From a virus (Duplodnaviria > Heunggongvirae > Uroviricota > Caudoviricetes): a stretch of 64,000 nucleotides of DNA. Both the position numbers and the translations under genes were made by a program. Of this stretch, positions 1 to 64,000 are shown one piece after another. Below the pieces are notes generated by a model. That model was not told the DNA's origin, made no database searches, and saw nothing but the letters and a program-made list of their open reading frames with translations. How positions within the stretch are numbered: the first letter of the stretch is position 1; each line of letters begins with the position of its first letter. The stretch lies in the IMG/VR virus record IMGVR_UViG_3300025316_000590, positions 128,134 through 192,133 of that record. One strand, 5' to 3'.

Positions 1-450
1 GCTACCGTCAAGGCGACCCGCGACCAACTTCAAGCCAAGCTGAACGGCATCGCCGCCGAACTTGGCCTGACCCTGAAGCTCGGCAACGCCAGTTTCATGG
101 CCAACTCGATCACCTTCAAGTTGGATGTGGTCAACACAGCAAACGGGGCGAATCCTGGACAAGACGAATTCAACCGCTGCTGCTGCCAGTTCGGTCTGGA
201 GACCGAGGACTTCGGCAAGACATTCACGAAGGGTGGCAAGACCTTCACCATTTGCGGATGCAACCCCCGCGCCCGCAAGATGCCCATCCACGCCAAGTTG
301 GCGAACGGTCAGACCTACAAGTTCGACGAGGGGGTGGTGAACCTCCTGCATCCTGGCCGTATGACCCGCACACCCTTTGGCTGGATGCGGAGCGAGACCA
401 TGTCCGCTCACCGAGCAGCCGCCAACGTCGGCGTGAACGGTGAACTGTAA
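1..450 (+). CDS. hypothetical protein, 5'-truncated at window edge (frame 1 open from nt 1; KTF-repeat/Cys motif FGKTFTKGGKTFTICGC)
   Basis: frame 1 is open from the first base and continuous with the 97..450 ORF; no recognisable family. Confidence 0.4.
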   Translation, partial: ATVKATRDQLQAKLNGIAAELGLTLKLGNASFMANSITFKLDVVNTANGANPGQDEFNRCCCQFGLETEDFGKTFTKGGKTFTICGCNPRARKMPIHAKLANGQTYKFDEGVVNLLHPGRMTRTPFGWMRSETMSAHRAAANVGVNGEL

Positions 451-465
451 ACCGAAAGGAATATC

Positions 466-780
466 ATGAGGAAGATCAGGGTTTCCTACGACTACTGTTC
501 GGGCGGTTACTACATTAGGGTCGGAAGATTCAGTCGATGGGTTCCGTATTCGGACTGGACGTCCACAGGCAACACGCCTCGTATCACTTCTAGCTTGCCC
601 AACGCGTATGAGCAGGGTGATACTCCTGCGGCCAGCCTGAAGATACTGAAGCAGATGCGGGACGAGATCGACATCTTCCTGCGGGTGGCCAGCAAGCCGG
701 TCATCCTGACCTGCAAGGAAGGGCAACCCGGAATTAGTTGCCCGAAACAGCCGCAACAAATGAAAGGCACGAAGTCATGA
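466..780 (+). CDS. hypothetical protein
   Basis: ORF preceded by GAAAGGAATATCATG RBS-like context; no family recognised. Confidence 0.3.
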   Translation: MRKIRVSYDYCSGGYYIRVGRFSRWVPYSDWTSTGNTPRITSSLPNAYEQGDTPAASLKILKQMRDEIDIFLRVASKPVILTCKEGQPGISCPKQPQQMKGTKS

Positions 781-1340
781 GCACTGAGCTATTAACCGCC
801 GCCGCCCGAACGCTCCGCAACGCCCAGGCAACATTCGACGACCGCTGGCAGGCGTGGTTCGATAACCTTCCTTCTCTCGGCCAGAACACATTCTGGAGTA
901 TGATCGAAGACCTGCGGGAGGCCATTCGGACGTACAAGATCAGGCTGGAACGCAGCAATGGCGTGGAACTGGGCTGCGAGGAATTCATGCGGAAGGCCAT
1001 GACCGGCGAGGTGAGCTACTCTTTGCTGGAGGCCATCCAGTTCGCTCGTACCTACACGGCGACCGTCGAACGTCTGCGAGCCCGCTACGGTGGTGGATGC
1101 GATAGCCGCAACGACCTGCTCGATAGTATGACCTTGTGCGGCAGGCTGTGTCTGACATTCCGCAAGGGCGATCTCCGTAGCCAAGTCGACTTGGTGTTCC
1201 AAGACGACGGGCCTATGGCTCGTCTGATCGCATTCGGTGAGAACTATATCGCCATGCGTATCTGCGACGCCGCGAAGAAATACTGGCTGGTCGATGCGAC
1301 CCGCCGCGAGCGTGAGCTAATCGAGGAGGTAGCATTATGA
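777..1340 (+). CDS. hypothetical protein (start refined to in-frame ATG overlapping upstream stop)
   Basis: ATGA overlap with upstream ORF; 188 aa; no recognisable motif. Confidence 0.4.
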   Translation: MSTELLTAAARTLRNAQATFDDRWQAWFDNLPSLGQNTFWSMIEDLREAIRTYKIRLERSNGVELGCEEFMRKAMTGEVSYSLLEAIQFARTYTATVERLRARYGGGCDSRNDLLDSMTLCGRLCLTFRKGDLRSQVDLVFQDDGPMARLIAFGENYIAMRICDAAKKYWLVDATRRERELIEEVAL

Positions 1341-1714
1341 AGACGTTCACCAAGAAGAACCCGAACCCCGCCAAGTCGGCGAAGGCCAAGAAGCCCAAGA
1401 AGCCGCGAGGCAAACCACAGGCGTGGATCTTCAGGCTGGTCAGCAGTCGCGGCAGCGACCACGTGCAGTGCGTTATCCTGCCCGCCGGCACGACGCCGAA
1501 GCTGGCCCGCGAGTTCTCCGAGACGTGGGCCTATAACATAATTCGTGGATCCGCTATCGAAAGCTGCACCGTGAGCTACAAGCGGGTGCGGCTGGCCCCC
1601 AGGGCACAACTGCTGAAGCAGTGGGACGCAGTCTGCAAGTGGTACGCCAACGCGAAGCTGGCGAAGGAAGAGCAGGCCGCCAAGCTGAACCCGCACGATT
1701 GGACGCACCGATGA
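1337..1714 (+). CDS. hypothetical basic protein (Lys/Pro-rich N-terminus)
   Basis: ATGA start-stop overlap; KKPKKPRGKP basic N-terminus suggests nucleic-acid binding. Confidence 0.4.
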   Translation: MKTFTKKNPNPAKSAKAKKPKKPRGKPQAWIFRLVSSRGSDHVQCVILPAGTTPKLAREFSETWAYNIIRGSAIESCTVSYKRVRLAPRAQLLKQWDAVCKWYANAKLAKEEQAAKLNPHDWTHR

Positions 1715-1890
1715 CCATTCGCAGTACCGCAGACTGTGCTCGCCAGATGGTTCAACGCGACGCTGACCAGGCTGCCCGCGAAGGGCGAACACCAGAATAT
1801 GATATGAAACGGAGGGCTACTAAGGCCCGCCAGCGGAGCGTGAATGCACCGCCAAACAGCGGCCCAAAACAGCCGCGAATCCTACCCTGA
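1711..1890 (+). CDS. small hypothetical protein
   Basis: in-frame ATG inside 1621..1890 ORF overlapping upstream stop (ATGA). Confidence 0.25.
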   Translation: MTIRSTADCARQMVQRDADQAAREGRTPEYDMKRRATKARQRSVNAPPNSGPKQPRILP

Positions 1891-1920
1891 AAAAATCCGA
1901 TAACGAATCCGAAACCGGCC

Positions 1921-1955
1921 TTGACGCGGATCGGCTTCGGGGTAAGATGTACGAT
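1921..1955 (+). promoter_or_regulatory. sigma70-like promoter candidate (TTGACG -N17- TAAGAT) upstream of sigma-like gene
   Basis: TTGACGcggatcggcttcggggTAAGATg located in the only sizeable AT-richer intergenic gap before 1994. Confidence 0.3.
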
Positions 1956-1993
1956 GCCTCGCTAATTCACTGTTTGTCAGAAAGGATAGCTCT

Positions 1994-2518
1994 ATGAGGG
2001 AGTACCGTCGATGGTTGGGTGAAATTGCTGGTTACGCCCAACGAAAGTGTGCTGCGTATGCCCGTCAACTGGCCGGGCAATATGATGTGGACGACCTTAT
2101 GCAAGAGGCGTTCCTGGTGTTCGACAAGGCCGTGGCTAAGTACGGCGAACTCGTCAAAAGCGAACGCCATTTCATGGGCATCTACAAGAGGTGCTTGTTC
2201 AACCGCTTCTGGTCGCTGGAACGCGATATGAAGTCGGCAGCCCGCCGCGGATGCGGTGGGTTCTGGCTCGGCGAACATGATCGAGAAGTTCTGGACAAAC
2301 ATCACGACGAGGTGTGTCTGGATGATGAGCCAGAGGTGATACGGTGGTTGAAGGCCCGCATTGGCGTGGACGGCAACCAGTGGTATCGCGGGCGGCGTTT
2401 CATAGCGATTCGCCAGAAGCGAAACGAACCGCCTTTGAATTACCTGCGACGCGTGGTCGGGGGTGACGAGAAGGTGATGGCCATAGCCCTTGCCTATATG
2501 GGCATTGAGGACGAGTAG
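1994..2518 (+). CDS. sigma-factor region-2-like protein (truncated sigma, T4 gp55-like architecture)
   Basis: DVDDLMQEAFLVFDKAVAKY...FMGIYKRCLFNRFWSLER resembles sigma70 region 2.1-2.4; 174 aa with no region 4; RBS AAAGGATAGCTCTATG. Confidence 0.45.
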   Translation: MREYRRWLGEIAGYAQRKCAAYARQLAGQYDVDDLMQEAFLVFDKAVAKYGELVKSERHFMGIYKRCLFNRFWSLERDMKSAARRGCGGFWLGEHDREVLDKHHDEVCLDDEPEVIRWLKARIGVDGNQWYRGRRFIAIRQKRNEPPLNYLRRVVGGDEKVMAIALAYMGIEDE

Positions 2519-2520
2519 CC

Positions 2521-2718
2521 GTGTATGTAGTGAAACGCAAACCGGGCGAAAGCATAGTGATCGACGACCGAATTACCGTTACGGTTTTAGAGTCGACCGA
2601 TTGCCGCGTCAAGCTCGGAGTCGAGGCTGCCGGTGACGTATCGGTTCGCCGCGTGGAACCTGAAAATTTAACCGAAGCACCCGCCGATGCGGGAGCAACC
2701 AACCAAGGAGAAGTTTGA
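2521..2718 (+). CDS. csrA: carbon storage regulator CsrA/RsmA homolog (GTG start)
   Basis: VKRKPGESIVIDDRITVTVLE...VKLGVEAAGDVSVRRVE aligns with CsrA consensus MLILTRKVGESI.IGDDI.VTVLEV.G..VRIGI.AP..V.V.R.E. Confidence 0.75.
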   Translation: MYVVKRKPGESIVIDDRITVTVLESTDCRVKLGVEAAGDVSVRRVEPENLTEAPADAGATNQGEV

Positions 2719-2720
2719 TC

Positions 2721-3368
2721 ATGTCGATTGAAAGTGAACTGCTGAAGGCCACAGGCCAAAAGGTGCGAGGGTCAAAGGAAGCGGAGCAGACGTACTTGAC
2801 CCGCATTGCTCTGGAGTCCAACAACCTGGGCGACGACGACTGGAAGAAGCTGTCGGTCGAGGCTCAGGAGTGGATGAACGTCGCGTCCGAATCCTACGAC
2901 AGCAAGCGTCCGATTCCGGGATTCGGCGGCAAGGCCGCACCCGCCGACGCCGCACCCGCCGACGCCGATCCTGCCGAGGCCGAAGCCGAGGGCGATGAGG
3001 TCGAAGGTGACGAGACCGACGCCGCCGAGGAGGCCGCAGCCGAAGAAGCTCCCGCGCCCGCCAAGGCCAAGCCCGCCAAGGCTGATAAGTCAGCCGTCAC
3101 CAAGGCCGAGAAACCGGCCAAGGCCGAGAAGCCGAAGAAGGCCGAGAAGGCTCCCGCCGCGGACGGCGAGAAGCGTGGCGGATCCCGTCGCATGCGTGAG
3201 CTGATCTGCGAAGACCCGACCTTGGAGCAGCCCGCCCTGAAGGCGAAGCTCGACGAGGAAGGTTACAAGATCAGCGATATCACCTTCAACGCGACGTACT
3301 ACGACGTCAAGTCGACCATCCGCCTGCTCTCCGACCTGGGCAAGCTCAAGGCCAAGGTCAGCGTCTGA
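2721..3368 (+). CDS. hypothetical protein with Ala/Lys/Pro/Glu-rich low-complexity core (histone-H1-like/IDP)
   Basis: RBS AAGGAGAAGTTTGATCATG; PAKAKPAKADK...AEKPKKAEKAP repeats flanked by structured N/C regions. Confidence 0.45.
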   Translation: MSIESELLKATGQKVRGSKEAEQTYLTRIALESNNLGDDDWKKLSVEAQEWMNVASESYDSKRPIPGFGGKAAPADAAPADADPAEAEAEGDEVEGDETDAAEEAAAEEAPAPAKAKPAKADKSAVTKAEKPAKAEKPKKAEKAPAADGEKRGGSRRMRELICEDPTLEQPALKAKLDEEGYKISDITFNATYYDVKSTIRLLSDLGKLKAKVSV

Positions 3369-3457
3369 CGAAACGTGTTTCTGGCCGGGAGGTGTCGCAG
3401 CCGAATATGCGGTGCCTCTCGGCCCGTTCGCGTTCCGCTAATCGCAAGGAGACAATC

Positions 3458-4738
3458 ATGTCGAAGCGTATGTTTGATGCTACCCGTGCTGAAGTGTGGG
3501 TGGCGATAGACGTTCCCGACTCCGATGCGATGATCGAAGCCCTGCACGAATTGGACAGGGCCAATCGACCGTTCGGTGTCAAAGTCGGCCTGGAGGTGGT
3601 GACCGCACTGGGGCTGCCGCACGTGGTCAGCATCGTCCGCAACAGGCCGATGTTCATCGACCTGAAGTTCAAGGACATCCCCAATACCGTGGGAGGAGCA
3701 TCTCGTGCCCTTCGGCGGTTTCATCCCACGATCTTCAACGTGCATGCCAGCGGTGGCGTTCGTATGATGAAGGCCGCCGTTGAGAATCGCGGTGAATCGG
3801 CGGTCTTCGCCGTCACTGTGCTGACCAGCCTGTCCGAACAAGAGGCTGGCATCAGCTACGGCGTGATATCTACGGGCTACGCAGTCGAAACGTTCGCCAA
3901 GCTGGCTGCCGAGGCCGGTGTGCAGGGGCTGATCTGTTCGGCAGCCGATCTGGCTGTGCAGGTAAGCCCCGACCTGCTGAAGCTGACGCCCGGCATTCGC
4001 CCGGATTGGGCTTCGGACAAGGGCGACCAGAAACGCGTCACGACGCCCGCCGAGGCCGCTGTGGCGGGTGCTGACGGCATCGTGGTAGGCAGGCCGATAC
4101 TTTCCCCGCCCAACGGCATCTTGCGGTGGCGAGCCCTACAGCGGGTTCACGACGAGTTCTGGTTGCTATCTGCACTGAAGGAACTGGGTGGGCTGCTGAA
4201 CGGGCACTACGTCTACAAGTCTGGTCGGCACGGGCCGCAGTACTTTAACAAGGACGTGTTGCTCAACGATGCCGATGCTGTACGTCAGGTGGGCCAGATG
4301 ATCGTCGACAGTCTTCCTGACGGCTACCGCTTCGATGTGGTGGTCGGCCCGGAGACGGGCGGTGCAAAGCTCGCTCGCGCGATTGGCGATATCATGGGTC
4401 AGCCGTGGGTTGGTGCGGAGAAGACGACCGATGGATTCTGGTTCCAGTCATGGAGCGATAAGTGGAAGGAGGTTCTCATCGTCGAGGATGTCCTGACCAC
4501 GGGCGGCAGTCTGGACAAGGTAGTCGCCGAGGTGAATCGTCTGGTTCGTGGCAGTAGCGACGCAGGTGGGCTGGTACAGGTCAAGCGAGCCGTATTGAAC
4601 CGCGGTGGCGTGGAGATGGTGAGCCTGGAGACCATAGCATCCCTCGATGCTGTAAGTTATTCCGCCGAGGAGTGTCCGTTATGTAAGGCCGGCGCGCCTA
4701 TCAGCACCGACGCCGGTCACGCAAAACCAAAGGTGTAG
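3458..4738 (+). CDS. bifunctional orotidine-5'-phosphate decarboxylase / orotate phosphoribosyltransferase fusion (ODC N-terminal, OPRT C-terminal)
   Basis: N-half has ODC signature IDLKFKDIPNTV; C-half has type-I PRT PRPP loop VLIVEDVLTTGGSL and YVYKSGRHGPQYF; RBS AAGGAGACAATCATG. Confidence 0.75.
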   Translation: MSKRMFDATRAEVWVAIDVPDSDAMIEALHELDRANRPFGVKVGLEVVTALGLPHVVSIVRNRPMFIDLKFKDIPNTVGGASRALRRFHPTIFNVHASGGVRMMKAAVENRGESAVFAVTVLTSLSEQEAGISYGVISTGYAVETFAKLAAEAGVQGLICSAADLAVQVSPDLLKLTPGIRPDWASDKGDQKRVTTPAEAAVAGADGIVVGRPILSPPNGILRWRALQRVHDEFWLLSALKELGGLLNGHYVYKSGRHGPQYFNKDVLLNDADAVRQVGQMIVDSLPDGYRFDVVVGPETGGAKLARAIGDIMGQPWVGAEKTTDGFWFQSWSDKWKEVLIVEDVLTTGGSLDKVVAEVNRLVRGSSDAGGLVQVKRAVLNRGGVEMVSLETIASLDAVSYSAEECPLCKAGAPISTDAGHAKPKV

Positions 4739-4853
4739 CTTCTCCGGACGGGCTGTGGGCAAACAGCAAGTCGCCGGTCAAAAGCTGGAGGTGCGGGGTG
4801 AAAGTCCCTGCTGGCCCGTTCTTTAGAATCAATAACAATCAAGGAGATAGATC

Positions 4854-5927
4854 ATGCGGTTAGTGGATGCAGTGGCTCGATTGAAGATGGTCGGCCTGGG
4901 GTTGAGCGGAGACGCCAACGATGACACGGGGCAGTTCGTGTTCCGAGATGGGCGGGTATCAACCCACAACGGCGTGTTCGGCCTATGGGCCAACATGGAC
5001 ATCGGCATCGAGACGGCCCTGCCGGGCGACAAGCTGACGTCCCTCCTGTCGAAGTGCAACGGCACCGATGTGGAGTTCACGAACGTCGGCGATTCCGTTC
5101 GCATCACCTGCGGACGCACCAACGTCACGATGCGGAAGCTGGAGATCACTTCCAAGGAGATGCCCGAACTCGCGGGCGTGACCGTCGACTGGCGACGGGC
5201 GTGGACCGAGGCACTGGAGCGAGCTTCGTGGTCGATGAGCGATGACCCACAGCGACCTGACCTCGCGGGCATCACCATGAGCGCGGTCGAGAACGCGATG
5301 GTCTTCTACAGCACAATTGGCATGGGTATCACCCGCAGCATTGTGCCGGGAGCCAGCGACGACGTTCTGGTCGGCAGTGCCCTGATCATACCGTCCCGGT
5401 TCATGTGGGCGGTGCAGCGGGTGGTCGGCAGCCAACCATGCTCGGCGATTCAGTTTGCCGACGAGTATCTGCACGCCGTGTTCGGCGAAGGTGATAGTGC
5501 AGCACACCTGTACGGCAGCTTCCCGTCCGAGGCCAAGCCCGAACGATACGACGAGATCATCGCCGCCATTATCGATGGTCTGGAGTGGGTGGCCGTGCCC
5601 GCAGGGCTCGCACCGACTCTGGATCGCGTGGAGGCAGCCGGTGGCCGCGATACGATCACGGAGATCACCGTAGCCAACGGCAAGATGCGTCTGCATACCG
5701 ACGAGGACTTTGGCACCGTCGACGACGAATTGGACTTCCCTGGTGAGGGCGGACCCATTAAGGTGAAAGCCGCTGTGTTGCGGAAGGCGGCGTCGGTGTC
5801 CAACGAGATAGCCATCAGCGCGAACTGCGTCGGCCTACGCAGCGGTGATGGTTTCATGTACGTTCAGGCCACCGTGACGGATGCCACGGCAACCCCAGCA
5901 CCACAAGAGGAAGAAACGCAATCATGA
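4854..5927 (+). CDS. hypothetical protein; candidate sliding clamp (size and position upstream of polymerase, clamp loader present)
   Basis: 357 aa, strong RBS AAGGAGATAGATCATG; no diagnostic motif, assignment by size/context only. Confidence 0.3.
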   Translation: MRLVDAVARLKMVGLGLSGDANDDTGQFVFRDGRVSTHNGVFGLWANMDIGIETALPGDKLTSLLSKCNGTDVEFTNVGDSVRITCGRTNVTMRKLEITSKEMPELAGVTVDWRRAWTEALERASWSMSDDPQRPDLAGITMSAVENAMVFYSTIGMGITRSIVPGASDDVLVGSALIIPSRFMWAVQRVVGSQPCSAIQFADEYLHAVFGEGDSAAHLYGSFPSEAKPERYDEIIAAIIDGLEWVAVPAGLAPTLDRVEAAGGRDTITEITVANGKMRLHTDEDFGTVDDELDFPGEGGPIKVKAAVLRKAASVSNEIAISANCVGLRSGDGFMYVQATVTDATATPAPQEEETQS

Positions 5928-6367
5928 TTCCCATTTTGGGCGAAGAGCGAACAGTGTATTCCGCCGACGAAGTGAAGGAGATGCTCAACCAGAGCCTTCA
6001 GCAGCAGGCGGAGCGGATCATGAACGACCAGTTCGTGAGCCTGTACTTTGCCTGCATTCAGTTAGGTTTCAGCGAACGCATCAAGGCCCACAGGTCTTGG
6101 TCGAACGACGTCGCGACCGGCCTGGCTGAGCAGGCCCACCAGACCGTGACGGCAGCGTTTGAACGCCTGGGCAAGAGCCAGCGTGAGAAACAGGCTATGC
6201 TGGAGAAGGCGATGGCCGAGGCCGACCGCCGCAAGCGAGCCAAAGACCCAACGTCCGTTGAGGCTACCGGCCAGACCGGACCGCAGGAAGCCGCGTGTGC
6301 GGCGGGCTGCGATTGCTCGCAAGAACAGCCGCCCGCCGCAGAGAAGCCCGCCGGCGAGGCAACGTGA
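5924..6367 (+). CDS. hypothetical protein
   Basis: ATGA overlap with upstream gene; Cys-pair and acidic C-terminus. Confidence 0.35.
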   Translation: MIPILGEERTVYSADEVKEMLNQSLQQQAERIMNDQFVSLYFACIQLGFSERIKAHRSWSNDVATGLAEQAHQTVTAAFERLGKSQREKQAMLEKAMAEADRRKRAKDPTSVEATGQTGPQEAACAAGCDCSQEQPPAAEKPAGEAT

Positions 6368-6397
6368 CGCGTTCAGTGGCAAGCCTGCGGGCTTGCC

Positions 6398-6405
6398 GTG
6401 TCTGG
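6398..6405 (+). promoter_or_regulatory. GTGTCTGG motif instance upstream of polA
   Basis: 26 nt before ATG 6431. Confidence 0.35.
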
Positions 6406-6430
6406 TGGAGACTACAGGAGGAAAGTAACA

Positions 6431-9070
6431 ATGGGCGACGGTAAGTTTTTCACCAGAATAGACCTGAAGGCCCCGACAACGGGGAGGGTCAAGCCGCGGA
6501 CGACTGGCCGCGACGAGGCGTACTATAACGAGAGGGGCTGCGACGCATGCCCGCTGGTCGATACCTGCGGTGGAATCGAGGATTCCCAGGTGAAGCCATC
6601 GGGAACGTCGCGGCCCCTCATCTACGTTCTGGGCGAAGCCCCAGGCAAAGATGAGGCTGAAGCGGGTGAACCGTTTGTTGGCAAGGCGGGCCAAGAGCTA
6701 CGCCGCCATCTGCCCGATATCAGTATCTGTAGATTCAACAACCCGGTGCGAGCACGGCCCGAGAACAACCGTGTGCCGACGATGTCCGAGGTGGAGTCAT
6801 GCCGACAGCACCTCGTGGCTGATATCGAACGCACCAAGCCTGCGGCAATCCTTGCCTGCGGAGCAACTGCCCTGAGTTGGTTCATCGGCGGTGAGCCACG
6901 AATCACAACGTGGCGTGGGCGTCGCCTGCCCGTGCAGGTAGGGAGTCATCGGTGCTGGATGTATCCGGTGATGCATCCGTCCTTTATCATACGGCAGGGC
7001 GGTGACAAGGGTGGACCCGACCGCGAGGCTCGCCAGCATGCCGTCATGTTCAAGCACGATATCAAGCGGTGTTTCGCCGAGACCAAGAAGGGTATCGACC
7101 TGGGTGACCTGCCCTGGAACATCGATGCTCTGGAGGATGGCGTGGAACTGGCGACGCCCAAGCTCGGCGTCAAGTGGGTGGTGAAGATGCTAGAGGACGC
7201 CGCGAAGGCGAAGATCTGCGGCCTCGACCTGGAAACCAACCGCGTGCGTCCCTACGCCAGCGGATCCCGAATTCTGAGCATGGCCATCAGCACGCCCAAG
7301 ACGGCGTTTGCATTCCCGATAGGCCACAGTGATGCGTGGTGGTCGGCAGAGGACGAGATCGTACTGACGAGTGCCATCCGAGGATTCCTGCTAACCAAGA
7401 TGATGAAGGTTGTCCACAACGCCAGCTTCGATATGGAGTGGCTGCTGCGGTTCTACGGCGTGCAAATCCTGAAGGATGATCTGTGGAATACGTGGGGTTG
7501 CACGCAGAACCAAGCGTACACCCTCGACGAACGCAAAGAGGACAGGATGCAAAGCCTCGATAGCCTGTGCCTGGAACGCTTGGGCACGCGGCTGAAGAAG
7601 TACAGCGACGTCGATGCCAAGCGTGGTGAGGTGGCCGAGATCGGGAAGCTCCTGCGGTACAACGCCCTTGATGCTAAGTGCCATAGGCTTCTGTACGAAG
7701 AGCAGAACCGGGCACTGAAAGCGACGGGTATGCTGAACACGTATCTCGATCATGTTCGTCGCGTACCGTTCCTCGTCTTGATGCAGCACAAGGGCGTTCC
7801 CGTCAGCCAGCCGGTGGTCGAGGAACTGCTGACAGACACTAACACCAAGATCAGGTTGGTAACGCAATCCGCCCTTGATACGCCCGAGGCTCATCAGTAT
7901 CGCAATACATGGGGCACGCCGTTCATCATCAACGGTAAGGGCAGCCGCGAATGCCTGGAGAAGGTGTTCGGGCACATCGAAGCCCTGTACCGCAAGGACG
8001 CCAACGGCGAGGAAGTTTTCACGACCGATAGCAGCGTATTCAGCACTATTGATTCGCCACTGGCCCACAGTATCAGCGAGTTCCGCGAGTGGACGAAGAT
8101 ACGCGATACTTATCTTCTGCCCATGCGTGCCGGTGCGGGTAGCTTGGTTTACGAGGACGGCAATCTGCATGCCAACTTCAATGGGACGTTCACCGATACC
8201 GGGCGGCTGTCGTCTGACGGCCCGAATATGCAGAACTTTCCCAAGCGTGAACACGCCGAGGTGCGGAAGATGGTATCGGCCCCTGAAGGCTGGCTCATTG
8301 TATCCGCCGATATGAAGCAACTGGAAGTCTGCGTGGCGGCCCAAATGTCGGGCGACAAGCGGTTGCTGAAGGCTGTCCGCGAACGGGCCGACATTCACAT
8401 GAAGTACGCGATCATGCTCAGCGAGGGCGTGCCGTTGTATTTGGAACTGGTCGGTCACGGTGATATCAAGAAGGCACGCTCGGCGATCAAGAGCCTGATC
8501 ACCTTCCCGTTTCTGTACGGTGCCATCCATACGACTGCCTCCCGCAACGTTCTGGCCAGCATGTCACAGTTCGACCGCGACAGGGCCGAAAGCGTCCGCA
8601 AGAAGGTGGAGAGAACCTGCGAGGACATCGAAAAGGAATTCTGGATTGAGTATCGTGATGTCAAGGCATGGCAGAACAAGCTGATGTCGGACTACGAGAA
8701 GAACGGCTATGTCACCTGCATGAACGGGCGTCGCCGCCGCGGGCCGCTGTCGATCAACCAGATCGCTAATACGCCTATTCAGGGCAGTGCCAGCGACCTT
8801 GTGGTGGACGCCGGCAATCGGCTGGCTCAGAAGGGCCTGCGGGACAATAACATGGCCCTGGTGATGAATATGAATATTCACGACGACCTGACGACCTTCG
8901 CCAAGAAGGAGGCCGCCGACGACGTGATGGCCGAAATGGTTGAAACCATGTTGCACCCCGGTTACGAGAACTGGGACATCAAGGCATGCCCGCTGGGCGT
9001 GGAGGTTTCTATCGGTTCCAACTGGTCGAATCAGAAGGCTATCGGGACGTGGTATAGCGACGAAGCCTGA
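6431..9070 (+). CDS. polA: DNA polymerase I (family A) with N-terminal UDG family-4-like domain and 3'-5' exonuclease domain
   Basis: UDG-4 motifs GEAPGKDEAEAGEPFVGKAGQEL and HPSFI plus Cys cluster; Exo I CGLDLETN; Pol motif A DMKQLEV, motif B K..FPFLYG, motif C NIHDDL; RBS AGGAGG 9 nt before ATG 6431 (alternative GTG 6398 would add N-terminal DYRRKVT). Confidence 0.9.
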   Translation: MGDGKFFTRIDLKAPTTGRVKPRTTGRDEAYYNERGCDACPLVDTCGGIEDSQVKPSGTSRPLIYVLGEAPGKDEAEAGEPFVGKAGQELRRHLPDISICRFNNPVRARPENNRVPTMSEVESCRQHLVADIERTKPAAILACGATALSWFIGGEPRITTWRGRRLPVQVGSHRCWMYPVMHPSFIIRQGGDKGGPDREARQHAVMFKHDIKRCFAETKKGIDLGDLPWNIDALEDGVELATPKLGVKWVVKMLEDAAKAKICGLDLETNRVRPYASGSRILSMAISTPKTAFAFPIGHSDAWWSAEDEIVLTSAIRGFLLTKMMKVVHNASFDMEWLLRFYGVQILKDDLWNTWGCTQNQAYTLDERKEDRMQSLDSLCLERLGTRLKKYSDVDAKRGEVAEIGKLLRYNALDAKCHRLLYEEQNRALKATGMLNTYLDHVRRVPFLVLMQHKGVPVSQPVVEELLTDTNTKIRLVTQSALDTPEAHQYRNTWGTPFIINGKGSRECLEKVFGHIEALYRKDANGEEVFTTDSSVFSTIDSPLAHSISEFREWTKIRDTYLLPMRAGAGSLVYEDGNLHANFNGTFTDTGRLSSDGPNMQNFPKREHAEVRKMVSAPEGWLIVSADMKQLEVCVAAQMSGDKRLLKAVRERADIHMKYAIMLSEGVPLYLELVGHGDIKKARSAIKSLITFPFLYGAIHTTASRNVLASMSQFDRDRAESVRKKVERTCEDIEKEFWIEYRDVKAWQNKLMSDYEKNGYVTCMNGRRRRGPLSINQIANTPIQGSASDLVVDAGNRLAQKGLRDNNMALVMNMNIHDDLTTFAKKEAADDVMAEMVETMLHPGYENWDIKACPLGVEVSIGSNWSNQKAIGTWYSDEA

Positions 9071-9088
9071 ACATGATATTCCGTAGCC

Positions 9089-9096
9089 GTGTCTAG
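9089..9096 (+). promoter_or_regulatory. GTGTCTAG motif instance
   Basis: about 22 nt before ATG 9118. Confidence 0.35.
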
Positions 9097-9117
9097 ATAG
9101 GCATGGGAGTAACAACC

Positions 9118-9819
9118 ATGAACTATCAGCGAACCCGCCCAATTCGGCCACCGAGGTACGATTCACGTGCGTGTAGCACGACCTACCGTCCCCGTTCCAT
9201 GAGGCGTGAGCTACGCAAGGGCAGCCTCGTGGACTTGCTCGACGCCGAACCGGCCCTGGTGGATTTGGCCGACGCCGACCTTATTCAGGCGTGGGAAGAC
9301 AACGACCAGCAACTGCGGCATAACGGCAACTGCGAAGATCACGACACGGTTCAGCAGCGACAGCGGGAAATCGAGGCCGAGTGGGAGAAGCGATACCCCG
9401 GTATCCCCATCAGCGATCCCGAGCCGCCCGCCCTGACGGCCAGCGATATCATGGCCGAGACCGGCATTAGCCGCAGTGCAGCGAACCACAGGCTACGCCT
9501 GGGCCTGCCCCGCGATCTTCTCCTGCACCCCGGTAAGTTGCCCCGCGGCGAATACAACCTGCCCGAATCTGAACGTGCCCGCAAGGGCAAGGTCATTCGT
9601 AAGTATCACCTGTACAAGATCGCCGAGGCTGCCACCGACCTGTTCTGTTCCAAGGATCCCACGGCGGATAAGCTGATACGACTGCGGGATGCCTTGGAGG
9701 CCAGCGGTGTCGACCTGATGGCCGAGGCCATCGGTGAGGTTGACGCCGAGGGTGAAGCATTCAACGCGTACTGGCACAGGCAGGCACTCAGCATGGGAAT
9801 GATTGACGAGGAGTTATGA
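9118..9819 (+). CDS. hypothetical protein
   Basis: ORF 9103..9819, likely start ATG 9118 after GTGTCTAG motif; no family recognised. Confidence 0.35.
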   Translation: MNYQRTRPIRPPRYDSRACSTTYRPRSMRRELRKGSLVDLLDAEPALVDLADADLIQAWEDNDQQLRHNGNCEDHDTVQQRQREIEAEWEKRYPGIPISDPEPPALTASDIMAETGISRSAANHRLRLGLPRDLLLHPGKLPRGEYNLPESERARKGKVIRKYHLYKIAEAATDLFCSKDPTADKLIRLRDALEASGVDLMAEAIGEVDAEGEAFNAYWHRQALSMGMIDEEL

Positions 9820-10151
9820 TGATTGACGCCACAAATAGATTCCGCGATTTGGTCGACTTCCTGTGCGAGGTTCCGATGACCGTGTCGCAGCGGTCGAAAG
9901 TATCGGAGATGCTGAACGAGCTAGGCCCGAACGATCCGCCGCCGTACTGGTCGGATCGTGTACGGTCTATCGAGCACACGTGCAAACAGGCACGCAGCGA
10001 TTACAACGCTGTGAAGGCCGAACGCGACCAGGCCCGCCGCCTTGCCAATCAGCTTGAGTTTATGCGTGCAGCCAGTCATGTGGAGGAGAGCCGCCGGAGA
10101 TCAACCGTAGTCCTGGCTGACTGGAAGATCATGGAGGCAAAGTTCAAATGA
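9816..10151 (+). CDS. hypothetical protein (coiled-coil)
   Basis: ATGA overlap; 111 aa. Confidence 0.35.
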   Translation: MMIDATNRFRDLVDFLCEVPMTVSQRSKVSEMLNELGPNDPPPYWSDRVRSIEHTCKQARSDYNAVKAERDQARRLANQLEFMRAASHVEESRRRSTVVLADWKIMEAKFK

Positions 10152-10346
10152 AAGTTATCTTAGGATATTCCGATGACCGTACCGACAGCGTGAATCAGGA
10201 CTCCCCGCCGCGGATCGGTGAAGGTGTCCAGATAGACGGTGATAAAAGAAACTACCTCGTGGCCGATGTCGTCCACGTATACAGCAGAGACCAATACGGG
10301 CAATTGCGGCATGTAACCGTTGTCGCTGAACTTAAGGAGATACCCA

Positions 10347-11369
10347 ATGGCGGAACGCCGCAAACTGACACGCAACACGCAGGAATCGTTGATACCGGCC
10401 AAGGCTGAGAAGCCTGCACCATCGCCCGAAGCGGACTTTTGTAACATCTACCGTCCCGGCACGTTCGATGATATCCTCGGCCACGAGTCTATCAGTACCA
10501 GCGTCAAGGCAGTTCTGGATTCACGAAGCAAACGATGCTTCGTGTTCACCGGGCCGAGCGGCCTGGGCAAGACCACGTTCTCCCGCGCTATCAGGAATTA
10601 TGTGTGCGGCGGCAACGACCTGCTCATGGACTACAAGGAGGTCGACGGCCCGGTCTACAGCAGTGCCGAGAAGGCCCGCGAACTGGTCGAGTGGATGCGG
10701 TACAAGCCCATGATCGCCGGCGGCAAGAAGCTGATCTGCGTGGACGAGGCACATGCTTTGTCGGGGCAGGCCTGGCAGTGCCTGCTGAAGTCAGCCGAGG
10801 AGCCGCCACCCTACGGGTACTGGATCTTCTGCACCACGGTCAGTGGCAAGGTGCCGGCCACCATCATGACCCGCGGAGCGAGCTACAATCTCGAACCGCT
10901 GGATGCCAAGACCCTGTTCGTCCTGCTGCAAATCGTGAACGAAGAGCAGAAGCTGAACCTCGACGACGATATCCTTGATCTTATTGCCCACGAGTCGGAC
11001 GGCAGTCCGCGTATGGCCTTAACGAATCTCGACAAGTGTCGAACTGCCGAGGATCGCCGCGAGGCAGCGGTGCTGTTGCAGGGTGCGTATGAGAACCCCG
11101 ACCTGCGAGAGCTATGCCTTGCCATGAGCAAGGGCGGAATCTCCTGGGAGAAGGCCATGAAGGTGCTAGGCGGCCTGAGCAACCTCGACCCCGAGGGCAT
11201 CCGCATCCAGATCGTGCAGTACTTCGCGTCCATCGTCCGCAACGCCAAGAACCCAGCCGCGGCTGGTGCGGCCATCGAGGTGATGGACTGCTTCCTGCCG
11301 GGGCCGCTTTACTCTGCCAACAAACATGCCGAACTGTACGTCATGCTGGCCCGCGTACTGCTGAAATGA
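10347..11369 (+). CDS. AAA+ clamp loader ATPase (DnaX gamma/tau / T4 gp44-like)
   Basis: Walker A FTGPSGLGKTT, Walker B/DEAH-like LICVDEAHAL, sensor region; RBS GGAGATACCCAATG; N-terminus MAERRKLTRNT carries the recurrent basic motif. Confidence 0.75.
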   Translation: MAERRKLTRNTQESLIPAKAEKPAPSPEADFCNIYRPGTFDDILGHESISTSVKAVLDSRSKRCFVFTGPSGLGKTTFSRAIRNYVCGGNDLLMDYKEVDGPVYSSAEKARELVEWMRYKPMIAGGKKLICVDEAHALSGQAWQCLLKSAEEPPPYGYWIFCTTVSGKVPATIMTRGASYNLEPLDAKTLFVLLQIVNEEQKLNLDDDILDLIAHESDGSPRMALTNLDKCRTAEDRREAAVLLQGAYENPDLRELCLAMSKGGISWEKAMKVLGGLSNLDPEGIRIQIVQYFASIVRNAKNPAAAGAAIEVMDCFLPGPLYSANKHAELYVMLARVLLK

Positions 11370-11809
11370 TCAACAGCCTTACTGCTATCGAATGGACTCG
11401 CGTGCGGGCGTTCTGCCGGGACAAACGCCCGGATGAGATTACACCAAACGCCTTGTACCGGGCGGCACGTGGTTTGAAGGCTGGTAGCCGGAACACGAAC
11501 ATGGTGACCGATAGCATCATGCTGGACGCTGTGCGTATGTGGTGCGTGAAGCCCGAACCTCCCAAGGAGAAACCTGTGCCGAAGCACTTATACATTACCG
11601 TGACTGGCCCCGCGATGTCGGGGAAGTCGACTGTCGTTGAGGTGATCGCTCAGGCTCTGGCTCGTGCTGGGTTGAAGTGCGATGTGAATTACGGGGATGA
11701 CGGTCAGCCAACATCACCGTTGTCCCGACGCATTGATGCCATGAAGATTGCCGCACCGAATATCACTATTAACCAACGGCAGACCCAGCGTGAGCCTTCC
11801 AAAGATTAA
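11366..11809 (+). CDS. small P-loop NTPase/kinase-like protein
   Basis: ATGA overlap with clamp loader; Walker A VTGPAMSGKST. Confidence 0.4.
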   Translation: MINSLTAIEWTRVRAFCRDKRPDEITPNALYRAARGLKAGSRNTNMVTDSIMLDAVRMWCVKPEPPKEKPVPKHLYITVTGPAMSGKSTVVEVIAQALARAGLKCDVNYGDDGQPTSPLSRRIDAMKIAAPNITINQRQTQREPSKD

Positions 11810-12647
11810 GACCGTCGTGCCTTGGTTCGGATCCGCGAGAACGGTTGCCGAACGCATCGGTGAGCATCTGACCGGCTTCAAGTGGGTGGGTATACCGTTC
11901 TGCGGCGGATTGTCGGAGGTGCTGTACATCCAGGCCCGATCCATCGTCTGCAATGATATGCACCGGCACATGATCAACCTCGCCCAGGTGCTGAAGGACG
12001 CGACGCTGGGACCGGCCATGATCGAAAGTCTGCGGGACGAACTGTTCCATCCGGAGACGCTGGCACACGCTCAGGCTACCTCGGCTGACACGGACAATGA
12101 TCAGTTGATTCCTATGGGTGCCCGCGCGCTGAACTACGAGGCTGCGAGGCAGTACTTCATCGCCTGTTGGATGGGCCGCAGTGGGAATGCTGGCGGCGAC
12201 AGGGAGTTCACGGGCAACCTGTCGGTGCGGTGGAACGCGAACGGTGGTGATTCTAATACGCGGTATCGCTCCGCCGTCGAGAGCCTGGCTGCGTGGCGGA
12301 AGGTCATCCAGCGATGTAACTTCACGTGTATGGACTGCTTCGAGTTTCTAGAGACCTGCGAGGATGATCCCGAGCACGCCATCTACTGCGACCCGCCGTG
12401 GCCCGAAGATGGTGATGTGTATAGGCACAAGTTCACGCGAGAACATCATACGCGGCTGGCCCAAATCCTGACGCGGTTCCAGAACGCACGCGTGGTGGTA
12501 CGAATCAACACGTGTTCATTAGTGGATGAGTTGTACCCTCGTGGGTTGTGGAATTGGAATCAGCAAACGAGTCGCACGCAGGGCAACAATGATAAGGTAG
12601 AGGTGATTTTGGTTTATCGACCCCGAAGAAAAATTCAACGTGTCTAG
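11748..12647 (+). CDS. DNA N6-adenine methyltransferase (Dam/D12-class-like; DPPW motif)
   Basis: VVPWFGSA (cf. PYFGGK) and catalytic IYCDPPW; true start may be GTG ~11814 to avoid 62-nt overlap. Confidence 0.6.
   Translation: MPHRISLLTNGRPSVSLPKIKTVVPWFGSARTVAERIGEHLTGFKWVGIPFCGGLSEVLYIQARSIVCNDMHRHMINLAQVLKDATLGPAMIESLRDELFHPETLAHAQATSADTDNDQLIPMGARALNYEAARQYFIACWMGRSGNAGGDREFTGNLSVRWNANGGDSNTRYRSAVESLAAWRKVIQRCNFTCMDCFEFLETCEDDPEHAIYCDPPWPEDGDVYRHKFTREHHTRLAQILTRFQNARVVVRINTCSLVDELYPRGLWNWNQQTSRTQGNNDKVEVILVYRPRRKIQRV
12640..12647 (+). promoter_or_regulatory. GTGTCTAG motif instance overlapping MTase stop
   Basis: 22 nt before ATG 12669. Confidence 0.35.
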
Positions 12648-12668
12648 TGTAGGCAGAGGAGAACGGTT

Positions 12669-13178
12669 ATGCCAACCAACGAACGAACGACAACGCGAAG
12701 CAACCTTCGCATCGACAAGCACGCCCTGGATCGCGAGGTCTGCGAGCAGCCGGAGAAATCACTGAATGCCGGCCAGGAAGCTGCGAGGCTCGCCTCGGTG
12801 CGTGATTTTGCGAAGGACAGAATGAAGGTGGTCGCAGCCGAACGTGCCCTTGCTATCCGCGAGGAACTGACCGCCGAGGGTGGACGTGTTACGGAGGCTC
12901 AGATCGATGCTCGTCTCACGACAGACTCCGAACGAATCGATGCACATCACGAGTATATTCGAGCTGAACGTGACGCCGCGATGGCTGAGGCCGAACGTGA
13001 TGCATGGAAAGAACGAGGCTACATGCTCAAGTCTCTCGGCGATCTGTACGCCGCAGGCTATTGGGCCAACGCAAGCCTCGCCGGTGACCGACGTGCCGCC
13101 GAAGAACGTGCAGGTGACGAGGCCCGCCAAGCCGTGGCGGACCAGCGACGTCGCATGAACAGCACCTCGCGAGAATGA
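12669..13178 (+). CDS. hypothetical coiled-coil protein
   Basis: RBS GAGGAGAACGGTTATG after GTGTCTAG motif; ER/DA-rich heptads. Confidence 0.4.
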   Translation: MPTNERTTTRSNLRIDKHALDREVCEQPEKSLNAGQEAARLASVRDFAKDRMKVVAAERALAIREELTAEGGRVTEAQIDARLTTDSERIDAHHEYIRAERDAAMAEAERDAWKERGYMLKSLGDLYAAGYWANASLAGDRRAAEERAGDEARQAVADQRRRMNSTSRE

Positions 13179-13283
13179 TCGCGGAAGCCAACGGCAGATG
13201 TGTTTAGTGTAGGAGTAGCAAGCGGGACGATAAGGCGACCCGTAACGCTGGAACCAAGAACCTGTAACCAATGAGGTGAACCC

Positions 13284-14606
13284 ATGCCTACAAGAGGCAA
13301 CGACCGAAATCGCGGCGGTTTTCAATACCGCGAACGCTCATCGGCCACCGTACAGCGGCGTGCCAACCAGAGCGGTGGTGCTTTCGACTCGCTGTTCCGC
13401 AGCGATGTTGACGTCGTCTCCATCAAGGAGGGCGACTGGCGGCTGCGTATCTGCCCGCCGTCGTGGAACGATCATCTGCTGGAAGAACTGGGGATCGTCC
13501 ATCCCACACGTTCCGACGACTGGGATCCGGAAGGTGCCGATGACTTTGGCCTGGAGGTCTATGTTCACTTCAGCGTGGGCGCGGACAATCAGAAGTACTT
13601 CTGCCTGAAGAAGATGAAGGGCGAAGCCTGCCCGGTGTGCGAAGAGCGTGAACGCGTCGCCGCACTGGGTGCTGCTGGGATGTCGATGGCGGATAAGGAC
13701 TTCGACGATTACATCCGCAACCTTCAGCCGACAAAGCGGGTGATCGCATACGTGATCGACCGCGACGAACGCAACAGTGGCCCGCAGCTTTGGAACATGG
13801 CGTGGTCGATGGACCGCGACTTGAACAAGCTGAGCATGGACAAGGAAACCCGCGAAGCCGTGTGCATCGATCATCCCGAGGAGGGATTCGACATCGAGTT
13901 TTCTGTGACCGGCACCGGCATCAAGACGAAGTACGGTGGCATCGCCATTGCTCGCCGCAGCACGCCGCTGAGCGACAACCCTGACCGTCAGGACGACTGG
14001 TTGCGTACCATCGCCGAGAATCCGATTCCCGAGCTTCTCACCTTCCACGACTATGAGCACATCAAGGCTGCTCTGGCCGGGCAACGCCGCAACCGCGACG
14101 AAGGTGGAGATGATCGCCGAGGCGGTGGAAATCGCGGTGACGACCGCAGGCACGCCCGCGACGACGACGATGGTGATCGCGGCAGCCGTAGCCGAGCACG
14201 CGATATCGCCGACGACGATGACGACAACCGAGCCCGCCGACCGGCGATCCGGGGACGCGACGCTGACGTTGATGATGATCCGCCGCCCGCACGTGGGCGA
14301 GGACGCGACCGCGACGACCACGACGATGACCCGCCACCGGCCCGTGCTGGCCGCAACGGGGGCCGCAGCCGAGAAGCCGACGCGGACGTCGATGACGACC
14401 GTGACCCGCCGCCAGCCCGCGACACGGGCCACGACGACGCCCCGCCAGCCCGCCGCCGCAGCAGCCGTGCTGCCGAGGAGGCTACTGACCCACCGGCCCG
14501 CGAGACCCGCAGCCGAAGCCGCGACGCCGATGCCGACGACGCCCCGCCCGCACGCACGAGCTTGCGGGATCGCGTGGCCGAGGGACGCCGCCGCAGCGAA
14601 AGCTGA
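13284..14606 (+). CDS. single-stranded DNA-binding protein (T4 gp32-like) with long repetitive Arg/Asp-rich C-terminal tail
   Basis: Zn-binding-like CLKKMKGEACPVCEE plus H upstream as in gp32 core; position between MTase and recombinase; tail with 5x DD(D)PPPAR repeats. Confidence 0.5.
   Translation: MPTRGNDRNRGGFQYRERSSATVQRRANQSGGAFDSLFRSDVDVVSIKEGDWRLRICPPSWNDHLLEELGIVHPTRSDDWDPEGADDFGLEVYVHFSVGADNQKYFCLKKMKGEACPVCEERERVAALGAAGMSMADKDFDDYIRNLQPTKRVIAYVIDRDERNSGPQLWNMAWSMDRDLNKLSMDKETREAVCIDHPEEGFDIEFSVTGTGIKTKYGGIAIARRSTPLSDNPDRQDDWLRTIAENPIPELLTFHDYEHIKAALAGQRRNRDEGGDDRRGGGNRGDDRRHARDDDDGDRGSRSRARDIADDDDDNRARRPAIRGRDADVDDDPPPARGRGRDRDDHDDDPPPARAGRNGGRSREADADVDDDRDPPPARDTGHDDAPPARRRSSRAAEEATDPPARETRSRSRDADADDAPPARTSLRDRVAEGRRRSES
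14090..14580 (+). repeat. imperfect tandem coding repeats (RD-rich, DDDPPPAR units) within SSB-like gene tail
   Basis: repeating gacgacga/ccgccNgcccgc units; protein-level repeats DDDPPPARGRGRDRDD etc. Confidence 0.6.
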
Positions 14607-15170
14607 ACCGAATGATTGCGACTACCTGCACTAGAAGGAAAACCCGGCGACGGGTAGACTGGTGGGTAGCCGCAAGGCTTCGCCTCTCAGTCCCAGTGGG
14701 GGAGAGGCGGGTGGTGAGGGCTGGCCGGAATCAGGACGGATTGGGATGGACGCGCTTGAGCACACCTGATGGGCGTTCCACTCGACCGCAGCATGGCCTG
14801 TCAACGCAAGGCGGCAGGGTTGCCTGCGAGACCAGCCTTCACCACCCGATTGCGAAGCGACGGGTTTGTTCTTGGATCAGACGACGATGTGCTCGTAGAC
14901 GCGCTGGGTTTGCACTCCTACCTAGCATACTACGGTGATAGCGGAGGTGGTTAGATACGAACGATGCAGTAGGTAGCTCGTAGCGACCGATGGTATCGAA
15001 AACGGTTAAGCCAGCAATGCGTCAACGACATGCAGGCGCGAACGATATGATCGTTCTACGGCAGAATGAACAAGTGCAGGCATGCAGATGACGACGGTCT
15101 CTGAGGGGCCTGCACGTGCCCCGCCCGGCGGCGATTCCGAAATAGCCGGGCTCGCTTTATATGGAGATCA
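14607..15170. other. about 560-bp region without convincing coding potential; hairpin-rich (e.g. CCTCTCagtcccagtgggGGAGAGG); candidate ncRNA or replication origin
   Basis: only short low-complexity ORFs; unusual for this otherwise tightly packed genome. Confidence 0.3.
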
Positions 15171-15450
15171 TGAGCTATGGTTCCAGCGAGTCCGGTCACC
15201 TCGCCTGTCGATAATGACGATGCCGAGATCGATCTACTTCTTCGACAGGCGAGTGCTGACCGGATGGATCCAGGCGAACGCCTCCGTGGCCTACCGCATC
15301 CGTGCTTCTTCATGCCGTACTGGTTCAAGTACGATTCCATCAGGCAACGCTGTCCTCGCTGTGGTATGTCAGGCGTCGAGATGCGGATGCGGTATCAGAC
15401 TACGGAAACGGGAAAGCAACCGTGATCGTGTCTAGTCAGCCGAGGTAACT

Positions 15451-15609
15451 ATGAACTGGTTTTTAGACGTATGCGACGAGGCGGAGAAAGTTCACAAGAT
15501 TTGGACTTTCCCGTTCATCATTTTGACCGCACCCGGAATGTTGTATGTCTTCTTCATAGGACTGTGCATACGGGGCATCAGGAAGGTTAGATCATGGCGA
15601 AGAAAATAG
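15451..15609 (+). CDS. small membrane protein (52 aa) overlapping recombinase start
   Basis: ATG 24 nt after GTGTCTAG motif; hydrophobic FPFIILTAPGMLYVFFIGLCI. Confidence 0.3.
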   Translation: MNWFLDVCDEAEKVHKIWTFPFIILTAPGMLYVFFIGLCIRGIRKVRSWRRK

Positions 15610-16787
15610 TTCGACGACGTCTCGTAACGGCAACGCCCCCACCTCCGCAGCGTGAGGAAGAGGACGAAGACGTCGAGTCAACCGAAGATGAAACACCGGC
15701 CCGCGGGTCACGTGCAGCCCCACGTCGCACGGCTAAGGCTACTCGCCGCAAGACCGCCCGCGATACCGATGACGAGCCGTTGGTACGCGACGGTGGGGCC
15801 TACGGGCTCACGGGCGACATGGAGGATATCCGTGTTAAACGATTCGGTTCGGGCTGTACCCTTCTGGACTGCGAGATTGGTGGTGGTGGTGGCGGAGCGT
15901 TCCCTGAAGGCCGCGTGGTGAACTTCGCTGGCTGGCAGTCAACGAACAAGACAGGCGTATGCATCGAGGCGTGTGCCAACTTTTCCATCGCCTATCCGAC
16001 CGGCATCACGCGATATAACGACGCCGAGGCCGCGTTCGATGTGAATTATGCCCGCCGCATGGGACTGCCGATGGACAGAATCAGCTTCGTCGAGGAGTGC
16101 CGTATCGTCGAGGTGTTCTTTCAGGACGTGAAGGACTTCATTGCCGAGTGTGAACGCCGTCGCGTGCCAGGCTTGTATATCATCGATAGCCTTGATGCCC
16201 TGAGCGATCAGGCCGAACTGGATGGCGGTATGGACAAGGCCAGTTACGGTATGGCGAAGGCCAAACGCATGTCACAGTTCTTCCGCACCCTGGCCGGCCC
16301 TTTGAACTCCGCCAAGGTGACCCTGATAGTCATCTCGCAGCTACGCGACAAGCTGAATGTATCGTTCGGCGAGAAGGCGACGCGTGCCGGCGGCAAAGCC
16401 CTGGACTTCTACGCTTCGTGGGTGGTGTGGCTGTCGCATATTGGCCAGATCAAACGCTCGGTCAACGGCATCGAACGCGTGGTCGGTGTTCGCATCAAGG
16501 CCAAGTGCAAGAAGAACAAGTGTGGCCCGCCGTTCCGCGAGTGCGAGTTCCCCGTGATCTTTGACTACGGCATCGATGACATCGAATCGATGGCAGACTG
16601 GTTAGTTGAGGTGAAGAAGTGGGAACTGTTCGATGAACGAAAACCTGGAACGTACCTGAAGTGGCTGGACAAACAGCCGCGTGAAATGTACATTAGCGAA
16701 TCCAAGCGTATGTCCGCAGTGGTGCGGGCCGAGTGGGACAAGATCGAGGAGTCATTCTCGCCGAACTTCTCGAAGTACGGTAGCTAA
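15594..16787 (+). CDS. RecA-family recombinase (T4 UvsX-like)
   Basis: Walker A-like GWQSTNKTG (cf. UvsX GPSKSFKS), Walker B LYIIDSLDAL, L2-like region; N-terminal basic extension MAKKIVRRRLVTATPPPP. Confidence 0.8.
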   Translation: MAKKIVRRRLVTATPPPPQREEEDEDVESTEDETPARGSRAAPRRTAKATRRKTARDTDDEPLVRDGGAYGLTGDMEDIRVKRFGSGCTLLDCEIGGGGGGAFPEGRVVNFAGWQSTNKTGVCIEACANFSIAYPTGITRYNDAEAAFDVNYARRMGLPMDRISFVEECRIVEVFFQDVKDFIAECERRRVPGLYIIDSLDALSDQAELDGGMDKASYGMAKAKRMSQFFRTLAGPLNSAKVTLIVISQLRDKLNVSFGEKATRAGGKALDFYASWVVWLSHIGQIKRSVNGIERVVGVRIKAKCKKNKCGPPFRECEFPVIFDYGIDDIESMADWLVEVKKWELFDERKPGTYLKWLDKQPREMYISESKRMSAVVRAEWDKIEESFSPNFSKYGS

Positions 16788-16815
16788 GGCGAATTTCACC
16801 ATTAGGAGGAAGAAG

Positions 16816-17388
16816 ATGATGAAGTCAGTTTTGTTCTTTGTGGTCGTATGCATTGCGGGCATTGCCAATGCCGCGACCGATGCTCTCGATGAAGTGAACG
16901 CAATTCGTGCCCAGCACGGTATGCCTGCATTCCAGCGGGACGCAGCGATGACGCAGGGTGCGATGGCCTGCGCCGACTATCGTGCCAGTTACGGCATGCA
17001 TCACCACACCGGGAACGACTTCGCGTTCCTGCCCAGGGGATCATGGGCCGACTTCGGCGGCTGCGACGGCGGAGCTATCAGCAGTGGCTGGCTGGCGTGC
17101 AATACAACCGGCAACTTTACCTACGCCGGGGCCGCAGCGTCATACAACAACGGGGTCAAGTTCTGCCAGTTATTCGTGGGCAATCGACCCAACGGCCCTG
17201 TGGCAAACGCTGTGCGGGCTATCACGCATCCCCTGCAAACAGCCGAGGCCCGACGCGAAGTCGGCCAGACGCCCCCAGCCGTCGCCCCTGAAACGACACC
17301 GCAGGGTGATCAGTACGGATCGTCACGGGGCGGGCGCGAACGCCAGGGCCTATTTGCTCGCTGGGCGGCACGACGCGGACGTCGCTAG
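16816..17388 (+). CDS. secreted CAP/SCP (PR-1-like) domain protein with signal peptide
   Basis: RBS AGGAGGAAGAAGATG; signal MMKSVLFFVVVCIAGIANA; CAP-like NAIRAQHGMPAF...HHTGNDF. Confidence 0.45.
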   Translation: MMKSVLFFVVVCIAGIANAATDALDEVNAIRAQHGMPAFQRDAAMTQGAMACADYRASYGMHHHTGNDFAFLPRGSWADFGGCDGGAISSGWLACNTTGNFTYAGAAASYNNGVKFCQLFVGNRPNGPVANAVRAITHPLQTAEARREVGQTPPAVAPETTPQGDQYGSSRGGRERQGLFARWAARRGRR

Positions 17389-17400
17389 GAGGTGACGGCC

Positions 17401-17646
17401 ATGTGGATCGTAACCGGAATTGCGGTGGCTGTAGGATACGTGGTGGGCTTCGTCGTCCGCGGCGTGCTGGAGTCATCACCGGAGATTTACGATAGCACGC
17501 GTCCCGATTCTCATATCGTGTTGGGCAAAACCACGGGCGAGGCGATGGAGCAGGCGAAGGCCATGTTTCCCTTCGCCCATTCTATTAGCATCACATCAGT
17601 TCAGGGCCGACCCGACCTGTGGTTAATAAAGCCGAGGTACGAATGA
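17401..17646 (+). CDS. small membrane-anchored protein
   Basis: AGGAGG 8 nt upstream; N-terminal TM helix WIVTGIAVAVGYVVGFVV. Confidence 0.35.
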   Translation: MWIVTGIAVAVGYVVGFVVRGVLESSPEIYDSTRPDSHIVLGKTTGEAMEQAKAMFPFAHSISITSVQGRPDLWLIKPRYE

Positions 17647-17647
17647 T

Positions 17648-17860
17648 ATGGACGACGACCCGTTGAACTGCCAGGCCGAGGACGACGAACGGCGTTACCA
17701 GAATGATCCGAAGATTCATGAGGCGGCGATGCACATGATTCAGCTTGTACAGCAAGGTATTCTGTCGCCCGAAGATCTGGACTGCGCATCGCGTGTGGCC
17801 CGACGTATCATCGACCGTCGCATGAGATTAAACCACAGAGGTGAACCGTGGACTCGCTGA
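17648..17860 (+). CDS. hypothetical protein
   Basis: 70 aa ORF, acidic. Confidence 0.3.
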   Translation: MDDDPLNCQAEDDERRYQNDPKIHEAAMHMIQLVQQGILSPEDLDCASRVARRIIDRRMRLNHRGEPWTR

Positions 17861-18019
17861 GAACCATGTGGGCATTTATCCGGGCCGTTAACGGCCTGAA
17901 GCTCAGCGAGCAACAATACGACAGGCTGTGGGGTCTCGTTCACCATATCCCAGGTCAGCCCGAACGCCGTCCCTGGTGGTTCCTACGCCCATTCATCAGG
18001 AATACCAAGGGATGAGACT

Positions 18020-18580
18020 ATGGCTCAAGGCTGCCGCTGTCTGCCGGGATGTAGAACCCGGAGTAACTACGTTTGCACGCGGCGGTTCGTGGCTACATCG
18101 ACGACCGGCGACGAGGTGGCCAGTAAGTATTCCGAGGTGAAGTGCCTTGCCTGCGGCGGCAAATGGCGAACCGACGCAGTCTACGTCGAGAAGCTGCGAA
18201 ACTACCGCGAGCGCAAATACCGCAGGATGACCGATGATCAAATACTACAACTGATCGAGGAAGGTCATCTCAAGGTCAATCCGATAACCGGCGTGGTTCG
18301 TAAGCACCGCAAGGTTTGTCACGAGTGGACGAAGCAGTGGGTCATCCTCAAGCAGGATTTAGACCGTAATGGTTACCCCAGCGTCCGCATCTACTGGAAC
18401 GGTCACCGCAAGGGTGCTATGGTTCACAGATTAGTTTACATGGCCGTTCGCCGAAAACTAATACCGGATGGTTACGATGTAGATCATCGAGATAAGAATA
18501 GGGCGAACTGTTCTTATAGGAATCTTAGGCTGCGAACCATAGCCGCGAACCGTGGTAGGGTGGACGATGTCCCATTTTGA
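18020..18580 (+). CDS. HNH homing endonuclease
   Basis: WNGHRKGAMVHRLVYMA...YDVDHRDKNRANCSYRNLRL..ANRG HNH motif; AT-richer than flanks. Confidence 0.7.
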   Translation: MAQGCRCLPGCRTRSNYVCTRRFVATSTTGDEVASKYSEVKCLACGGKWRTDAVYVEKLRNYRERKYRRMTDDQILQLIEEGHLKVNPITGVVRKHRKVCHEWTKQWVILKQDLDRNGYPSVRIYWNGHRKGAMVHRLVYMAVRRKLIPDGYDVDHRDKNRANCSYRNLRLRTIAANRGRVDDVPF

Positions 18581-18584
18581 ACGT

Positions 18585-19058
18585 CTATTCAAGCTGTCGT
18601 GTATAGCCCTTGATGATGTTACGAATCGTTGTGGGGTTGACGTTAAATCGTATTCCGAGTCGGTAGTACCCAAATTCACCAGTCGCGTAAAGGAGACGAG
18701 CTTCAATAACCTGGGGTGTAGTCATCTTAGCGTTATAGTGGGTGGCTCCGTGCATGTGCCGTCTTTTGGAAACACAGTCGTCTTCGTTATCTTGCTGTGT
18801 TCCGAGGAACAGGTGTGTAGGCTCGACGCACGGTGGGTTATCACAGTGGTGACAGACATACATACCATCCGGTATTGGGCCGTAAGCGAGTTCATAAGCG
18901 ACGCGGTGGGCGTACAGTGGCTTCGAGTTCGTGCCACCGGATCCTATCATTCCATAGCCACTTCTGGTTCCGCCCATCCAGATCAAACATCCTCCGATTC
19001 TTCGGCGTTTGGGCACAGTGTGGAATCTAACATCAAGTGGTATGGCGTGGCGGGACAT
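18585..19058 (-). CDS. HNH endonuclease (HNH_3/AP2-type)
   Basis: minus strand; YAHRVAYELAYGPIPDGMYVCHHCDNPPCVEPTHLFLGTQQDN motif. Confidence 0.7.
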   Translation of the reverse strand: MSRHAIPLDVRFHTVPKRRRIGGCLIWMGGTRSGYGMIGSGGTNSKPLYAHRVAYELAYGPIPDGMYVCHHCDNPPCVEPTHLFLGTQQDNEDDCVSKRRHMHGATHYNAKMTTPQVIEARLLYATGEFGYYRLGIRFNVNPTTIRNIIKGYTRQLE

Positions 19059-19129
19059 AGTTATCTCCTTTGCTTTATTGTAGCAAAGCTATTGCTAATA
19101 CGCAAGAGTTGTTACGGAAAGACGATATC

Positions 19130-19828
19130 ATGAGGCTGAATCGACACCAACTCCCGAAGCCGAGATCAGTTGAACGTCAACGTATGATGTTTGATACGCA
19201 AGAGATGACGCACGGTATGTGTCGCGTGATGGTGGGCGATTTCATGGAGGAAGCAACCGCATGCCTCACCAGCAGCGTGCGACTCCGGACGGACTGCCGC
19301 TGCGAGATTTGTCCAGACATCCAGTATTCCCGCCGGCTGTTCTTCGAGAGCAAGTCGGTCGGCAACACTGACCAGGCGATCATCTATCAGAGCCGCCTGC
19401 GCAAGGACGCCGACTTCTGCCTCCGCGGCTACCAGTTATGCTACTGGTTCTGGCATCACCACTGCCAGGTCTCGAAGGCTGAGAGTAAGACCGAGCTATA
19501 TCATGAAATTGCCAGGCTAATGCAAGACGTGATTGTGGTTCCGCTGCGAATGATCTGGAAGGCTTACGGACATCGCGGGCCGAAGCTGCTGAACAACGCA
19601 CTGTCCCGCAACGGCAAGACCATCGGATGGGGCAGTTTTGGATATGGTTATGGGTGGAATATCCCACTCCAACAATGGCGTGCGATGGGTGGTACGCGAG
19701 TGATCGTACCAAAGCTGAAGGTCTATGATGTTGAGTTTACGAATCTTAGGATACAACTGCTTCCAGACGTGCCGAGCGACGTGGTGATGTCGGTCATTCT
19801 AAGCGGCGGGTGTAGCCTTTGGCGTTGA
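19130..19828 (+). CDS. hypothetical protein (Cys/His/Trp-rich)
   Basis: ORF 19070..19828, likely start ATG 19130. Confidence 0.35.
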   Translation: MRLNRHQLPKPRSVERQRMMFDTQEMTHGMCRVMVGDFMEEATACLTSSVRLRTDCRCEICPDIQYSRRLFFESKSVGNTDQAIIYQSRLRKDADFCLRGYQLCYWFWHHHCQVSKAESKTELYHEIARLMQDVIVVPLRMIWKAYGHRGPKLLNNALSRNGKTIGWGSFGYGYGWNIPLQQWRAMGGTRVIVPKLKVYDVEFTNLRIQLLPDVPSDVVMSVILSGGCSLWR

Positions 19829-20278
19829 ATGTTTAGTCTGTTTGTTCCGAAGAATGATCTTATCCTTGATAGTTTTCAGAGCATGGCAGTTTGGGCACAT
19901 GAGTTGGTAGAGTTCGGGGTTTTTATAGGCCCTGACCGTGTTATCACCAGTTCTATGACGTCCGCCGCCGATAGCAACAATATGATCTGCTTGTAATATT
20001 TCAGGATGTTTGTTGTACCCACATTTGCAGCAACATCCGCCGAGCATTTGTAGTACAGCAACCCGTACCTGACGTCGCCACTCGTTTTTCCTTTTTGTGC
20101 AGCACGTTTTACATCTATACGAACGGTTGCGTAGTCCCGAAAATTCGGTGGTCGGTTGAGGAACGCCGCAGAGGTTACACGTGATATCCATAGCAGACAC
20201 TATACCACGTATCTGCAACGCGTACAACGCCACCGTGTCTGGACTGGTTGTGTATGACGTACCGTTCCCCGACTTCAA
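19799..20278 (-). CDS. HNH endonuclease
   Basis: minus strand; CKCGYNKHPEILQADHIVAIGGG...MCPNCHALKT. Confidence 0.65.
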   Translation of the reverse strand: MKSGNGTSYTTSPDTVALYALQIRGIVSAMDITCNLCGVPQPTTEFSGLRNRSYRCKTCCTKRKNEWRRQVRVAVLQMLGGCCCKCGYNKHPEILQADHIVAIGGGRHRTGDNTVRAYKNPELYQLMCPNCHALKTIKDKIILRNKQTKHSTPKATPAA

Positions 20279-20499
20279 GGTGCGTCTGGCCCGCGAAGTG
20301 CCGGGTGATTTAGCAACAACCCTGTGGATGCGATGATGAAATGGTTTAGTTTAAGTTGGTGGCTATACCTGTTCGACGGCTGCACGGGTTGGACGAATTT
20401 CTGGTGCCGCGTGCGAAATCATCCAGGCGGCGTGGTGTGGTATAACGTGAACGCCCTGGAGCCTGACATGCGCTGTAATAACTGTGGAGAAGACTTAGG

Positions 20500-21039
20500 A
20501 TGATTACCTTACCGAAACCCGGCGATACGGTTCACGTGATCGTGGACGGTGAATACATCATGCCCTTCTACGTGTGGGGCGTATCGCAGCAGACCTATGT
20601 CGGTGCCGGCAACGAGACGCCGCACGTGCCCGCCGACCGGCAGGTCGCCTTGTGCCGTAACGAGCGCATCGGCTACAAGCTGATCGAGGTGCCGAAGCTG
20701 TCTCTGGAGACCGTAGCAACCAGGAACAGCAAACTGCCGAAGAAACGGCGGTGCGAGATGTGCAAACGACAGCGGAAGCGGTTAGGAACACATCACATCG
20801 ATGGCGACAAAGAGAACAACGATCCGTCTAACCGAATGACGCTATGCCCGCGATGTCATACTAAGTGGCACTGGCAGCACGGGAAACGAGGAAAGCGGAA
20901 AACTAGTGTAGTATGTTTTTGTGGTGATCAGTCCTTTGAATTAGGAATGTGTCGGAAGCACTACCAGCGGTTCAAGCGGCACGGTGACCCGATGCTGGTG
21001 AAGATACGAAACGGTGGTTTAGTGCGAGCAGATTCGTAA
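20500..21039 (+). CDS. HNH endonuclease
   Basis: CEMCKRQ...HHIDGDKENNDPSNRMTLCPRCHTKWH. Confidence 0.65.
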   Translation: MITLPKPGDTVHVIVDGEYIMPFYVWGVSQQTYVGAGNETPHVPADRQVALCRNERIGYKLIEVPKLSLETVATRNSKLPKKRRCEMCKRQRKRLGTHHIDGDKENNDPSNRMTLCPRCHTKWHWQHGKRGKRKTSVVCFCGDQSFELGMCRKHYQRFKRHGDPMLVKIRNGGLVRADS

Positions 21040-21050
21040 GGAGGTCGAAG

Positions 21051-21368
21051 GTGAGAAGTAAGAACGATAGCGTGGTGAAGGCCCTGCTGGATGAGATGGG
21101 TTACCATGACCCGGTACGCTGCTGTTCGACCTGTGTTCATTACAGGGAGAGCGACTGTAGCGGCAACCACAACGCCGAGGCCGAGCACTGCGAACTGAAC
21201 CCAGCCCTGCATCTCCCTATCGATGGTGCGGGCTGGTGCCGGCATCACGTGGCCAAGACTGATGGCATTCGTACCTTCGCCAACGTAGGCAAGGCACAGG
21301 AGGCGATCAACGCCATGCGTGATCGTGAAGTTCCGAGCAACCGAACCCCAAGGGATGAGATAGGATGA
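21051..21368 (+). CDS. hypothetical Cys-rich protein (GTG start)
   Basis: AGGAGG upstream; CCSTCVHY...C..C..C. Confidence 0.3.
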   Translation: MRSKNDSVVKALLDEMGYHDPVRCCSTCVHYRESDCSGNHNAEAEHCELNPALHLPIDGAGWCRHHVAKTDGIRTFANVGKAQEAINAMRDREVPSNRTPRDEIG

Positions 21369-21616
21369 TACCAACAGCCGAAGAGAATCCTAACGGACTT
21401 CACCAGCGGTATAAGGTCACCAAGGCCGATGGTACGACGTGCGACCCGAACGCCGTGTACTTCGTACTGCGTCTGGACAGTGGTGGCAGCATAGGCCACA
21501 TCGCCTCGTGCCGCGAGGCTGCTGTGGCCTATGCTGCCGCAAGCCAGCACTACCCAGACCTGAAGGACGTCGGTATCGAGCTTCTACGGCTGGTGCATAA
21601 ACTGGAGACCGCGTGA
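21365..21616 (+). CDS. hypothetical protein
   Basis: ATGA overlap. Confidence 0.3.
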   Translation: MIPTAEENPNGLHQRYKVTKADGTTCDPNAVYFVLRLDSGGSIGHIASCREAAVAYAAASQHYPDLKDVGIELLRLVHKLETA

Positions 21617-22230
21617 CCGAACGCCGCCGCATTAAAACTACCGACTGGCGTGAGGTGATCACTCCCGAACGCAGACTGATCATGGGTATCGATCCCGGCA
21701 TGAACGGTGGCTTGGCTGTCACCGAGACCGGACCCAACGCGATCATGTTGGTCAAGCGGATGCCCGAAGGGAACGACGAACTGTGGGCTTGGCTGCGGCA
21801 GCATATCGCGGATCCAAGCAACGTCAGCGTCTACATCGAGGCCGTGCATGCCTATGCGATGGGCGTGGCTGGGGCATTCAAGTTTGGCGTAGGTTACGGG
21901 CGACTTCTGGCGTTCATGACAGCTCTGGATATCATCCCGGTTAAGGTGCAGCCCGCCACTTGGCAGCGGGCCATGAACATCCCGACGACCCGCAAGCCAG
22001 TGCCCGTGGACTTCCGCAAGCAGGACGGCAGCACACGGACGACCAAGGCGGTCAAAGCACTGCTCCAGGCTGAACACAAAGAGGATATCCGCAAGCGGGC
22101 TCAGGAACTGATGCCCGATCTGGACGTGTGGCAGAAGACGAAGAAGGAGCAAATGGCGGTATGCGACGCCCTGCTGATCACATACTATGGCGTGGTGACG
22201 AATGGCGGAATCAATTCAGCCGCGATGTGA
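21613..22230 (+). CDS. ruvC: RuvC-like Holliday junction resolvase
   Basis: IMGIDPGMNGGLAV catalytic-Asp motif and later acidic residues; GTGA overlap start gives N-terminal MTERRRIKTT motif (alternative ATG 21682). Confidence 0.7.
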   Translation: MTERRRIKTTDWREVITPERRLIMGIDPGMNGGLAVTETGPNAIMLVKRMPEGNDELWAWLRQHIADPSNVSVYIEAVHAYAMGVAGAFKFGVGYGRLLAFMTALDIIPVKVQPATWQRAMNIPTTRKPVPVDFRKQDGSTRTTKAVKALLQAEHKEDIRKRAQELMPDLDVWQKTKKEQMAVCDALLITYYGVVTNGGINSAAM

Positions 22231-22377
22231 ACGGTGCGGGTGTCTGTTAGTACGGGTGGACAGCACCCGATACAACAAGTATCGTGAATGTATCCGCCAC
22301 CTGAACACGCCCGAACTATGCGAAGGAACTGACGGCTACATCACAAGCCCGTTCCGCTACGGAGTTAAGGAACCATC

Positions 22378-23448
22378 ATGAACTTACTGATAGCCAGCGA
22401 CCTGCACGAGACCGATAACCTGCGAGACGCCTATCGATTGAGAATCTTTGAGTGGCTGGCGGGTGAGGCGACGCGGCGGCACGTGAACTATATCATAATC
22501 CTTGGGGATTTGACGGAATCCAAGGATCGACACTCTTCGGCCCTGGCGAACGCTATTGCCGATGGGCTGAAACTCCTCGACGACGCCGCTCCGACTATCG
22601 TTCTGATGGGCAACCACGATTACGTGAACCCCGACGTGCCCTACTTCCGTTGGCTGCGGCATACGGGCGTGGAGTTCTTTCTGGAGCCTACCAAGCGCAC
22701 CCTCGGCGAGTCCAAGTGCCTGTTCCTGCCTCACACGCGGGCTGTGCGGCAGTACGCCGAAGGCTACAGGATGTCCGACTTCGACTACATATTCGCCCAC
22801 CAGACATTCCACGGGGCCAGTATCGGCGGCGGGAAGCGTTTAGATGGCCTGCCGACTTCGACGTTCTCGGGTACGCGGGCGAGGGTATACTGCGGGGACG
22901 TTCATGTTCCGCAGCGGCTGGCGAACATCGAGTATGTCGGGGCACCGTACCACGTTGACTTCGGCGATGAATACATACCGCGGGTGATCTTCGACAGTGG
23001 TCGGGACTACGAGGATATCAACCCGCCGTTCCCGGCCAAGCGGAAGCTGGTCATCGATGGCACCGACCGGCTTACCGATATGCGGGTGAACCCCGGCGAC
23101 ATGATCAAGATCGAGGTGCGGCTGAAGCGGGCCGAGTTTGACACCTGGAACGAGTGCCGCCGGCGGGTGCAGGAGTTTGCCGAACGCCAAAGGGCCGTGC
23201 TGTGCGGGTGCAGGCTCGTGGAACGCGATGTTCACCACATGAGCCCGATGGACTTGGCCGCCCGGCGTCTGCCGCCCGGTGACCTGTTCAATCACTACTG
23301 CGCCAGCAACGCCGACCAGATCAGCGACGACCTGAAGGCAGCGGGCAAGGCGTGCTTGGCCGGCCCGCAGTTTCCACGGGCCAACCCGGAGGAAACCGTA
23401 GGCCGGCAATTGACGCGGCGACGTCTAGAATCATCTGTGTCTGAATGA
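22378..23448 (+). CDS. SbcD/Mre11-like metallophosphoesterase nuclease (T4 gp47-like)
   Basis: phosphoesterase motifs ASDLHE, ILGDLTE, GNHDY; RBS AAGGAACCATCATG. Confidence 0.7.
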   Translation: MNLLIASDLHETDNLRDAYRLRIFEWLAGEATRRHVNYIIILGDLTESKDRHSSALANAIADGLKLLDDAAPTIVLMGNHDYVNPDVPYFRWLRHTGVEFFLEPTKRTLGESKCLFLPHTRAVRQYAEGYRMSDFDYIFAHQTFHGASIGGGKRLDGLPTSTFSGTRARVYCGDVHVPQRLANIEYVGAPYHVDFGDEYIPRVIFDSGRDYEDINPPFPAKRKLVIDGTDRLTDMRVNPGDMIKIEVRLKRAEFDTWNECRRRVQEFAERQRAVLCGCRLVERDVHHMSPMDLAARRLPPGDLFNHYCASNADQISDDLKAAGKACLAGPQFPRANPEETVGRQLTRRRLESSVSE

Positions 23449-23552
23449 TCAGCCGGGCGTAACGTAACGCGAGGCACACCAGACCCAAGGAGATCATTAC
23501 GCGTTCCTATCAGTCCCCCAGACGCCTCGACGGCAATGCCAAGCTGGGCATC

Positions 23553-23912
23553 GTGGTTATTATCGCAGCCCTAATTCTCATCCCGTCCTGTGCCGCCATC
23601 AAGCTAGGCGGCGGTTTCATGCCCGAGTATTCGGATGGTTCGCGTACAGGCGAGCTTTACAAGATCAGTAATAAGGGCGTGATCTGGAAGTCCTGGGAGG
23701 GCGAACTGAAGCTGTCCGACTTCAACTTGCGGAAGTCCGGCGAGGACAAGGGCACGAATGTGTTCGAGTTCTCCAGCCGCGACGACGGCATCGGCCAGCA
23801 ACTGGAAGCCCTGGACGGACACAAGGTCAAGATTCATTATCACCAGTACATGATTGCACCGGCCCAGCAGGGATCGCAGTACACTGTGGACAAGGTAGAA
23901 CGGTTGGATTAA
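23553..23912 (+). CDS. hypothetical exported/membrane protein
   Basis: hydrophobic N-terminus IIAALILIPSCAA. Confidence 0.35.
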   Translation: MVIIAALILIPSCAAIKLGGGFMPEYSDGSRTGELYKISNKGVIWKSWEGELKLSDFNLRKSGEDKGTNVFEFSSRDDGIGQQLEALDGHKVKIHYHQYMIAPAQQGSQYTVDKVERLD

Positions 23913-23914
23913 TC

Positions 23915-24277
23915 ATGCCCAGGGGAATGTGCGACGGAGAGCAGCATGTAGTTGACGCCGCAACAGTGGTGGCGTGGTCGAGGCATCGCCAGTTTGCCTG
24001 TGCCCTGTGCGGGCATGACTTCGTGGAGGGCGATGTACTGCGGTTCATCATGACCAATACGCCGCAGTGTTGCCAGCTTGGCGTTCCGGGCGGCAACCCG
24101 TTCGTTTGCCTGGAGTGTGATGGGACGAATGATGAAGTGTACGCCAAGCTGATTGCTGGTGAGACGGCCTGGCAGGAAATCAAGAAGAAGTACTGGTGGT
24201 TTCTACAGGACGTGATTGCCGAGGGCAACGCGGCTGGCTACAATGAAGCCGCCCGCGACTATCGGCGTGGCGGCTGA
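23915..24277 (+). CDS. hypothetical Cys-rich protein
   Basis: CALCGH...CCQLG..C..C. Confidence 0.3.
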   Translation: MPRGMCDGEQHVVDAATVVAWSRHRQFACALCGHDFVEGDVLRFIMTNTPQCCQLGVPGGNPFVCLECDGTNDEVYAKLIAGETAWQEIKKKYWWFLQDVIAEGNAAGYNEAARDYRRGG

Positions 24278-24322
24278 CGCGGACAGCCAAGTGTCTGGAT
24301 AGCATAAGAAATAACCTGTAAG

Positions 24323-24580
24323 GTGTCGGCAATGGGAACAAGTAGACGGGCACCAGCCAACGAGATCAACAGCATCAAGCGGCAGTGCATGAAGCTGCCC
24401 GGATTCTCTAATTACGATATTACGCGGTACGCCAACGGTCGGTATTGGGTTTATGTCGCGTGGAGCGACGGCTTGAAGGATCAAGGGTTCATGGCCGATA
24501 CCGAACTTCAGGCGTGGCGTGGGTTAAAGGCTAAGCTCGATGAACTGGACGCGATAGCAAAGAGACTGAAGTCATGCTGA
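24323..24580 (+). CDS. hypothetical protein
   Basis: 85 aa ORF downstream of GTGTCTGG motif. Confidence 0.3.
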   Translation: MSAMGTSRRAPANEINSIKRQCMKLPGFSNYDITRYANGRYWVYVAWSDGLKDQGFMADTELQAWRGLKAKLDELDAIAKRLKSC

Positions 24581-24918
24581 TCGACTGGGAGGTGGGACAT
24601 GCATTCGACGACAACGACAATGTCGTCCCTATTCCTGCTGAATGGCGACGCGGCGTGCGGGACAAAACTACCCGTCAGCAGGTCGACGTGCTTCGTTACG
24701 ACACCGTGACGCATTTGCTTGCCCGCCCGGCGAAGAATCGAAACGGTAACATCGTGGGCGGGCCTCCGATCACCGAGGAACGGGAACTGGAACCAATACC
24801 GCCGATGACGAATTCATCCGGTTTGCGTCCAGGGAACATGACCCCGTTTCGGAATGTTGGTAACACGATTAGTGGAGTTTCCGACATCCGTCGCATACTA
24901 GGGAGGCGCGGGCTGTGA
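24574..24918 (+). CDS. hypothetical protein
   Basis: 114 aa ORF. Confidence 0.3.
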   Translation: MLIDWEVGHAFDDNDNVVPIPAEWRRGVRDKTTRQQVDVLRYDTVTHLLARPAKNRNGNIVGGPPITEERELEPIPPMTNSSGLRPGNMTPFRNVGNTISGVSDIRRILGRRGL

Positions 24919-25220
24919 TTGTAACACACACCACCGACCTGAGATGCATCAGTCCCATCAACGATGACGTTGACTGCTACGAGGTGGACATCACCCTCAC
25001 CAGAGAAATCATGGTTGAGGAGATTCGCAAGGTGTTGAAGTTATACACGAGCAAGAAGGCAACGCAGGAGGAGGTTACCGAGAACCTCGCCAGTTACCTG
25101 GGATCCAAGGTTACGACGCGTGGGCAGCACAGCGAGTTCCACACGGTCTGCACCGTCGATCATTTGCCCGTACCGCCATGCGTAAGGCCGGGCATGGGAT
25201 TAGGGAGTAACGAAGAATGA
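24915..25220 (+). CDS. hypothetical protein
   Basis: 101 aa ORF, start-stop overlap. Confidence 0.3.
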   Translation: MIVTHTTDLRCISPINDDVDCYEVDITLTREIMVEEIRKVLKLYTSKKATQEEVTENLASYLGSKVTTRGQHSEFHTVCTVDHLPVPPCVRPGMGLGSNEE

Positions 25221-25663
25221 CAGGGAAGCTGATCTACCTATCGTCGCCGTACACGCACAAGGACGCTGATGTGAGGCGACGGCGGTTTGAGATCGTGACG
25301 CACTGCGCATCGATTCTGAAGCGGGCCGGGTGCTTCGTGTTCGCACCTATCGTGCATGCTCACCCAATTGCTGTGGCCCACGGGCTGCCTCTGGACTGGG
25401 AATACTGGAAGCGGTTCGACCACATGATGCTGGAACGTAGCCAGGCGATGCTGATCACGGAGATCGAGGGATGGCAGGAATCGGTCGGTCTGCGAGAGGA
25501 GCGACTCTTCGCTGCGGAACTGGGCCTGCCGATAGGTTACCTGCCCGAACCTGAGAACGACTTGCTGGTGACGCATTACGTTCGCAAGGCAGGATTAATC
25601 AGCATGGATATGACCGGCGTGGCCTGGGGAGATTCCACAACTTACGTCGAGAGGCAAGTATGA
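25217..25663 (+). CDS. DUF1937-like protein (nucleoside 2-deoxyribosyltransferase-like fold)
   Basis: LIYLSSPYTHKD ... FVFAPIVHAHP ... resembles DUF1937 family common in phages. Confidence 0.4.
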   Translation: MTGKLIYLSSPYTHKDADVRRRRFEIVTHCASILKRAGCFVFAPIVHAHPIAVAHGLPLDWEYWKRFDHMMLERSQAMLITEIEGWQESVGLREERLFAAELGLPIGYLPEPENDLLVTHYVRKAGLISMDMTGVAWGDSTTYVERQV

Positions 25664-25884
25664 TCATCGGCGACGGCACAGCACCTTCGGGTTTCCCATC
25701 GTACCGGGCCTGCAAGCTGGATGACGGCAGCACCGGCGTGCAGTGCATGTATCTAGGCTGTGGCCACAAGGGCTATATCGGTCATCCTGGCAACATGCCG
25801 TGCCAGCCTGCGTGCATGTGCCCGTGCTGCCGCTGCCTGCACGGTGAAACCATGTTTGGCGTGAACATCGGAGGCAAACGATGA
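25660..25884 (+). CDS. small Cys-rich protein
   Basis: YLGCGHKGY..C.PACMCPCCRC. Confidence 0.3.
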   Translation: MIIGDGTAPSGFPSYRACKLDDGSTGVQCMYLGCGHKGYIGHPGNMPCQPACMCPCCRCLHGETMFGVNIGGKR

Positions 25885-26234
25885 ATACCTTGGTCATCAC
25901 GCAGGAGTTCGGCAACGATCCACTACGGGAGGGCAAACCAGCGGTCATTGAACTGCCGATAGGACACTATCGTGTATGGCGTGGTGCGGTGAAGCCCGGC
26001 GATCTGTACCTGAACTGGGACGTGTGGTGTGCGAGCCGCGGAACGTCCGAATACTGGATCGCCGTGGATGATCTAACGTCCAACGCTGACGGCTACGAGT
26101 GTCTGATAAGGCGTGGAGTTTCTGTAGACGAGACCTGTGTTCGATGTGGGTGCGTGAACGCCGTGTTTTACTCCCACACATGTAGTTTTTGCCGCGAAAT
26201 CATTATGGCCGAATCGACCCGGAGTAGCCGCTGA
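25881..26234 (+). CDS. hypothetical protein (C-terminal Cys cluster)
   Basis: 117 aa ORF. Confidence 0.3.
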   Translation: MNTLVITQEFGNDPLREGKPAVIELPIGHYRVWRGAVKPGDLYLNWDVWCASRGTSEYWIAVDDLTSNADGYECLIRRGVSVDETCVRCGCVNAVFYSHTCSFCREIIMAESTRSSR

Positions 26235-26599
26235 TGTTCCTGCACCTGTCCCGCTACGATTTGCTGACGACGCTTGCGGCCCTGCAACAAGCCCGAGCTT
26301 ATCGGCGACACTCGAAGCGATACGTCCGGAAGGATCTCGCCGCTGGCAAGACCAGCGAGGAGGTGGCTGCGGGTAGGATTGCTCATGCTGATCTTATTGC
26401 GGCCCGCTACACCGAATTGGCTGTCCGCATCGTAGAACTTCTGGATGCCGGCGACCAGGCGAAGATCAGCAAAGCACGCAAGACCCGCCGCCAGGAGTCG
26501 AAGGATGCTGTCGAGAAGGTCAAAGACCCACAGTCGCCTGCCCGGCATGCTTTGCATAAGCTGATAGCAGCCCGGCGAGAGAAGAAAGACCAATCATGA
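26234..26599 (+). CDS. hypothetical protein
   Basis: 121 aa ORF. Confidence 0.3.
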   Translation: MFLHLSRYDLLTTLAALQQARAYRRHSKRYVRKDLAAGKTSEEVAAGRIAHADLIAARYTELAVRIVELLDAGDQAKISKARKTRRQESKDAVEKVKDPQSPARHALHKLIAARREKKDQS

Positions 26600-26892
26600 C
26601 GAACTACGTTACAGCCGAGGTGGCCGCCTATATTCTGGACGCACTTGGGTGCGGCCAAGACCCGATCTACTATCGGGGTAAGGAATATCAGGTTGGCGAC
26701 TTTTGCAACGAGACACCGTTCTTCGATCACAACGGCTGCTCGCCTCCGGCAACCCGACTGAGAATCGAGTTCTTCGCCAAGCGGTCCTGGGTTAAGGGCA
26801 CGCTGGCTGATATGGTGCTGGAACGTATGGGTGAACGGCATCGGGCAGTGCGAACTGGTAATCCGGAACAGAAAAAGCGGGGCAGATCATGA
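26596..26892 (+). CDS. hypothetical protein
   Basis: 98 aa ORF, ATGA overlap. Confidence 0.3.
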   Translation: MTNYVTAEVAAYILDALGCGQDPIYYRGKEYQVGDFCNETPFFDHNGCSPPATRLRIEFFAKRSWVKGTLADMVLERMGERHRAVRTGNPEQKKRGRS

Positions 26893-27185
26893 AGATCAGC
26901 GTTGATTCTAGCAAACGAACCAGCGTGGTCACCTTGACCATGACTCTGTCGCAGTTGAACACCATCCGTTACGCTCTGGCTGAGGGAGTGGGTAAGCTCG
27001 CGAGCCATGCCAGCTACATGCGAATCATGGCCAAGCACGGCGACGTGATCGCCAAGAAGATGACGAAGGACGTGACCCGCATAGCGAAGGAATCCAAGCT
27101 GGCTAGTGAGGCTCTGGAGAATGTGACTCGGAAGTGGGCTACAGGCTGGATTGAGGAACGCCGAGGTGGGAAAAAGAAATCATGA
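26889..27185 (+). CDS. hypothetical protein
   Basis: 98 aa ORF, ATGA overlap. Confidence 0.3.
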   Translation: MKISVDSSKRTSVVTLTMTLSQLNTIRYALAEGVGKLASHASYMRIMAKHGDVIAKKMTKDVTRIAKESKLASEALENVTRKWATGWIEERRGGKKKS

Positions 27186-27421
27186 CTACGTTCAGTGTAG
27201 GCGAAGAAGTCCTATGCGATCCCGCGGAACATCGTGGGCTACATGGCGTTATCGATGAGTGCGGACCTAGCGGTAAAACTTATGTAGTAAAAACCGATAG
27301 TGGGAAGAATGTATCGTTCATGTGGTGTAGCCTACAACGAGGTAATACATGGGACGTCGAGCTTGGTTTACGAAACCAGGCCGAGGAGGACGCCGCATAC
27401 GCGGCTGAGGTGAAATCATGA
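27182..27421 (+). CDS. hypothetical protein
   Basis: 79 aa ORF, ATGA overlap. Confidence 0.3.
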   Translation: MTTFSVGEEVLCDPAEHRGLHGVIDECGPSGKTYVVKTDSGKNVSFMWCSLQRGNTWDVELGLRNQAEEDAAYAAEVKS

Positions 27422-27717
27422 ATGAAGACGAACGCATTGCTTTCCTGCGTGGCCGGTCGAACCAGGACATGGCTCTGGAGGAGCTACGCAGCGTCTGGGA
27501 GAAAACAGATGATGCTGTGCAGGACTTCCTATTTAACTGGCTGGCTACCGAGGACGTGGAATCAGTACGCCGGCGGTTCACGGAGTTCCCCGACCAGGCA
27601 ATTAGGTTCTTTCAGCAGGCGGCTGCATGCGGCATACGTGAGGCCGTGCTACTGCACGCGTCTGCGGGTGGAGATGACGACGATAACGAAATAAACTACC
27701 GCGACGGTAGTGGTTGA
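27418..27717 (+). CDS. hypothetical protein
   Basis: 99 aa ORF, ATGA overlap. Confidence 0.3.
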   Translation: MNEDERIAFLRGRSNQDMALEELRSVWEKTDDAVQDFLFNWLATEDVESVRRRFTEFPDQAIRFFQQAAACGIREAVLLHASAGGDDDDNEINYRDGSG

Positions 27718-27751
27718 TTGAACGCCGGCGGCAGTCGGTCTATACTAACTT

Positions 27752-28099
27752 GTGGAGGTCATCATGAAGTGGTTTGCTGGTTTGATTTGTGCCATGATGC
27801 TGCTTTGCGGAACGGCGAATGCGGCGTGGCAAGAGGTGTGGGACGAGACGACATACAACGTCACCGTCTATCCGGCCCCGGTGTGGGTGGAATCAACGTA
27901 TGAGATCACCGTGGTTCCTGCTCCCGAGTGGCGGAAGTGCGGCGAGTGCGGTGTCTGGCATCAGGTACAGCCGCCGTCCCGTATCGAGCAGCGAAACTGC
28001 AAGAAGCAAGTTCAGCCGCCGTCTTACATCGAGCAACGTCACGGATATACCCGCCGCGTGGTGTGGGTGGACGACCCGATCATCTACCGCACGTGGTAG
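27752..28099 (+). CDS. secreted hypothetical protein (signal peptide; VQPPS repeats)
   Basis: RBS GGAGGTCATCATG; MKWFAGLICAMMLLCGTANA signal. Confidence 0.4.
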   Translation: MEVIMKWFAGLICAMMLLCGTANAAWQEVWDETTYNVTVYPAPVWVESTYEITVVPAPEWRKCGECGVWHQVQPPSRIEQRNCKKQVQPPSYIEQRHGYTRRVVWVDDPIIYRTW

Positions 28100-28114
28100 T
28101 CGGTTCAAGGAGAA

Positions 28115-29974
28115 ATGATGCATATACAGGAAGTCACCCTGAAGGGATTCAAGTCGTTCGCCGAGGAAACACGCTGGGTTCTTCCTGAACGTCCCGGATT
28201 ATACATGATTGGGGGTGACAACACCGTCGCCCCCCAGCTACATTCCAACGGTGCGGGCAAGTCTACCCTCGTCGAGTCCATCCCGTGGTGTTTCTATGGC
28301 AAGACGTCACGCGGCCTGCGTGGCGGGGAAGTGGCATCGTGGAACGGGCCGCGATCATCTGCGGTCGAGGTGAAGTACCTGAAGGGCAACCAGCAGCATA
28401 TCATGCGGCGGTCTACGCAGCCCGGAAGCATCACCCTCGACGGCCAGGAAATCGATCAGGACGCAGCGAACCAAGCCATCGGTCTGAACTTCGATTGCTT
28501 CAGCTTCGCAGCATTGGTTGGGCAGTTCGCCCGCCACTTCGTTGACCTGCTACCCGCCGAGAAACTGGCCCTGTTCAGTTTCGTTCTTGGCCTGGACTAT
28601 TGGCAGGAGTGTGCTGCCCGAGCCAGGGACGCCGCTAACGCCGCAGCCATCAAGGCGGCGGAGGCCAGCACCAACCAAGCCCAGGTGAAGGGCCGTTACG
28701 AGGAGGTGGCCGACCGATTGGCGAGCCTCGACGCCATTATCACCCGCAGCCGCCGTCAGCTTGAGGAAGACCGTACACGCCTGGAGGCCGAAGCGACCCA
28801 ATACGAGGCCGACATAGCCTCTATGCGGCGGGACGTGGCCTGGATGCGGCGAAAGGTACACATAGCCCAGCGGGCCGTAGACGAGGCCACAGCGGCGAGA
28901 CGTGAGGCCCAGATACAGGTGGAAGACCTTGTGGCGGCACAGGCCGGGGCGTCGGCCAAGGTAACCGCCCAGAAAACCGAGATCATACGCCTGAGCGGCG
29001 AGGTAGAACGCCTGAAGCGGGCATTCCCCCGCTGCGTGGAGTGCGGGCAGGTGGTGTCGCGAGATCATTTCGACACCGAGCTTGCAACGCGGGCGAACAA
29101 GGTGGCCGCGGCCAAGACCAAACGGCAGGAACTGGAGACCGTTGAAACTGAGGCCCGCCGATCCCTCACCGAAATCCGCCAGACGGTGGCGGGGCATGAC
29201 CGCACGGTCAGTACCCTCCAGCGGTCCCGGCAGGAGATGGAGACCCAGGTACGCCGCACCGATTCCGCCCGCGAGCAATCCGAGGCCGATCTGCGTCATG
29301 TGCGGGCCGATATCGCGAGGCTGGAGGCGACTGCTAGTGCCAGCGGTGAACGCACCCTGGAATATGAGGAAACTCTGGAGAACATGCGAGCCCTCGGCGA
29401 AAGCATGCGGGACTGCCTGTTCGACCTGCGGGTGGCGAAGCGGAATGAGCGGTTCATGGAGTTCTGGGCCACCCGCGGCTTCAAGAACCTGCGGCTGAGC
29501 ATCATGGAGGACGCTCTCCGTCAGCTTGAAACGCACGTGAACAGCGACGTGGCGACCCTCGGCCTGGACGGATGGAATGTGGAGTTCGTCGTCGAACGCA
29601 AAACCAAGGCCGGCACTTTATCCCACGGCATGCAGACCATGATCGCACCTCCGGGTTCGGAGATTGCGTCGAAGTGGGAATCATACTGCGGCGGCGAGGT
29701 GCAGCGTCTGCGGATAGCGACTACGGTTGGCATGATGAAGCTGGTCAGCGACTACGCAGGCGTGATGTGCGACTGCGAGATATGGGACGAGCCGACAGCA
29801 CACCTGAACGTGCAGGGTGTTGCCGACTTGCTGGACTTTCTACGCACGCGAGCCCGCGTGGAAAACAAACGAATCTTTATCGTCGATCACCGCAGCCTGG
29901 ACAGCGGGTTGTTTGATGGTGTACTTACCGTGACCCGCGACGAAAGCGGATCCCACCTTGGACAATGGATGTAA
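28115..29974 (+). CDS. SbcC/Rad50-like ATPase (T4 gp46-like) with coiled coil and CxxC zinc hook
   Basis: Walker A HSNGAGKST, coiled-coil middle with CVECGQ hook, ABC signature SYCGGEVQRLRIA, Walker B IWDEPTAHL. Confidence 0.8.
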   Translation: MMHIQEVTLKGFKSFAEETRWVLPERPGLYMIGGDNTVAPQLHSNGAGKSTLVESIPWCFYGKTSRGLRGGEVASWNGPRSSAVEVKYLKGNQQHIMRRSTQPGSITLDGQEIDQDAANQAIGLNFDCFSFAALVGQFARHFVDLLPAEKLALFSFVLGLDYWQECAARARDAANAAAIKAAEASTNQAQVKGRYEEVADRLASLDAIITRSRRQLEEDRTRLEAEATQYEADIASMRRDVAWMRRKVHIAQRAVDEATAARREAQIQVEDLVAAQAGASAKVTAQKTEIIRLSGEVERLKRAFPRCVECGQVVSRDHFDTELATRANKVAAAKTKRQELETVETEARRSLTEIRQTVAGHDRTVSTLQRSRQEMETQVRRTDSAREQSEADLRHVRADIARLEATASASGERTLEYEETLENMRALGESMRDCLFDLRVAKRNERFMEFWATRGFKNLRLSIMEDALRQLETHVNSDVATLGLDGWNVEFVVERKTKAGTLSHGMQTMIAPPGSEIASKWESYCGGEVQRLRIATTVGMMKLVSDYAGVMCDCEIWDEPTAHLNVQGVADLLDFLRTRARVENKRIFIVDHRSLDSGLFDGVLTVTRDESGSHLGQWM

Positions 29975-29978
29975 TATC

Positions 29979-30179
29979 ATGGAAATAGAGTTCACACCGG
30001 AAGCCGAAGCCTTCATCGACCACATGTGCGATGCTTACGACCTTACACCATCCCTGGTGATTCAGAAGGGCCTGAGCCTCCTGCAAGCATACGTGGTCGG
30101 CCATGAACGCGGCGACACGTGGAGCAGTACGACGCCGAACGACACGGTCTGCTCTATTCAGGTGCCGGGTATAGGTTAG
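29979..30179 (+). CDS. hypothetical protein
   Basis: ATG 29979 just after sbcC-like stop. Confidence 0.3.
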   Translation: MEIEFTPEAEAFIDHMCDAYDLTPSLVIQKGLSLLQAYVVGHERGDTWSSTTPNDTVCSIQVPGIG

Positions 30180-30181
30180 TC

Positions 30182-30364
30182 ATGGAACATGTATCGCGGC
30201 AGCGGAAGTACCAGATACTGCACCAGCGGGCCGGTCTGTGCATCAAGTGCCCAGAGAAGGCCGTGGCCGGGCGGTACTGCCAGCGACACCACGACATCGA
30301 GCGTCGCCAGCGACGGGTACGCCGGGCGACATGGGTGACGAGACATGCCGAAGCTGGCGAGTAA
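30182..30364 (+). CDS. small zinc-ribbon-like protein
   Basis: CIKCPEKAVAGRYCQRHH. Confidence 0.3.
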   Translation: MEHVSRQRKYQILHQRAGLCIKCPEKAVAGRYCQRHHDIERRQRRVRRATWVTRHAEAGE

Positions 30365-30403
30365 CATCATCAAGCACGACCATGCAAACAGCAATATGTA
30401 CGG

Positions 30404-30625
30404 TTGCCAACCTTGCCCTGTATGCAAATCACTATATCGAGCCCCGTACAAGAAGAAAGGCGAGGAACGTCGACTGTGGTCACAAAGAAATCTGTAACGA
30501 AGAGGATTCCGATGAGTAGTATCATCGACAACATTCAGAAGAACTGTCTGAGCTACTGGTATCCCAAGATCGCAGCCGCGGGCCTGACCGAAGCAGTCAG
30601 GCGATGGAATAGGAGATCACCATGA
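30404..30625 (+). CDS. hypothetical protein
   Basis: 73 aa ORF. Confidence 0.25.
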   Translation: MPTLPCMQITISSPVQEERRGTSTVVTKKSVTKRIPMSSIIDNIQKNCLSYWYPKIAAAGLTEAVRRWNRRSP

Positions 30626-30852
30626 AGCCCAGGCCGCAGCCGCACAAACCCACGAACAGAATTCACAGTGAATCTCTGTGGCCCACCGATCCCCTTGATA
30701 TGGCTCGGATGGCCAAAACCGATGTTGAGTTTGTTGAAGTTATGCAGGCCAGCCGGTTTGATTCGGCTGAGCTACGACGCATCGCTCGCGTCGCCCAGGA
30801 TCGACTGGAATGGGCCGCGTCTAAACTAGGGAGTAAAGGAAAGCCGAAGTAA
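30622..30852 (+). CDS. hypothetical protein
   Basis: 76 aa ORF, ATGA overlap. Confidence 0.3.
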   Translation: MKPRPQPHKPTNRIHSESLWPTDPLDMARMAKTDVEFVEVMQASRFDSAELRRIARVAQDRLEWAASKLGSKGKPK

Positions 30853-32067
30853 ATGGAACGCCGAAATATCGAAACCGTACCTACACGACGCCGCATCATC
30901 TCGTCCGTGGAGGTTCCCGTCGCGGAAGAACCGACATCCGACCAGCGTACCCTCGTCCGTCGCTCGATTGCGACCCCTGCTCGCAGGCATATTGGTGATA
31001 GCGGGAACGTGGACGAGAAGCTACTTGTTGCCCCCTATCCGTACTTCGGCGGAAAAAGCGGTGTCGCTAATGAGATATGGAGTCGCCTGGATCCCAAGAC
31101 CCTCGACTGCTATATCGAGCCGTGCATGGGATCCGCAGCAACGTACCTCGTGCGACCACAGCCGTGGGTGGGCCGTGAAGTCCTCAACGACTACGATGCC
31201 CTCCTGGTGAACGCGTGGAGGGCCATCAGCCGTCATCCCGACGAGGTGGCTGAGATCTGCAACGGTATCATGCTGGCCGAGATGGAACTGCACGCCATCC
31301 ACTCGCACCTCACGCGATCCAGGGATCGCATGCGGAAGCTCGTGGGCGGCAGTACCGACTTCTGTGACGTGAAGCTCGGCGCGTGGTGGCTGTGGGGCAT
31401 CTGCATGAAGCTGGGCGGTGGGTTCTGTAGCGGCGACGGCCCGTGGTACGTCATCAACGACGAGCTTGTGTGCCTGGAGAAGGACGACCCGCGACGGGAC
31501 GGCAACGGCATCACCTGTAGCGTGCCCTGCGTGGGGAACCGGGGCGTGCTGCGGCAGGAGCTTGACTACCTCAAGTCGTGGATGCGAGCCCTGTCGTACC
31601 GCATGCGACAGACATTAGTCCTCAGCGGTGACTGGTCGCGGGCCGTGACGCCCGCGTTCACGGGAACGGGCAAAATAGGCATCATGTTCGACCCGCCCTA
31701 CGGTGCTGATGCCAACTTCAACGGCACCCTATACACAAATCAGGATGCCGACATCAGCACCAAGATCAAGGAGTGGTGCATCCAGCATACCGACCCCGCG
31801 TGGTGCCGAGCGAACAAAGACACGAATATCTACCGCATCGCGTACTGCGGCTATACACCGGAAGGTGATATCCTTGAGCAGAACGGATGGGCAGTTCACG
31901 CGTGGACAGCCGCAGGAGGCTACGGAAACCAGGGTCAGGATGGGGCTAACAAGAAGGTAGAGAAGGGCGGGCAGTTTCTTCGCGGGAACGCGGGCCGCGA
32001 GCGTGTTTGGTTCAGCCCGGCCTGTGGTAGTGGCAGTGATATTTGGCTTAGATTCGGAAAGAAGTAA
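30853..32067 (+). CDS. dam: DNA N6-adenine methyltransferase (Dam-like, D12 class) with N-terminal extension
   Basis: APYPYFGGKS motif I and catalytic FDPPYG; N-terminus MERRNIETVPTRRRIISS carries basic motif. Confidence 0.7.
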   Translation: MERRNIETVPTRRRIISSVEVPVAEEPTSDQRTLVRRSIATPARRHIGDSGNVDEKLLVAPYPYFGGKSGVANEIWSRLDPKTLDCYIEPCMGSAATYLVRPQPWVGREVLNDYDALLVNAWRAISRHPDEVAEICNGIMLAEMELHAIHSHLTRSRDRMRKLVGGSTDFCDVKLGAWWLWGICMKLGGGFCSGDGPWYVINDELVCLEKDDPRRDGNGITCSVPCVGNRGVLRQELDYLKSWMRALSYRMRQTLVLSGDWSRAVTPAFTGTGKIGIMFDPPYGADANFNGTLYTNQDADISTKIKEWCIQHTDPAWCRANKDTNIYRIAYCGYTPEGDILEQNGWAVHAWTAAGGYGNQGQDGANKKVEKGGQFLRGNAGRERVWFSPACGSGSDIWLRFGKK

Positions 32068-32068
32068 T

Positions 32069-32548
32069 ATGACCAAAAAACCAACAAGATCTGAAGTACT
32101 GCAAAAGTTCGGCACGGCGATCTCCGTGCTGGGCAAAGACGCTGTAGTGATTCATCTCAGCAAGATCACCTATCGCGAGCGTGAGATACTCAAGCTGCGG
32201 TTCGGTTTTGGCGATGGCTACTGCTACACATTTCAGGAGGTGGCCCACATCTTCAAGACCACCGTCGCCCGCATCCGCCAGATCGAGGAGAAGGCCATCC
32301 GTAAGATGTGCGCCCTGATGAACGAGGTCAAAGTACCGGAAATCCAAAGCATGAACATCGACGAGGCCAAGCGAGCCAAAATAGCGTTAGCTGAATCGGT
32401 GGGCACGCTGGTGCGAGAGTTCGAGCTACGGACCGGCCTGACCGTGCTGAGCATATCGCTGGGCCGCAAGGAATATTCAAGCTCCGAGATGCCGGCGGGA
32501 GTGACCAAGTCGCTGCTGACCGGAGTTCACGTATCCGTGAGGATATGA
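32069..32548 (+). CDS. sigma-70 region-4-like HTH protein (possible transcription co-factor)
   Basis: YREREILKLRFGFGDGYCYTFQEVAHIFKTTVARIRQIEEKAIRKM matches sigma region 4.2 HTH; no region 2. Confidence 0.45.
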   Translation: MTKKPTRSEVLQKFGTAISVLGKDAVVIHLSKITYREREILKLRFGFGDGYCYTFQEVAHIFKTTVARIRQIEEKAIRKMCALMNEVKVPEIQSMNIDEAKRAKIALAESVGTLVREFELRTGLTVLSISLGRKEYSSSEMPAGVTKSLLTGVHVSVRI

Positions 32549-33408
32549 TGGCAATCCGCCGCCCGGATCGATCATTGTTCGATGTCGCTACCACACGGGC
32601 CAGCCGTCAAGTCTATCTCGGCATCGACGGTACGAACTGGCTGCACACTATCTACCATGCCAACAACGGGCACGATGTGCTGGAGACTGTGGTGCGCCGC
32701 ATCGACGCCCTGACGCGGAACCTACAGCCGAAGCTGGTGGTGGTGTGCCTCGACCGCAGGAGCTTCCGGCATGATCTCTATCCGCCCTATAAGGCCAAAC
32801 GGGGCGAACGCCCGCACGACGAGAACCTGCACTTCGTACTGGAGAATGCTCTGGGCGTGCTGAAGGACTGGGCCGTGGTGGTTCAGGTAAACGGTTTTGA
32901 AGCGGATGATTGCCTAGCTGCCTTAGCCGCCAGGGCGGTCGCCGTGGGCAGTGATGCCGTGCTCGCGTCGCCCGACAAAGACCTCAACCAGTGCTTGGTT
33001 GCCGACCGCGTAACGATCATCAAGAAGTTCCACCTGTTGGGATCGGGTATCACAAACATTGAGTGGATGACGCCGCAGCTTCTTCTCGATCAGAAGGGCC
33101 TGACGCCGCGTCAGTGGATTGATTATCAGACCCTCGCTGGTGATTCTGGAGACGGTGTGCCTGGTTGTCCGGGATGGGGCGAGAAGACGGCCAGCGAGGC
33201 TATTCGGCAGTGGGGCAGCATCGACGCTATTTACGATAACATCGATTCAGTTAAGGTCAGCGCGTCCCGCAGGGCCGCCCTGCTGAAGTTCCGCGATGAT
33301 GGACTGGCAATCATGCGGCAACTGGTTACGCTCCGCACCGATGTGGACGAAGTAAAGCGAATCTTCGTGTCTAGACGTCGTATAGGAGCAAGTCATGCCC
33401 GAACGTAG
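32545..33408 (+). CDS. 5'-3' exonuclease / flap endonuclease (PolI N-terminal-like, RNase H-like)
   Basis: YLGIDGTNWLH, GFEADDCLAALA, H3TH-like LAGDSGDGVPGCPGWGEKTA. Confidence 0.75.
   Translation: MMAIRRPDRSLFDVATTRASRQVYLGIDGTNWLHTIYHANNGHDVLETVVRRIDALTRNLQPKLVVVCLDRRSFRHDLYPPYKAKRGERPHDENLHFVLENALGVLKDWAVVVQVNGFEADDCLAALAARAVAVGSDAVLASPDKDLNQCLVADRVTIIKKFHLLGSGITNIEWMTPQLLLDQKGLTPRQWIDYQTLAGDSGDGVPGCPGWGEKTASEAIRQWGSIDAIYDNIDSVKVSASRRAALLKFRDDGLAIMRQLVTLRTDVDEVKRIFVSRRRIGASHART
33367..33374 (+). promoter_or_regulatory. GTGTCTAG motif instance
   Basis: about 21 nt before ATG 33395. Confidence 0.35.
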
Positions 33409-34324
33409 ACGCATCCAGACACCGCCTGTAGTTCGACGACGTATGAACACAGGTGGTCCGCCACCCGTTCCGCCGTCCCTACGCCCCGAACCGATGCGTG
33501 CCGGTCAATTCGGTATGAGGATCGCGAGCCCTGACCCGGGCAACATCAACGTCGACTTGATGAACCGATTCATCAACATCAACGGTGAGCCGGCGACGGT
33601 TAGGAACTGTACAGCTTATGTGTGTAACGGTCAGGTGGTGCTGAACATGGAGGTGGCCTACCCGCCAGGGCAGCGTGCCGGTATCGCCGGGCTGTGGGTT
33701 CCACCGGATAACGTACCGCTTCGCGGACAGGAGATCAGCGGCGTAGCCTTTGACGAGGCCGTAAACCTCGACAGGCGGCTTCAGTGGCATAGTACGGAAA
33801 CGGGCCGCGTATCTTCCGCAAGGCCCAACGTGAGCAACGTGCCGCGTTCAGGCGGGCGGGCAGCCCCGTTACCGCTGGGTGGCCCCGAGAACCTAGCGTT
33901 CCACATGGGAAACGGTCAATCGGGAGTCATCTGCGAGGCCCAACCGCGATGCCCCGCCATCGGTGAAGATTTGCGTGGCGTGGCCCGCGGGCGAGTCATG
34001 GACATGTCCCATGCCCCCAACCGGGAACGCCGCGAGATGATATACTACATCCGCGAGCGAGAACTGCTGATCGCCTTCTACCGCGAGGATCCCGACTACA
34101 TCGTGGTCGGCATCGACCCCGAATTGCCGCACGGGGCTGTCATACGCAGCGTTCACCACGAGCCGCATCGTGCGGCGTTTGCGTTCATTGTATATCATCC
34201 ATCGTTCGATATCGTACCCGATAGCCAATCCCCGCCCAACGCTGGCGTAATGCCGTTTCAGTACCGCACCCTGACGCGAGCCGGTGACGGGAGATATGAT
34301 ATCGGAAATGCACCGCTTGAGTAG
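33395..34324 (+). CDS. hypothetical protein, N-terminal MPERRRIQTPP motif; shares YPPG motif with 39481 and 42455 proteins
   Basis: ATG 28 nt after GTGTCTAG motif with AGGAG RBS; VAYPPGQRAG. Confidence 0.4.
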   Translation: MPERRRIQTPPVVRRRMNTGGPPPVPPSLRPEPMRAGQFGMRIASPDPGNINVDLMNRFININGEPATVRNCTAYVCNGQVVLNMEVAYPPGQRAGIAGLWVPPDNVPLRGQEISGVAFDEAVNLDRRLQWHSTETGRVSSARPNVSNVPRSGGRAAPLPLGGPENLAFHMGNGQSGVICEAQPRCPAIGEDLRGVARGRVMDMSHAPNRERREMIYYIRERELLIAFYREDPDYIVVGIDPELPHGAVIRSVHHEPHRAAFAFIVYHPSFDIVPDSQSPPNAGVMPFQYRTLTRAGDGRYDIGNAPLE

Positions 34325-34377
34325 TGTCTGGTGACGTGATGCAGGTTTACATCTCCACTAACTCGAAAGGTAGTATC

Positions 34378-34863
34378 ATGAAGTTTGCGAGTCTCGTACT
34401 TTTGTTGATCGTTGCCGGATGCTCGTTCGAGACATCCGTAACGTCGACACCCAACGCCAAACAGTCTGCTGATCCTGTCCTGGTTTCCGTTCCGGTCAAA
34501 CCCGATCCAGTCTCGGCCATGAAGGATATTCTGGCTCGCGTGGCACGCGGCACGCCGCGTGGTGCGACTGCTCATGACTTGCATTATGATGTCAAGAAGA
34601 CGGATTCGATGATAACGCCGTACACGGCGACGGTTACGTTCCGCGACGAGTACTCTATACCGTCATCCGAATGGAAAGACGATGCTCGTGCGGCAAGCCT
34701 TAAATCACCAATTACAGTTCAGTTGGCGTGGCAGGATGAACACTGGGTGGTCAAGGAGCTGTATGTGAATGCCCTCGGGCTAAAAAGCCAGCAAGTTTAT
34801 GTAGCTAACGTATCGTCAGGCAGTTCATTGCACGACTGGATTATTGTGTTTTCCGGTATGTAG
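34378..34863 (+). CDS. lipoprotein (lipobox LIVAGC)
   Basis: MKFASLVLLLIVAGCSF signal/lipobox; after GTGTCTGG motif. Confidence 0.5.
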   Translation: MKFASLVLLLIVAGCSFETSVTSTPNAKQSADPVLVSVPVKPDPVSAMKDILARVARGTPRGATAHDLHYDVKKTDSMITPYTATVTFRDEYSIPSSEWKDDARAASLKSPITVQLAWQDEHWVVKELYVNALGLKSQQVYVANVSSGSSLHDWIIVFSGM

Positions 34864-35023
34864 TTCGTGTCTGGTGATGCATGGTGCGGGCGGCGTTACG
34901 ACGCAGGGATGGTTGGGATCGCTACGCACGGCATCCCTTAGAATGGCGTGGCCTTCGGGCCTAGTGACTCTCTGTGATTCGGAGGCGTCGCTCGCCCGTT
35001 CCGCCCTTATCAAGGAGACCGAT

Positions 35024-35713
35024 ATGAACCGTGAAAAACCAACCGAGACCCGATTTGGCCTGACGCACAAGGCCACCATCCTCGCCATGTCCGATGACGG
35101 CACGTCGCCCGATCCGGTCGAATTCTTCATCATCTCGAACACCTTTCCTGACGGCAGGCTGTGCGAGATCTTCCTGACGACGCGGAAGGAGGGCAGCACC
35201 ATCGACGGCCTGCTCGACGGCATCGCCACCCTGACCAGCTTCTGCCTGCAAAGCGGGTGGCCGCTGTACAAGCTCGTGGAGAAGTTCAGCCACACGAAGT
35301 TTGAGCCTATGGGTTACACCAAGGGCGAGACGTGCGTGCGGTATGCCAAGAGCATCCTCGACTACGTCTTCCGCTACCTGGGCGAGACGTTCGGTGATAT
35401 GCCCGCCGAGATGGAGCATAGCCACAGCAGCGGCGACGATCAGACCGAACTGCCGGCAACCGACCCGGATACCGAGGCGGTTGTGGAGATCGCCCCCGAC
35501 CTGGATGAAGAGGCGAAGAAGGAGGAGGCCCGCCTGGAACTGATCGAGGCCCACAAGCGTATTACACAGGCCCGCGACGACGAGGATCGCAAGAATCAGG
35601 AGGCTGCTGTTGCATGGCACGCCGCCCATCCCAAGACGTATCCCGAATACCCTGAGAACCGACCCATGCCGCTGGGCGAAGCTGTCGTTCCCGGCGACGA
35701 ACCCCGTGGATGA
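35024..35713 (+). CDS. hypothetical protein resembling C-terminal segment of class II ribonucleotide reductase (NrdJb-like), 229 aa
   Basis: RBS AAGGAGACCGATATG; TTRKEGSTIDGLLDGIATLTSFCLQSGWPLYKLVEKFSHTKFEPMGYT...AKSILDYVFRYL recalled as RNR C-terminal-like; tentative. Confidence 0.3.
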   Translation: MNREKPTETRFGLTHKATILAMSDDGTSPDPVEFFIISNTFPDGRLCEIFLTTRKEGSTIDGLLDGIATLTSFCLQSGWPLYKLVEKFSHTKFEPMGYTKGETCVRYAKSILDYVFRYLGETFGDMPAEMEHSHSSGDDQTELPATDPDTEAVVEIAPDLDEEAKKEEARLELIEAHKRITQARDDEDRKNQEAAVAWHAAHPKTYPEYPENRPMPLGEAVVPGDEPRG

Positions 35714-36357
35714 TCATGAAACGCATTCTCGTTCTGGAAGAAAAGCACGGCACCCGCCACTTCGACGCATCGACCGACAAACTGCTGGCCCAGGCTGCAC
35801 TGTCAGTCCTGAAGGCCCGTTTCGATGAGGGCGGCTGGTACTACGCCCCTGGCGTCGCTCCCACGAAGCCCGACTTCGCGGAGGCCGACATCGAGAAGAT
35901 GCCAGCGTCCATGCAGGCTGCGGCGAAGGAGACGTTCAAGCAGTACCGGCGGTCGCTGAACGCCTGGCAGCAGGAGACCGATGATTACAACCGCATCAAG
36001 CGGGCCATCGACACCAACAACGGCTGGCTGGCCTGGCACATCCTGCGAGATCGTTCCAGCTATGAATACGAACGGGCCGAACTGGAGACGCTGGAGGACG
36101 CCAGCGATGTTGAGGTGATGTGGCCCCCGATACCGCTGGGCACGCGAGTCGTGACGACGAGGTCGCGTACCGTTCGCACCGAGACCGAGAATCAGTTGTT
36201 TGCCGATCTTCTCGGCGAACGTAAGTGGGGCGTACCTGGCGAGATCGTGGGGTTCAACGAGATGATCGGTTTGTTGTACACCATCCGTTTCGACGATGGC
36301 ACCCGCGGTGGTTACAAGCCCGAAGAGTTCAAACTACTTCCCAAGGATAAATCATGA
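35710..36357 (+). CDS. hypothetical protein
   Basis: 215 aa ORF, ATGA overlap. Confidence 0.35.
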   Translation: MIMKRILVLEEKHGTRHFDASTDKLLAQAALSVLKARFDEGGWYYAPGVAPTKPDFAEADIEKMPASMQAAAKETFKQYRRSLNAWQQETDDYNRIKRAIDTNNGWLAWHILRDRSSYEYERAELETLEDASDVEVMWPPIPLGTRVVTTRSRTVRTETENQLFADLLGERKWGVPGEIVGFNEMIGLLYTIRFDDGTRGGYKPEEFKLLPKDKS

Positions 36358-36794
36358 GCGATACCGTCAAGTCATCGTTGCAGCAGGCCATCGAGTTCCT
36401 GCGGGCACGCAACCGCACTGGCGTTCTCCAGTGCGCTTCGGATCACTGCCTCGCCGTCGATACGATCATCAAGGCTTATGACTCGCAGGAGTTCGCCCTG
36501 TGCTTCACGCGGGCCGACGCCATCCGCGTGGTCGAAGAGGCGGTGCGGCACAGCGACATCACCCTTGACTTCTGTGCGGACGGCATCCTGGCCAACACCG
36601 AAGATTACGATCTTCCGGTCAGCGTCACGCCCGAGGAGGCCGACAAGCTGCTGGCCCGTATGCCCTACCCGAATCTTGTAAAGGAGACTGCTATGAATAC
36701 ATGCCCAACCTGTCACGGGCCGATGACCCCGCACGGCTGTCTGCACCGGCGGATGCTCGCACTGCGGCAGGACCGTGGCCGACCTGATCGATGA
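36354..36794 (+). CDS. hypothetical protein
   Basis: 146 aa ORF, ATGA overlap. Confidence 0.35.
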   Translation: MSDTVKSSLQQAIEFLRARNRTGVLQCASDHCLAVDTIIKAYDSQEFALCFTRADAIRVVEEAVRHSDITLDFCADGILANTEDYDLPVSVTPEEADKLLARMPYPNLVKETAMNTCPTCHGPMTPHGCLHRRMLALRQDRGRPDR

Positions 36795-37926
36795 ACCAGA
36801 GAAGACGACCGCTGAGTTACAGGCCGAGGGCTGCACGGTAGCCCACATCGACCTGCCGCCGAACATCTGCGACGGCTGTAACGTGCGGGACGGCTGGGAG
36901 CATCGCTGCCACGGCATGCAGGCTACGGTGCGTGGCGAGCCTACGGGCAGGCCCTGCGAGTGCCACGAGTGCATGGACGAGAAGGTGATCTGTGCCTCCC
37001 TGCTCAACCTGGAACCGGAAGCCCGCGTGAAACCTCTGGAGGCTTTGAACCGTATCATTCGTCGAGCTATCGGCCTGGAGGAGAAGCAGCAGCCTGCGTT
37101 CATGCAGCCGGTACGCGACCCGAAGACTAGCGTATGCTGCACGTGCGGCTACGCGTGGCCCACAGGCACGCACGGTGGGCATTCCTGCTCCGACGTCCTG
37201 TTCAAGAAGCTGCATGCAGCCCTGGGTGTGCTGAACAGCATCGACAAGATTTGCGACCAGTACGTTGCCAGCAAACCAGGCAACCCGACGCTGGGTCGCG
37301 TGCTGACGATGGTTCACGGCCTGAAACTCAGTCGTGACACTTGGGAAAAGAAGTGCCACGAGATTACGCGGAAGATGGCGGCACTGGAGACAGATTACAA
37401 CGCTACACGAGTAGAATACGAAGCAGTGCGGGCTAAATTCCAGGCTATCGCCCACGGCCTGCGAGGTGACGAGATCGATCTCCAGGAAGGTCAGCACGGT
37501 TGGTCTATCGAGTTCCACAACCTCATGGTGTTTATGCAGGAACGTCAGAAGCTGGATGGCGAGGCGAAGAAGCTGCGGGAGAACGCCGTGTTCTGGTGGC
37601 GGAACTGCCGCAAGCTCCAGGACAAGGATCCGAACATCGAGATTATGGTGGACGATCTCATGCAGGAGGTTCACCTCAGTATCACCGAGGTGGAACGCAT
37701 GAATGAAGTGTATCATCGTGAACGGCAGGAGATTCGCAGTCTGTTTCTAGAGCATCTGCAAAGCGAGGGCTGCGTTACCCTACTGGACGGCATCAAGCAG
37801 CATCTGGCCGCTTTGCGAGACTTGAAGCTGATCGACGCTCTGGTGATGATATCGGAAGCCTCGCATGAGGACGTTACGGCCCTTGGCTGGGATGCTTATG
37901 CACGGCGGGGTCCAGATGCCACGTAA
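36775..37926 (+). CDS. hypothetical protein with N-terminal Cys/His cluster and coiled-coil C-terminal half
   Basis: CDGC...C.GM...CECHEC; 383 aa. Confidence 0.4.
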   Translation: MADLIDEPEKTTAELQAEGCTVAHIDLPPNICDGCNVRDGWEHRCHGMQATVRGEPTGRPCECHECMDEKVICASLLNLEPEARVKPLEALNRIIRRAIGLEEKQQPAFMQPVRDPKTSVCCTCGYAWPTGTHGGHSCSDVLFKKLHAALGVLNSIDKICDQYVASKPGNPTLGRVLTMVHGLKLSRDTWEKKCHEITRKMAALETDYNATRVEYEAVRAKFQAIAHGLRGDEIDLQEGQHGWSIEFHNLMVFMQERQKLDGEAKKLRENAVFWWRNCRKLQDKDPNIEIMVDDLMQEVHLSITEVERMNEVYHRERQEIRSLFLEHLQSEGCVTLLDGIKQHLAALRDLKLIDALVMISEASHEDVTALGWDAYARRGPDAT

Positions 37927-37955
37927 GGCGACAACACAACTGCCTCATATCCCCC

Positions 37956-38174
37956 ATGAACCCTCGACGATACATGAACGGCAGCGAACGCCGGCGGACG
38001 TGGAGAGACTACCGTCGTATGATGAAGAAGCGAAAGGCCAAATTGAAGAAGGAACGGTTATGTTCTTGTGGTAGGCCCGGTCAGTGGCGTATCGACAACG
38101 GACTGGTTGCTGGTGTACACTGTGATGCATGTTGGCAGAGGCTGGTGACCGAATGTCGCCAGAGAAGCTGGTGA
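37956..38174 (+). CDS. small basic zinc-ribbon protein
   Basis: CSCG...CDAC. Confidence 0.3.
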   Translation: MNPRRYMNGSERRRTWRDYRRMMKKRKAKLKKERLCSCGRPGQWRIDNGLVAGVHCDACWQRLVTECRQRSW

Positions 38175-38380
38175 GGTATAATATGATAATCGTATGCGTC
38201 GCCGTTCTCTCGTCTGTGACCTTAGCCTTGATACTGAGTATCTATGCCCTGGTGCAGATCAAACGTCATCCTGATTGTGACTGTCGTCATGCGTGCGTGT
38301 TAGGTGCAGTAGTGCTCTGCGTGCTATCCGCCGTAATTCTGACGTCGATACGCCTGGGGCTGTACTTGGCAGGACAATAA
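38129..38380 (+). CDS. small membrane protein (likely starts at internal ATG ~38182)
   Basis: two TM segments IIVCVAVLSSVTLALIL, VLGAVVLCVLSAVIL. Confidence 0.3.
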   Translation: MLAEAGDRMSPEKLVRYNMIIVCVAVLSSVTLALILSIYALVQIKRHPDCDCRHACVLGAVVLCVLSAVILTSIRLGLYLAGQ

Positions 38381-38382
38381 AT

Positions 38383-38655
38383 ATGATCGAGAACATCTTG
38401 GAACATGGCACCGCTGGCTTCTGGTCGTTTTGCGGGACGTTCATGATATTGGCCCTGTTTGCTGGTGTTATCACCGCCGTTTGTAATACGTTACTCAAGT
38501 GCTGGAACCGCATGATGCTTTCCGTTCGCAAGCACGGATGGCCCCCGTCGCACCTGGATGCAGACGGTGACAGCGTAGAGATGACGAAGTACACCTCTGC
38601 CGCGAGGGAGATGGAGGCCAAGGCCCGCGTCGCCGAGGCGAAGTACGAAGCATGA
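38383..38655 (+). CDS. small membrane protein
   Basis: TM FWSFCGTFMILALFAGVITAV. Confidence 0.3.
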   Translation: MIENILEHGTAGFWSFCGTFMILALFAGVITAVCNTLLKCWNRMMLSVRKHGWPPSHLDADGDSVEMTKYTSAAREMEAKARVAEAKYEA

Positions 38656-38837
38656 GCCCGCGATACGATGACCTTCTGAGACAAGCATCGCAGCAGCAGG
38701 AGGGTGGGCATTACGCCGACGCCCTGGTGACCCTGCGGCTGGCGATGCGTTACACTGATGATGCTGGTGAGCGAGACGGTATCGCACGCTGGATGGAAAG
38801 CCTATCGGACAAAACCGAAGGCGAGGAAGAATCTTAA
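38652..38837 (+). CDS. hypothetical protein
   Basis: 61 aa ORF, ATGA overlap. Confidence 0.25.
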   Translation: MSPRYDDLLRQASQQQEGGHYADALVTLRLAMRYTDDAGERDGIARWMESLSDKTEGEEES

Positions 38838-38853
38838 CACAAGGAGACACGTC

Positions 38854-39480
38854 ATGTTTACCTCGATCTTTGTCCTCGGCAGCCTAGCATTCTACTTGCT
38901 GCTGGTGGTGGCAACCGCCATGTTCTTTTTCTGTGCCGAGAACGATGATGCTCCCGGCTGGACCGTATTCGGTGTGGTCGCATTCCTGTTGGCCTGGCTG
39001 TTATTCGGCAATCTGTGGCCGCTGATGCTGGAGCATCCCTGGCACTTTGTGCTTTATCCGATTGCCTGGGTGGTTCTTGGAATGCTCTGGAGCTTTCCCC
39101 GATGGATCATATTCCTGAAGCGGGTGCTGAAGGAATATAACGCTGCACACGCTGCGTATCTGAACGGCGTGTCACGTAACTACGTCAACGATCACTACGT
39201 TGATAACCCCAACACCGAGGACGGTTGGGTCAAGAACGGATCCTATCGGTTCATTAATAACTACGGCATGAAGTGGTCGGAGGACAAGCCACCGCACATT
39301 CAGCCGCCGTCGTTCGCTCCGAACCGCAAGAGGCTCGTGGCCTGGGTGACCCTGTGGCCCTGGAGCTTCGTGTGGACGTTTGCCAGCGAGGTGGTGATGA
39401 AGGGCATTCGACACGTCGTTAATATGTTCGGCGGAACGTACCAGAGGCTGTCGGCGTGGGTATTTTCTGGCGTGAAGTAA
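38854..39480 (+). CDS. polytopic inner-membrane protein
   Basis: RBS AAGGAGACACGTCATG; 4 predicted TM helices. Confidence 0.45.
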   Translation: MFTSIFVLGSLAFYLLLVVATAMFFFCAENDDAPGWTVFGVVAFLLAWLLFGNLWPLMLEHPWHFVLYPIAWVVLGMLWSFPRWIIFLKRVLKEYNAAHAAYLNGVSRNYVNDHYVDNPNTEDGWVKNGSYRFINNYGMKWSEDKPPHIQPPSFAPNRKRLVAWVTLWPWSFVWTFASEVVMKGIRHVVNMFGGTYQRLSAWVFSGVK

Positions 39481-40038
39481 ATGCCGAGTCACTATATAAT
39501 ATGCCCGCAACGGAACGGTGACATAACCGAAGCCCGTATGCTAGTGCAGAACTACGGTTTGGTGGTTGGTGAATACGACGTATTCATGCCAACAGCCAAT
39601 TATGTAGGTGACTGCGTGTATCTGAGCGTGTTGCCATCGAGTGAAGCCTACCAGAAGATGCGGGAGTGGATCGACCGCCGGCGGCACACGAACAGGCCAG
39701 AGTCGGCAATCGCCGCAGCCTGCCCGTCGAACCAGCGTGCCTGGGTGCTGTACTATCCGCCCGGCAGATCTTATCAGGGTGGCAGGGAAGTCGAAAACTG
39801 TGAATTATCGGTTCAAATACTACAGGCCCTGGAAAGCTGCGACCGCTGGCCGGTGGGTGTAGCCCTTCCTGCCTCCGAGCCTGGTGAAATAGGATGGCGG
39901 CTGGAGAGCGTAGGTCCGCCTGTGATTCCGCAGTGGATCGAAACCAACGGTGGCCAGTTATGGACGCCAGCGATGGAAGACGCACCCAGGCCGGTGCGGC
40001 GACGTATTCAAACATTACCCGATAGTGGTGAAATCTAA
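39481..40038 (+). CDS. hypothetical protein, paralog of 42455..43438; C-terminus RRRIQTLPDSGEI
   Basis: shared YGL..GEY and (W)VL(Y/T)YPPG(R/E)S.QG.R.V.N motifs with 42455 protein. Confidence 0.45.
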   Translation: MPSHYIICPQRNGDITEARMLVQNYGLVVGEYDVFMPTANYVGDCVYLSVLPSSEAYQKMREWIDRRRHTNRPESAIAAACPSNQRAWVLYYPPGRSYQGGREVENCELSVQILQALESCDRWPVGVALPASEPGEIGWRLESVGPPVIPQWIETNGGQLWTPAMEDAPRPVRRRIQTLPDSGEI

Positions 40039-40051
40039 GGAGAAATTAAGC

Positions 40052-41062
40052 GTGAGCGACGTGATTGTGGTTACAGGGTCCGGTGGGTTCATCGGCGGAT
40101 CATTAGTGCGACGACTTAACGAGAAAGGTCATGTTCACATCAGGGCTGTGGATAAGAAGCCACTGCCCGACTGGTATCAGGTCAGCGACGGCGTCGAGAA
40201 CCTGAGTCTTGATGTGAGCATCGAGGAGAACTGCCATCGCGTATGTGAGGGCGCGACCGCAGTCTACAACCTGGCAGCCGATATGGGTGGCATGGGCTTC
40301 ATCGAGAGGTTCCGTATCCAGTGCCTGCGAAGCGTGTTGATTAATACTCACATGATCGAAGCCGCCTGGCGTGCTGGTTGCCAGAAGTATTTCTACTCAT
40401 CGTCAGCCTGTGCCTACAACATCAACTTGCAGAAGACTGCCGAGTGCCTGGCACTGAAGGAGACTGATGCCTACCCCGCGATGGCGGAGCGTGGTTACGG
40501 CTGGGAGAAGCTCCTCTCGGAGATGTTCTGTCAGGAGTATTGGGCCGAACGCGGCATGAAGACCTTCATCGCCCGCTTCCACAACGTCTACGGCCCGCAC
40601 GGCACGTGGGACGGTGGCCGTGAGAAGGCACCAGCAGCTATCTGCCGCAAGGTGATCGAGGCCAGGGAAACCGGCAAGCACGAGATCACGATATGGGGCG
40701 ACGGCACGCAGAATCGCAGCTACATGTGGATCGAGGACTGTCTGGACGGCATCGACCGTATTACGCAATGCAGTGATCTTATCGCGACGCCCATCAACCT
40801 CGGATCCAATGAGTCGATCTCTGTCAATGACTTGGTGGATATCGCCGAGGAAATCGGAGGCGTGAAGCTGAAGCGACTGTACGATCTCAGTGCCCCCAAG
40901 GGTGTGGCTGGTCGCAACAGCGACAACACGATGATTCAGCACTACCTGGGCTGGCAGCCACGGACATCGTTCCGCGTCGGCCTGGCACGAACATTTGCTT
41001 GGATAGAAGCTCAGTATCACGACCGCAAGGCCGGCAAACGCACGGTGCATGACACGATATGA
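40052..41062 (+). CDS. NAD-dependent sugar epimerase/dehydratase (extended SDR; GDP/UDP-sugar 4-epimerase or 4,6-dehydratase-like), GTG start
   Basis: Rossmann VTGSGGFIGGSLV, catalytic Y..xK-like YSSSACAYN; RBS AAGGAG. Confidence 0.6.
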   Translation: MSDVIVVTGSGGFIGGSLVRRLNEKGHVHIRAVDKKPLPDWYQVSDGVENLSLDVSIEENCHRVCEGATAVYNLAADMGGMGFIERFRIQCLRSVLINTHMIEAAWRAGCQKYFYSSSACAYNINLQKTAECLALKETDAYPAMAERGYGWEKLLSEMFCQEYWAERGMKTFIARFHNVYGPHGTWDGGREKAPAAICRKVIEARETGKHEITIWGDGTQNRSYMWIEDCLDGIDRITQCSDLIATPINLGSNESISVNDLVDIAEEIGGVKLKRLYDLSAPKGVAGRNSDNTMIQHYLGWQPRTSFRVGLARTFAWIEAQYHDRKAGKRTVHDTI

Positions 41063-41241
41063 CCCGCCGGCAGCTACAAATCCTGCGGGATACGGCCAAG
41101 TACGGCTGGGACATGGCCTATATCTGGGACAGTGTCTACGGACTGCGATTCAGGCAGATGATACGGGTGTCTCGATTTGAGTCGCGGTGTCTGGATGAGT
41201 TGCTGCAACGCCGAACCGTGGATATGTGTTGTACTGTTTGA
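41059..41241 (+). CDS. small hypothetical protein
   Basis: 60 aa ORF, ATGA overlap. Confidence 0.25.
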   Translation: MTRRQLQILRDTAKYGWDMAYIWDSVYGLRFRQMIRVSRFESRCLDELLQRRTVDMCCTV

Positions 41242-41274
41242 TATGATAAGCTATACTGAGTTGTTAACTCGACG

Positions 41275-41361
41275 GTAGCCGCGAACTCCCGTACACGCCA
41301 AACGCCCCACCAGCGATCTAACTTCGCGGCTACTTCTGCTGGTGGGGCGGGCGGCGTTTGG
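41275..41361 (+). promoter_or_regulatory. two interleaved inverted repeats (A-B-A'-B' pseudoknot-like topology) upstream of HNH gene
   Basis: A gtagccgcgaa / A' ttcgcggctac; B ccaaacgccccaccagc / B' gctggtggggcgggcggcgtttgg. Confidence 0.4.
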
Positions 41362-41370
41362 AGAACAGTC

Positions 41371-41808
41371 GTGGTTGAACGACAGAAAATAGCAACGAAG
41401 CGATGTGCTAAATGTGGGTACACTAAACCGATTACGGGCAACTTCTGTATGTCACGCGGTCGGCCCGTATCCACGTGTCTATCATGCCGAAGAGAGGCTG
41501 CGAGGATTTATGTAAGAACGAGCTATGCACGGGAATCATGTCGTATACGTTATCGGAAGCGTAGCGAGAACATGAAGTTACGTCTACTTGCTGTGCTCGG
41601 TGTTGATAGATGCTCGTGTGGGGAAACGCATATTGCGTGTTTAGATTTTCATCATGTTACTGGCGAGAAAGTTGATAGCGTTAGGCACATGATAAATACT
41701 AGTGTTCCCATTGATCTAATCATAGCCGAGGTTCGGAAGTGCATAGTGCTTTGTTCAAACTGTCATCGCAAAGTACATTACCGTGATAGAAGTGCAGTGT
41801 CTGGTTAA
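41371..41808 (+). CDS. HNH endonuclease
   Basis: CAKCGY...C.SC...HIACLDFHHV...CSNCHRKVH; AT-richer than surroundings. Confidence 0.65.
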   Translation: MVERQKIATKRCAKCGYTKPITGNFCMSRGRPVSTCLSCRREAARIYVRTSYARESCRIRYRKRSENMKLRLLAVLGVDRCSCGETHIACLDFHHVTGEKVDSVRHMINTSVPIDLIIAEVRKCIVLCSNCHRKVHYRDRSAVSG

Positions 41809-41852
41809 ACGGTGGGTGCGGCGACGATACTGCAGCATCACGATTACCGAAC

Positions 41853-42299
41853 GTGGCCGCCGTGTGCTGGCCCAAAAGGAGAAACGCCGTGGAACCGCCC
41901 ATCGACAATGCCGATCCGGTAGATGAAGCTAACGAACTTCTCTTGCAAGCCCTGGCCGAGATCGCCCGCAAGGGGCCGTTGTACGGGGCACACTGCTCCG
42001 AGATGGCTCAGGCCGCCCGTAACCGCATCGAGGAACTGGAAGGGCTCCTGGCGGGCGTGACCTTGCGGTACGGCGGCATACCCTTGGTCGAGGCTCTGGA
42101 GGAGATCAAGGATGAGAACTTTCAGCTTCGTGCCATTCTCAATCGTCGCCGCGACAAAAGCCTGGAAGATCTGCGAGCCATTCAGCGTCTCCAGAACCGG
42201 GCGGTGAAGGTCGACCCCACGACCGTGCCGGTTGAGCTGTACCGGCAGGCCCAGGCCCGTATCCACGAATTGGAACGACAGATTGCGGTGAAGCCGTGA
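41853..42299 (+). CDS. hypothetical coiled-coil protein
   Basis: 148 aa ORF (true start may be internal GTG/ATG). Confidence 0.3.
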   Translation: MAAVCWPKRRNAVEPPIDNADPVDEANELLLQALAEIARKGPLYGAHCSEMAQAARNRIEELEGLLAGVTLRYGGIPLVEALEEIKDENFQLRAILNRRRDKSLEDLRAIQRLQNRAVKVDPTTVPVELYRQAQARIHELERQIAVKP

Positions 42300-42454
42300 A
42301 GAGACTCTTACGATGGCTGTTCGGCCCGTGTCCAGAAGAGTGTCGCGGCTGTCGATGCTCGTACTGGCAAGGACACAACGGAAATCATCGAGGTGGCGGA
42401 CTAACCTGGGTGCGGGGCAGTGATCTTTCGCGTCGAAGGTAGGAGCTTAGCGTC

Positions 42455-43438
42455 ATGCCACAGCAGAACCCAAACAATCCTGAACCGATGAACGGGCCGC
42501 GGTACGCAGTGCATCCCGGCTACGTCACCAGCATGTCTGACGGCGACCGCCATTTCATCGACGCCATGCACCTTGTGTCCCTCTACGGCCTGCGAACCGG
42601 AGAATACATCGTTATTCAGGAAGGGCTGCCGTTTGGTCAGCAGATTAGTGATACTGACAGTATTATTCATCTCTACCCGCAGCGGAACCGTGAGGACTAC
42701 GGTCATGCGGCCAACATCATCGAAGCCCGTCGACGTGGATCCCGACTGGATATTCCGCCTATGTATGGAGCCCGGCCACCCGAGCGGCGACAGCATCGCT
42801 TGGGGCCAACACCGCCACCACCGACGCCCGAGGCCATAGCCGCTGTTACCACCGACGCCGCACGGCGGGCTAATGAGTCGCTGGGAATACCGGGCAGCTT
42901 GCTGACGCAGGACAGTAACTATTCGAGCGCACACGCTGACGCGATGTCATTCAGCAACCTTTTCGGTCGTGGTGACGTACCGCGAGCGGAGTTTATACGC
43001 CGACTGGAAGCAGCAGTTGAGCAGCAACATCAGCCCTATATTACAGAAGCCGATCTGCGACGACTGCGATCCCACAGCCAGGTGACGCCCGCCGAGCCGA
43101 ACGTCCAGCGGCTTCCCGTGGGCTACACGCTGCCGCGAACGTTCGTTAATGCTGAACAACGTATTATTGCCCACGTCGAGGCAAATACCGACCGCGTGAT
43201 ATGGGTGCTGACATACCCGCCCGGTGAGTCTCGCCAGGGCAGCCGAGTTGTCAGCAACAGCCAACTGGCTATCACGATACTTGCCGGCCTGATGGACAGA
43301 GAAACCGAGCATGGCATCGTCCTGCCGGTCGGCTGGACGTTGAACCGTCTTGGTCCGGAACCAGTCAAACGAAGAAAGATTACACGCGGCAAGCGAACCG
43401 TCGTGCGACGAAGGATTCAGTCCACGGGAGAACTGTAA
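42455..43438 (+). CDS. hypothetical protein, paralog of 39481..40038; C-terminus KRRKITRGKRTVVRRRIQSTGEL
   Basis: RBS GTAGGAGCTTAGCGTCATG; shared YGLRTGEY and VLTYPPGESRQGSRVVSN motifs. Confidence 0.45.
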   Translation: MPQQNPNNPEPMNGPRYAVHPGYVTSMSDGDRHFIDAMHLVSLYGLRTGEYIVIQEGLPFGQQISDTDSIIHLYPQRNREDYGHAANIIEARRRGSRLDIPPMYGARPPERRQHRLGPTPPPPTPEAIAAVTTDAARRANESLGIPGSLLTQDSNYSSAHADAMSFSNLFGRGDVPRAEFIRRLEAAVEQQHQPYITEADLRRLRSHSQVTPAEPNVQRLPVGYTLPRTFVNAEQRIIAHVEANTDRVIWVLTYPPGESRQGSRVVSNSQLAITILAGLMDRETEHGIVLPVGWTLNRLGPEPVKRRKITRGKRTVVRRRIQSTGEL

Positions 43439-43635
43439 TGCGTGAGATCATGTGCGTGATGATAGGTGGTGGCCTGGGTCTACTGCTGGTGGTGTTTATA
43501 GACGTAACGTATCATCGTATGGTATGGTGGCGGGACGCCCGTCGAGCCACCAGGGCCAAAGAACGACGCAAGGCCGATCCAGTTTCGACCGACCGCCGGC
43601 GTCTAGTGCGGGACAAACGTGAAACCAGGAGATAA
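43438..43635 (+). CDS. small membrane protein
   Basis: TM VMIGGGLGLLLVVFI; ATGC overlap. Confidence 0.3.
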   Translation: MREIMCVMIGGGLGLLLVVFIDVTYHRMVWWRDARRATRAKERRKADPVSTDRRRLVRDKRETRR

Positions 43636-43678
43636 GGTACGGCTGAACGACCACTGCTTCAACTTAGTACGGTGACCA

Positions 43679-44095
43679 ATGGACAAAGAACGCTTACGCG
43701 ACATCATCAATAATGGAGGAACGATTATTGTGAATACTTCCGACAGCAGCATACCGCCCGCCAACCTGGAAGATGCCATGCAGGTGGTGAAGGACGAGAC
43801 TGGCAAAGACGCCGTTATGGTACAGATAGCAGGCCCGCCCAAGACCGGCATGCCCGTAAAACGACGCCCGATGTCCTTCTCGCCGCTACTGGCTATGGCC
43901 GCCGCAGGTATGCCACTGTCGGGCCTGCGTGTGCGACGTGGGAAGCCGCAACGCCTCCAGTGCCATTACTGCACCCGCCTGCAACGCAAGGACGACCACG
44001 AGGCCAAGGGCTGGCAGACCGAAGACCCGGTGCTGTGTCCCGCGTGCCTCAAGAACAACGTGCCGGGCAGCCGAATCAAACCAGTGTGCGAGTAG
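43679..44095 (+). CDS. hypothetical protein with C-terminal CxxC...CxxC zinc ribbon
   Basis: CHYC...CPAC. Confidence 0.35.
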   Translation: MDKERLRDIINNGGTIIVNTSDSSIPPANLEDAMQVVKDETGKDAVMVQIAGPPKTGMPVKRRPMSFSPLLAMAAAGMPLSGLRVRRGKPQRLQCHYCTRLQRKDDHEAKGWQTEDPVLCPACLKNNVPGSRIKPVCE

Positions 44096-44125
44096 ATTAC
44101 AAACCCTAGAGTCAAGGATGATATC

Positions 44126-44263
44126 ATGCGGATCGTAGCTATTCTGGTTCTGTTAGTATGTGCGGGTTGTGCAGGATCGAAGGTGGTGACGCGGTACGCG
44201 ATCACCGACACTCATCAGGACGGCCACCCCGATATCGTAGCGACCACCGTCGCAGTTGAGGTG
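44126..44263 (+). CDS. small lipoprotein (45 aa; lipobox LVCAGC)
   Basis: MRIVAILVLLVCAGCAGSK; not in ORF track because <60 aa. Confidence 0.4.
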
Positions 44264-44352
44264 GCTCGCTAAATCATCCAGGCGTCATACGAACCCGACG
44301 TGTCTGGATGCTCAATGACGTTTTACCCTATTTCTAGACCCGGAGGTGATTT

Positions 44353-45780
44353 ATGTTTGCAAAAGTGTTTCTGATAGGATTCATGTTCGTGGCTGCATTG
44401 GTGGCTCACAGCTACTGGCACTACGCTGTCGTTCCGGAGGTGAACGACCAAATGGCTTACAACCAGCTTGATCACAGTCGCTCCCGGCATGAGCAGCAGA
44501 ACATGCGATTCTGGCAAGTCGCCAAGCAGTACCCAGGCACGATCATCTGGACTTCGTTCTCCCTGCTGACCTTGCTGACCTTCATGCCCGAACTGAAGCG
44601 CGCCACGAAGGCGGGCAAAACCTTTGCGACCAGTATGTCACCAGCGTTGTTGCTGCTATTGCTTGTCGGTGGGTGTCAGTCGCCCTACGATACTCCGGTC
44701 TTCGTCGATGTCGGTAATTCCGAGACGGCATTCATGGTGAAGAAGGAGGACAACAGCAAGCAAACGGCGACGAAGACCACGCAGATGTTCATTCAGCAGA
44801 CTGCCGAGGGCAAACCCTGGGTGCAGTCGAAGCGCATCCTTATTCCGTACCGCTGGCAGGACATGGGTCATGGTTGGAACAACGGCAAGTTTATCCCCGA
44901 CGCTCAGGTTTTCATTGTAGATCGCGTTCCATGTACGCGAGAGTGGACCGCAGCCCCGCACACAGGAACGTCGTTCAGGGACCAGGCCATTGACGTCGAG
45001 TCCAGTGATTCGGTGAACTTCTCCTGCGGCATCTCCATCGTTGCCCGTATTCTGACTGAGGAAGACGCGGTTAAGTTCTTCTTCAACTATCCGGCGAACA
45101 AGGATAGGGTCATCAAGGCGGGCGGCGGATACAAGGATGACTACGTCGTTAAGACCGTAGGGCTTGAAGACGTCATGGATACCGAGGTGCGAGCCGTTCT
45201 CCAGCGGGTTTTCTCCGACGAGGCGGCCAAGTACACGATGGATGAAGGTCGCAATAGGAAGACCGAGTTCCTGAAGGCGATGCGAGACGAGGCTCAGAAG
45301 TACTTCGTCGAGCGAGGAATTACCATCACAAGCATTGGTATGAAGGGTGGTTTGACCTACGCAAATCCTAACATCCAGACATCCATTGACAAGGTCTTCC
45401 AGCAGCAGCAGGACAAGAACGTCGCCAAGGCCGAACAGGAAGCCGCCACGGAGCGTAAGAAGGCTTTGCAGGCCGTGGGCGAGGGCGAGGCAGCCAAGGT
45501 GCTGGCCATCAAGCAGGGCGAAGCCAAGGGCATCCAGGCTGTCGCCGACGCCAAGGCGTATGAGCTACAGAAACTTCAGGAGAACCCGCAGGCGTACCTG
45601 ATGCTGAAGCAGCTTGAAATCCAGAGCCGCATGCTGGAGACCTGGGATGGCCGCATGCCGGTGTACCTAATGAACGGCAGCAGCGGTGCAGGGCCAACCA
45701 TGCTATTGTCGATGCCCACAGCGGACGTGCCGCCCGCGAAGGCCAAGGCTGCGGTCAAGACCGCCGAGGCCGTGAAGTAA
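44353..45780 (+). CDS. membrane protein with SPFH/band-7 (stomatin/prohibitin/HflK-like) domain and C-terminal coiled coil
   Basis: N-terminal TM helices, internal lipobox-like LLLLLVGGC, band-7-like FIVDRVP...TRE...SF.D core, AKAEQEAA coiled coil; ATG 46 nt after GTGTCTGG motif. Confidence 0.5.
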   Translation: MFAKVFLIGFMFVAALVAHSYWHYAVVPEVNDQMAYNQLDHSRSRHEQQNMRFWQVAKQYPGTIIWTSFSLLTLLTFMPELKRATKAGKTFATSMSPALLLLLLVGGCQSPYDTPVFVDVGNSETAFMVKKEDNSKQTATKTTQMFIQQTAEGKPWVQSKRILIPYRWQDMGHGWNNGKFIPDAQVFIVDRVPCTREWTAAPHTGTSFRDQAIDVESSDSVNFSCGISIVARILTEEDAVKFFFNYPANKDRVIKAGGGYKDDYVVKTVGLEDVMDTEVRAVLQRVFSDEAAKYTMDEGRNRKTEFLKAMRDEAQKYFVERGITITSIGMKGGLTYANPNIQTSIDKVFQQQQDKNVAKAEQEAATERKKALQAVGEGEAAKVLAIKQGEAKGIQAVADAKAYELQKLQENPQAYLMLKQLEIQSRMLETWDGRMPVYLMNGSSGAGPTMLLSMPTADVPPAKAKAAVKTAEAVK

Positions 45781-45810
45781 ACAAGCCGCGAATTGTATTC
45801 GCAGCATTGT

Positions 45811-45845
45811 CAGGGGAGTAGTATCTCACGTTCTACTCCCTGCCC
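45811..45845 (+). terminator. hairpin (GGGAGTAG-11nt-CTACTCCC) after SPFH gene, immediately followed by GTGTCTGG motif
   Basis: 8-bp perfect stem; no strong U-run, so factor-independent termination uncertain. Confidence 0.3.
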
Positions 45846-45856
45846 TCATTTAGCAT

Positions 45857-45864
45857 GTGTCTGG
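45857..45864 (+). promoter_or_regulatory. GTGTCTGG motif instance after hairpin
   Basis: about 23 nt before ATG 45887. Confidence 0.35.
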
Positions 45865-45886
45865 TACAGCATAAGGAGAACAAACC

Positions 45887-46600
45887 ATGAGCGATAGTAG
45901 CGTAGGACCGGCCCACGACCTTTCCAAGATACTGAAGGAGGTGCGGGACGTTCTGATACCCGAGCCTGACGACAGCATCGTCGACATCGTGGACGCCGCC
46001 AAAGCGGTGATGTCTCGTTTGAAGAACGCCGAACGCCTGAAAGATCATCACAGCTTCGAGTCCAACCTGCGTGGCATGGAACTCGACAAGGCGAACGAGC
46101 AGTTGGCCGCGGCCAAGCACTGTAGCGTCGAGGCCATGTACCGGGCGAAGGCGATCATGGAGCATCACCTCAACCCGAAGGACGTCCCGCCCGGCACGGG
46201 CGTGAAGGAACTGGCCGAGATGCTGGTGGCGAAGAACATCGCGTGCTGCAACATCGTCGTCAAGGCTACCGGCGTTAAGGGCGAAGGTTACCCGGATTTG
46301 CGGGATATCATCCATGCCCTGGTGTGGGGCTGCGACACAGACAAGCCCGAAGCCTTGCAACTGGTGAAGCTCATCGGCCTGCACGAGAAAACCATCACCG
46401 ACCTGAAGAAGAAGGTGGCTGAACTGGAAGAGGTGGCCGAGGGTAGCCGCAAGAAGATCACGAAGTGGGCCAACGCCTGGCTGGAGGAGCTTCTGGACCG
46501 CTGCGATGCCGACGATGAGTTCTTCGCCGAGGTGCAGGGTGGCCTCCAGCATGTCTACACCAAGCTCATGAGCAAACGGAGAATGACAACGATGCCGTAA
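45887..46600 (+). CDS. hypothetical protein
   Basis: RBS AAGGAGAACAAACCATG 33 nt after GTGTCTGG motif. Confidence 0.4.
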   Translation: MSDSSVGPAHDLSKILKEVRDVLIPEPDDSIVDIVDAAKAVMSRLKNAERLKDHHSFESNLRGMELDKANEQLAAAKHCSVEAMYRAKAIMEHHLNPKDVPPGTGVKELAEMLVAKNIACCNIVVKATGVKGEGYPDLRDIIHALVWGCDTDKPEALQLVKLIGLHEKTITDLKKKVAELEEVAEGSRKKITKWANAWLEELLDRCDADDEFFAEVQGGLQHVYTKLMSKRRMTTMP

Positions 46601-46653
46601 GCCTTGCACGGCTTGCGGATGACTGTTAACCTGAACGTAGGAGGTTAACAAAC

Positions 46654-46890
46654 ATGAGCACGCTATCGATCATACTAGCGAGCATCTGTTGCACGGCGGT
46701 CGTTCTGTCCGTGGGATACGATGCTTTGGCGTTTTACTTTGGGTGGTCAACGATTAGTTGGGCACTCTATCAATGGGATAAATCTTGGGCACAATTGCCT
46801 CGGTGGATCGCTGCTGCCATTTGGATGCACGTGTGCTACGGCGAAGCATCATATACCGCGGTTAGCCGCTATTTCGGACACATGCCATGA
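46654..46890 (+). CDS. small membrane protein
   Basis: RBS GGAGGTTAACAAACATG; TM helices. Confidence 0.35.
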   Translation: MSTLSIILASICCTAVVLSVGYDALAFYFGWSTISWALYQWDKSWAQLPRWIAAAIWMHVCYGEASYTAVSRYFGHMP

Positions 46891-47018
46891 ACAGCCCAGC
46901 AGAAGTCGCAGCCGAGCTTGTAGCCATCCTCAACGATGAGGTGAAGGGTATGGACGACCTTGGTCGGCGTATTGTGGCCAATAGGCTCGCCGAGGTCATC
47001 CAGCCCTTCCTGATGTAA
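46887..47018 (+). pseudogene. 43-aa remnant duplicating the N-terminus of the 47813..48178 protein (GC-rich native copy)
   Basis: MNSPAEVAAELVAILNDEVKGMDDLGRRIVANRLAEVIQPFLM vs MSPGEVASELAALVISEVSDMNDLGRRIVANRLGELISPWL. Confidence 0.5.
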
Positions 47019-47177
47019 ACTCTTCGCAGGACTGGCACGACGGCTACGTTCAGGGCCAGCTTGACTACGCCGAGGCGTTCCTGCGGGCGACCGCGGCGAT
47101 GCGGGAGAAGGCGGCGAAAGCGAAGGTGAAGCCGTGAGTTGCTATCGGCTGTGGTTTAATGTACCATGAGTCTAGTC

Positions 47178-47234
47178 GAGCATCGCCAATGCCCAAATCA
47201 TGTCCGCCACGCCCTGTCTGCGTTTGGCGATGCT
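47178..47234 (+). promoter_or_regulatory. 12-bp perfect inverted repeat (GAGCATCGCCAA / TTGGCGATGCTC) upstream of endonuclease-like gene
   Basis: stem flanks about 30-nt loop; third GCATCGCC copy overlaps RBS. Confidence 0.35.
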
Positions 47235-47270
47235 CCAGGGCCTCTGGCGGACTGCATAAGGAGCATCGCC

Positions 47271-47816
47271 ATGCTAGAACGACGACGAATTCAAACAAGT
47301 CCTGAAGAAATTAGGAAGGCTAGAAAGAGGTACACAAATCGCCAGTGTTACCTACGGAATCGTGAATCTATAAATATGCGTAGTGCAAAAAGATGGGCAG
47401 AACTTTGGAAGAATGATCCAGACAAGGCAAGGGCGATAATTGGCAAGAGTCAACGCAAGCATCGAGATCGTCGTCACGTAGATGTTTCCATAGCGTTAGA
47501 GTGTATGATGCGAAACGCACGTGCTCGTAGTGCCAGACGTAACCTGGATTGCAACATATCGCTAGAATACCTGCGTCAGGTTTATGATTTACAGGGCGGT
47601 GTTTGTGCTATAACGGCTATGCCGTTTGAGCAAACTACTGACTACGGAAAGATGTCGTTAGATCGTATTGATCCATCGTGTGGTTACGTTCAGGGTAACA
47701 TTAGAATTGTTTGGTTACTAGTGAATAACGCTATGGGTGTCTGGGGTGAGGGGCCTTTACTTCGAGTTGCAGAGGCGATTGTGGAACGGAATTTAGTAAG
47801 GAATCAACCTAAATGA
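47271..47816 (+). mobile_element. putative phage homing-type endonuclease gene (SLDRIDPS.GY..GN.RIV motif), AT-richer insert; N-terminus MLERRRIQT
   Basis: low-GC codon usage relative to flanks; sits between a truncated and a full copy of the same gene 5' end. Confidence 0.45.
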
Positions 47817-48178
47817 GTCCAGGTGAAGTTGCATCCGAGTTGGCAGCCTTGGTCATTAGCGAAGTTAGTGATATGAATGATCTCGGTCGTCGTATTGTTG
47901 CTAATCGTTTAGGCGAACTGATAAGTCCCTGGCTACCAGCACCTGTTCGTCCGGAACAGGGAACTGCGGCGACCGTACCCATGAACGATGTCGAGGCCAA
48001 AGCCTATGGCCAGACGGCGACCATGAGGTTTGGGAAGTACGAGGGTAAGCGTATCGATGCTGTTCCACTGGACTACCTAATATGGCTGACCGATGAGTCC
48101 CGCCGCCTGTGGCGTGAGATGCACAGGTACTTGAACAGTCCCCGCATCAAACTGGAGCGTGATCAGAAGGGGCTATGA
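47813..48178 (+). CDS. hypothetical protein (full-length copy whose 5' end is duplicated at 46887..47018)
   Basis: ATGA overlap with endonuclease gene; 5' portion AT-richer (donor-like). Confidence 0.45.
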   Translation: MSPGEVASELAALVISEVSDMNDLGRRIVANRLGELISPWLPAPVRPEQGTAATVPMNDVEAKAYGQTATMRFGKYEGKRIDAVPLDYLIWLTDESRRLWREMHRYLNSPRIKLERDQKGL

Positions 48179-48447
48179 TGAGTGACCTGCGGCCTACCTG
48201 CAAAGCGTGCCGGTGTAGATTCGATCCATCAAATCGTATGGATAAGCTATCGCGAGCCGGCATCACGCCGCACTGCCACGAGATGATGTACTGCCGTGAG
48301 TGTGCCGACGAACTGTTCCGCGACACGATCAGCAGCCGACCGGCCCAGCTATTCTCAGCCGGCCCAGGCTGTCCGATGGAACATGGCGGGAGCGACGATC
48401 CAAGCCCGTGGGAAGAAAACAACGTGCGACTGATGGAGGACGGGTGA
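48175..48447 (+). CDS. small Cys-rich zinc-ribbon protein
   Basis: CKACRC...HCHEMMYCRECADE. Confidence 0.3.
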   Translation: MMSDLRPTCKACRCRFDPSNRMDKLSRAGITPHCHEMMYCRECADELFRDTISSRPAQLFSAGPGCPMEHGGSDDPSPWEENNVRLMEDG

Positions 48448-48662
48448 TGCAAGTTGGACCGAAGCAGTGCGACGATGGGCCGTATTGCTGGGGCTGCGTT
48501 CATAACCTGGACAGCCACGGCGGGTTCTCCTGTCATCATCCAGATCGTGAATACGAGAGGCTGCCCTGGGATAATCATACGCCGCAGCGGTGTCCAGTAT
48601 TGAAAGCACCATGCACGACATCGACCAAGCTACTGCCGAGATCATCTTCCACGGGCTCATAA
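48447..48662 (+). CDS. small Cys/His-rich protein
   Basis: CDDGPYCWGCVHN...CHHPD. Confidence 0.25.
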   Translation: MQVGPKQCDDGPYCWGCVHNLDSHGGFSCHHPDREYERLPWDNHTPQRCPVLKAPCTTSTKLLPRSSSTGS

Positions 48663-48985
48663 ATAAGTCTGGGCCGCCGGTGGTCATGGTTCGGGACAAG
48701 TTCGGCCAGTACACGAGGTCCGAGACCGGCGAGGCTCCCGGCCATTTGCCGTGGGGCGAGGAAGACGCCGGTTTGCCCGCCTGGGACAAGCCCCTGGCCG
48801 ATGTATCGGCCTTAACTACCCGAACGCCAGCCCAGGCCCCGTCACGACCCGCTGTGACGCCGCCTGTGGCCGCACGTGAGCCCGTCGCCCGCAGGTCGAT
48901 AGAACGGCTGGCCAGTGACTTTGACCGCCTGTGGGGCCAAACAGCGGCCCCTGCCACCCCAACGCGAAGGAGGATCCAAACATGA
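48611..48985 (+). CDS. hypothetical protein ending ...PTRRRIQT*
   Basis: C-terminal recurrent basic motif; Pro/Ala-rich linker. Confidence 0.35.
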   Translation: MHDIDQATAEIIFHGLINKSGPPVVMVRDKFGQYTRSETGEAPGHLPWGEEDAGLPAWDKPLADVSALTTRTPAQAPSRPAVTPPVAAREPVARRSIERLASDFDRLWGQTAAPATPTRRRIQT

Positions 48986-49227
48986 AACGACTTCTAGCTC
49001 TAGCCCTGCTGGTTTTATGTATCGGCTGCGGCGAAACCACGGTGGCCCCGACCAGTGACACCCTTCCCACGGGAGCGACGAACGTCCGCGAGGTGGGCAA
49101 CGGCTGGTCTACCTTCGACTGGCAGGGGCATCATATTTTGTACCACAAGTTCAACTATCAGAACGGTGGCCAGATTTCCCGCAGCGAGTCGTTCTGCGTG
49201 ATCAGCATGAAGGCGGAGAAGCCATGA
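48982..49227 (+). CDS. small lipoprotein (lipobox LCIGC)
   Basis: MKRLLALALLVLCIGCGETT; AAGGAGG RBS. Confidence 0.45.
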   Translation: MKRLLALALLVLCIGCGETTVAPTSDTLPTGATNVREVGNGWSTFDWQGHHILYHKFNYQNGGQISRSESFCVISMKAEKP

Positions 49228-49442
49228 GAATCATCCACTTCTTGAAGAGGCTGTTCTGCGGCCATCGCACGTGGCGACTGGCGACCTACGGCGAGATCCC
49301 GCATCCGCGGGCCAACATGCCGGGGAACGCCAGCATCACCCTGGTGTGCGTGGACTGCTTGGCGAGTCGCTCATACTGGCTGGCCGATACATTCGCTCAG
49401 TACCAGCACAGCAACCGCAAGGCGATGGAGGAGCCCACATGA
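49224..49442 (+). CDS. hypothetical Cys-containing protein
   Basis: 72 aa ORF, ATGA overlap. Confidence 0.3.
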   Translation: MRIIHFLKRLFCGHRTWRLATYGEIPHPRANMPGNASITLVCVDCLASRSYWLADTFAQYQHSNRKAMEEPT

Positions 49443-49846
49443 GCACTTGCCGCTGCGGAACCGAAGTCACGACGCCCTATTGCCCGGCCTGCGGATTCAA
49501 GCAGACTGATGCGGAGAAGGCCCCGGCTATCGGCCTGCTGATCTACCTGAAGGCCCAGCGGGCGAAGAGCCAGCAGTGGGCCGACAAGTTTGCGAAGCCG
49601 CATAGCTGCCTGAGCGACGGCGAACGTGCCCGCCGGTACGAGAAGCAGATGGCGACGGTGGCTCGATGGGATAGATGGATTGCCTGGGTGGAGGAGATGT
49701 CGAAGCCGCCCGTAGACCTAGCGGTTGCAAATATGGCACGAGGGACTAACGTCATGAAGGATCAGCCCGACCTCGTATGCGTGTGCGGCAAGACCATCGA
49801 AGGCGTATGCCCGCGGTGCGGCCAGAACATGGGAACGTGTAAATGA
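49439..49846 (+). CDS. double zinc-ribbon protein
   Basis: CRCG...CPACG at N-term and CVCG...CPRCG at C-term. Confidence 0.35.
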   Translation: MSTCRCGTEVTTPYCPACGFKQTDAEKAPAIGLLIYLKAQRAKSQQWADKFAKPHSCLSDGERARRYEKQMATVARWDRWIAWVEEMSKPPVDLAVANMARGTNVMKDQPDLVCVCGKTIEGVCPRCGQNMGTCK

Positions 49847-50274
49847 AGTGTCCTCACTGTCAAAAAGAAATCGACGTGCGAGAAATGGCCCATATCGAAA
49901 ACTACCCCAACACAGTCTCGGCACGCATCATTCATTGCGGGCGACAGGTGTTCATGATCGACGGCAAGCAGGGCCTGTGGTCTCGGATGCCGCCGGACAA
50001 GAATAATCCCGGCGAGGCAGTGATGGCCATGATGAACGTAGGCAAGGGAGGTAAGGCACACAAGTTCTTTCCTTTGCCAAAACTCGATGCCCTACTGCGG
50101 CCCGCCCTGGCCGTCAGCAACCGTCAGGGTGAGCTTGCTGCGGCTATCGATGAATCTATTGCCGCCTTGAGACGCGACCTGCCTGCTCCGGTGCTGCTGC
50201 ATGGTGAGAACTGTGCCTGCGGCAGCCATGTTTGCTACGCGATCCGAACACTAACGAAGGTGATGAAGCGATGA
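49843..50274 (+). CDS. zinc-ribbon protein
   Basis: MKCPHCQKEI...HCG...CACGSHVC. Confidence 0.35.
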   Translation: MKCPHCQKEIDVREMAHIENYPNTVSARIIHCGRQVFMIDGKQGLWSRMPPDKNNPGEAVMAMMNVGKGGKAHKFFPLPKLDALLRPALAVSNRQGELAAAIDESIAALRRDLPAPVLLHGENCACGSHVCYAIRTLTKVMKR

Positions 50275-50477
50275 CCCGACGCTACATACAAACCTGGCAG
50301 CCGATCACGGACACTTCGCCGCCGATGGATGTAGCCGTCGAGACCAAAATCAGCGACCACGAGGGCGAACGGAACATCCAGCGGATGCGGCGTGGTGGCT
50401 CGAACGGGCGACTGTGGTTCATGGATGGTGGCATGTACGTTTACTATCAACCGACGCACTGGAGGCATCAACTATGA
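50271..50477 (+). CDS. hypothetical protein
   Basis: ATGA overlap; 68 aa. Confidence 0.3.
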   Translation: MTRRYIQTWQPITDTSPPMDVAVETKISDHEGERNIQRMRRGGSNGRLWFMDGGMYVYYQPTHWRHQL

Positions 50478-50839
50478 TCACGACGCGACATTACAAGCCG
50501 GTACTTCCGCCAAAGGCTACCGTGCAAGAACGGGACTGTGCTGATCGCTGGATTCGCGTCACGGGCCGCAAGGAGTGCCGCACATGGCTTGTGGTTGGCA
50601 ATCAGTACTTCGACTTCGGTCGCGGGTTCGAGTTCACGCTTGAAGAAGCGCATTGGCACTGCTGGATGATGGCCAAGGCTCTGCTGAAGATCGAGAGGCG
50701 GGCGGAGGGCGTCGTGCGTGCTGAAATCAACGCCATTACAGTCAAGGCGGCCCGCAGTCAGCGGGATACCGCGAAGTTCCTGAGCGGCCTGCGGAAGTTT
50801 GAGGACGCATCACGTAAGGTAAGGATTCATTGCAAATGA
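50474..50839 (+). CDS. hypothetical protein
   Basis: ATGA overlap; 121 aa. Confidence 0.3.
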   Translation: MITTRHYKPVLPPKATVQERDCADRWIRVTGRKECRTWLVVGNQYFDFGRGFEFTLEEAHWHCWMMAKALLKIERRAEGVVRAEINAITVKAARSQRDTAKFLSGLRKFEDASRKVRIHCK

Positions 50840-51039
50840 AGGTACGCATGCTGACGCTTGAGTTCAATAATGGCCCGCCGCTGACGATGGTGGTTCCAGA
50901 CGGATCCGTTCGTGATGGAGCCACCGTCACGGGAGTCATTCTAACCGAGGCCATCGACGCCCCGGACTTCTCCGATGATATGGTGCAGTCTGTGATCGAG
51001 AACGGTCGCCCCGTGCTGAAGCCCGTGAGGTCGAGATGA
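50836..51039 (+). CDS. hypothetical protein
   Basis: 67 aa ORF. Confidence 0.3.
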   Translation: MKVRMLTLEFNNGPPLTMVVPDGSVRDGATVTGVILTEAIDAPDFSDDMVQSVIENGRPVLKPVRSR

Positions 51040-51233
51040 TCGACGTACACGATACGATAGTGATCGGTCGCCACGCTAAGGCCACCGAATCTAACGAGAT
51101 CGTCTTGGCTGCCGGCCCTGATAACCAATTGCGGTTCAAAGCGGACGGTCGCGTACTGCATAACGGCAGGCTGCTGGCCACCAACGTCGAGATCACCGAC
51201 ACCATGCTGGAGATACTGCGTGACTGCCGATGA
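51036..51233 (+). CDS. hypothetical protein
   Basis: 65 aa ORF, ATGA overlap. Confidence 0.3.
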   Translation: MIDVHDTIVIGRHAKATESNEIVLAAGPDNQLRFKADGRVLHNGRLLATNVEITDTMLEILRDCR

Positions 51234-51255
51234 AGTCGAACACGCCGTGCGGAAC

Positions 51256-51735
51256 ATGCGGGCCTGGGGAAAAATGATCTGGATGCGGCAGATGCGTGTC
51301 GGGTCAGGCTTCGGCGACGACGGCGAGCGCACGATGGACTTATGGGGAATAGAATCCGACCGTCGCTGCCGGCGGGTATCCATCGAGATCAAAGTATCAC
51401 GCCCCGATTTTCGCAGCGACGTTAAGAATCGCATGAAGCAACGCCGGGCCAGGATGCTGTGCAACGAGTTTTACTACGCAACGCCTGGTGGCCTGCTGAC
51501 GCACGATGATATCCCACAGTGGGCTGGGCTCATCGAGATCATGCCGATCACAACTCGTGGCCAGAGATGGTGGGGAGCCCCTGGTGCTACGGTGTTTGGT
51601 AAGGTAACCGTAAGTGCGCCCTGGTTCGATTCCTCGGCCCCGACGTGGAGATTTGTTGCCAGCCTGGCACGCCGCATCGCCGCCGAGGAGAAGGTGATCG
51701 AACGACGCAAAATACAAACCCAAGGAGAATCATAA
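51256..51735 (+). CDS. PD-(D/E)xK nuclease, MmcB-like; C-terminus ...IERRKIQTQGES
   Basis: RVSIEIKVSRPDF matches MmcB-family E.K core; start could be GTG 51220. Confidence 0.4.
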   Translation: MRAWGKMIWMRQMRVGSGFGDDGERTMDLWGIESDRRCRRVSIEIKVSRPDFRSDVKNRMKQRRARMLCNEFYYATPGGLLTHDDIPQWAGLIEIMPITTRGQRWWGAPGATVFGKVTVSAPWFDSSAPTWRFVASLARRIAAEEKVIERRKIQTQGES

Positions 51736-52026
51736 GTGACGAACGTACAACAGCATCTGGCCCTGCTGGGCCACAAGGTCAAAGACAAGGTCACCGGACT
51801 GGAGGGCGTCTGCTCGTCGATCTCGTTCGACCTGTACGGTTGCATCCAGGCGACCCTGGACCTCGGCTTCGACAAAGACGGCAAACGCCTCGACCAGTAC
51901 TGGATGGATGTGTGCCGCCTGAACGTGATCAGCGAGAAGCCGGTCATGACGCAGCCCGACTACGTCGAAGGCCCCGTTGCCGAGGGTCATCATGGCCCCG
52001 CCGACAAGCCAGCCCCGCGACAATGA
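51736..52026 (+). CDS. hypothetical protein (GTG start)
   Basis: 96 aa ORF. Confidence 0.3.
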   Translation: MTNVQQHLALLGHKVKDKVTGLEGVCSSISFDLYGCIQATLDLGFDKDGKRLDQYWMDVCRLNVISEKPVMTQPDYVEGPVAEGHHGPADKPAPRQ

Positions 52027-52166
52027 ACGACCGAACTATGAAGTGCCAGGAGTGCGGCTACTGGCCGTGCCGCTGCAACGCGATGGGCTGCTGGACGTTT
52101 ATCGTGATGGTGGTGCTGACTGTAGCCGCTCTGGTTTGCCTCGTTCTAATGAGTCCGCGATCATGA
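52023..52166 (+). CDS. small Cys-rich membrane protein (47 aa)
   Basis: CQECGYWPCRCN then TM FIVMVVLTVAALVCLVLM. Confidence 0.3.
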   Translation: MNDRTMKCQECGYWPCRCNAMGCWTFIVMVVLTVAALVCLVLMSPRS

Positions 52167-52507
52167 ACACCGATCTACAGAACTACTGCCCCGACAGTAA
52201 GTTTCCAAAGGATCACTGTCAGAAGTGTGGTGCCCAGCCGACCAGGAGAATCAGCGGCATGCCATACGCATGGGTGTGTGGCAGCCGCATCGATTCCGAT
52301 GGACGGGACCAACACTCCTTGGAGTGCCAGCTATCGGAGATGCACATCATCAACCGCCGGCTGCGGTACGAACTGTTGTGCTGCGCCGTGCTGCCGTGCG
52401 AAACCGAGGAGGATTGCAACGCCGTATATGAGAACGAGGACTTGCTGCACGTGTCTGAACGTCTGGGCCGATACATCGACGAACTGAAGCAAAAGCCGAA
52501 GTCATGA
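52163..52507 (+). CDS. Cys-rich hypothetical protein
   Basis: ATGA overlap; CQKCG...C. Confidence 0.3.
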   Translation: MNTDLQNYCPDSKFPKDHCQKCGAQPTRRISGMPYAWVCGSRIDSDGRDQHSLECQLSEMHIINRRLRYELLCCAVLPCETEEDCNAVYENEDLLHVSERLGRYIDELKQKPKS

Positions 52508-52830
52508 GCACAGATATTCACGTTTGTCAGCACAACCATAACTTCTATGGTAAGTTTCTCGGTAAGCCAGGCGAGGAGTGCAGGACCAAACCCACCCTGG
52601 CCTTTGAGGAAATTCAGACGCCGGTGTTCTTCAGTGGCCTGGGCGGCAAGTCGGTTATGGACTATGTGATGGGCTGGACGACGTTCTACTGCGAGGAACA
52701 CGCCAAGTTATTTACGCACTACACTGGGAGGCAGCCTCGACCCATCCTGCCGCGTGACGTGACGAGCTACAACGAAATGATGGCCAGGATGGAGAGGCAG
52801 CAGAGTAGTGATGTCGGTCTACGTGGATGA
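52504..52830 (+). CDS. hypothetical protein
   Basis: 108 aa ORF. Confidence 0.3.
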   Translation: MSTDIHVCQHNHNFYGKFLGKPGEECRTKPTLAFEEIQTPVFFSGLGGKSVMDYVMGWTTFYCEEHAKLFTHYTGRQPRPILPRDVTSYNEMMARMERQQSSDVGLRG

Positions 52831-53092
52831 TCTACGTGATACGTCTATGGCGTTTATCCGCAACTGGCCCTATGCTGAAGCCTGTCATCTTATGGCCGAC
52901 AGCGACGCGGAACTCGAAGCGTTCGCCCGCAGTATCGGCTTGCGAAGGGGATGGCGGCACGGCGATCATTACGACCTAACCCGAGCACGGCGGGCAGTAG
53001 CTGTGCGAGCCGGGGCCATCGAGGTGACGGCCCGCCGACTTGTAGAAATAAGGAAGCAGCATGAGCACGGACGTTCTAATCGAAGAAGATGA
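52808..53092 (+). CDS. DUF4031-like protein
   Basis: VYVDDL...W.YAEACHLMADSDAELEAFARSIGLRRGW motif typical of DUF4031. Confidence 0.4.
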   Translation: MMSVYVDDLRDTSMAFIRNWPYAEACHLMADSDAELEAFARSIGLRRGWRHGDHYDLTRARRAVAVRAGAIEVTARRLVEIRKQHEHGRSNRRR

Positions 53093-53273
53093 CGCAGAAG
53101 ACCTGCCCCCGAAGCGACCGTGTATGCGGTGTTATCAGACGTTCCAGCCGAAGGAAAAGTACCACACGCTGTGTCATGGCTGCCGGTCGAAGCCCATCAA
53201 CCTGAGCGCACGCGAGGCTAATCTAGAGCGAGCCAAACCCCAGGGCGGGACAGTGCCTGAATCATCTCGGTGA
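53061..53273 (+). CDS. zinc-ribbon protein
   Basis: CMRCYQ...CHGCRS. Confidence 0.3.
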   Translation: MSTDVLIEEDDAEDLPPKRPCMRCYQTFQPKEKYHTLCHGCRSKPINLSAREANLERAKPQGGTVPESSR

Positions 53274-53290
53274 GCCGTGTCTGGTTAGGC

Positions 53291-53647
53291 ATGAACCAAG
53301 GCGACACCGACTTTCTGCATAATCTACTAACCCGCCTCGTCGCGGCCAACGATGCCTATCGTAAGTCAGAGTATCGTGGCCAGATCATGCGGTTCTCCGA
53401 GGACTTCGTGCGTGGCCGCGAGGTTATGTCCGACGAAGACGTCAAGAACCGCATTAAGCAGATACTGGAAGACAGGCAGGCGGCCTTCATGAGTCGCCGC
53501 ATGCCCGACGTTGAGACTGCCACAAACGCTATGATCGCCCTGGTACGGGAACTGACGAGGCCAGTCATAGTACGCCGCCGCATGCAGACACCGCCGCCCG
53601 AACCACCTGCACCGCCGCCATCATCGCGGCCTGGCTGGGAGCTTTGA
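53291..53647 (+). CDS. hypothetical protein with C-terminal VRRRMQTPPPEPP...GWEL
   Basis: ATG 15 nt after GTGTCTGG motif. Confidence 0.35.
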   Translation: MNQGDTDFLHNLLTRLVAANDAYRKSEYRGQIMRFSEDFVRGREVMSDEDVKNRIKQILEDRQAAFMSRRMPDVETATNAMIALVRELTRPVIVRRRMQTPPPEPPAPPPSSRPGWEL

Positions 53648-53832
53648 TCATGAGCCTACTAGACTACTTACAGCAACGCCTGACCGCAGGCCAGAACGTC
53701 GGCCCAACCGAGATCAGAAACATGATCGATGATTATGCATCCGAAAGCGGTGAGACCATCGGCGGAGACGAAGTGTTCTGGTTGATTTACGAGGGCCACA
53801 TGAGCGACTACCCGCATGTCTGGATAGGATGA
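53644..53832 (+). CDS. hypothetical protein
   Basis: 62 aa ORF. Confidence 0.25.
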   Translation: MIMSLLDYLQQRLTAGQNVGPTEIRNMIDDYASESGETIGGDEVFWLIYEGHMSDYPHVWIG

Positions 53833-54023
53833 TGTTCGACATCGACCGCTATCTTGAAAGTCTATCGCCAGCGGCCCGCGAAGCCGTGCAGCGGTACATC
53901 AATACGCCGCCTGAACAGCAGCATTTATCCTCGGTGCTAACGGTAAATCTGACGTTGGCCTTAGCTTACGAGAAGGAGAAACGCGATGCCCGAACGACGC
54001 CGGATGCAAACTATTACTCGTGA
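53829..54023 (+). CDS. hypothetical protein
   Basis: 64 aa ORF. Confidence 0.25.
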   Translation: MMFDIDRYLESLSPAAREAVQRYINTPPEQQHLSSVLTVNLTLALAYEKEKRDARTTPDANYYS

Positions 54024-54609
54024 GACGGTTATACGCCAGACGCAGGAAGATTACGAGAGACGTCTATGGGACTGCGAGAAGTTTCACTGTGAGGTGTGCG
54101 GAGGGCTGTGCTGTCTCTATCCACGGCCATTCGTTAGTGAATACTGCTGCATACTGAAGTGGATGCAGGAATATACCGACAATACCGGCGAGGAGTGGAT
54201 TGAGATTGTCAGGCTAGTTGAGGGTCACGATAACACCACGAGTGGATCATGGGGCGATTCATCGTATATGCGACACTGGGGTGTAGTCGAGCAGCGATTT
54301 GAGTTGATCATTGTGGCCGGGCGCGAGGAACGCGTATTGAAGAAGGGCTGGTATCGTCTGCGTGATCGAGGACGCAGGTTCATTCGCGGCGAACTTCTTA
54401 TTCCACGAATAGCTATCATATTTAAGAACGCTCTGTGTGACTTCGCCTGTGAGGACGTCTCATTTAGACAGGCCACTGAAGTTCGTTTTGATTACAACGA
54501 ACTCATGAACGGTCGCGTGGTGCGCAACGAGTTCAGACCACCTCGCGTGTCGCACGAAGATATACTTAGGAGTCGAAGGCACATGGAAACTCTGGAGTTC
54601 GCACCGTAA
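53986..54609 (+). CDS. hypothetical protein, N-terminal MPERRRMQT motif, Cys/His cluster
   Basis: FHCEVCGGLCCLY. Confidence 0.35.
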   Translation: MPERRRMQTITRETVIRQTQEDYERRLWDCEKFHCEVCGGLCCLYPRPFVSEYCCILKWMQEYTDNTGEEWIEIVRLVEGHDNTTSGSWGDSSYMRHWGVVEQRFELIIVAGREERVLKKGWYRLRDRGRRFIRGELLIPRIAIIFKNALCDFACEDVSFRQATEVRFDYNELMNGRVVRNEFRPPRVSHEDILRSRRHMETLEFAP

Positions 54610-54920
54610 TGCTTCTACTCCCTCCGTCCAAGGATATGTGCCCGGTCTGCGGCCACAAACATGAGCCGCATTTCCCTCATAACGCGAGCAGCATCTACTA
54701 TCAAATGCGGTTCCGCGAACTGCGTGGCCGTTGGCCGACCTGGGCTGACGCCGCGGCACACTGCCTGCCCGGCATGATCGAGTTCTGGAAATCGCAACTG
54801 GGCGATCAGTGGACCGAACCGCCGCCCGGCATCGAGGTGATCGCGGATCCGCCGGCGGAAAGCCTGAACCAGGCGGTCGGCGATCCGAATTCTCCGCATT
54901 TCGGCCCCGAAATGAACTAA
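54609..54920 (+). CDS. hypothetical protein (CPVCGHKHEPH)
   Basis: 103 aa ORF. Confidence 0.3.
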   Translation: MLLLPPSKDMCPVCGHKHEPHFPHNASSIYYQMRFRELRGRWPTWADAAAHCLPGMIEFWKSQLGDQWTEPPPGIEVIADPPAESLNQAVGDPNSPHFGPEMN

Positions 54921-54965
54921 TATCATATTGGCGGGCCGTGTCCAGTGTGATAGGAGGTATGAATC

Positions 54966-55316
54966 ATGTTGCTTTACGCTGTTAAGAACTTGAAAGATGG
55001 CTATATGTGTTCGATTCATACGAGCAAATCGGACGCGATAGCTAACGCCAAAGGACGCCTTAGCGTCGGACTAGATCAGCCGTGGTACGGCCATCGTGGT
55101 CGTGACGCCGTTGTTTTCGTTCCAAACGCGGTTGTCGATGAATACGACACGAGTGTCACCGACGACGTTATGCATAACGCCGTAAAGTACAAGCGTGTGT
55201 GGCCGACAGCCGCCGATCTGAAGATTCGATGGCTTGGTACTGAATTGGCTGAAGATCAACGTCGTGGTGACCGTTGGCCCGATGAGTTGGCCCACGATAT
55301 CGTGGAGATGATCTGA
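54966..55316 (+). CDS. hypothetical protein
   Basis: RBS GGAGG; 27 nt after GTGTCCAG motif. Confidence 0.35.
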   Translation: MLLYAVKNLKDGYMCSIHTSKSDAIANAKGRLSVGLDQPWYGHRGRDAVVFVPNAVVDEYDTSVTDDVMHNAVKYKRVWPTAADLKIRWLGTELAEDQRRGDRWPDELAHDIVEMI

Positions 55317-55523
55317 TAAGGTGACAAATCATGACTGGCCTGCAACTTCTGCAATGGCTTGAGGCGATACCGCGGCAGGAACTGGATCAGACTCAGGTAA
55401 TCCTGGAGCTTGGTCGCCTGGACGAGAACACTCTGGTTACGGCTAAGTACTACCGTGGCACGCCTGAATCACCTCAGCCGCAGCCGACGATCTATTTGAT
55501 TCACAAATGATATTGAACCTCCC

Positions 55524-55531
55524 GTGTCTGG
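55524..55531 (+). promoter_or_regulatory. GTGTCTGG motif instance followed by ATAGGAG RBS
   Basis: intergenic between 54966..55316 gene and next ORFs. Confidence 0.35.
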
Positions 55532-55676
55532 ATAAGGCATAGGAGAATCACTATCGTGACCAATATTCTTGTAACCAGCGGCCCCGTACACGCTTTTACG
55601 ACGGCCAGCTTTGGGAACCCGTGGCAAAGCGGTTGATGGCGGGCGTACTGAAGATCACTTTCCGAGTAAAGGACGT

Positions 55677-56048
55677 ATGATGGCTATGACGAAGAAGGAA
55701 CAGCAGGCAATGGCAGACCTGCAGCAGGAACTCAGGCTGGCGAAGGCCATGCGGTTTACCGAGGACGTGAGGCCCGACGTTGCCCCGCCCAGCGGCAGCG
55801 GCCTGACCAAGGGCTTTCTCTACAACAACTACATCGGTGGCCACAGCGGGCCGCATGTTGAGCCCGCCTGTTCAGGCTGCGTCAGCCATGCCTTTGGGCA
55901 AGATGATCATACGACGACGCAGGATCCGAAGTTTCTGTACTCGACACGGCTGCTGGCCCTGCGTGCCCTGCGTCATTCGGTCGAGATACAGGTAGCGACG
56001 CTTCTGGCGGGTATCGACCAGCAGATCGAAGAGGAGCTTGGAGACTAA
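55677..56048 (+). CDS. hypothetical protein
   Basis: ORF 55611..56048, probable start ATG 55677 after AAGGACG. Confidence 0.3.
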   Translation: MMAMTKKEQQAMADLQQELRLAKAMRFTEDVRPDVAPPSGSGLTKGFLYNNYIGGHSGPHVEPACSGCVSHAFGQDDHTTTQDPKFLYSTRLLALRALRHSVEIQVATLLAGIDQQIEEELGD

Positions 56049-56311
56049 TGGAGAACGTTCCAAAACTATCGAAAGACGCTCGAATTCGCAAAACTCGGTA
56101 TCAAAAGATCGAGGCATATCGTGTTATGCGTCAGGGTCAGATCGGCAGGCGGATGTACAGATCACAAGCCATCGATGAACTGCTGGATTCCGCACTAGCG
56201 AATATTTCAGTTATTACGGAGACCGCTAGTGCGGACATACTTGCACGTATTGATCGTTTGGAACGTGCTGTGTTTCCCGGTGATTTTACGAAAAGGAGTG
56301 ATGGACAATGA
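56048..56311 (+). CDS. hypothetical protein
   Basis: 87 aa ORF, ATGG overlap. Confidence 0.3.
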   Translation: MENVPKLSKDARIRKTRYQKIEAYRVMRQGQIGRRMYRSQAIDELLDSALANISVITETASADILARIDRLERAVFPGDFTKRSDGQ

Positions 56312-57282
56312 GCCGAACCCTGGTACGCAACAAGACGCCCGAGGATACGAACACTCGCATGTGCCGCCTGCTGCGACGCATGCCGATGATACCTCCCGGC
56401 AAGATCGAGGACGTCGAGGTGGTGATCAGTACCATCAAGGCCGGCGTACCCATCGATCTGGTGTCGATGCGTAACGCGATTCTGATGGGAAAGCGACCAG
56501 TCTCGCTGCGGTTCTCCAGTGACGTCATCACGAACGCCCTGAAGTACGAGGGCGGCACGTGGATGTCCACAGTGCCCTGCGAGCTATGGCAGATGGACGA
56601 CGCCGTCCAGTATCTGCACGGCAATACCCTGATCGGCGGTCTGGGCTTGGGAGTTGCTCCCACATACGCGACTTACAATCGCCGGGTCAAGGGCATCACC
56701 GTCGTGGAGAACGACCAGCGTATCATCGACTTGGTGTGGCCGAATCTGTGCCGCATGGCCCTGCGGAAGGAATACCGACGCGTGGTGCGAGCCGACCTGT
56801 TCCAGTTCCTGAAGGACTGCCAGCCGGGATCATACGACAGCGGATTCTTCGATATCTGGCAAGGCACGGGCGAGTTCACGTGGAAGGAGCATGTCGTGCC
56901 CCTGCGAAGGCTTGCTCGCGGCAAGGTGCGGGAGGTACATTGCTGGCTGGAGGATGAAATGCACGGCCAGCTATACCCGCCCCTGGCGTTCAGTTTGGCC
57001 CTGCCTAGCGACACAGGCATTCCGGACTACTATCGGGCCTTCAGCGACGTGGTGCGGCCACTGCTGCCCGACGTGCCCCGCCTGAGCATCGACGACCTGC
57101 GGCCCGGTACGCCAGACGCCGGCCTGTCCCTGATCAAGCACCGCGAGGGCCTGCAAACCCGGCTTGACGTGCGATCCTGGGTTGCCCGCTACCTCGATGT
57201 GAGCAGCAATGACTGGGAGAGGGTGTTTGGTGAGTCGTGGGACCGTTGCGTGAAGGTACGAAATAATGATCGAAGCGGGTGA
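56308..57282 (+). CDS. hypothetical protein with spermidine-synthase/class-I SAM-MTase-like Rossmann core (tentative)
   Basis: TLIGGLGLGVAP ... ITVVENDQRIIDL resembles GGGDGG...EID aminopropyltransferase/MTase motifs. Confidence 0.25.
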   Translation: MSRTLVRNKTPEDTNTRMCRLLRRMPMIPPGKIEDVEVVISTIKAGVPIDLVSMRNAILMGKRPVSLRFSSDVITNALKYEGGTWMSTVPCELWQMDDAVQYLHGNTLIGGLGLGVAPTYATYNRRVKGITVVENDQRIIDLVWPNLCRMALRKEYRRVVRADLFQFLKDCQPGSYDSGFFDIWQGTGEFTWKEHVVPLRRLARGKVREVHCWLEDEMHGQLYPPLAFSLALPSDTGIPDYYRAFSDVVRPLLPDVPRLSIDDLRPGTPDAGLSLIKHREGLQTRLDVRSWVARYLDVSSNDWERVFGESWDRCVKVRNNDRSG

Positions 57283-57493
57283 CATAGTGATCCAGATACA
57301 AGGCCCGCGTGCGGGATGCGAGTTCATTGTCGGTGACGTGGACGGCAACCTCCTGCATGTGAAGCCGCGGGTTCACCACGATGGTGAGGATCGTAACTAT
57401 CACTGGTCGCATCGAGACTACTATCGTGAACTGACGCCGCGGGAGCGCGGCGACGTGGTATGGCACAACAACCTGGGATGGGTGGCAAATTAA
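57266..57493 (+). CDS. hypothetical protein
   Basis: 75 aa ORF. Confidence 0.3.
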   Translation: MIEAGDIVIQIQGPRAGCEFIVGDVDGNLLHVKPRVHHDGEDRNYHWSHRDYYRELTPRERGDVVWHNNLGWVAN

Positions 57494-57545
57494 ATGGGTG
57501 GCGTTACTAAACAAGAGATCCACGATTAATTTGTAAGGCGAAATC

Positions 57546-57830
57546 ATGACAGAAAATGATCGAGTTGTGTTGATGCGTGAGGTGTGGAAGAACCTATCGG
57601 GCGTATCGCAGCAGACGCTGATTCGGTTCCAGAACGAGTTTGACTCGACGAAGCCCTACGATGAGTTCGTCGTCGCCCAAAACGATATTATCCGCACGTG
57701 TTTGGAACTGGAGCGTGCCGATATCGGGAAGATTGTGAGAAGCGAACTACAGCTTCCCGAGTTCCCTGAAGATCTCTACCATCGAGTGATGGCCGCGATA
57801 GGCCCAGGAGAAGATCATGTACCCGAGTAG
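57546..57830 (+). CDS. hypothetical protein
   Basis: 94 aa ORF. Confidence 0.3.
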   Translation: MTENDRVVLMREVWKNLSGVSQQTLIRFQNEFDSTKPYDEFVVAQNDIIRTCLELERADIGKIVRSELQLPEFPEDLYHRVMAAIGPGEDHVPE

Positions 57831-58104
57831 CTGTTGTCAGAAGTGTGGTGACCAGATCGGCTGGCTGGGCCGGTTCTTCCAGGCACTGGGCCTGCCCCTG
57901 CACAAGTGCCAGCCGCACCGCGGCCCGCTACACGATATGGTGGTGAAGCTGCGGGCCGAACTGAACGCCGACCGGGCGGCGGCCAACGACGCGATTGCTC
58001 AGTACAAGGCGGGCAACATCACCTGGGAGCAGTGTCAGGATATCTGCGTCAAGCACAACTATCGCTACGATCCAACTCTAGAAAGATTACGGTGTAGTTT
58101 ATGA
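57817..58104 (+). CDS. hypothetical protein (CCQKCGDQ)
   Basis: 95 aa ORF. Confidence 0.3.
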   Translation: MYPSSCCQKCGDQIGWLGRFFQALGLPLHKCQPHRGPLHDMVVKLRAELNADRAAANDAIAQYKAGNITWEQCQDICVKHNYRYDPTLERLRCSL

Positions 58105-58952
58105 CGGGTATGCTCGTGATCACGAAGGCGGGCAAGGTGATGATGAAGGTCATCGCCGACAGCCTGGGCCACAACGTCAATGCCCTGGTTATGTACATCA
58201 GGCCGCTTCTGGTCGGTGGACGCGTGCCGTCAGTCTACGATGTCGAGCTACGATGTGCCTGGTCCAACTTTGGCGGGCCGCGAAACTTGGTGATCATAAC
58301 CGAGACTGAGATCTGTTTCTCCGATGGTCGTGATGCTCTCGTGAATGAGAACTACCCAAACCCACGTTATCGCAATACGTTTGCTGACCCACGATTTAAC
58401 CCGCGGTGTGATCGTGGCACTGTAGAAAACCTCATCGTTATCGAGATCAATGACGTTCGGCAGCGTCCGGAGCGACTCCGAATCACGAGAACAGTCGAAC
58501 GACGCAAAATGACGTCATGCTTCACCAGACGGCGGTCGGATTCATATAGCCAGATACTGTCGTGCGTGCTGCTGGAGGAACTGCGGCCACTGGGCGAAGC
58601 ACACGCCATGATGCTGATGTCCGACCGTATGGAGCCGTCTGGCGTGCGGATCAAGGTGCGTGATACTGGAGTCATCGTGGAGAACATTCGTGCGGGCCGC
58701 GAGTCGCCCAGCACGGTCCGACGCAGCTTATCCCTGGGCACGGTCATGCTGGTTGGCCGCAACGGAAACAACAACACTAACGTGTGGGACATCGTAATGA
58801 TCGGCCTGCGACCGCCCGAGGATTGCATCGAGCTACGCCTGGCTGAATACTATGGCTGGACAGTAGACCAAGTTCGCAGCATGACTGGCCACCAACGCCG
58901 ACAGTTTCTGGACTTCATCGACAATCCCGTGGGTGAAGGTGGTGAACTATGA
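58101..58952 (+). CDS. hypothetical protein, internal ERRKMTS and C-terminal GEGGEL
   Basis: 283 aa ORF, ATGA overlap. Confidence 0.35.
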   Translation: MTGMLVITKAGKVMMKVIADSLGHNVNALVMYIRPLLVGGRVPSVYDVELRCAWSNFGGPRNLVIITETEICFSDGRDALVNENYPNPRYRNTFADPRFNPRCDRGTVENLIVIEINDVRQRPERLRITRTVERRKMTSCFTRRRSDSYSQILSCVLLEELRPLGEAHAMMLMSDRMEPSGVRIKVRDTGVIVENIRAGRESPSTVRRSLSLGTVMLVGRNGNNNTNVWDIVMIGLRPPEDCIELRLAEYYGWTVDQVRSMTGHQRRQFLDFIDNPVGEGGEL

Positions 58953-58995
58953 TCGTGATTGCGTCATCGTATGATGAAGCCGTCGCCACTGAAAG

Positions 58996-59460
58996 ATGAC
59001 CATGCCTGAACGACGCAGGATGAGAACCGCCCCGAAGATGGCCGGGCCTGATCAGATATGCCGACATTTTCGCGGCATGTTAGAGGATCGTCCGTGTGCT
59101 ATGGACATCGATATCAGGCGACTGATAGGCGGGGTTGACATCGGCTGGGCACTGCGTGCACCGTGCCGGAAACTGAGCGACGCATCGGACTCAAACCGCG
59201 TGCCGTGTGATCATTTCGCTATGTTCACGCGGGCCGAGGGCCGAGCCAGGAACATCGAACTAATCCGTATTCTCGAACGTCATGCTATGGCCGCCGATAC
59301 CGTGGATGCCTTCAGGAGCCGCCACAAACGCCAGAACGCTCAGGAGACCGTAGATTGCCCGACTGGCTGCGGCGGGCGGCTGACGCTATCGATAGCGGCT
59401 ATCAACGGGCATTGCTGGGGACGATGTAGCACGCCGGGGTGTCTGGCATGGATGGAGTAA
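58996..59460 (+). CDS. hypothetical protein, N-terminal MTMPERRRMRT motif; Cys-rich
   Basis: 154 aa ORF. Confidence 0.35.
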   Translation: MTMPERRRMRTAPKMAGPDQICRHFRGMLEDRPCAMDIDIRRLIGGVDIGWALRAPCRKLSDASDSNRVPCDHFAMFTRAEGRARNIELIRILERHAMAADTVDAFRSRHKRQNAQETVDCPTGCGGRLTLSIAAINGHCWGRCSTPGCLAWME

Positions 59461-59464
59461 AATC

Positions 59465-60217
59465 ATGACGCAAGACGAACGACGAACGCTGGACAGACTG
59501 CTGGGGAATTACAACCAAGCCCGACGCAACCATGCGTCGTCTGAGGAGTATCATGAACTGGTCAACTTCGTCGCCCGCATCACCCAGCATCGCGATGCTC
59601 TGAAGGAAGCGGGCGAAGCTGTGATCAGACATTCAAGTCCTGATCCGTCGTCACCATCGGGATGGAGCAGTTGTATGATCAACTCTTTGCATTGTCTACG
59701 GTGGGCTGTGCAGAGCGCAACGCCGCGGCCTGAGCCGCCCGAACTGCGAGACCCGCCGCAGGGCCGCACCCTGATGGACGTGTTCGCTGGTACGGGCCTG
59801 GATACGGCACTGAATGGTGCGTTTGAAGCGATGGAGCCGTTCCGCGACGCGATGGATCGGCACCGCTATACAGCGGCCCCAATGCATGATTCGGTGGTCG
59901 CGGTCATTCCAAGCGTCCACAACGGCGGTAGTATTGAAGACGCCCTCGATCTTCGCTACGTCGTACCAACTGGGCCGACGTGTGAGCCGCGCAACCCCAA
60001 TACGCCGCGAGCCCGAGATATCACCGAGGAGATGCGTGAGTTAGAACAGCGAGTGATGCGTGCGATGCAGATACCGCCCGCCGTTTTTGCCAGCATTCGG
60101 CAAATCGACCAAGAGCCGTGCATTCCCAATCTGCGTGACCCGCCTGGTGCGACTGCTCCGCAGTTACGCCCGAAGCGACGACGCATCCAGAATCTGCCCA
60201 ACGGTGGTGAACTGTGA
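59465..60217 (+). CDS. hypothetical protein, C-terminus PKRRRIQNLPNGGEL
   Basis: ATG 23 nt after GTGTCTGG motif. Confidence 0.35.
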   Translation: MTQDERRTLDRLLGNYNQARRNHASSEEYHELVNFVARITQHRDALKEAGEAVIRHSSPDPSSPSGWSSCMINSLHCLRWAVQSATPRPEPPELRDPPQGRTLMDVFAGTGLDTALNGAFEAMEPFRDAMDRHRYTAAPMHDSVVAVIPSVHNGGSIEDALDLRYVVPTGPTCEPRNPNTPRARDITEEMRELEQRVMRAMQIPPAVFASIRQIDQEPCIPNLRDPPGATAPQLRPKRRRIQNLPNGGEL

Positions 60218-60456
60218 CCGTTATGTGGTTCGTTTTTATCGCCGCCGCGTTCATCAACCTGGCATGTGCGTGGCAGTTGATCAAAGCGTGCAAACAACTG
60301 CGACGCGTAATCGGTTACCATCTGCGAATGATCAGGAACATTTGTGCTATGCAGATCGCAAGCGAACTGCGGGATGCCGAAAGCGTGGAACACTTTCATA
60401 GGCAGTACCGCGACGTGGCGTTAGAGTATGATCTTTGGATGAAAGATCTGAAATAA
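60214..60456 (+). CDS. small membrane protein
   Basis: TM MWFVFIAAAFINLA; GTGA overlap. Confidence 0.3.
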   Translation: MTVMWFVFIAAAFINLACAWQLIKACKQLRRVIGYHLRMIRNICAMQIASELRDAESVEHFHRQYRDVALEYDLWMKDLK

Positions 60457-60605
60457 CCGCTAACTTGTATTGACGCAGTCCGGTCCCGATGTAAGATCGA
60501 TGGTTATGGATGCTGCGTTTTTATCTGTGGGTTGCCTGGCTGCCGCACGCGGTAGCGATCTACGGCGACCGGAACGCAGCCGGTAATTCAACTGGTAGGA
60601 CGATA

Positions 60606-61004
60606 ATGAGTATCAATCGAAGGCGTATCACTTCCGACCCGAATACGAAGCAGGATCCGCCGGCGTTGCCCACCGAAGCAGCAACGTCGACATCATCGGG
60701 CAGGGATCCGGTGTCGGGCAAGTTTCTCAGAGGTAATCGGTGCAGTGGCGGCAATCCGTATGTGCGCGAGCAGAACCGCATCCAGGCGGCTATCCGAGCC
60801 CAGATGACGGATGAAGTTCTGGAGGGCTTCGTGGCCGACTGGATCCGTCATGCCCGCAGTGGCAAGAGCATGTACCTGCTCAGCCTCATGGAACGCATGT
60901 GCGGCAGGGTTGCCGACTTTGCTACCGAGGAGCGAGTCCGCGATCTGGAGGCCGAACTGGAACGCCTGGTTGCGGCCCGCAACGAGGCTCAGGACGGTTT
61001 CTGA
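60606..61004 (+). CDS. hypothetical protein, N-terminal MSINRRRITSDP motif
   Basis: internal ATG of ORF 60510..61004. Confidence 0.3.
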   Translation: MSINRRRITSDPNTKQDPPALPTEAATSTSSGRDPVSGKFLRGNRCSGGNPYVREQNRIQAAIRAQMTDEVLEGFVADWIRHARSGKSMYLLSLMERMCGRVADFATEERVRDLEAELERLVAARNEAQDGF

Positions 61005-61091
61005 TAGCAGGCTATAATGGGCGGTATCGAAACCACGCACGCGACTGGCTACTTAGGCTGGAACGCACCTGAAACCCAAGGGATTTTTAAC

Positions 61092-61439
61092 ATGAGCGAA
61101 GCCCTATTCCACCATCCGCTGTTCAGCTTGGCAATGTATCGGGCGACCCACACGCAGTTGCGGGCGGGCAAGATCACGCAGCAGCAGGCCGACACGGTGC
61201 ATGAAGCCCTAGCCCGGCCCATGCGGAAGAACGACAAAGGCGAGACGTGCAACCTGATCGACGTCATGCATGGTAAGGTCGCATCGATGGCCGCCGCTGA
61301 TAACCTCGGCTACGGCATCGGCGAACTGATGATGGCCACGTTCAACTGGGGCAGTATCATCACTTGGATCGAGGGTCACTTGCCACAGATCCTATCGGCA
61401 CTGGAAGCCCTGCTTTCGGTGTTCATACTGTTCGCGTGA
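61092..61439 (+). CDS. hypothetical protein with C-terminal hydrophobic segment
   Basis: internal ATG of ORF 61017..61439. Confidence 0.3.
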   Translation: MSEALFHHPLFSLAMYRATHTQLRAGKITQQQADTVHEALARPMRKNDKGETCNLIDVMHGKVASMAAADNLGYGIGELMMATFNWGSIITWIEGHLPQILSALEALLSVFILFA

Positions 61440-61447
61440 GGCATATC

Positions 61448-61561
61448 ATGAAGTTGGCTTATGTTATGATCGTGGCTGCGATAGTTTCTATCATGACCTC
61501 GTGCCTTACGGTTTATGTGTTGATGCACTGCGAATCTTTTCGTCGAGTTATCAGCCCGTAA
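61448..61561 (+). CDS. very small membrane protein (37 aa)
   Basis: MKLAYVMIVAAIVSIMTSCLTVYVLM. Confidence 0.25.
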   Translation: MKLAYVMIVAAIVSIMTSCLTVYVLMHCESFRRVISP

Positions 61562-61562
61562 T

Positions 61563-61937
61563 TTGCGATGTGGCGGTTATTTCCTGAAAACGGTAAGATG
61601 CTGTCTGAGGCTTCGCACTAAGCCCACAAATCATCAGGAGGCGAGCCGATACACGGATCCGGAAATCAGGACGTTACGCAAGATTCTATATGCGGTGCTG
61701 GGCTTCATGGGTTTGCTCCTCGCGATCCTGTTGATCAATCTGGCCAGCGACTCGGGATACGTGCCCAGCCAGATGAAGAGTAATGCGGCAGCTATCGCCA
61801 AGAATGGCGAGTATATGAAAACCATGCAGGAAGATATCAACGACATGAAGAAGGTACTTTCTGATCGAGGCGTGGTCATCTCGAATATGCAGAAAGAAAT
61901 CGAAGAACTGAAGGGCAAGTCCACTGGAGGCAAATGA
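61563..61937 (+). CDS. membrane-anchored coiled-coil protein (i-spanin-like topology, tentative; true start likely downstream internal codon)
   Basis: TM AVLGFMGLLLAILLINLA followed by coiled coil. Confidence 0.25.
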   Translation: MRCGGYFLKTVRCCLRLRTKPTNHQEASRYTDPEIRTLRKILYAVLGFMGLLLAILLINLASDSGYVPSQMKSNAAAIAKNGEYMKTMQEDINDMKKVLSDRGVVISNMQKEIEELKGKSTGGK

Positions 61938-62443
61938 TGTCGACCGACGCCAACGACGTTGAAATCAAGATGACCAGCAAACACGGCCCAAAGACCAACA
62001 CCCGTTGGGAATTGTGGTTAGGACTGTTCGGATGCATCGGTGTGGTCATCGGCTATATCGAGTATCGCAACCATTGCCAGGCCGATCATGACGCGAAGCT
62101 CGTGCAGCAGACCAAGGACGAGGTCACGGTGGACAGCATGAAGACTTGGCTTACTACGGTGAGCACTCGGCAAGTCGAAACATCGGCCAAGGTGGCTGGC
62201 ATCGAGTCCACTGTTACGGCCATCAAGACCGATGTCGACAAAGCCCTCGCCAAAGTCGAGGACGGCAACAAGAAGATCGACGCTGCGGCCAGTATCGCCG
62301 CGAACAACGAGAAGAAGATCGACGAGGTGCTATCGACCGTCAAGATCGTGATGTCGCGGCAGGGAACGCATAGCCCGCATCCTACGGTTCCTCTGGTTGA
62401 TATCCCGCTGGCTCCGGAAATTCCGAAGGCCAACAAGCCCTAA
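61934..62443 (+). CDS. membrane-anchored coiled-coil protein (i-spanin-like topology, tentative)
   Basis: TM WELWLGLFGCIGVVIGYI then long heptad coiled coil. Confidence 0.3.
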   Translation: MMSTDANDVEIKMTSKHGPKTNTRWELWLGLFGCIGVVIGYIEYRNHCQADHDAKLVQQTKDEVTVDSMKTWLTTVSTRQVETSAKVAGIESTVTAIKTDVDKALAKVEDGNKKIDAAASIAANNEKKIDEVLSTVKIVMSRQGTHSPHPTVPLVDIPLAPEIPKANKP

Positions 62444-62456
62444 CGGAGATCATATT

Positions 62457-63059
62457 ATGATCCGCGAGAACAGTATCGTTCGTGATCGTGCCGGCGACGG
62501 TACTATGCTGCGAGTCGAAGGCTATCGCGGAGTCGACTGTATGGTATGCTCGTGGCCCGCCTGGTTCCCAGAGAAGAAGGCCGTGTTCATTCGGGAGAAT
62601 CTCGAAGAAGTGCCGGTTCTGGAGCAACTCGACGAGGCGTCCCGCCAGCACAAAGACGCGGGCCGCTGGATGTCGTGCGACCTGCTACGCGACGCCCGCA
62701 ATATCATCGAGCATCTCGTCGAGCCGCCTTTTGTAAGCGAACAACAGCCCAAGCCCACGGCCCTGGCTCGCATACACGGCTTTCTAGCGGGCCTGCTGGC
62801 CTTCGGTGGGCATAAGCACCAACAGGCCGCCTGCCGGGCCAAGGGCACGCGATACTACGGCGGCAGCGTGCATAGCGAGGGTAACTACCTCGATATCGAG
62901 ACCCACAACGGCAAGGTCGTGTCGGCCTGGTTCCGATGCCTGACCCTGCCCTTCAAGCAGACCGAAGTTGACATCCGGCGAGCCAACGAACAAGCCACGA
63001 TGTACGAAGGCAGCGTGCCCAGGATTGTGGGCATCGAGTTTCATGAAGGGAAATCATGA
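62457..63059 (+). CDS. hypothetical protein
   Basis: RBS GGAGATCATATTATG. Confidence 0.35.
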   Translation: MIRENSIVRDRAGDGTMLRVEGYRGVDCMVCSWPAWFPEKKAVFIRENLEEVPVLEQLDEASRQHKDAGRWMSCDLLRDARNIIEHLVEPPFVSEQQPKPTALARIHGFLAGLLAFGGHKHQQAACRAKGTRYYGGSVHSEGNYLDIETHNGKVVSAWFRCLTLPFKQTEVDIRRANEQATMYEGSVPRIVGIEFHEGKS

Positions 63060-63349
63060 GGCTGAGAGAACTGAACCCGCGGTGGTGGACCTTCGCCGGC
63101 GAGACCGTACTTGTGGGCCTGACGTTCGACTGTCCCTGTTGCAGGAATATCAGGTTGGCGGTACAGTTTCATCATAAGGGACGCGAAGCCATCGACGACC
63201 AGTACATCTTGTGCCATCCGGCACGACAGGATCATACGTGGACGTTGATTGGCGACGAGGACTTTGACACGATAACCATCGAGCCGAGCATCGACGCATC
63301 GAGTGCGGGCCACGCTCATTTTCATATCACGAGAGGCGCAATAGTATGA
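63056..63349 (+). CDS. hypothetical protein (CPCC motif)
   Basis: 97 aa ORF, ATGA overlap. Confidence 0.3.
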   Translation: MRLRELNPRWWTFAGETVLVGLTFDCPCCRNIRLAVQFHHKGREAIDDQYILCHPARQDHTWTLIGDEDFDTITIEPSIDASSAGHAHFHITRGAIV

Positions 63350-63909
63350 ACCACGAACTGAATTCTTTCCTGTCCCTGCGGCCTGGTCGCGAGGCCGACC
63401 TCAAACTGGCCCAGGGCGACGCTCCCGTAGATGCCGCCGCGATTCCCGAGTCGCCCGTAGTCGACCTCAAACGCGATCCCCGAAATGATCTGTTCACGGG
63501 CGAAGACGGCAAGGAGCATTGGGGCTTTCACATGATGGTGGACTGCTCCGGCTGCAACAAGAACATCGACGACGGCAAGCAGATCAAGAAGTTCATCAAG
63601 GATCTGGTCGCGGCCATCAAGATGACCGCCGTGGGCGAGCCGTTCCTGTATAACTTCGGCACGGATTCCGATGGTGGCTGGAGTGCGTTACAGCTTATCA
63701 CAACCAGTAACATCTCCATGCACGGCGACAACCGCATCGGCAGCATGTACTTCGATATCTTCTCGTGCAAGCCGTATGACCAGTCGGTCGTCCTGAAGAT
63801 GATCGACGAACGATTCAAGCCCAAGTTCAGGAAAGTTAACTTCCTGTATCGGGATGCACCTCACGATGACCTGACAGGAAAGACAAATGAACTCACAGTG
63901 GGACGATGA
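63346..63909 (+). CDS. S-adenosylmethionine decarboxylase-like protein (SpeH/SpeD class 1 fold, pyruvoyl proenzyme-like)
   Basis: HMMVDCSGCN ... LITTSNISMHGD ... MYFDIFSC follows AdoMetDC pattern (HL.VD..GC, ESHIS.HT, D.F.C). Confidence 0.45.
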   Translation: MNHELNSFLSLRPGREADLKLAQGDAPVDAAAIPESPVVDLKRDPRNDLFTGEDGKEHWGFHMMVDCSGCNKNIDDGKQIKKFIKDLVAAIKMTAVGEPFLYNFGTDSDGGWSALQLITTSNISMHGDNRIGSMYFDIFSCKPYDQSVVLKMIDERFKPKFRKVNFLYRDAPHDDLTGKTNELTVGR

Positions 63910-64000
63910 CGGATTATCCCTGACTATCTACAGTGAAGACCGCGTCGGGCCGGTCAGGTACAAGTTCTCTGGAATTCTCGAAGAGCGCAAGTCGCCTTTT
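63906..64000 (+). CDS. hypothetical protein, 3'-truncated at window edge
   Basis: ATGA overlap with previous gene; frame open to window end. Confidence 0.3.

What the first reader, a model, noticed from the sequence alone, without database searches (positions are those of the whole stretch)
46887..48178. Footprint of a homing-endonuclease insertion: target-gene 5' end duplicated, with AT-richer donor-type copy
The 43-aa ORF 46887..47018 matches the N-terminus of the 47813..48178 protein. Both contain ...EVA.EL.A....EV..M.DLGRRIVANRL.E.I.P.L. The two DNA copies are highly diverged.
The upstream copy is GC-rich like the genome. The downstream copy and the intervening endonuclease-like gene (47271..47816) are visibly AT-richer.
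This is the pattern expected when a free-standing homing endonuclease moves in together with co-converted flanking donor sequence, leaving the original 5' exon-like remnant.
A 12-bp perfect inverted repeat (47178..47234) lies just upstream of the endonuclease gene.
Basis: seen in the sequence. Interest (0 to 1): 0.65.

Follow-up and report, generated by a model that had tools for sequence, protein, structure and literature searches.

The report
Homing-nuclease insertion scar in a phage gene
A selfish nuclease gene entered this large phage together with the front end of its neighbouring gene, and it left behind a dead copy of the original front end joined to a scrap of the donor's upstream gene; this is a clear natural example of a known process.

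Summary
ORF 46887..47018 (43 aa) matches the first 41 residues of the 121-aa protein 47813..48178 (26/40 identical, E 5e-17; DNA 64%).

GC3 is 0.36 in the nuclease gene 47271..47816 and 0.31 in codons 1-51 of the 121-aa gene. It is 0.70 in the upstream copy and about 0.74 genome-wide.

Two groups of related metagenomic phages have one intact copy of the gene, no nuclease gene there and no 43-aa ORF. The upstream copy is closer to their orthologues than the downstream 5' end is.

New points:
- The remnant is a chimera. About 40 codons of the resident gene are joined, out of frame, to the last ~39 codons of a gene that lies directly upstream of the orthologue in one relative group. The joint is a 13-nt patch of microhomology (46996..47008).
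- Three copies of a 12-nt element can sequester its ribosome-binding site.

Best reading: invasion by a free-standing homing endonuclease through one-sided, microhomology-joined break repair. Cleavage activity is untested. This is a new member of a known kind, of moderate interest.

The parts
46654..46890 (+). 78-aa gene, the conserved left neighbour. Its TGA overlaps the ATG of the remnant (ATGA).
   Evidence: Orthologues sit in the same position in L001-L012. blastn gives 75% identity to L007.
46887..47018 (+). 43-aa ORF, the remnant of the resident-type 5' end of the 121-aa gene. It holds about codons 1-41, then 2-3 out-of-frame codons of the next fragment and TAA. It covers both predicted N-terminal helices.
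   Evidence: GC3 is 0.70.
46996..47008 (.). Recombination joint: a microhomology patch TCATCCAGCCCTT. Both the 121-type gene and the 106-type gene of relatives align here.
   Evidence: The blastn segments overlap: 46902-47007 matches the L007 123-aa gene, and 46996-47093 matches the L007 106-aa gene. Alignment A4 shows it.
47021..47137 (+). 3' fragment (38 codons plus stop) of a 106-aa-type gene, SSQDWHDGYVQGQLDYAEAFLRATAAMREKAAKAKVKP*. It has no usable start and lies in frame +2 relative to the 43-aa ORF. It ends in GTGA where L007 has the ATGA stop/start overlap with the 123-aa gene.
   Evidence: GC3 is 0.87.
47138..47270 (+). Spacer found only in the insert-bearing genome. It holds three copies of GAGCATCGCCA(A): 47178-47189 (+), 47224-47236 (-) and 47260-47271 (+). 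The last copy contains the SD GGAG and reaches the start codon. The copies allow alternative hairpins.
   Evidence: Folding energies are -23.4, -28.5 and -46.9 kcal/mol, with z down to -3.6. L007 has no spacer here.
47271..47816 (+). 181-aa PacI-like His-Me finger (beta-beta-alpha-metal) endonuclease gene, free-standing. Proposed catalytic set: D131, Y139, N152, plus R132 and N143. Its TGA overlaps the ATG of the 121-aa gene.
47813..47965 (+). Codons 1-51 of the intact 121-aa gene. This is the foreign, low-GC3 (0.31) 5' part that travelled with the nuclease gene. It encodes the N-terminal helical hairpin and most of the disordered linker.
47966..48178 (+). Codons 52-121 of the 121-aa gene. It has genome-type composition (GC3 0.71) and carries the QSregVF_b-like C-terminal domain.
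   Evidence: Pfam PF12843, 23.9 bits against a cut-off of 22..

Best explanation
This is the scar of an invasion by a free-standing homing-type endonuclease gene.

Parent X, the resident lineage, had the 78-aa gene followed directly by the 121-aa gene.

Parent Y, the donor, had a 106-aa-type gene. After it came a structured spacer and the PacI-like nuclease gene. These were inserted exactly at the stop/start overlap ((A/G)TGAG is found at both ends, 47134-47138 and 47813-47817). Then came a 121-type gene whose first ~51 codons share the low GC3 of the nuclease gene.

Proposed sequence of events (inferred):
1. A break formed in X's 121-aa gene, in or near the linker codons 42-52. It was probably made by the nuclease during co-infection.
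2. The right end was repaired by homologous copying from Y. Copying ran leftward through the 5' end of Y's gene, the nuclease gene, the spacer and part of the 106-type gene.
3. The left end had no good homology at the right place. It was sealed illegitimately at a 13-nt microhomology (46996-47008).

Result (shown):
- A truncated resident 5' end, the 43-aa ORF.
- An out-of-frame 3' scrap of the donor's upstream gene.
- The nuclease gene.
- A functional mosaic 121-aa gene: foreign N-terminal helical hairpin plus resident-type C-terminal domain.

The tract from the nuclease gene to the cut site must co-convert at every homing event. That would explain why it keeps the nuclease gene's composition (inferred).

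The spacer hairpins probably limit translation of the nuclease by hiding its ribosome-binding site, as in T4 (inferred).
For: Duplication and mosaic composition.

Insert-free single-copy alleles in two relative groups, and no member of the nuclease family in those loci.

Relative to L001, the gene is split exactly in two. Window 46938-47008 matches gene nt 49-119, and window 47937-48178 matches gene nt 125-366.

The fragment 47021-47137 matches the C-terminus of the L007 106-aa protein, whose gene abuts the 123-aa orthologue. Junction microhomology.

Nuclease identity:
- 6604 family representatives share the invariant pattern S.DR...GY...N...N.
- The family profile hits PacI, E 0.0034, across the catalytic motif.
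- PacI uses Tyr as general base, with Asp and Asn on the metal (PMC4081073, PMC5714182).

Family genes are AT-richer than their flanks in 67 of 80 viral contigs.

The phage encodes RecA/UvsX-like, gp32-like and Mre11/Rad50-like proteins. These are the functions T4 homing depends on (PMC2988022).

One-sided homing with illegitimate, microhomology junctions has been shown experimentally for the T4 td intron (reviewed in PMC2988022). RBS-hiding hairpins of T4 homing endonuclease genes are described in the same review.

There is no intron or other Rfam RNA.
Against: - No cleavage or homing has been shown for this protein.
- Homing has not been shown for any phage PacI-like enzyme I could find. One Skunavirus PacI-like enzyme was included in an exclusion assay, and the strong EOP reductions quoted were for two other enzymes (PMC12724721).
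- Neither the donor nor an empty-site allele of the same lineage was found.
- A single illegitimate crossover between two co-infecting phages would give the same structure without a nuclease-made break.
- The spacer and the 106-type fragment are GC-rich, unlike the nuclease gene. The cassette therefore has at least a two-step history.
- The PacI zinc-binding cysteines are absent.
- Synonymous sites are saturated even among relatives, so the event cannot be dated.
Confidence: 0.65

Rival explanations
1. Ordinary phage mosaicism. One illegitimate (microhomology) crossover between two related co-infecting phages with different gene orders made the chimera. The nuclease gene was only a passenger in one parent and played no part in the break.
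For: One crossover at 46996-47008 is enough topologically. Gene order here differs among relatives anyway: the Zn-finger-like gene changes sides and the 106-aa gene is present or absent. No activity data exist.
Against: The truncation point of the remnant (codon ~41) lies within 10 codons of the end of the foreign low-GC3 tract (codon 51). That fits both events being seeded by a break at one site. The nuclease gene and the adjoining 5' gene segment share an exceptional composition, so they move as a unit. The nuclease gene is absent from all 12 related loci.
Confidence: 0.17
2. The 181-aa protein is not a homing enzyme. It would be a PacI-like nuclease or DNA-binding protein with another role, such as host or competitor DNA attack or regulation (like T4 Srd, whose PHROG family matches the same core). 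It would have been acquired as a moron, and the scar would be a by-product of its insertion.
For: PHROG hits include 'Srd anti-sigma factor' (E 8.6e-11) and 'decoy of host sigma70' (E 1.9e-5). The Cys4 zinc sites of PacI are missing. In PMC12724721 the strong EOP reductions quoted were for two other enzymes, not the PacI-like one tested.
Against: All residues that PacI uses for catalysis are invariant in the family and present here. The gene shows sporadic presence, compositional foreignness, an intergenic position at a stop/start overlap and a co-travelling target-gene segment. These are the hallmarks of free-standing homing genes.
Confidence: 0.12
3. The 43-aa ORF is kept as a working small protein, a stand-alone N-terminal helical hairpin. 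It would be a short paralogue rather than dead debris.
For: It keeps an ATG in an ATGA overlap with the upstream gene, which allows translational coupling. It covers both predicted helices, 3-18 and 23-40. It is identical on 21-24 contigs.
Against: It is absent from both groups of relatives. It ends in out-of-frame codons of another gene's fragment. The identical contigs carry no variation, so they give no evidence of selection. A search of the flanks of 80 other family members found no other duplication.
Confidence: 0.08
4. Assembly artefact: a chimeric contig joining two strains.
For: Several short contigs break inside 47068-47126, and one (L104) diverges after 47126.
Against: The full arrangement is reproduced at 99.9-100% identity in independent assemblies from different projects and assemblers. 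These include contigs of 192.5 kb, 3957 bp and 3782 bp, and a Logan contig.
Confidence: 0.01

Closest known systems
One-sided (limited-homology) homing of the T4 td intron with illegitimate double-strand-break repair (Parker, Belisle and Belfort 1999, as reviewed in PMC2988022)
   Same: There is homology on one side of the break only. The other side is sealed at a microhomology after resection. That is the route by which a homing element reaches a site lacking one flank.
   Different: That was a laboratory construct with an intron-encoded GIY-YIG enzyme. Here it is a natural, fixed event with a free-standing PacI-like enzyme. It also left a duplicated target 5' end and a piece of the donor's upstream gene.
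T4 free-standing homing endonucleases with distant cleavage sites and co-conversion: SegG/gene 32, SegB, MobE/nrdB (PMC2988022, PMC2790892, PMC2330249)
   Same: The gene sits between genes. The inferred cut lies ~125-155 nt away inside the neighbouring gene. The DNA between gene and cut is co-inherited. A hairpin hides the ribosome-binding site.
   Different: The nuclease family differs (PacI-like Tyr-type His-Me finger, not GIY-YIG or I-HmuI-like HNH). The cut site is inferred only. The T4 cases leave no target duplication.
Restriction endonuclease PacI (PDB 3LDY/3M7K)
   Different: Sequence identity in the fold alignments is about 12-16%. The two Cys4 zinc sites are missing. There is a different N-terminal region of four long helices. 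The setting is a phage intergenic gene rather than a bacterial restriction enzyme.
PacI-like free-standing HNH endonucleases of lactococcal Skunavirus phages (PMC12724721)
   Same: They are phage-encoded, free-standing, variably present and classed as PacI-like by profile comparison. They are presumed to be homing enzymes.
   Different: They are rare there (2 of 268) and sit in a morphogenesis module. No insertion scar was described, and homing was not demonstrated for them.
F-CphI / DHHRN (Endo VII-motif) homing endonucleases (PMC6083498)
   Same: It is a free-standing phage homing enzyme built on a His-Me finger related to T4 Endo VII. A canonical member (230 aa, PF02945) sits two genes upstream in the L007-type relatives.
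   Different: The window protein lacks the two His residues and does not reach PF02945.
T4 mobA with the gene 60 bypass segment, and Aeh1 mobE splitting nrdA (from my own knowledge; papers not read here)
   Same: A homing gene travels with, or remodels, part of its target gene, and the target stays functional.
   Different: Those cases split the target into two expressed pieces or add a bypass element. Here the target stays whole as a mosaic and the old 5' end is left as debris.

Membership tests
Free-standing homing endonuclease gene (functional class) | Encodes a nuclease domain with its catalytic residues intact | tested here: met
   The family-invariant residues S129, D131, Y139 and N152, plus R132, G138 and N143, are all present. 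They align with the PacI catalytic motif. The fold is confirmed.
Free-standing homing endonuclease gene (functional class) | Sporadic: present or absent at the same locus among close relatives | tested here: met
   It is absent from L001-L012, which keep the flanking genes. The only close homologue is the identical protein itself.
Free-standing homing endonuclease gene (functional class) | Intergenic, with its own translation signals, and not inside an intron or intein | tested here: met
   AAGGAG lies 7 nt before ATG 47271. There are stop/start overlaps at both ends of the insertion. No Rfam match.
Free-standing homing endonuclease gene (functional class) | Flanking DNA between the gene and the cut site is co-converted with it | tested here: met
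   The evidence is indirect. One low-GC3 tract runs 47271-47965, with a change point after codon 51 (p 0.0002). The 5' end is the outlier among orthologues.
Free-standing homing endonuclease gene (functional class) | Cuts the allele that lacks it at a specific site, and its own allele is resistant | not testable with these tools
   Needs purified protein and substrates.
PacI-like His-Me finger nucleases (group 20 of PMC5714182) | Beta-beta-alpha-metal fold | tested here: met
PacI-like His-Me finger nucleases (group 20 of PMC5714182) | Tyr in the omega loop replaces the general-base His, with Asp and Asn as metal ligands | tested here: met
   SLDRIDPSCGYVQGNIRIV....N aligns with PacI VDRSDSFEGYSPQNARLA....N. 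The residue roles come from PMC4081073 and PMC5714182.
PacI-like His-Me finger nucleases (group 20 of PMC5714182) | Two Cys4 zinc sites around the core | tested here: not met
   Only C112 is conserved in the family. The window has VWLLVNN where PacI has ACFICN.
Endonuclease VII / DHHRN family (PF02945, F-CphI) | Reaches the Pfam model and has the D-H-H-R-N catalytic set | tested here: not met
   No Pfam hit even at E 1. DRID replaces DHDH. Only a weak match to the L007 PF02945 protein, E 0.016. The PHROG 'endonuclease VII' hit reflects the shared core only.
QSregVF_b (PF12843), for the target gene's product | Score above the Pfam gathering threshold | tested here: met
   23.9 bits against 22, over residues 69-94. 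The function of this domain is unknown.

The most novel reading that the evidence does not exclude
The nuclease gene and the first ~51 codons of its target gene would form a single mobile cassette. The cassette would carry a recoded, cleavage-immune N-terminal domain module from phage to phage, which would explain why that segment keeps the nuclease gene's foreign composition.

In addition, the Tyr-type (PacI-like, zinc-less) His-Me finger proteins would be a large, unrecognised family of phage homing endonucleases. They form at least 6604 clusters at 50% identity and have no Pfam or NCBIfam model.
Probability: 0.3. Interest if true: 0.55.

Novelty: new member of a known kind. Interest (0 to 1): 0.4.

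Why it matters
The scar records, in one natural sequence, how a free-standing homing gene can enter a genome that lacks homology on one side.
- The microhomology joint is preserved.
- A scrap of the donor's upstream gene shows the donor's gene order.
- The extent of the co-converted tract points to the likely cut site, the linker codons 42-52 of the 121-aa gene.

This gives a direct, cheap experiment for a nuclease family that is very common in phage metagenomes but has no curated model and no demonstrated homing member.

It also shows a break-and-repair joint falling in a disordered linker, which yields a working domain-swapped gene. For genome annotation, 46887..47137 should be marked as two pseudogene fragments rather than as a small gene.

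Tried and rejected
Searches for the same phage, an empty-site allele or the donor all failed.
- blastn of 7 kb against 50,697 phage records: no match.
- IMG/VR scans with the 121-aa and 181-aa proteins and with their alignment: nothing close.
- JGI metagenome scan: one distant hit only.
- Protein search with the 106-type fragment: nothing.
- Exact DNA patterns from the upstream copy and from the L104 variant tail in IMG/VR: nothing.
- Look-up of the 65-aa cluster member: not on record.

Other checks.
- I tested a hypothetical in-frame deletion between the 8-nt repeats CGCCGAGG (46988 and 47068), which would explain contigs starting at 47068. That fusion protein is not in the collection.
- Pfam and NCBIfam have no model for the 181-aa protein or for 40 of its homologues.
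- A single-sequence PDB search gave only chance antibody hits.
- Endo VII membership was considered and rejected because the His residues are absent.
- A group I intron or other RNA was considered and rejected.
- A general tendency of this nuclease family to sit between duplicated flanks was rejected. Only the window shows it among the 81 loci scanned: 80 viral contigs plus the window.
- The 216-aa reading from ATG 47166 was rejected in favour of 47271. The latter has the SD, the family alignment starts there, and the extra 35 codons are GC-rich hairpin sequence.
Full report
THE OBSERVATION

The 43-aa ORF 46887..47018 aligns without gaps to residues 2-41 of the 121-aa protein encoded at 47813..48178. 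Identity is 26/40 and similarity 32/40, with E 5e-17 for the pair. At the DNA level the copies share 77/120 nt, and only 16/40 third codon positions are identical.

- Upstream copy: GC3 0.70.
- Gene 47271..47816: GC3 0.363.
- Codons 1-42 of the downstream gene: GC3 0.333.
- Codons 53-121 of the downstream gene: GC3 0.71.
- In 628 windows of 42 codons from long genes of this window, GC3 averages 0.737 and is never below 0.452.

A two-segment change-point test on third positions of the 121-aa gene places the switch after codon 51 (about 47965). GC3 is 0.314 to the left and 0.714 to the right, with permutation p 0.0002.

The 12-nt perfect inverted repeat is at 47178-47189 / 47224-47235.

The arrangement is not an assembly artefact. 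Every contig that carries the 43-aa ORF, the nuclease or the 121-aa protein is 99.9-100% identical to the window. That is 17-24 contigs from several projects and assemblers, the longest 192.5 kb.

RELATIVES WITHOUT THE INSERT

A search of 5.8 billion proteins found only two other clusters of the 121-aa protein: P0002 (74% identical) and P0003 (71% identical). Their contigs, from ENA GROS21 metagenomes, keep the neighbourhood.
- L001-L006 have the order 237 aa - 78 aa - 88 aa (Zn-finger-like) - 121 aa.
- L007-L012 have the order 242 aa - 230 aa - 78 aa - 106 aa - 123 aa.

None has a short N-terminal duplicate. None has a nuclease gene next to the 121-aa gene. A profile of the nuclease family finds nothing in these 12 loci.

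WHICH COPY IS RESIDENT

The upstream copy shares GMDDLGRRIVANRLAEVI exactly with P0003.

Nei-Gojobori distances over the first 42 codons:
- Upstream copy to the two orthologues: dN 0.19 and 0.26. This is inside the family range, since L001-L007 is 0.30.
- Downstream 5' end to the orthologues: dN 0.35-0.36, with 84-93% of synonymous sites different.

Over codons 53-121 the downstream gene is ordinary (dN 0.11-0.17).

Against L001 the gene looks literally split. Window 46938-47008 matches gene nt 49-119, and window 47937-48178 matches gene nt 125-366.

THE REMNANT IS A CHIMERA

Directly after the 43-aa ORF, in another frame, 47021..47137 encodes SSQDWHDGYVQGQLDYAEAFLRATAAMREKAAKAKVKP*. This matches the C-terminus of the L007 106-aa protein (...SQDWHDGYAQGQLDYAAAFRKATEDMHKAKP*). 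In L007 the stop of that gene overlaps the start of the 123-aa orthologue as ATGA.

blastn aligns window 46902-47007 to the L007 123-aa gene and window 46996-47093 to the L007 106-aa gene. The two segments overlap in TCATCCAGCCCTT. There, both parental gene types read TCATCC..CC(C)CTT.

The 43-aa ORF is therefore about 40 codons of the resident gene, followed by 2-3 out-of-frame codons of the 106-type fragment and a TAA. The 106-type fragment has no usable start. It ends in GTGAG (47134-47138), and the nuclease gene ends in ATGAG (47813-47817). This means that, in the donor, the spacer and the nuclease gene had been inserted precisely at the 106/121 stop-start overlap.

THE NUCLEASE

Sequence evidence:
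- The 181-aa protein has no Pfam or NCBIfam hit.
- It matches PHROG 3322 'endonuclease' (E 1.4e-21). It matches the 'endonuclease VII', 'HNH' and 'Srd' families more weakly.
- An exhaustive HMMER search found 6604 cluster representatives at E <= 0.001.
- Forty of them aligned with it show invariant C112, S129, D131, Y139 and N152. R132, G138, N143 and R145 are nearly invariant. The window protein has all of these.
- A profile of this alignment hits restriction endonuclease PacI (3LDY, E 0.0034) exactly across this motif.

Structural evidence:
- The AlphaFold model is confident (pLDDT 93). It shows four long helices followed by a beta-beta-alpha core.
- Foldseek returns PacI (probability 0.99), Cas9 HNH domains, Gme HNH and T4 Endo VII.

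PacI is the known His-Me finger in which a tyrosine of the omega loop replaces the general-base histidine, while Asp and Asn hold the metal (PMC4081073; PMC5714182, group 20). The protein is therefore a plausible active nuclease of the PacI type. It lacks PacI's Cys4 zinc sites. It fails the Endo VII/DHHRN definition.

Across 80 viral contigs the family gene is AT-richer than its flanks in 67, with a mean difference of -0.038. This is typical of mobile nuclease genes. PacI-like free-standing HNH genes have been noted as presumptive homing genes in Skunavirus phages, without proof of homing (PMC12724721).

THE SPACER

The 133-nt spacer 47138-47270 has no counterpart in L007. It carries GAGCATCGCCA three times: 47178 (+), 47225 (-) and 47261 (+). 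The third copy includes the Shine-Dalgarno GGAG and reaches the A of the start codon.

The middle arm can pair in two ways:
- With the first arm: -23.4 kcal/mol.
- With the third arm: -28.5 kcal/mol, z -3.5. This hides the ribosome-binding site.

The whole region can also form one long hairpin (-46.9 kcal/mol, z -3.6). RBS-hiding hairpins are the known control for T4 I-TevI, I-TevII, I-TevIII, segB and Aeh1 mobE (PMC2988022). That this element works the same way is inference.

MECHANISM

Shown: the anatomy, the two parental types, the microhomology joint and the compositional tract.

Inferred:
1. A break in the resident 121-aa gene near codons 42-52, probably made by the nuclease during a mixed infection.
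2. Homologous repair on the right side, copying leftward from the donor.
3. An illegitimate microhomology join on the left. The resident genome had the 121-aa gene directly after the 78-aa gene and lacked the 106-type gene, so no proper left homology existed.

This is the 'one-sided' homing with illegitimate break repair demonstrated for the T4 td intron (reviewed in PMC2988022). The phage encodes its own RecA/UvsX-like, gp32-like and Mre11/Rad50-like proteins and a family A polymerase. These are the functions that T4 homing uses.

The remnant's truncation (codon ~41) and the end of the foreign tract (codon 51) lie within 10 codons of each other. Both fall in the segment that the low-confidence model of the 121-aa protein predicts as a disordered linker (residues 43-52, pLDDT < 50). 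That linker sits between an N-terminal helical hairpin and the QSregVF_b-like C-terminal domain. This coincidence is the main argument that one break site seeded both features. It also predicts where the enzyme cuts.

A single nuclease-independent illegitimate crossover would give the same map and cannot be excluded.

LIMITS

- No donor and no empty-site allele of the same lineage were found.
- Synonymous sites are saturated, so timing is unknown.
- All copies of the 43-aa ORF are identical, so selection on it cannot be tested. It keeps an ATGA-coupled start and both helices, so expression is possible.
- Among 81 loci with a family member (80 viral contigs plus the window), only the window shows duplicated flanks. 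The scar is a rare accident, not a property of the family.

VERDICT

This is a well-preserved natural footprint of a known process, involving a nuclease family that has not been characterised as homing enzymes. It is a new member of a known kind, of moderate interest.

Noticed in passing
window 46630-46639 (-), 47045-47054 (+), 47685-47694 (+); also 5859-5868 (+): TACGTTCAGG occurs 4 times in 64 kb (0.05 expected), and 3 of these lie within 1.1 kb of the scar. One is in the leader of the 78-aa gene, where it forms a 15/16 inverted match with 47685-47700. One is in the 106-type fragment. One is in the nuclease gene. In the last two it encodes GYVQG. It could be chance, recombination microhomology or a recognition or regulatory site.
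   Followed up: partly
L007-L010: 4762-5454: The L007-type relatives carry a different nuclease gene two genes upstream, between the 242-aa and 78-aa genes. The window has only a 53-nt spacer there. It is a canonical Endo VII/DHHRN-type protein (230 aa, PF02945, motif CAIC...SVDHDHETG...CHYCN). Its GC3 is 0.55 against 0.63-0.79 for its neighbours. The region appears to be a hotspot for free-standing nuclease genes.
   Followed up: partly
window 48175-48447; L001: 5735-6001: The Zn-finger-like 88-90-aa gene lies downstream of the 121-aa gene in the window and upstream of it in L001-L006. It is missing from this place in L007-L012. So gene order around the target gene has been reshuffled more than once.
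   Followed up: no
L104: 2315-2345 (after window 47126); L105 and L106 end at window 47116 and 47114; L018 and L019 start at window 47068: Several independent short contigs break inside the 106-type fragment. One continues after 47126 with an unrelated 31-nt tail (...AKADGAPTPKKK in the fragment's frame). This may be a co-occurring variant or an assembly join. CGCCGAGG occurs at both 46988 and 47068 in the same codon phase.
   Followed up: partly
window 47514-47729 (residues 82-153 of the 181-aa protein): PHROG families named 'Srd anti-sigma factor' (E 8.6e-11) and 'decoy of host sigma70' (E 1.9e-5) match the PacI-like core. T4 Srd-type proteins may therefore contain this nuclease-like domain.
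   Followed up: no
window 46611-46663: The leader of the 78-aa gene has its own hairpin, TGTTAACCT...AGGTTAACA. The 3' arm overlaps the GGAGG Shine-Dalgarno sequence. This is a second possible RBS-hiding structure.
   Followed up: no
window 48447-48985; L001: 6363-6908: The window has two overlapping ORFs in different frames: 71 aa with a CWGC...CHH motif, and 124 aa. L001 has one 181-aa gene whose middle part corresponds to a different frame of the window DNA. L007 has an 81-aa version. This may be a frameshift difference among relatives.
   Followed up: no
window 3392-4738 and 6398-9070: The phage encodes an OMP decarboxylase fused to a phosphoribosyltransferase domain. It also encodes a family A DNA polymerase with an N-terminal uracil-DNA-glycosylase-like domain. 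These hint at unusual pyrimidine metabolism or DNA modification.
   Followed up: no
L015: 1520-1755; L014: 1-51: Two short contigs leave the window sequence abruptly. L015 switches after window 48207 to a stretch that looked to me, by eye, like a polymerase motif (not translated or searched). L014 has 51 unrelated nt before window 46827. These are probably chimeric joins.
   Followed up: no
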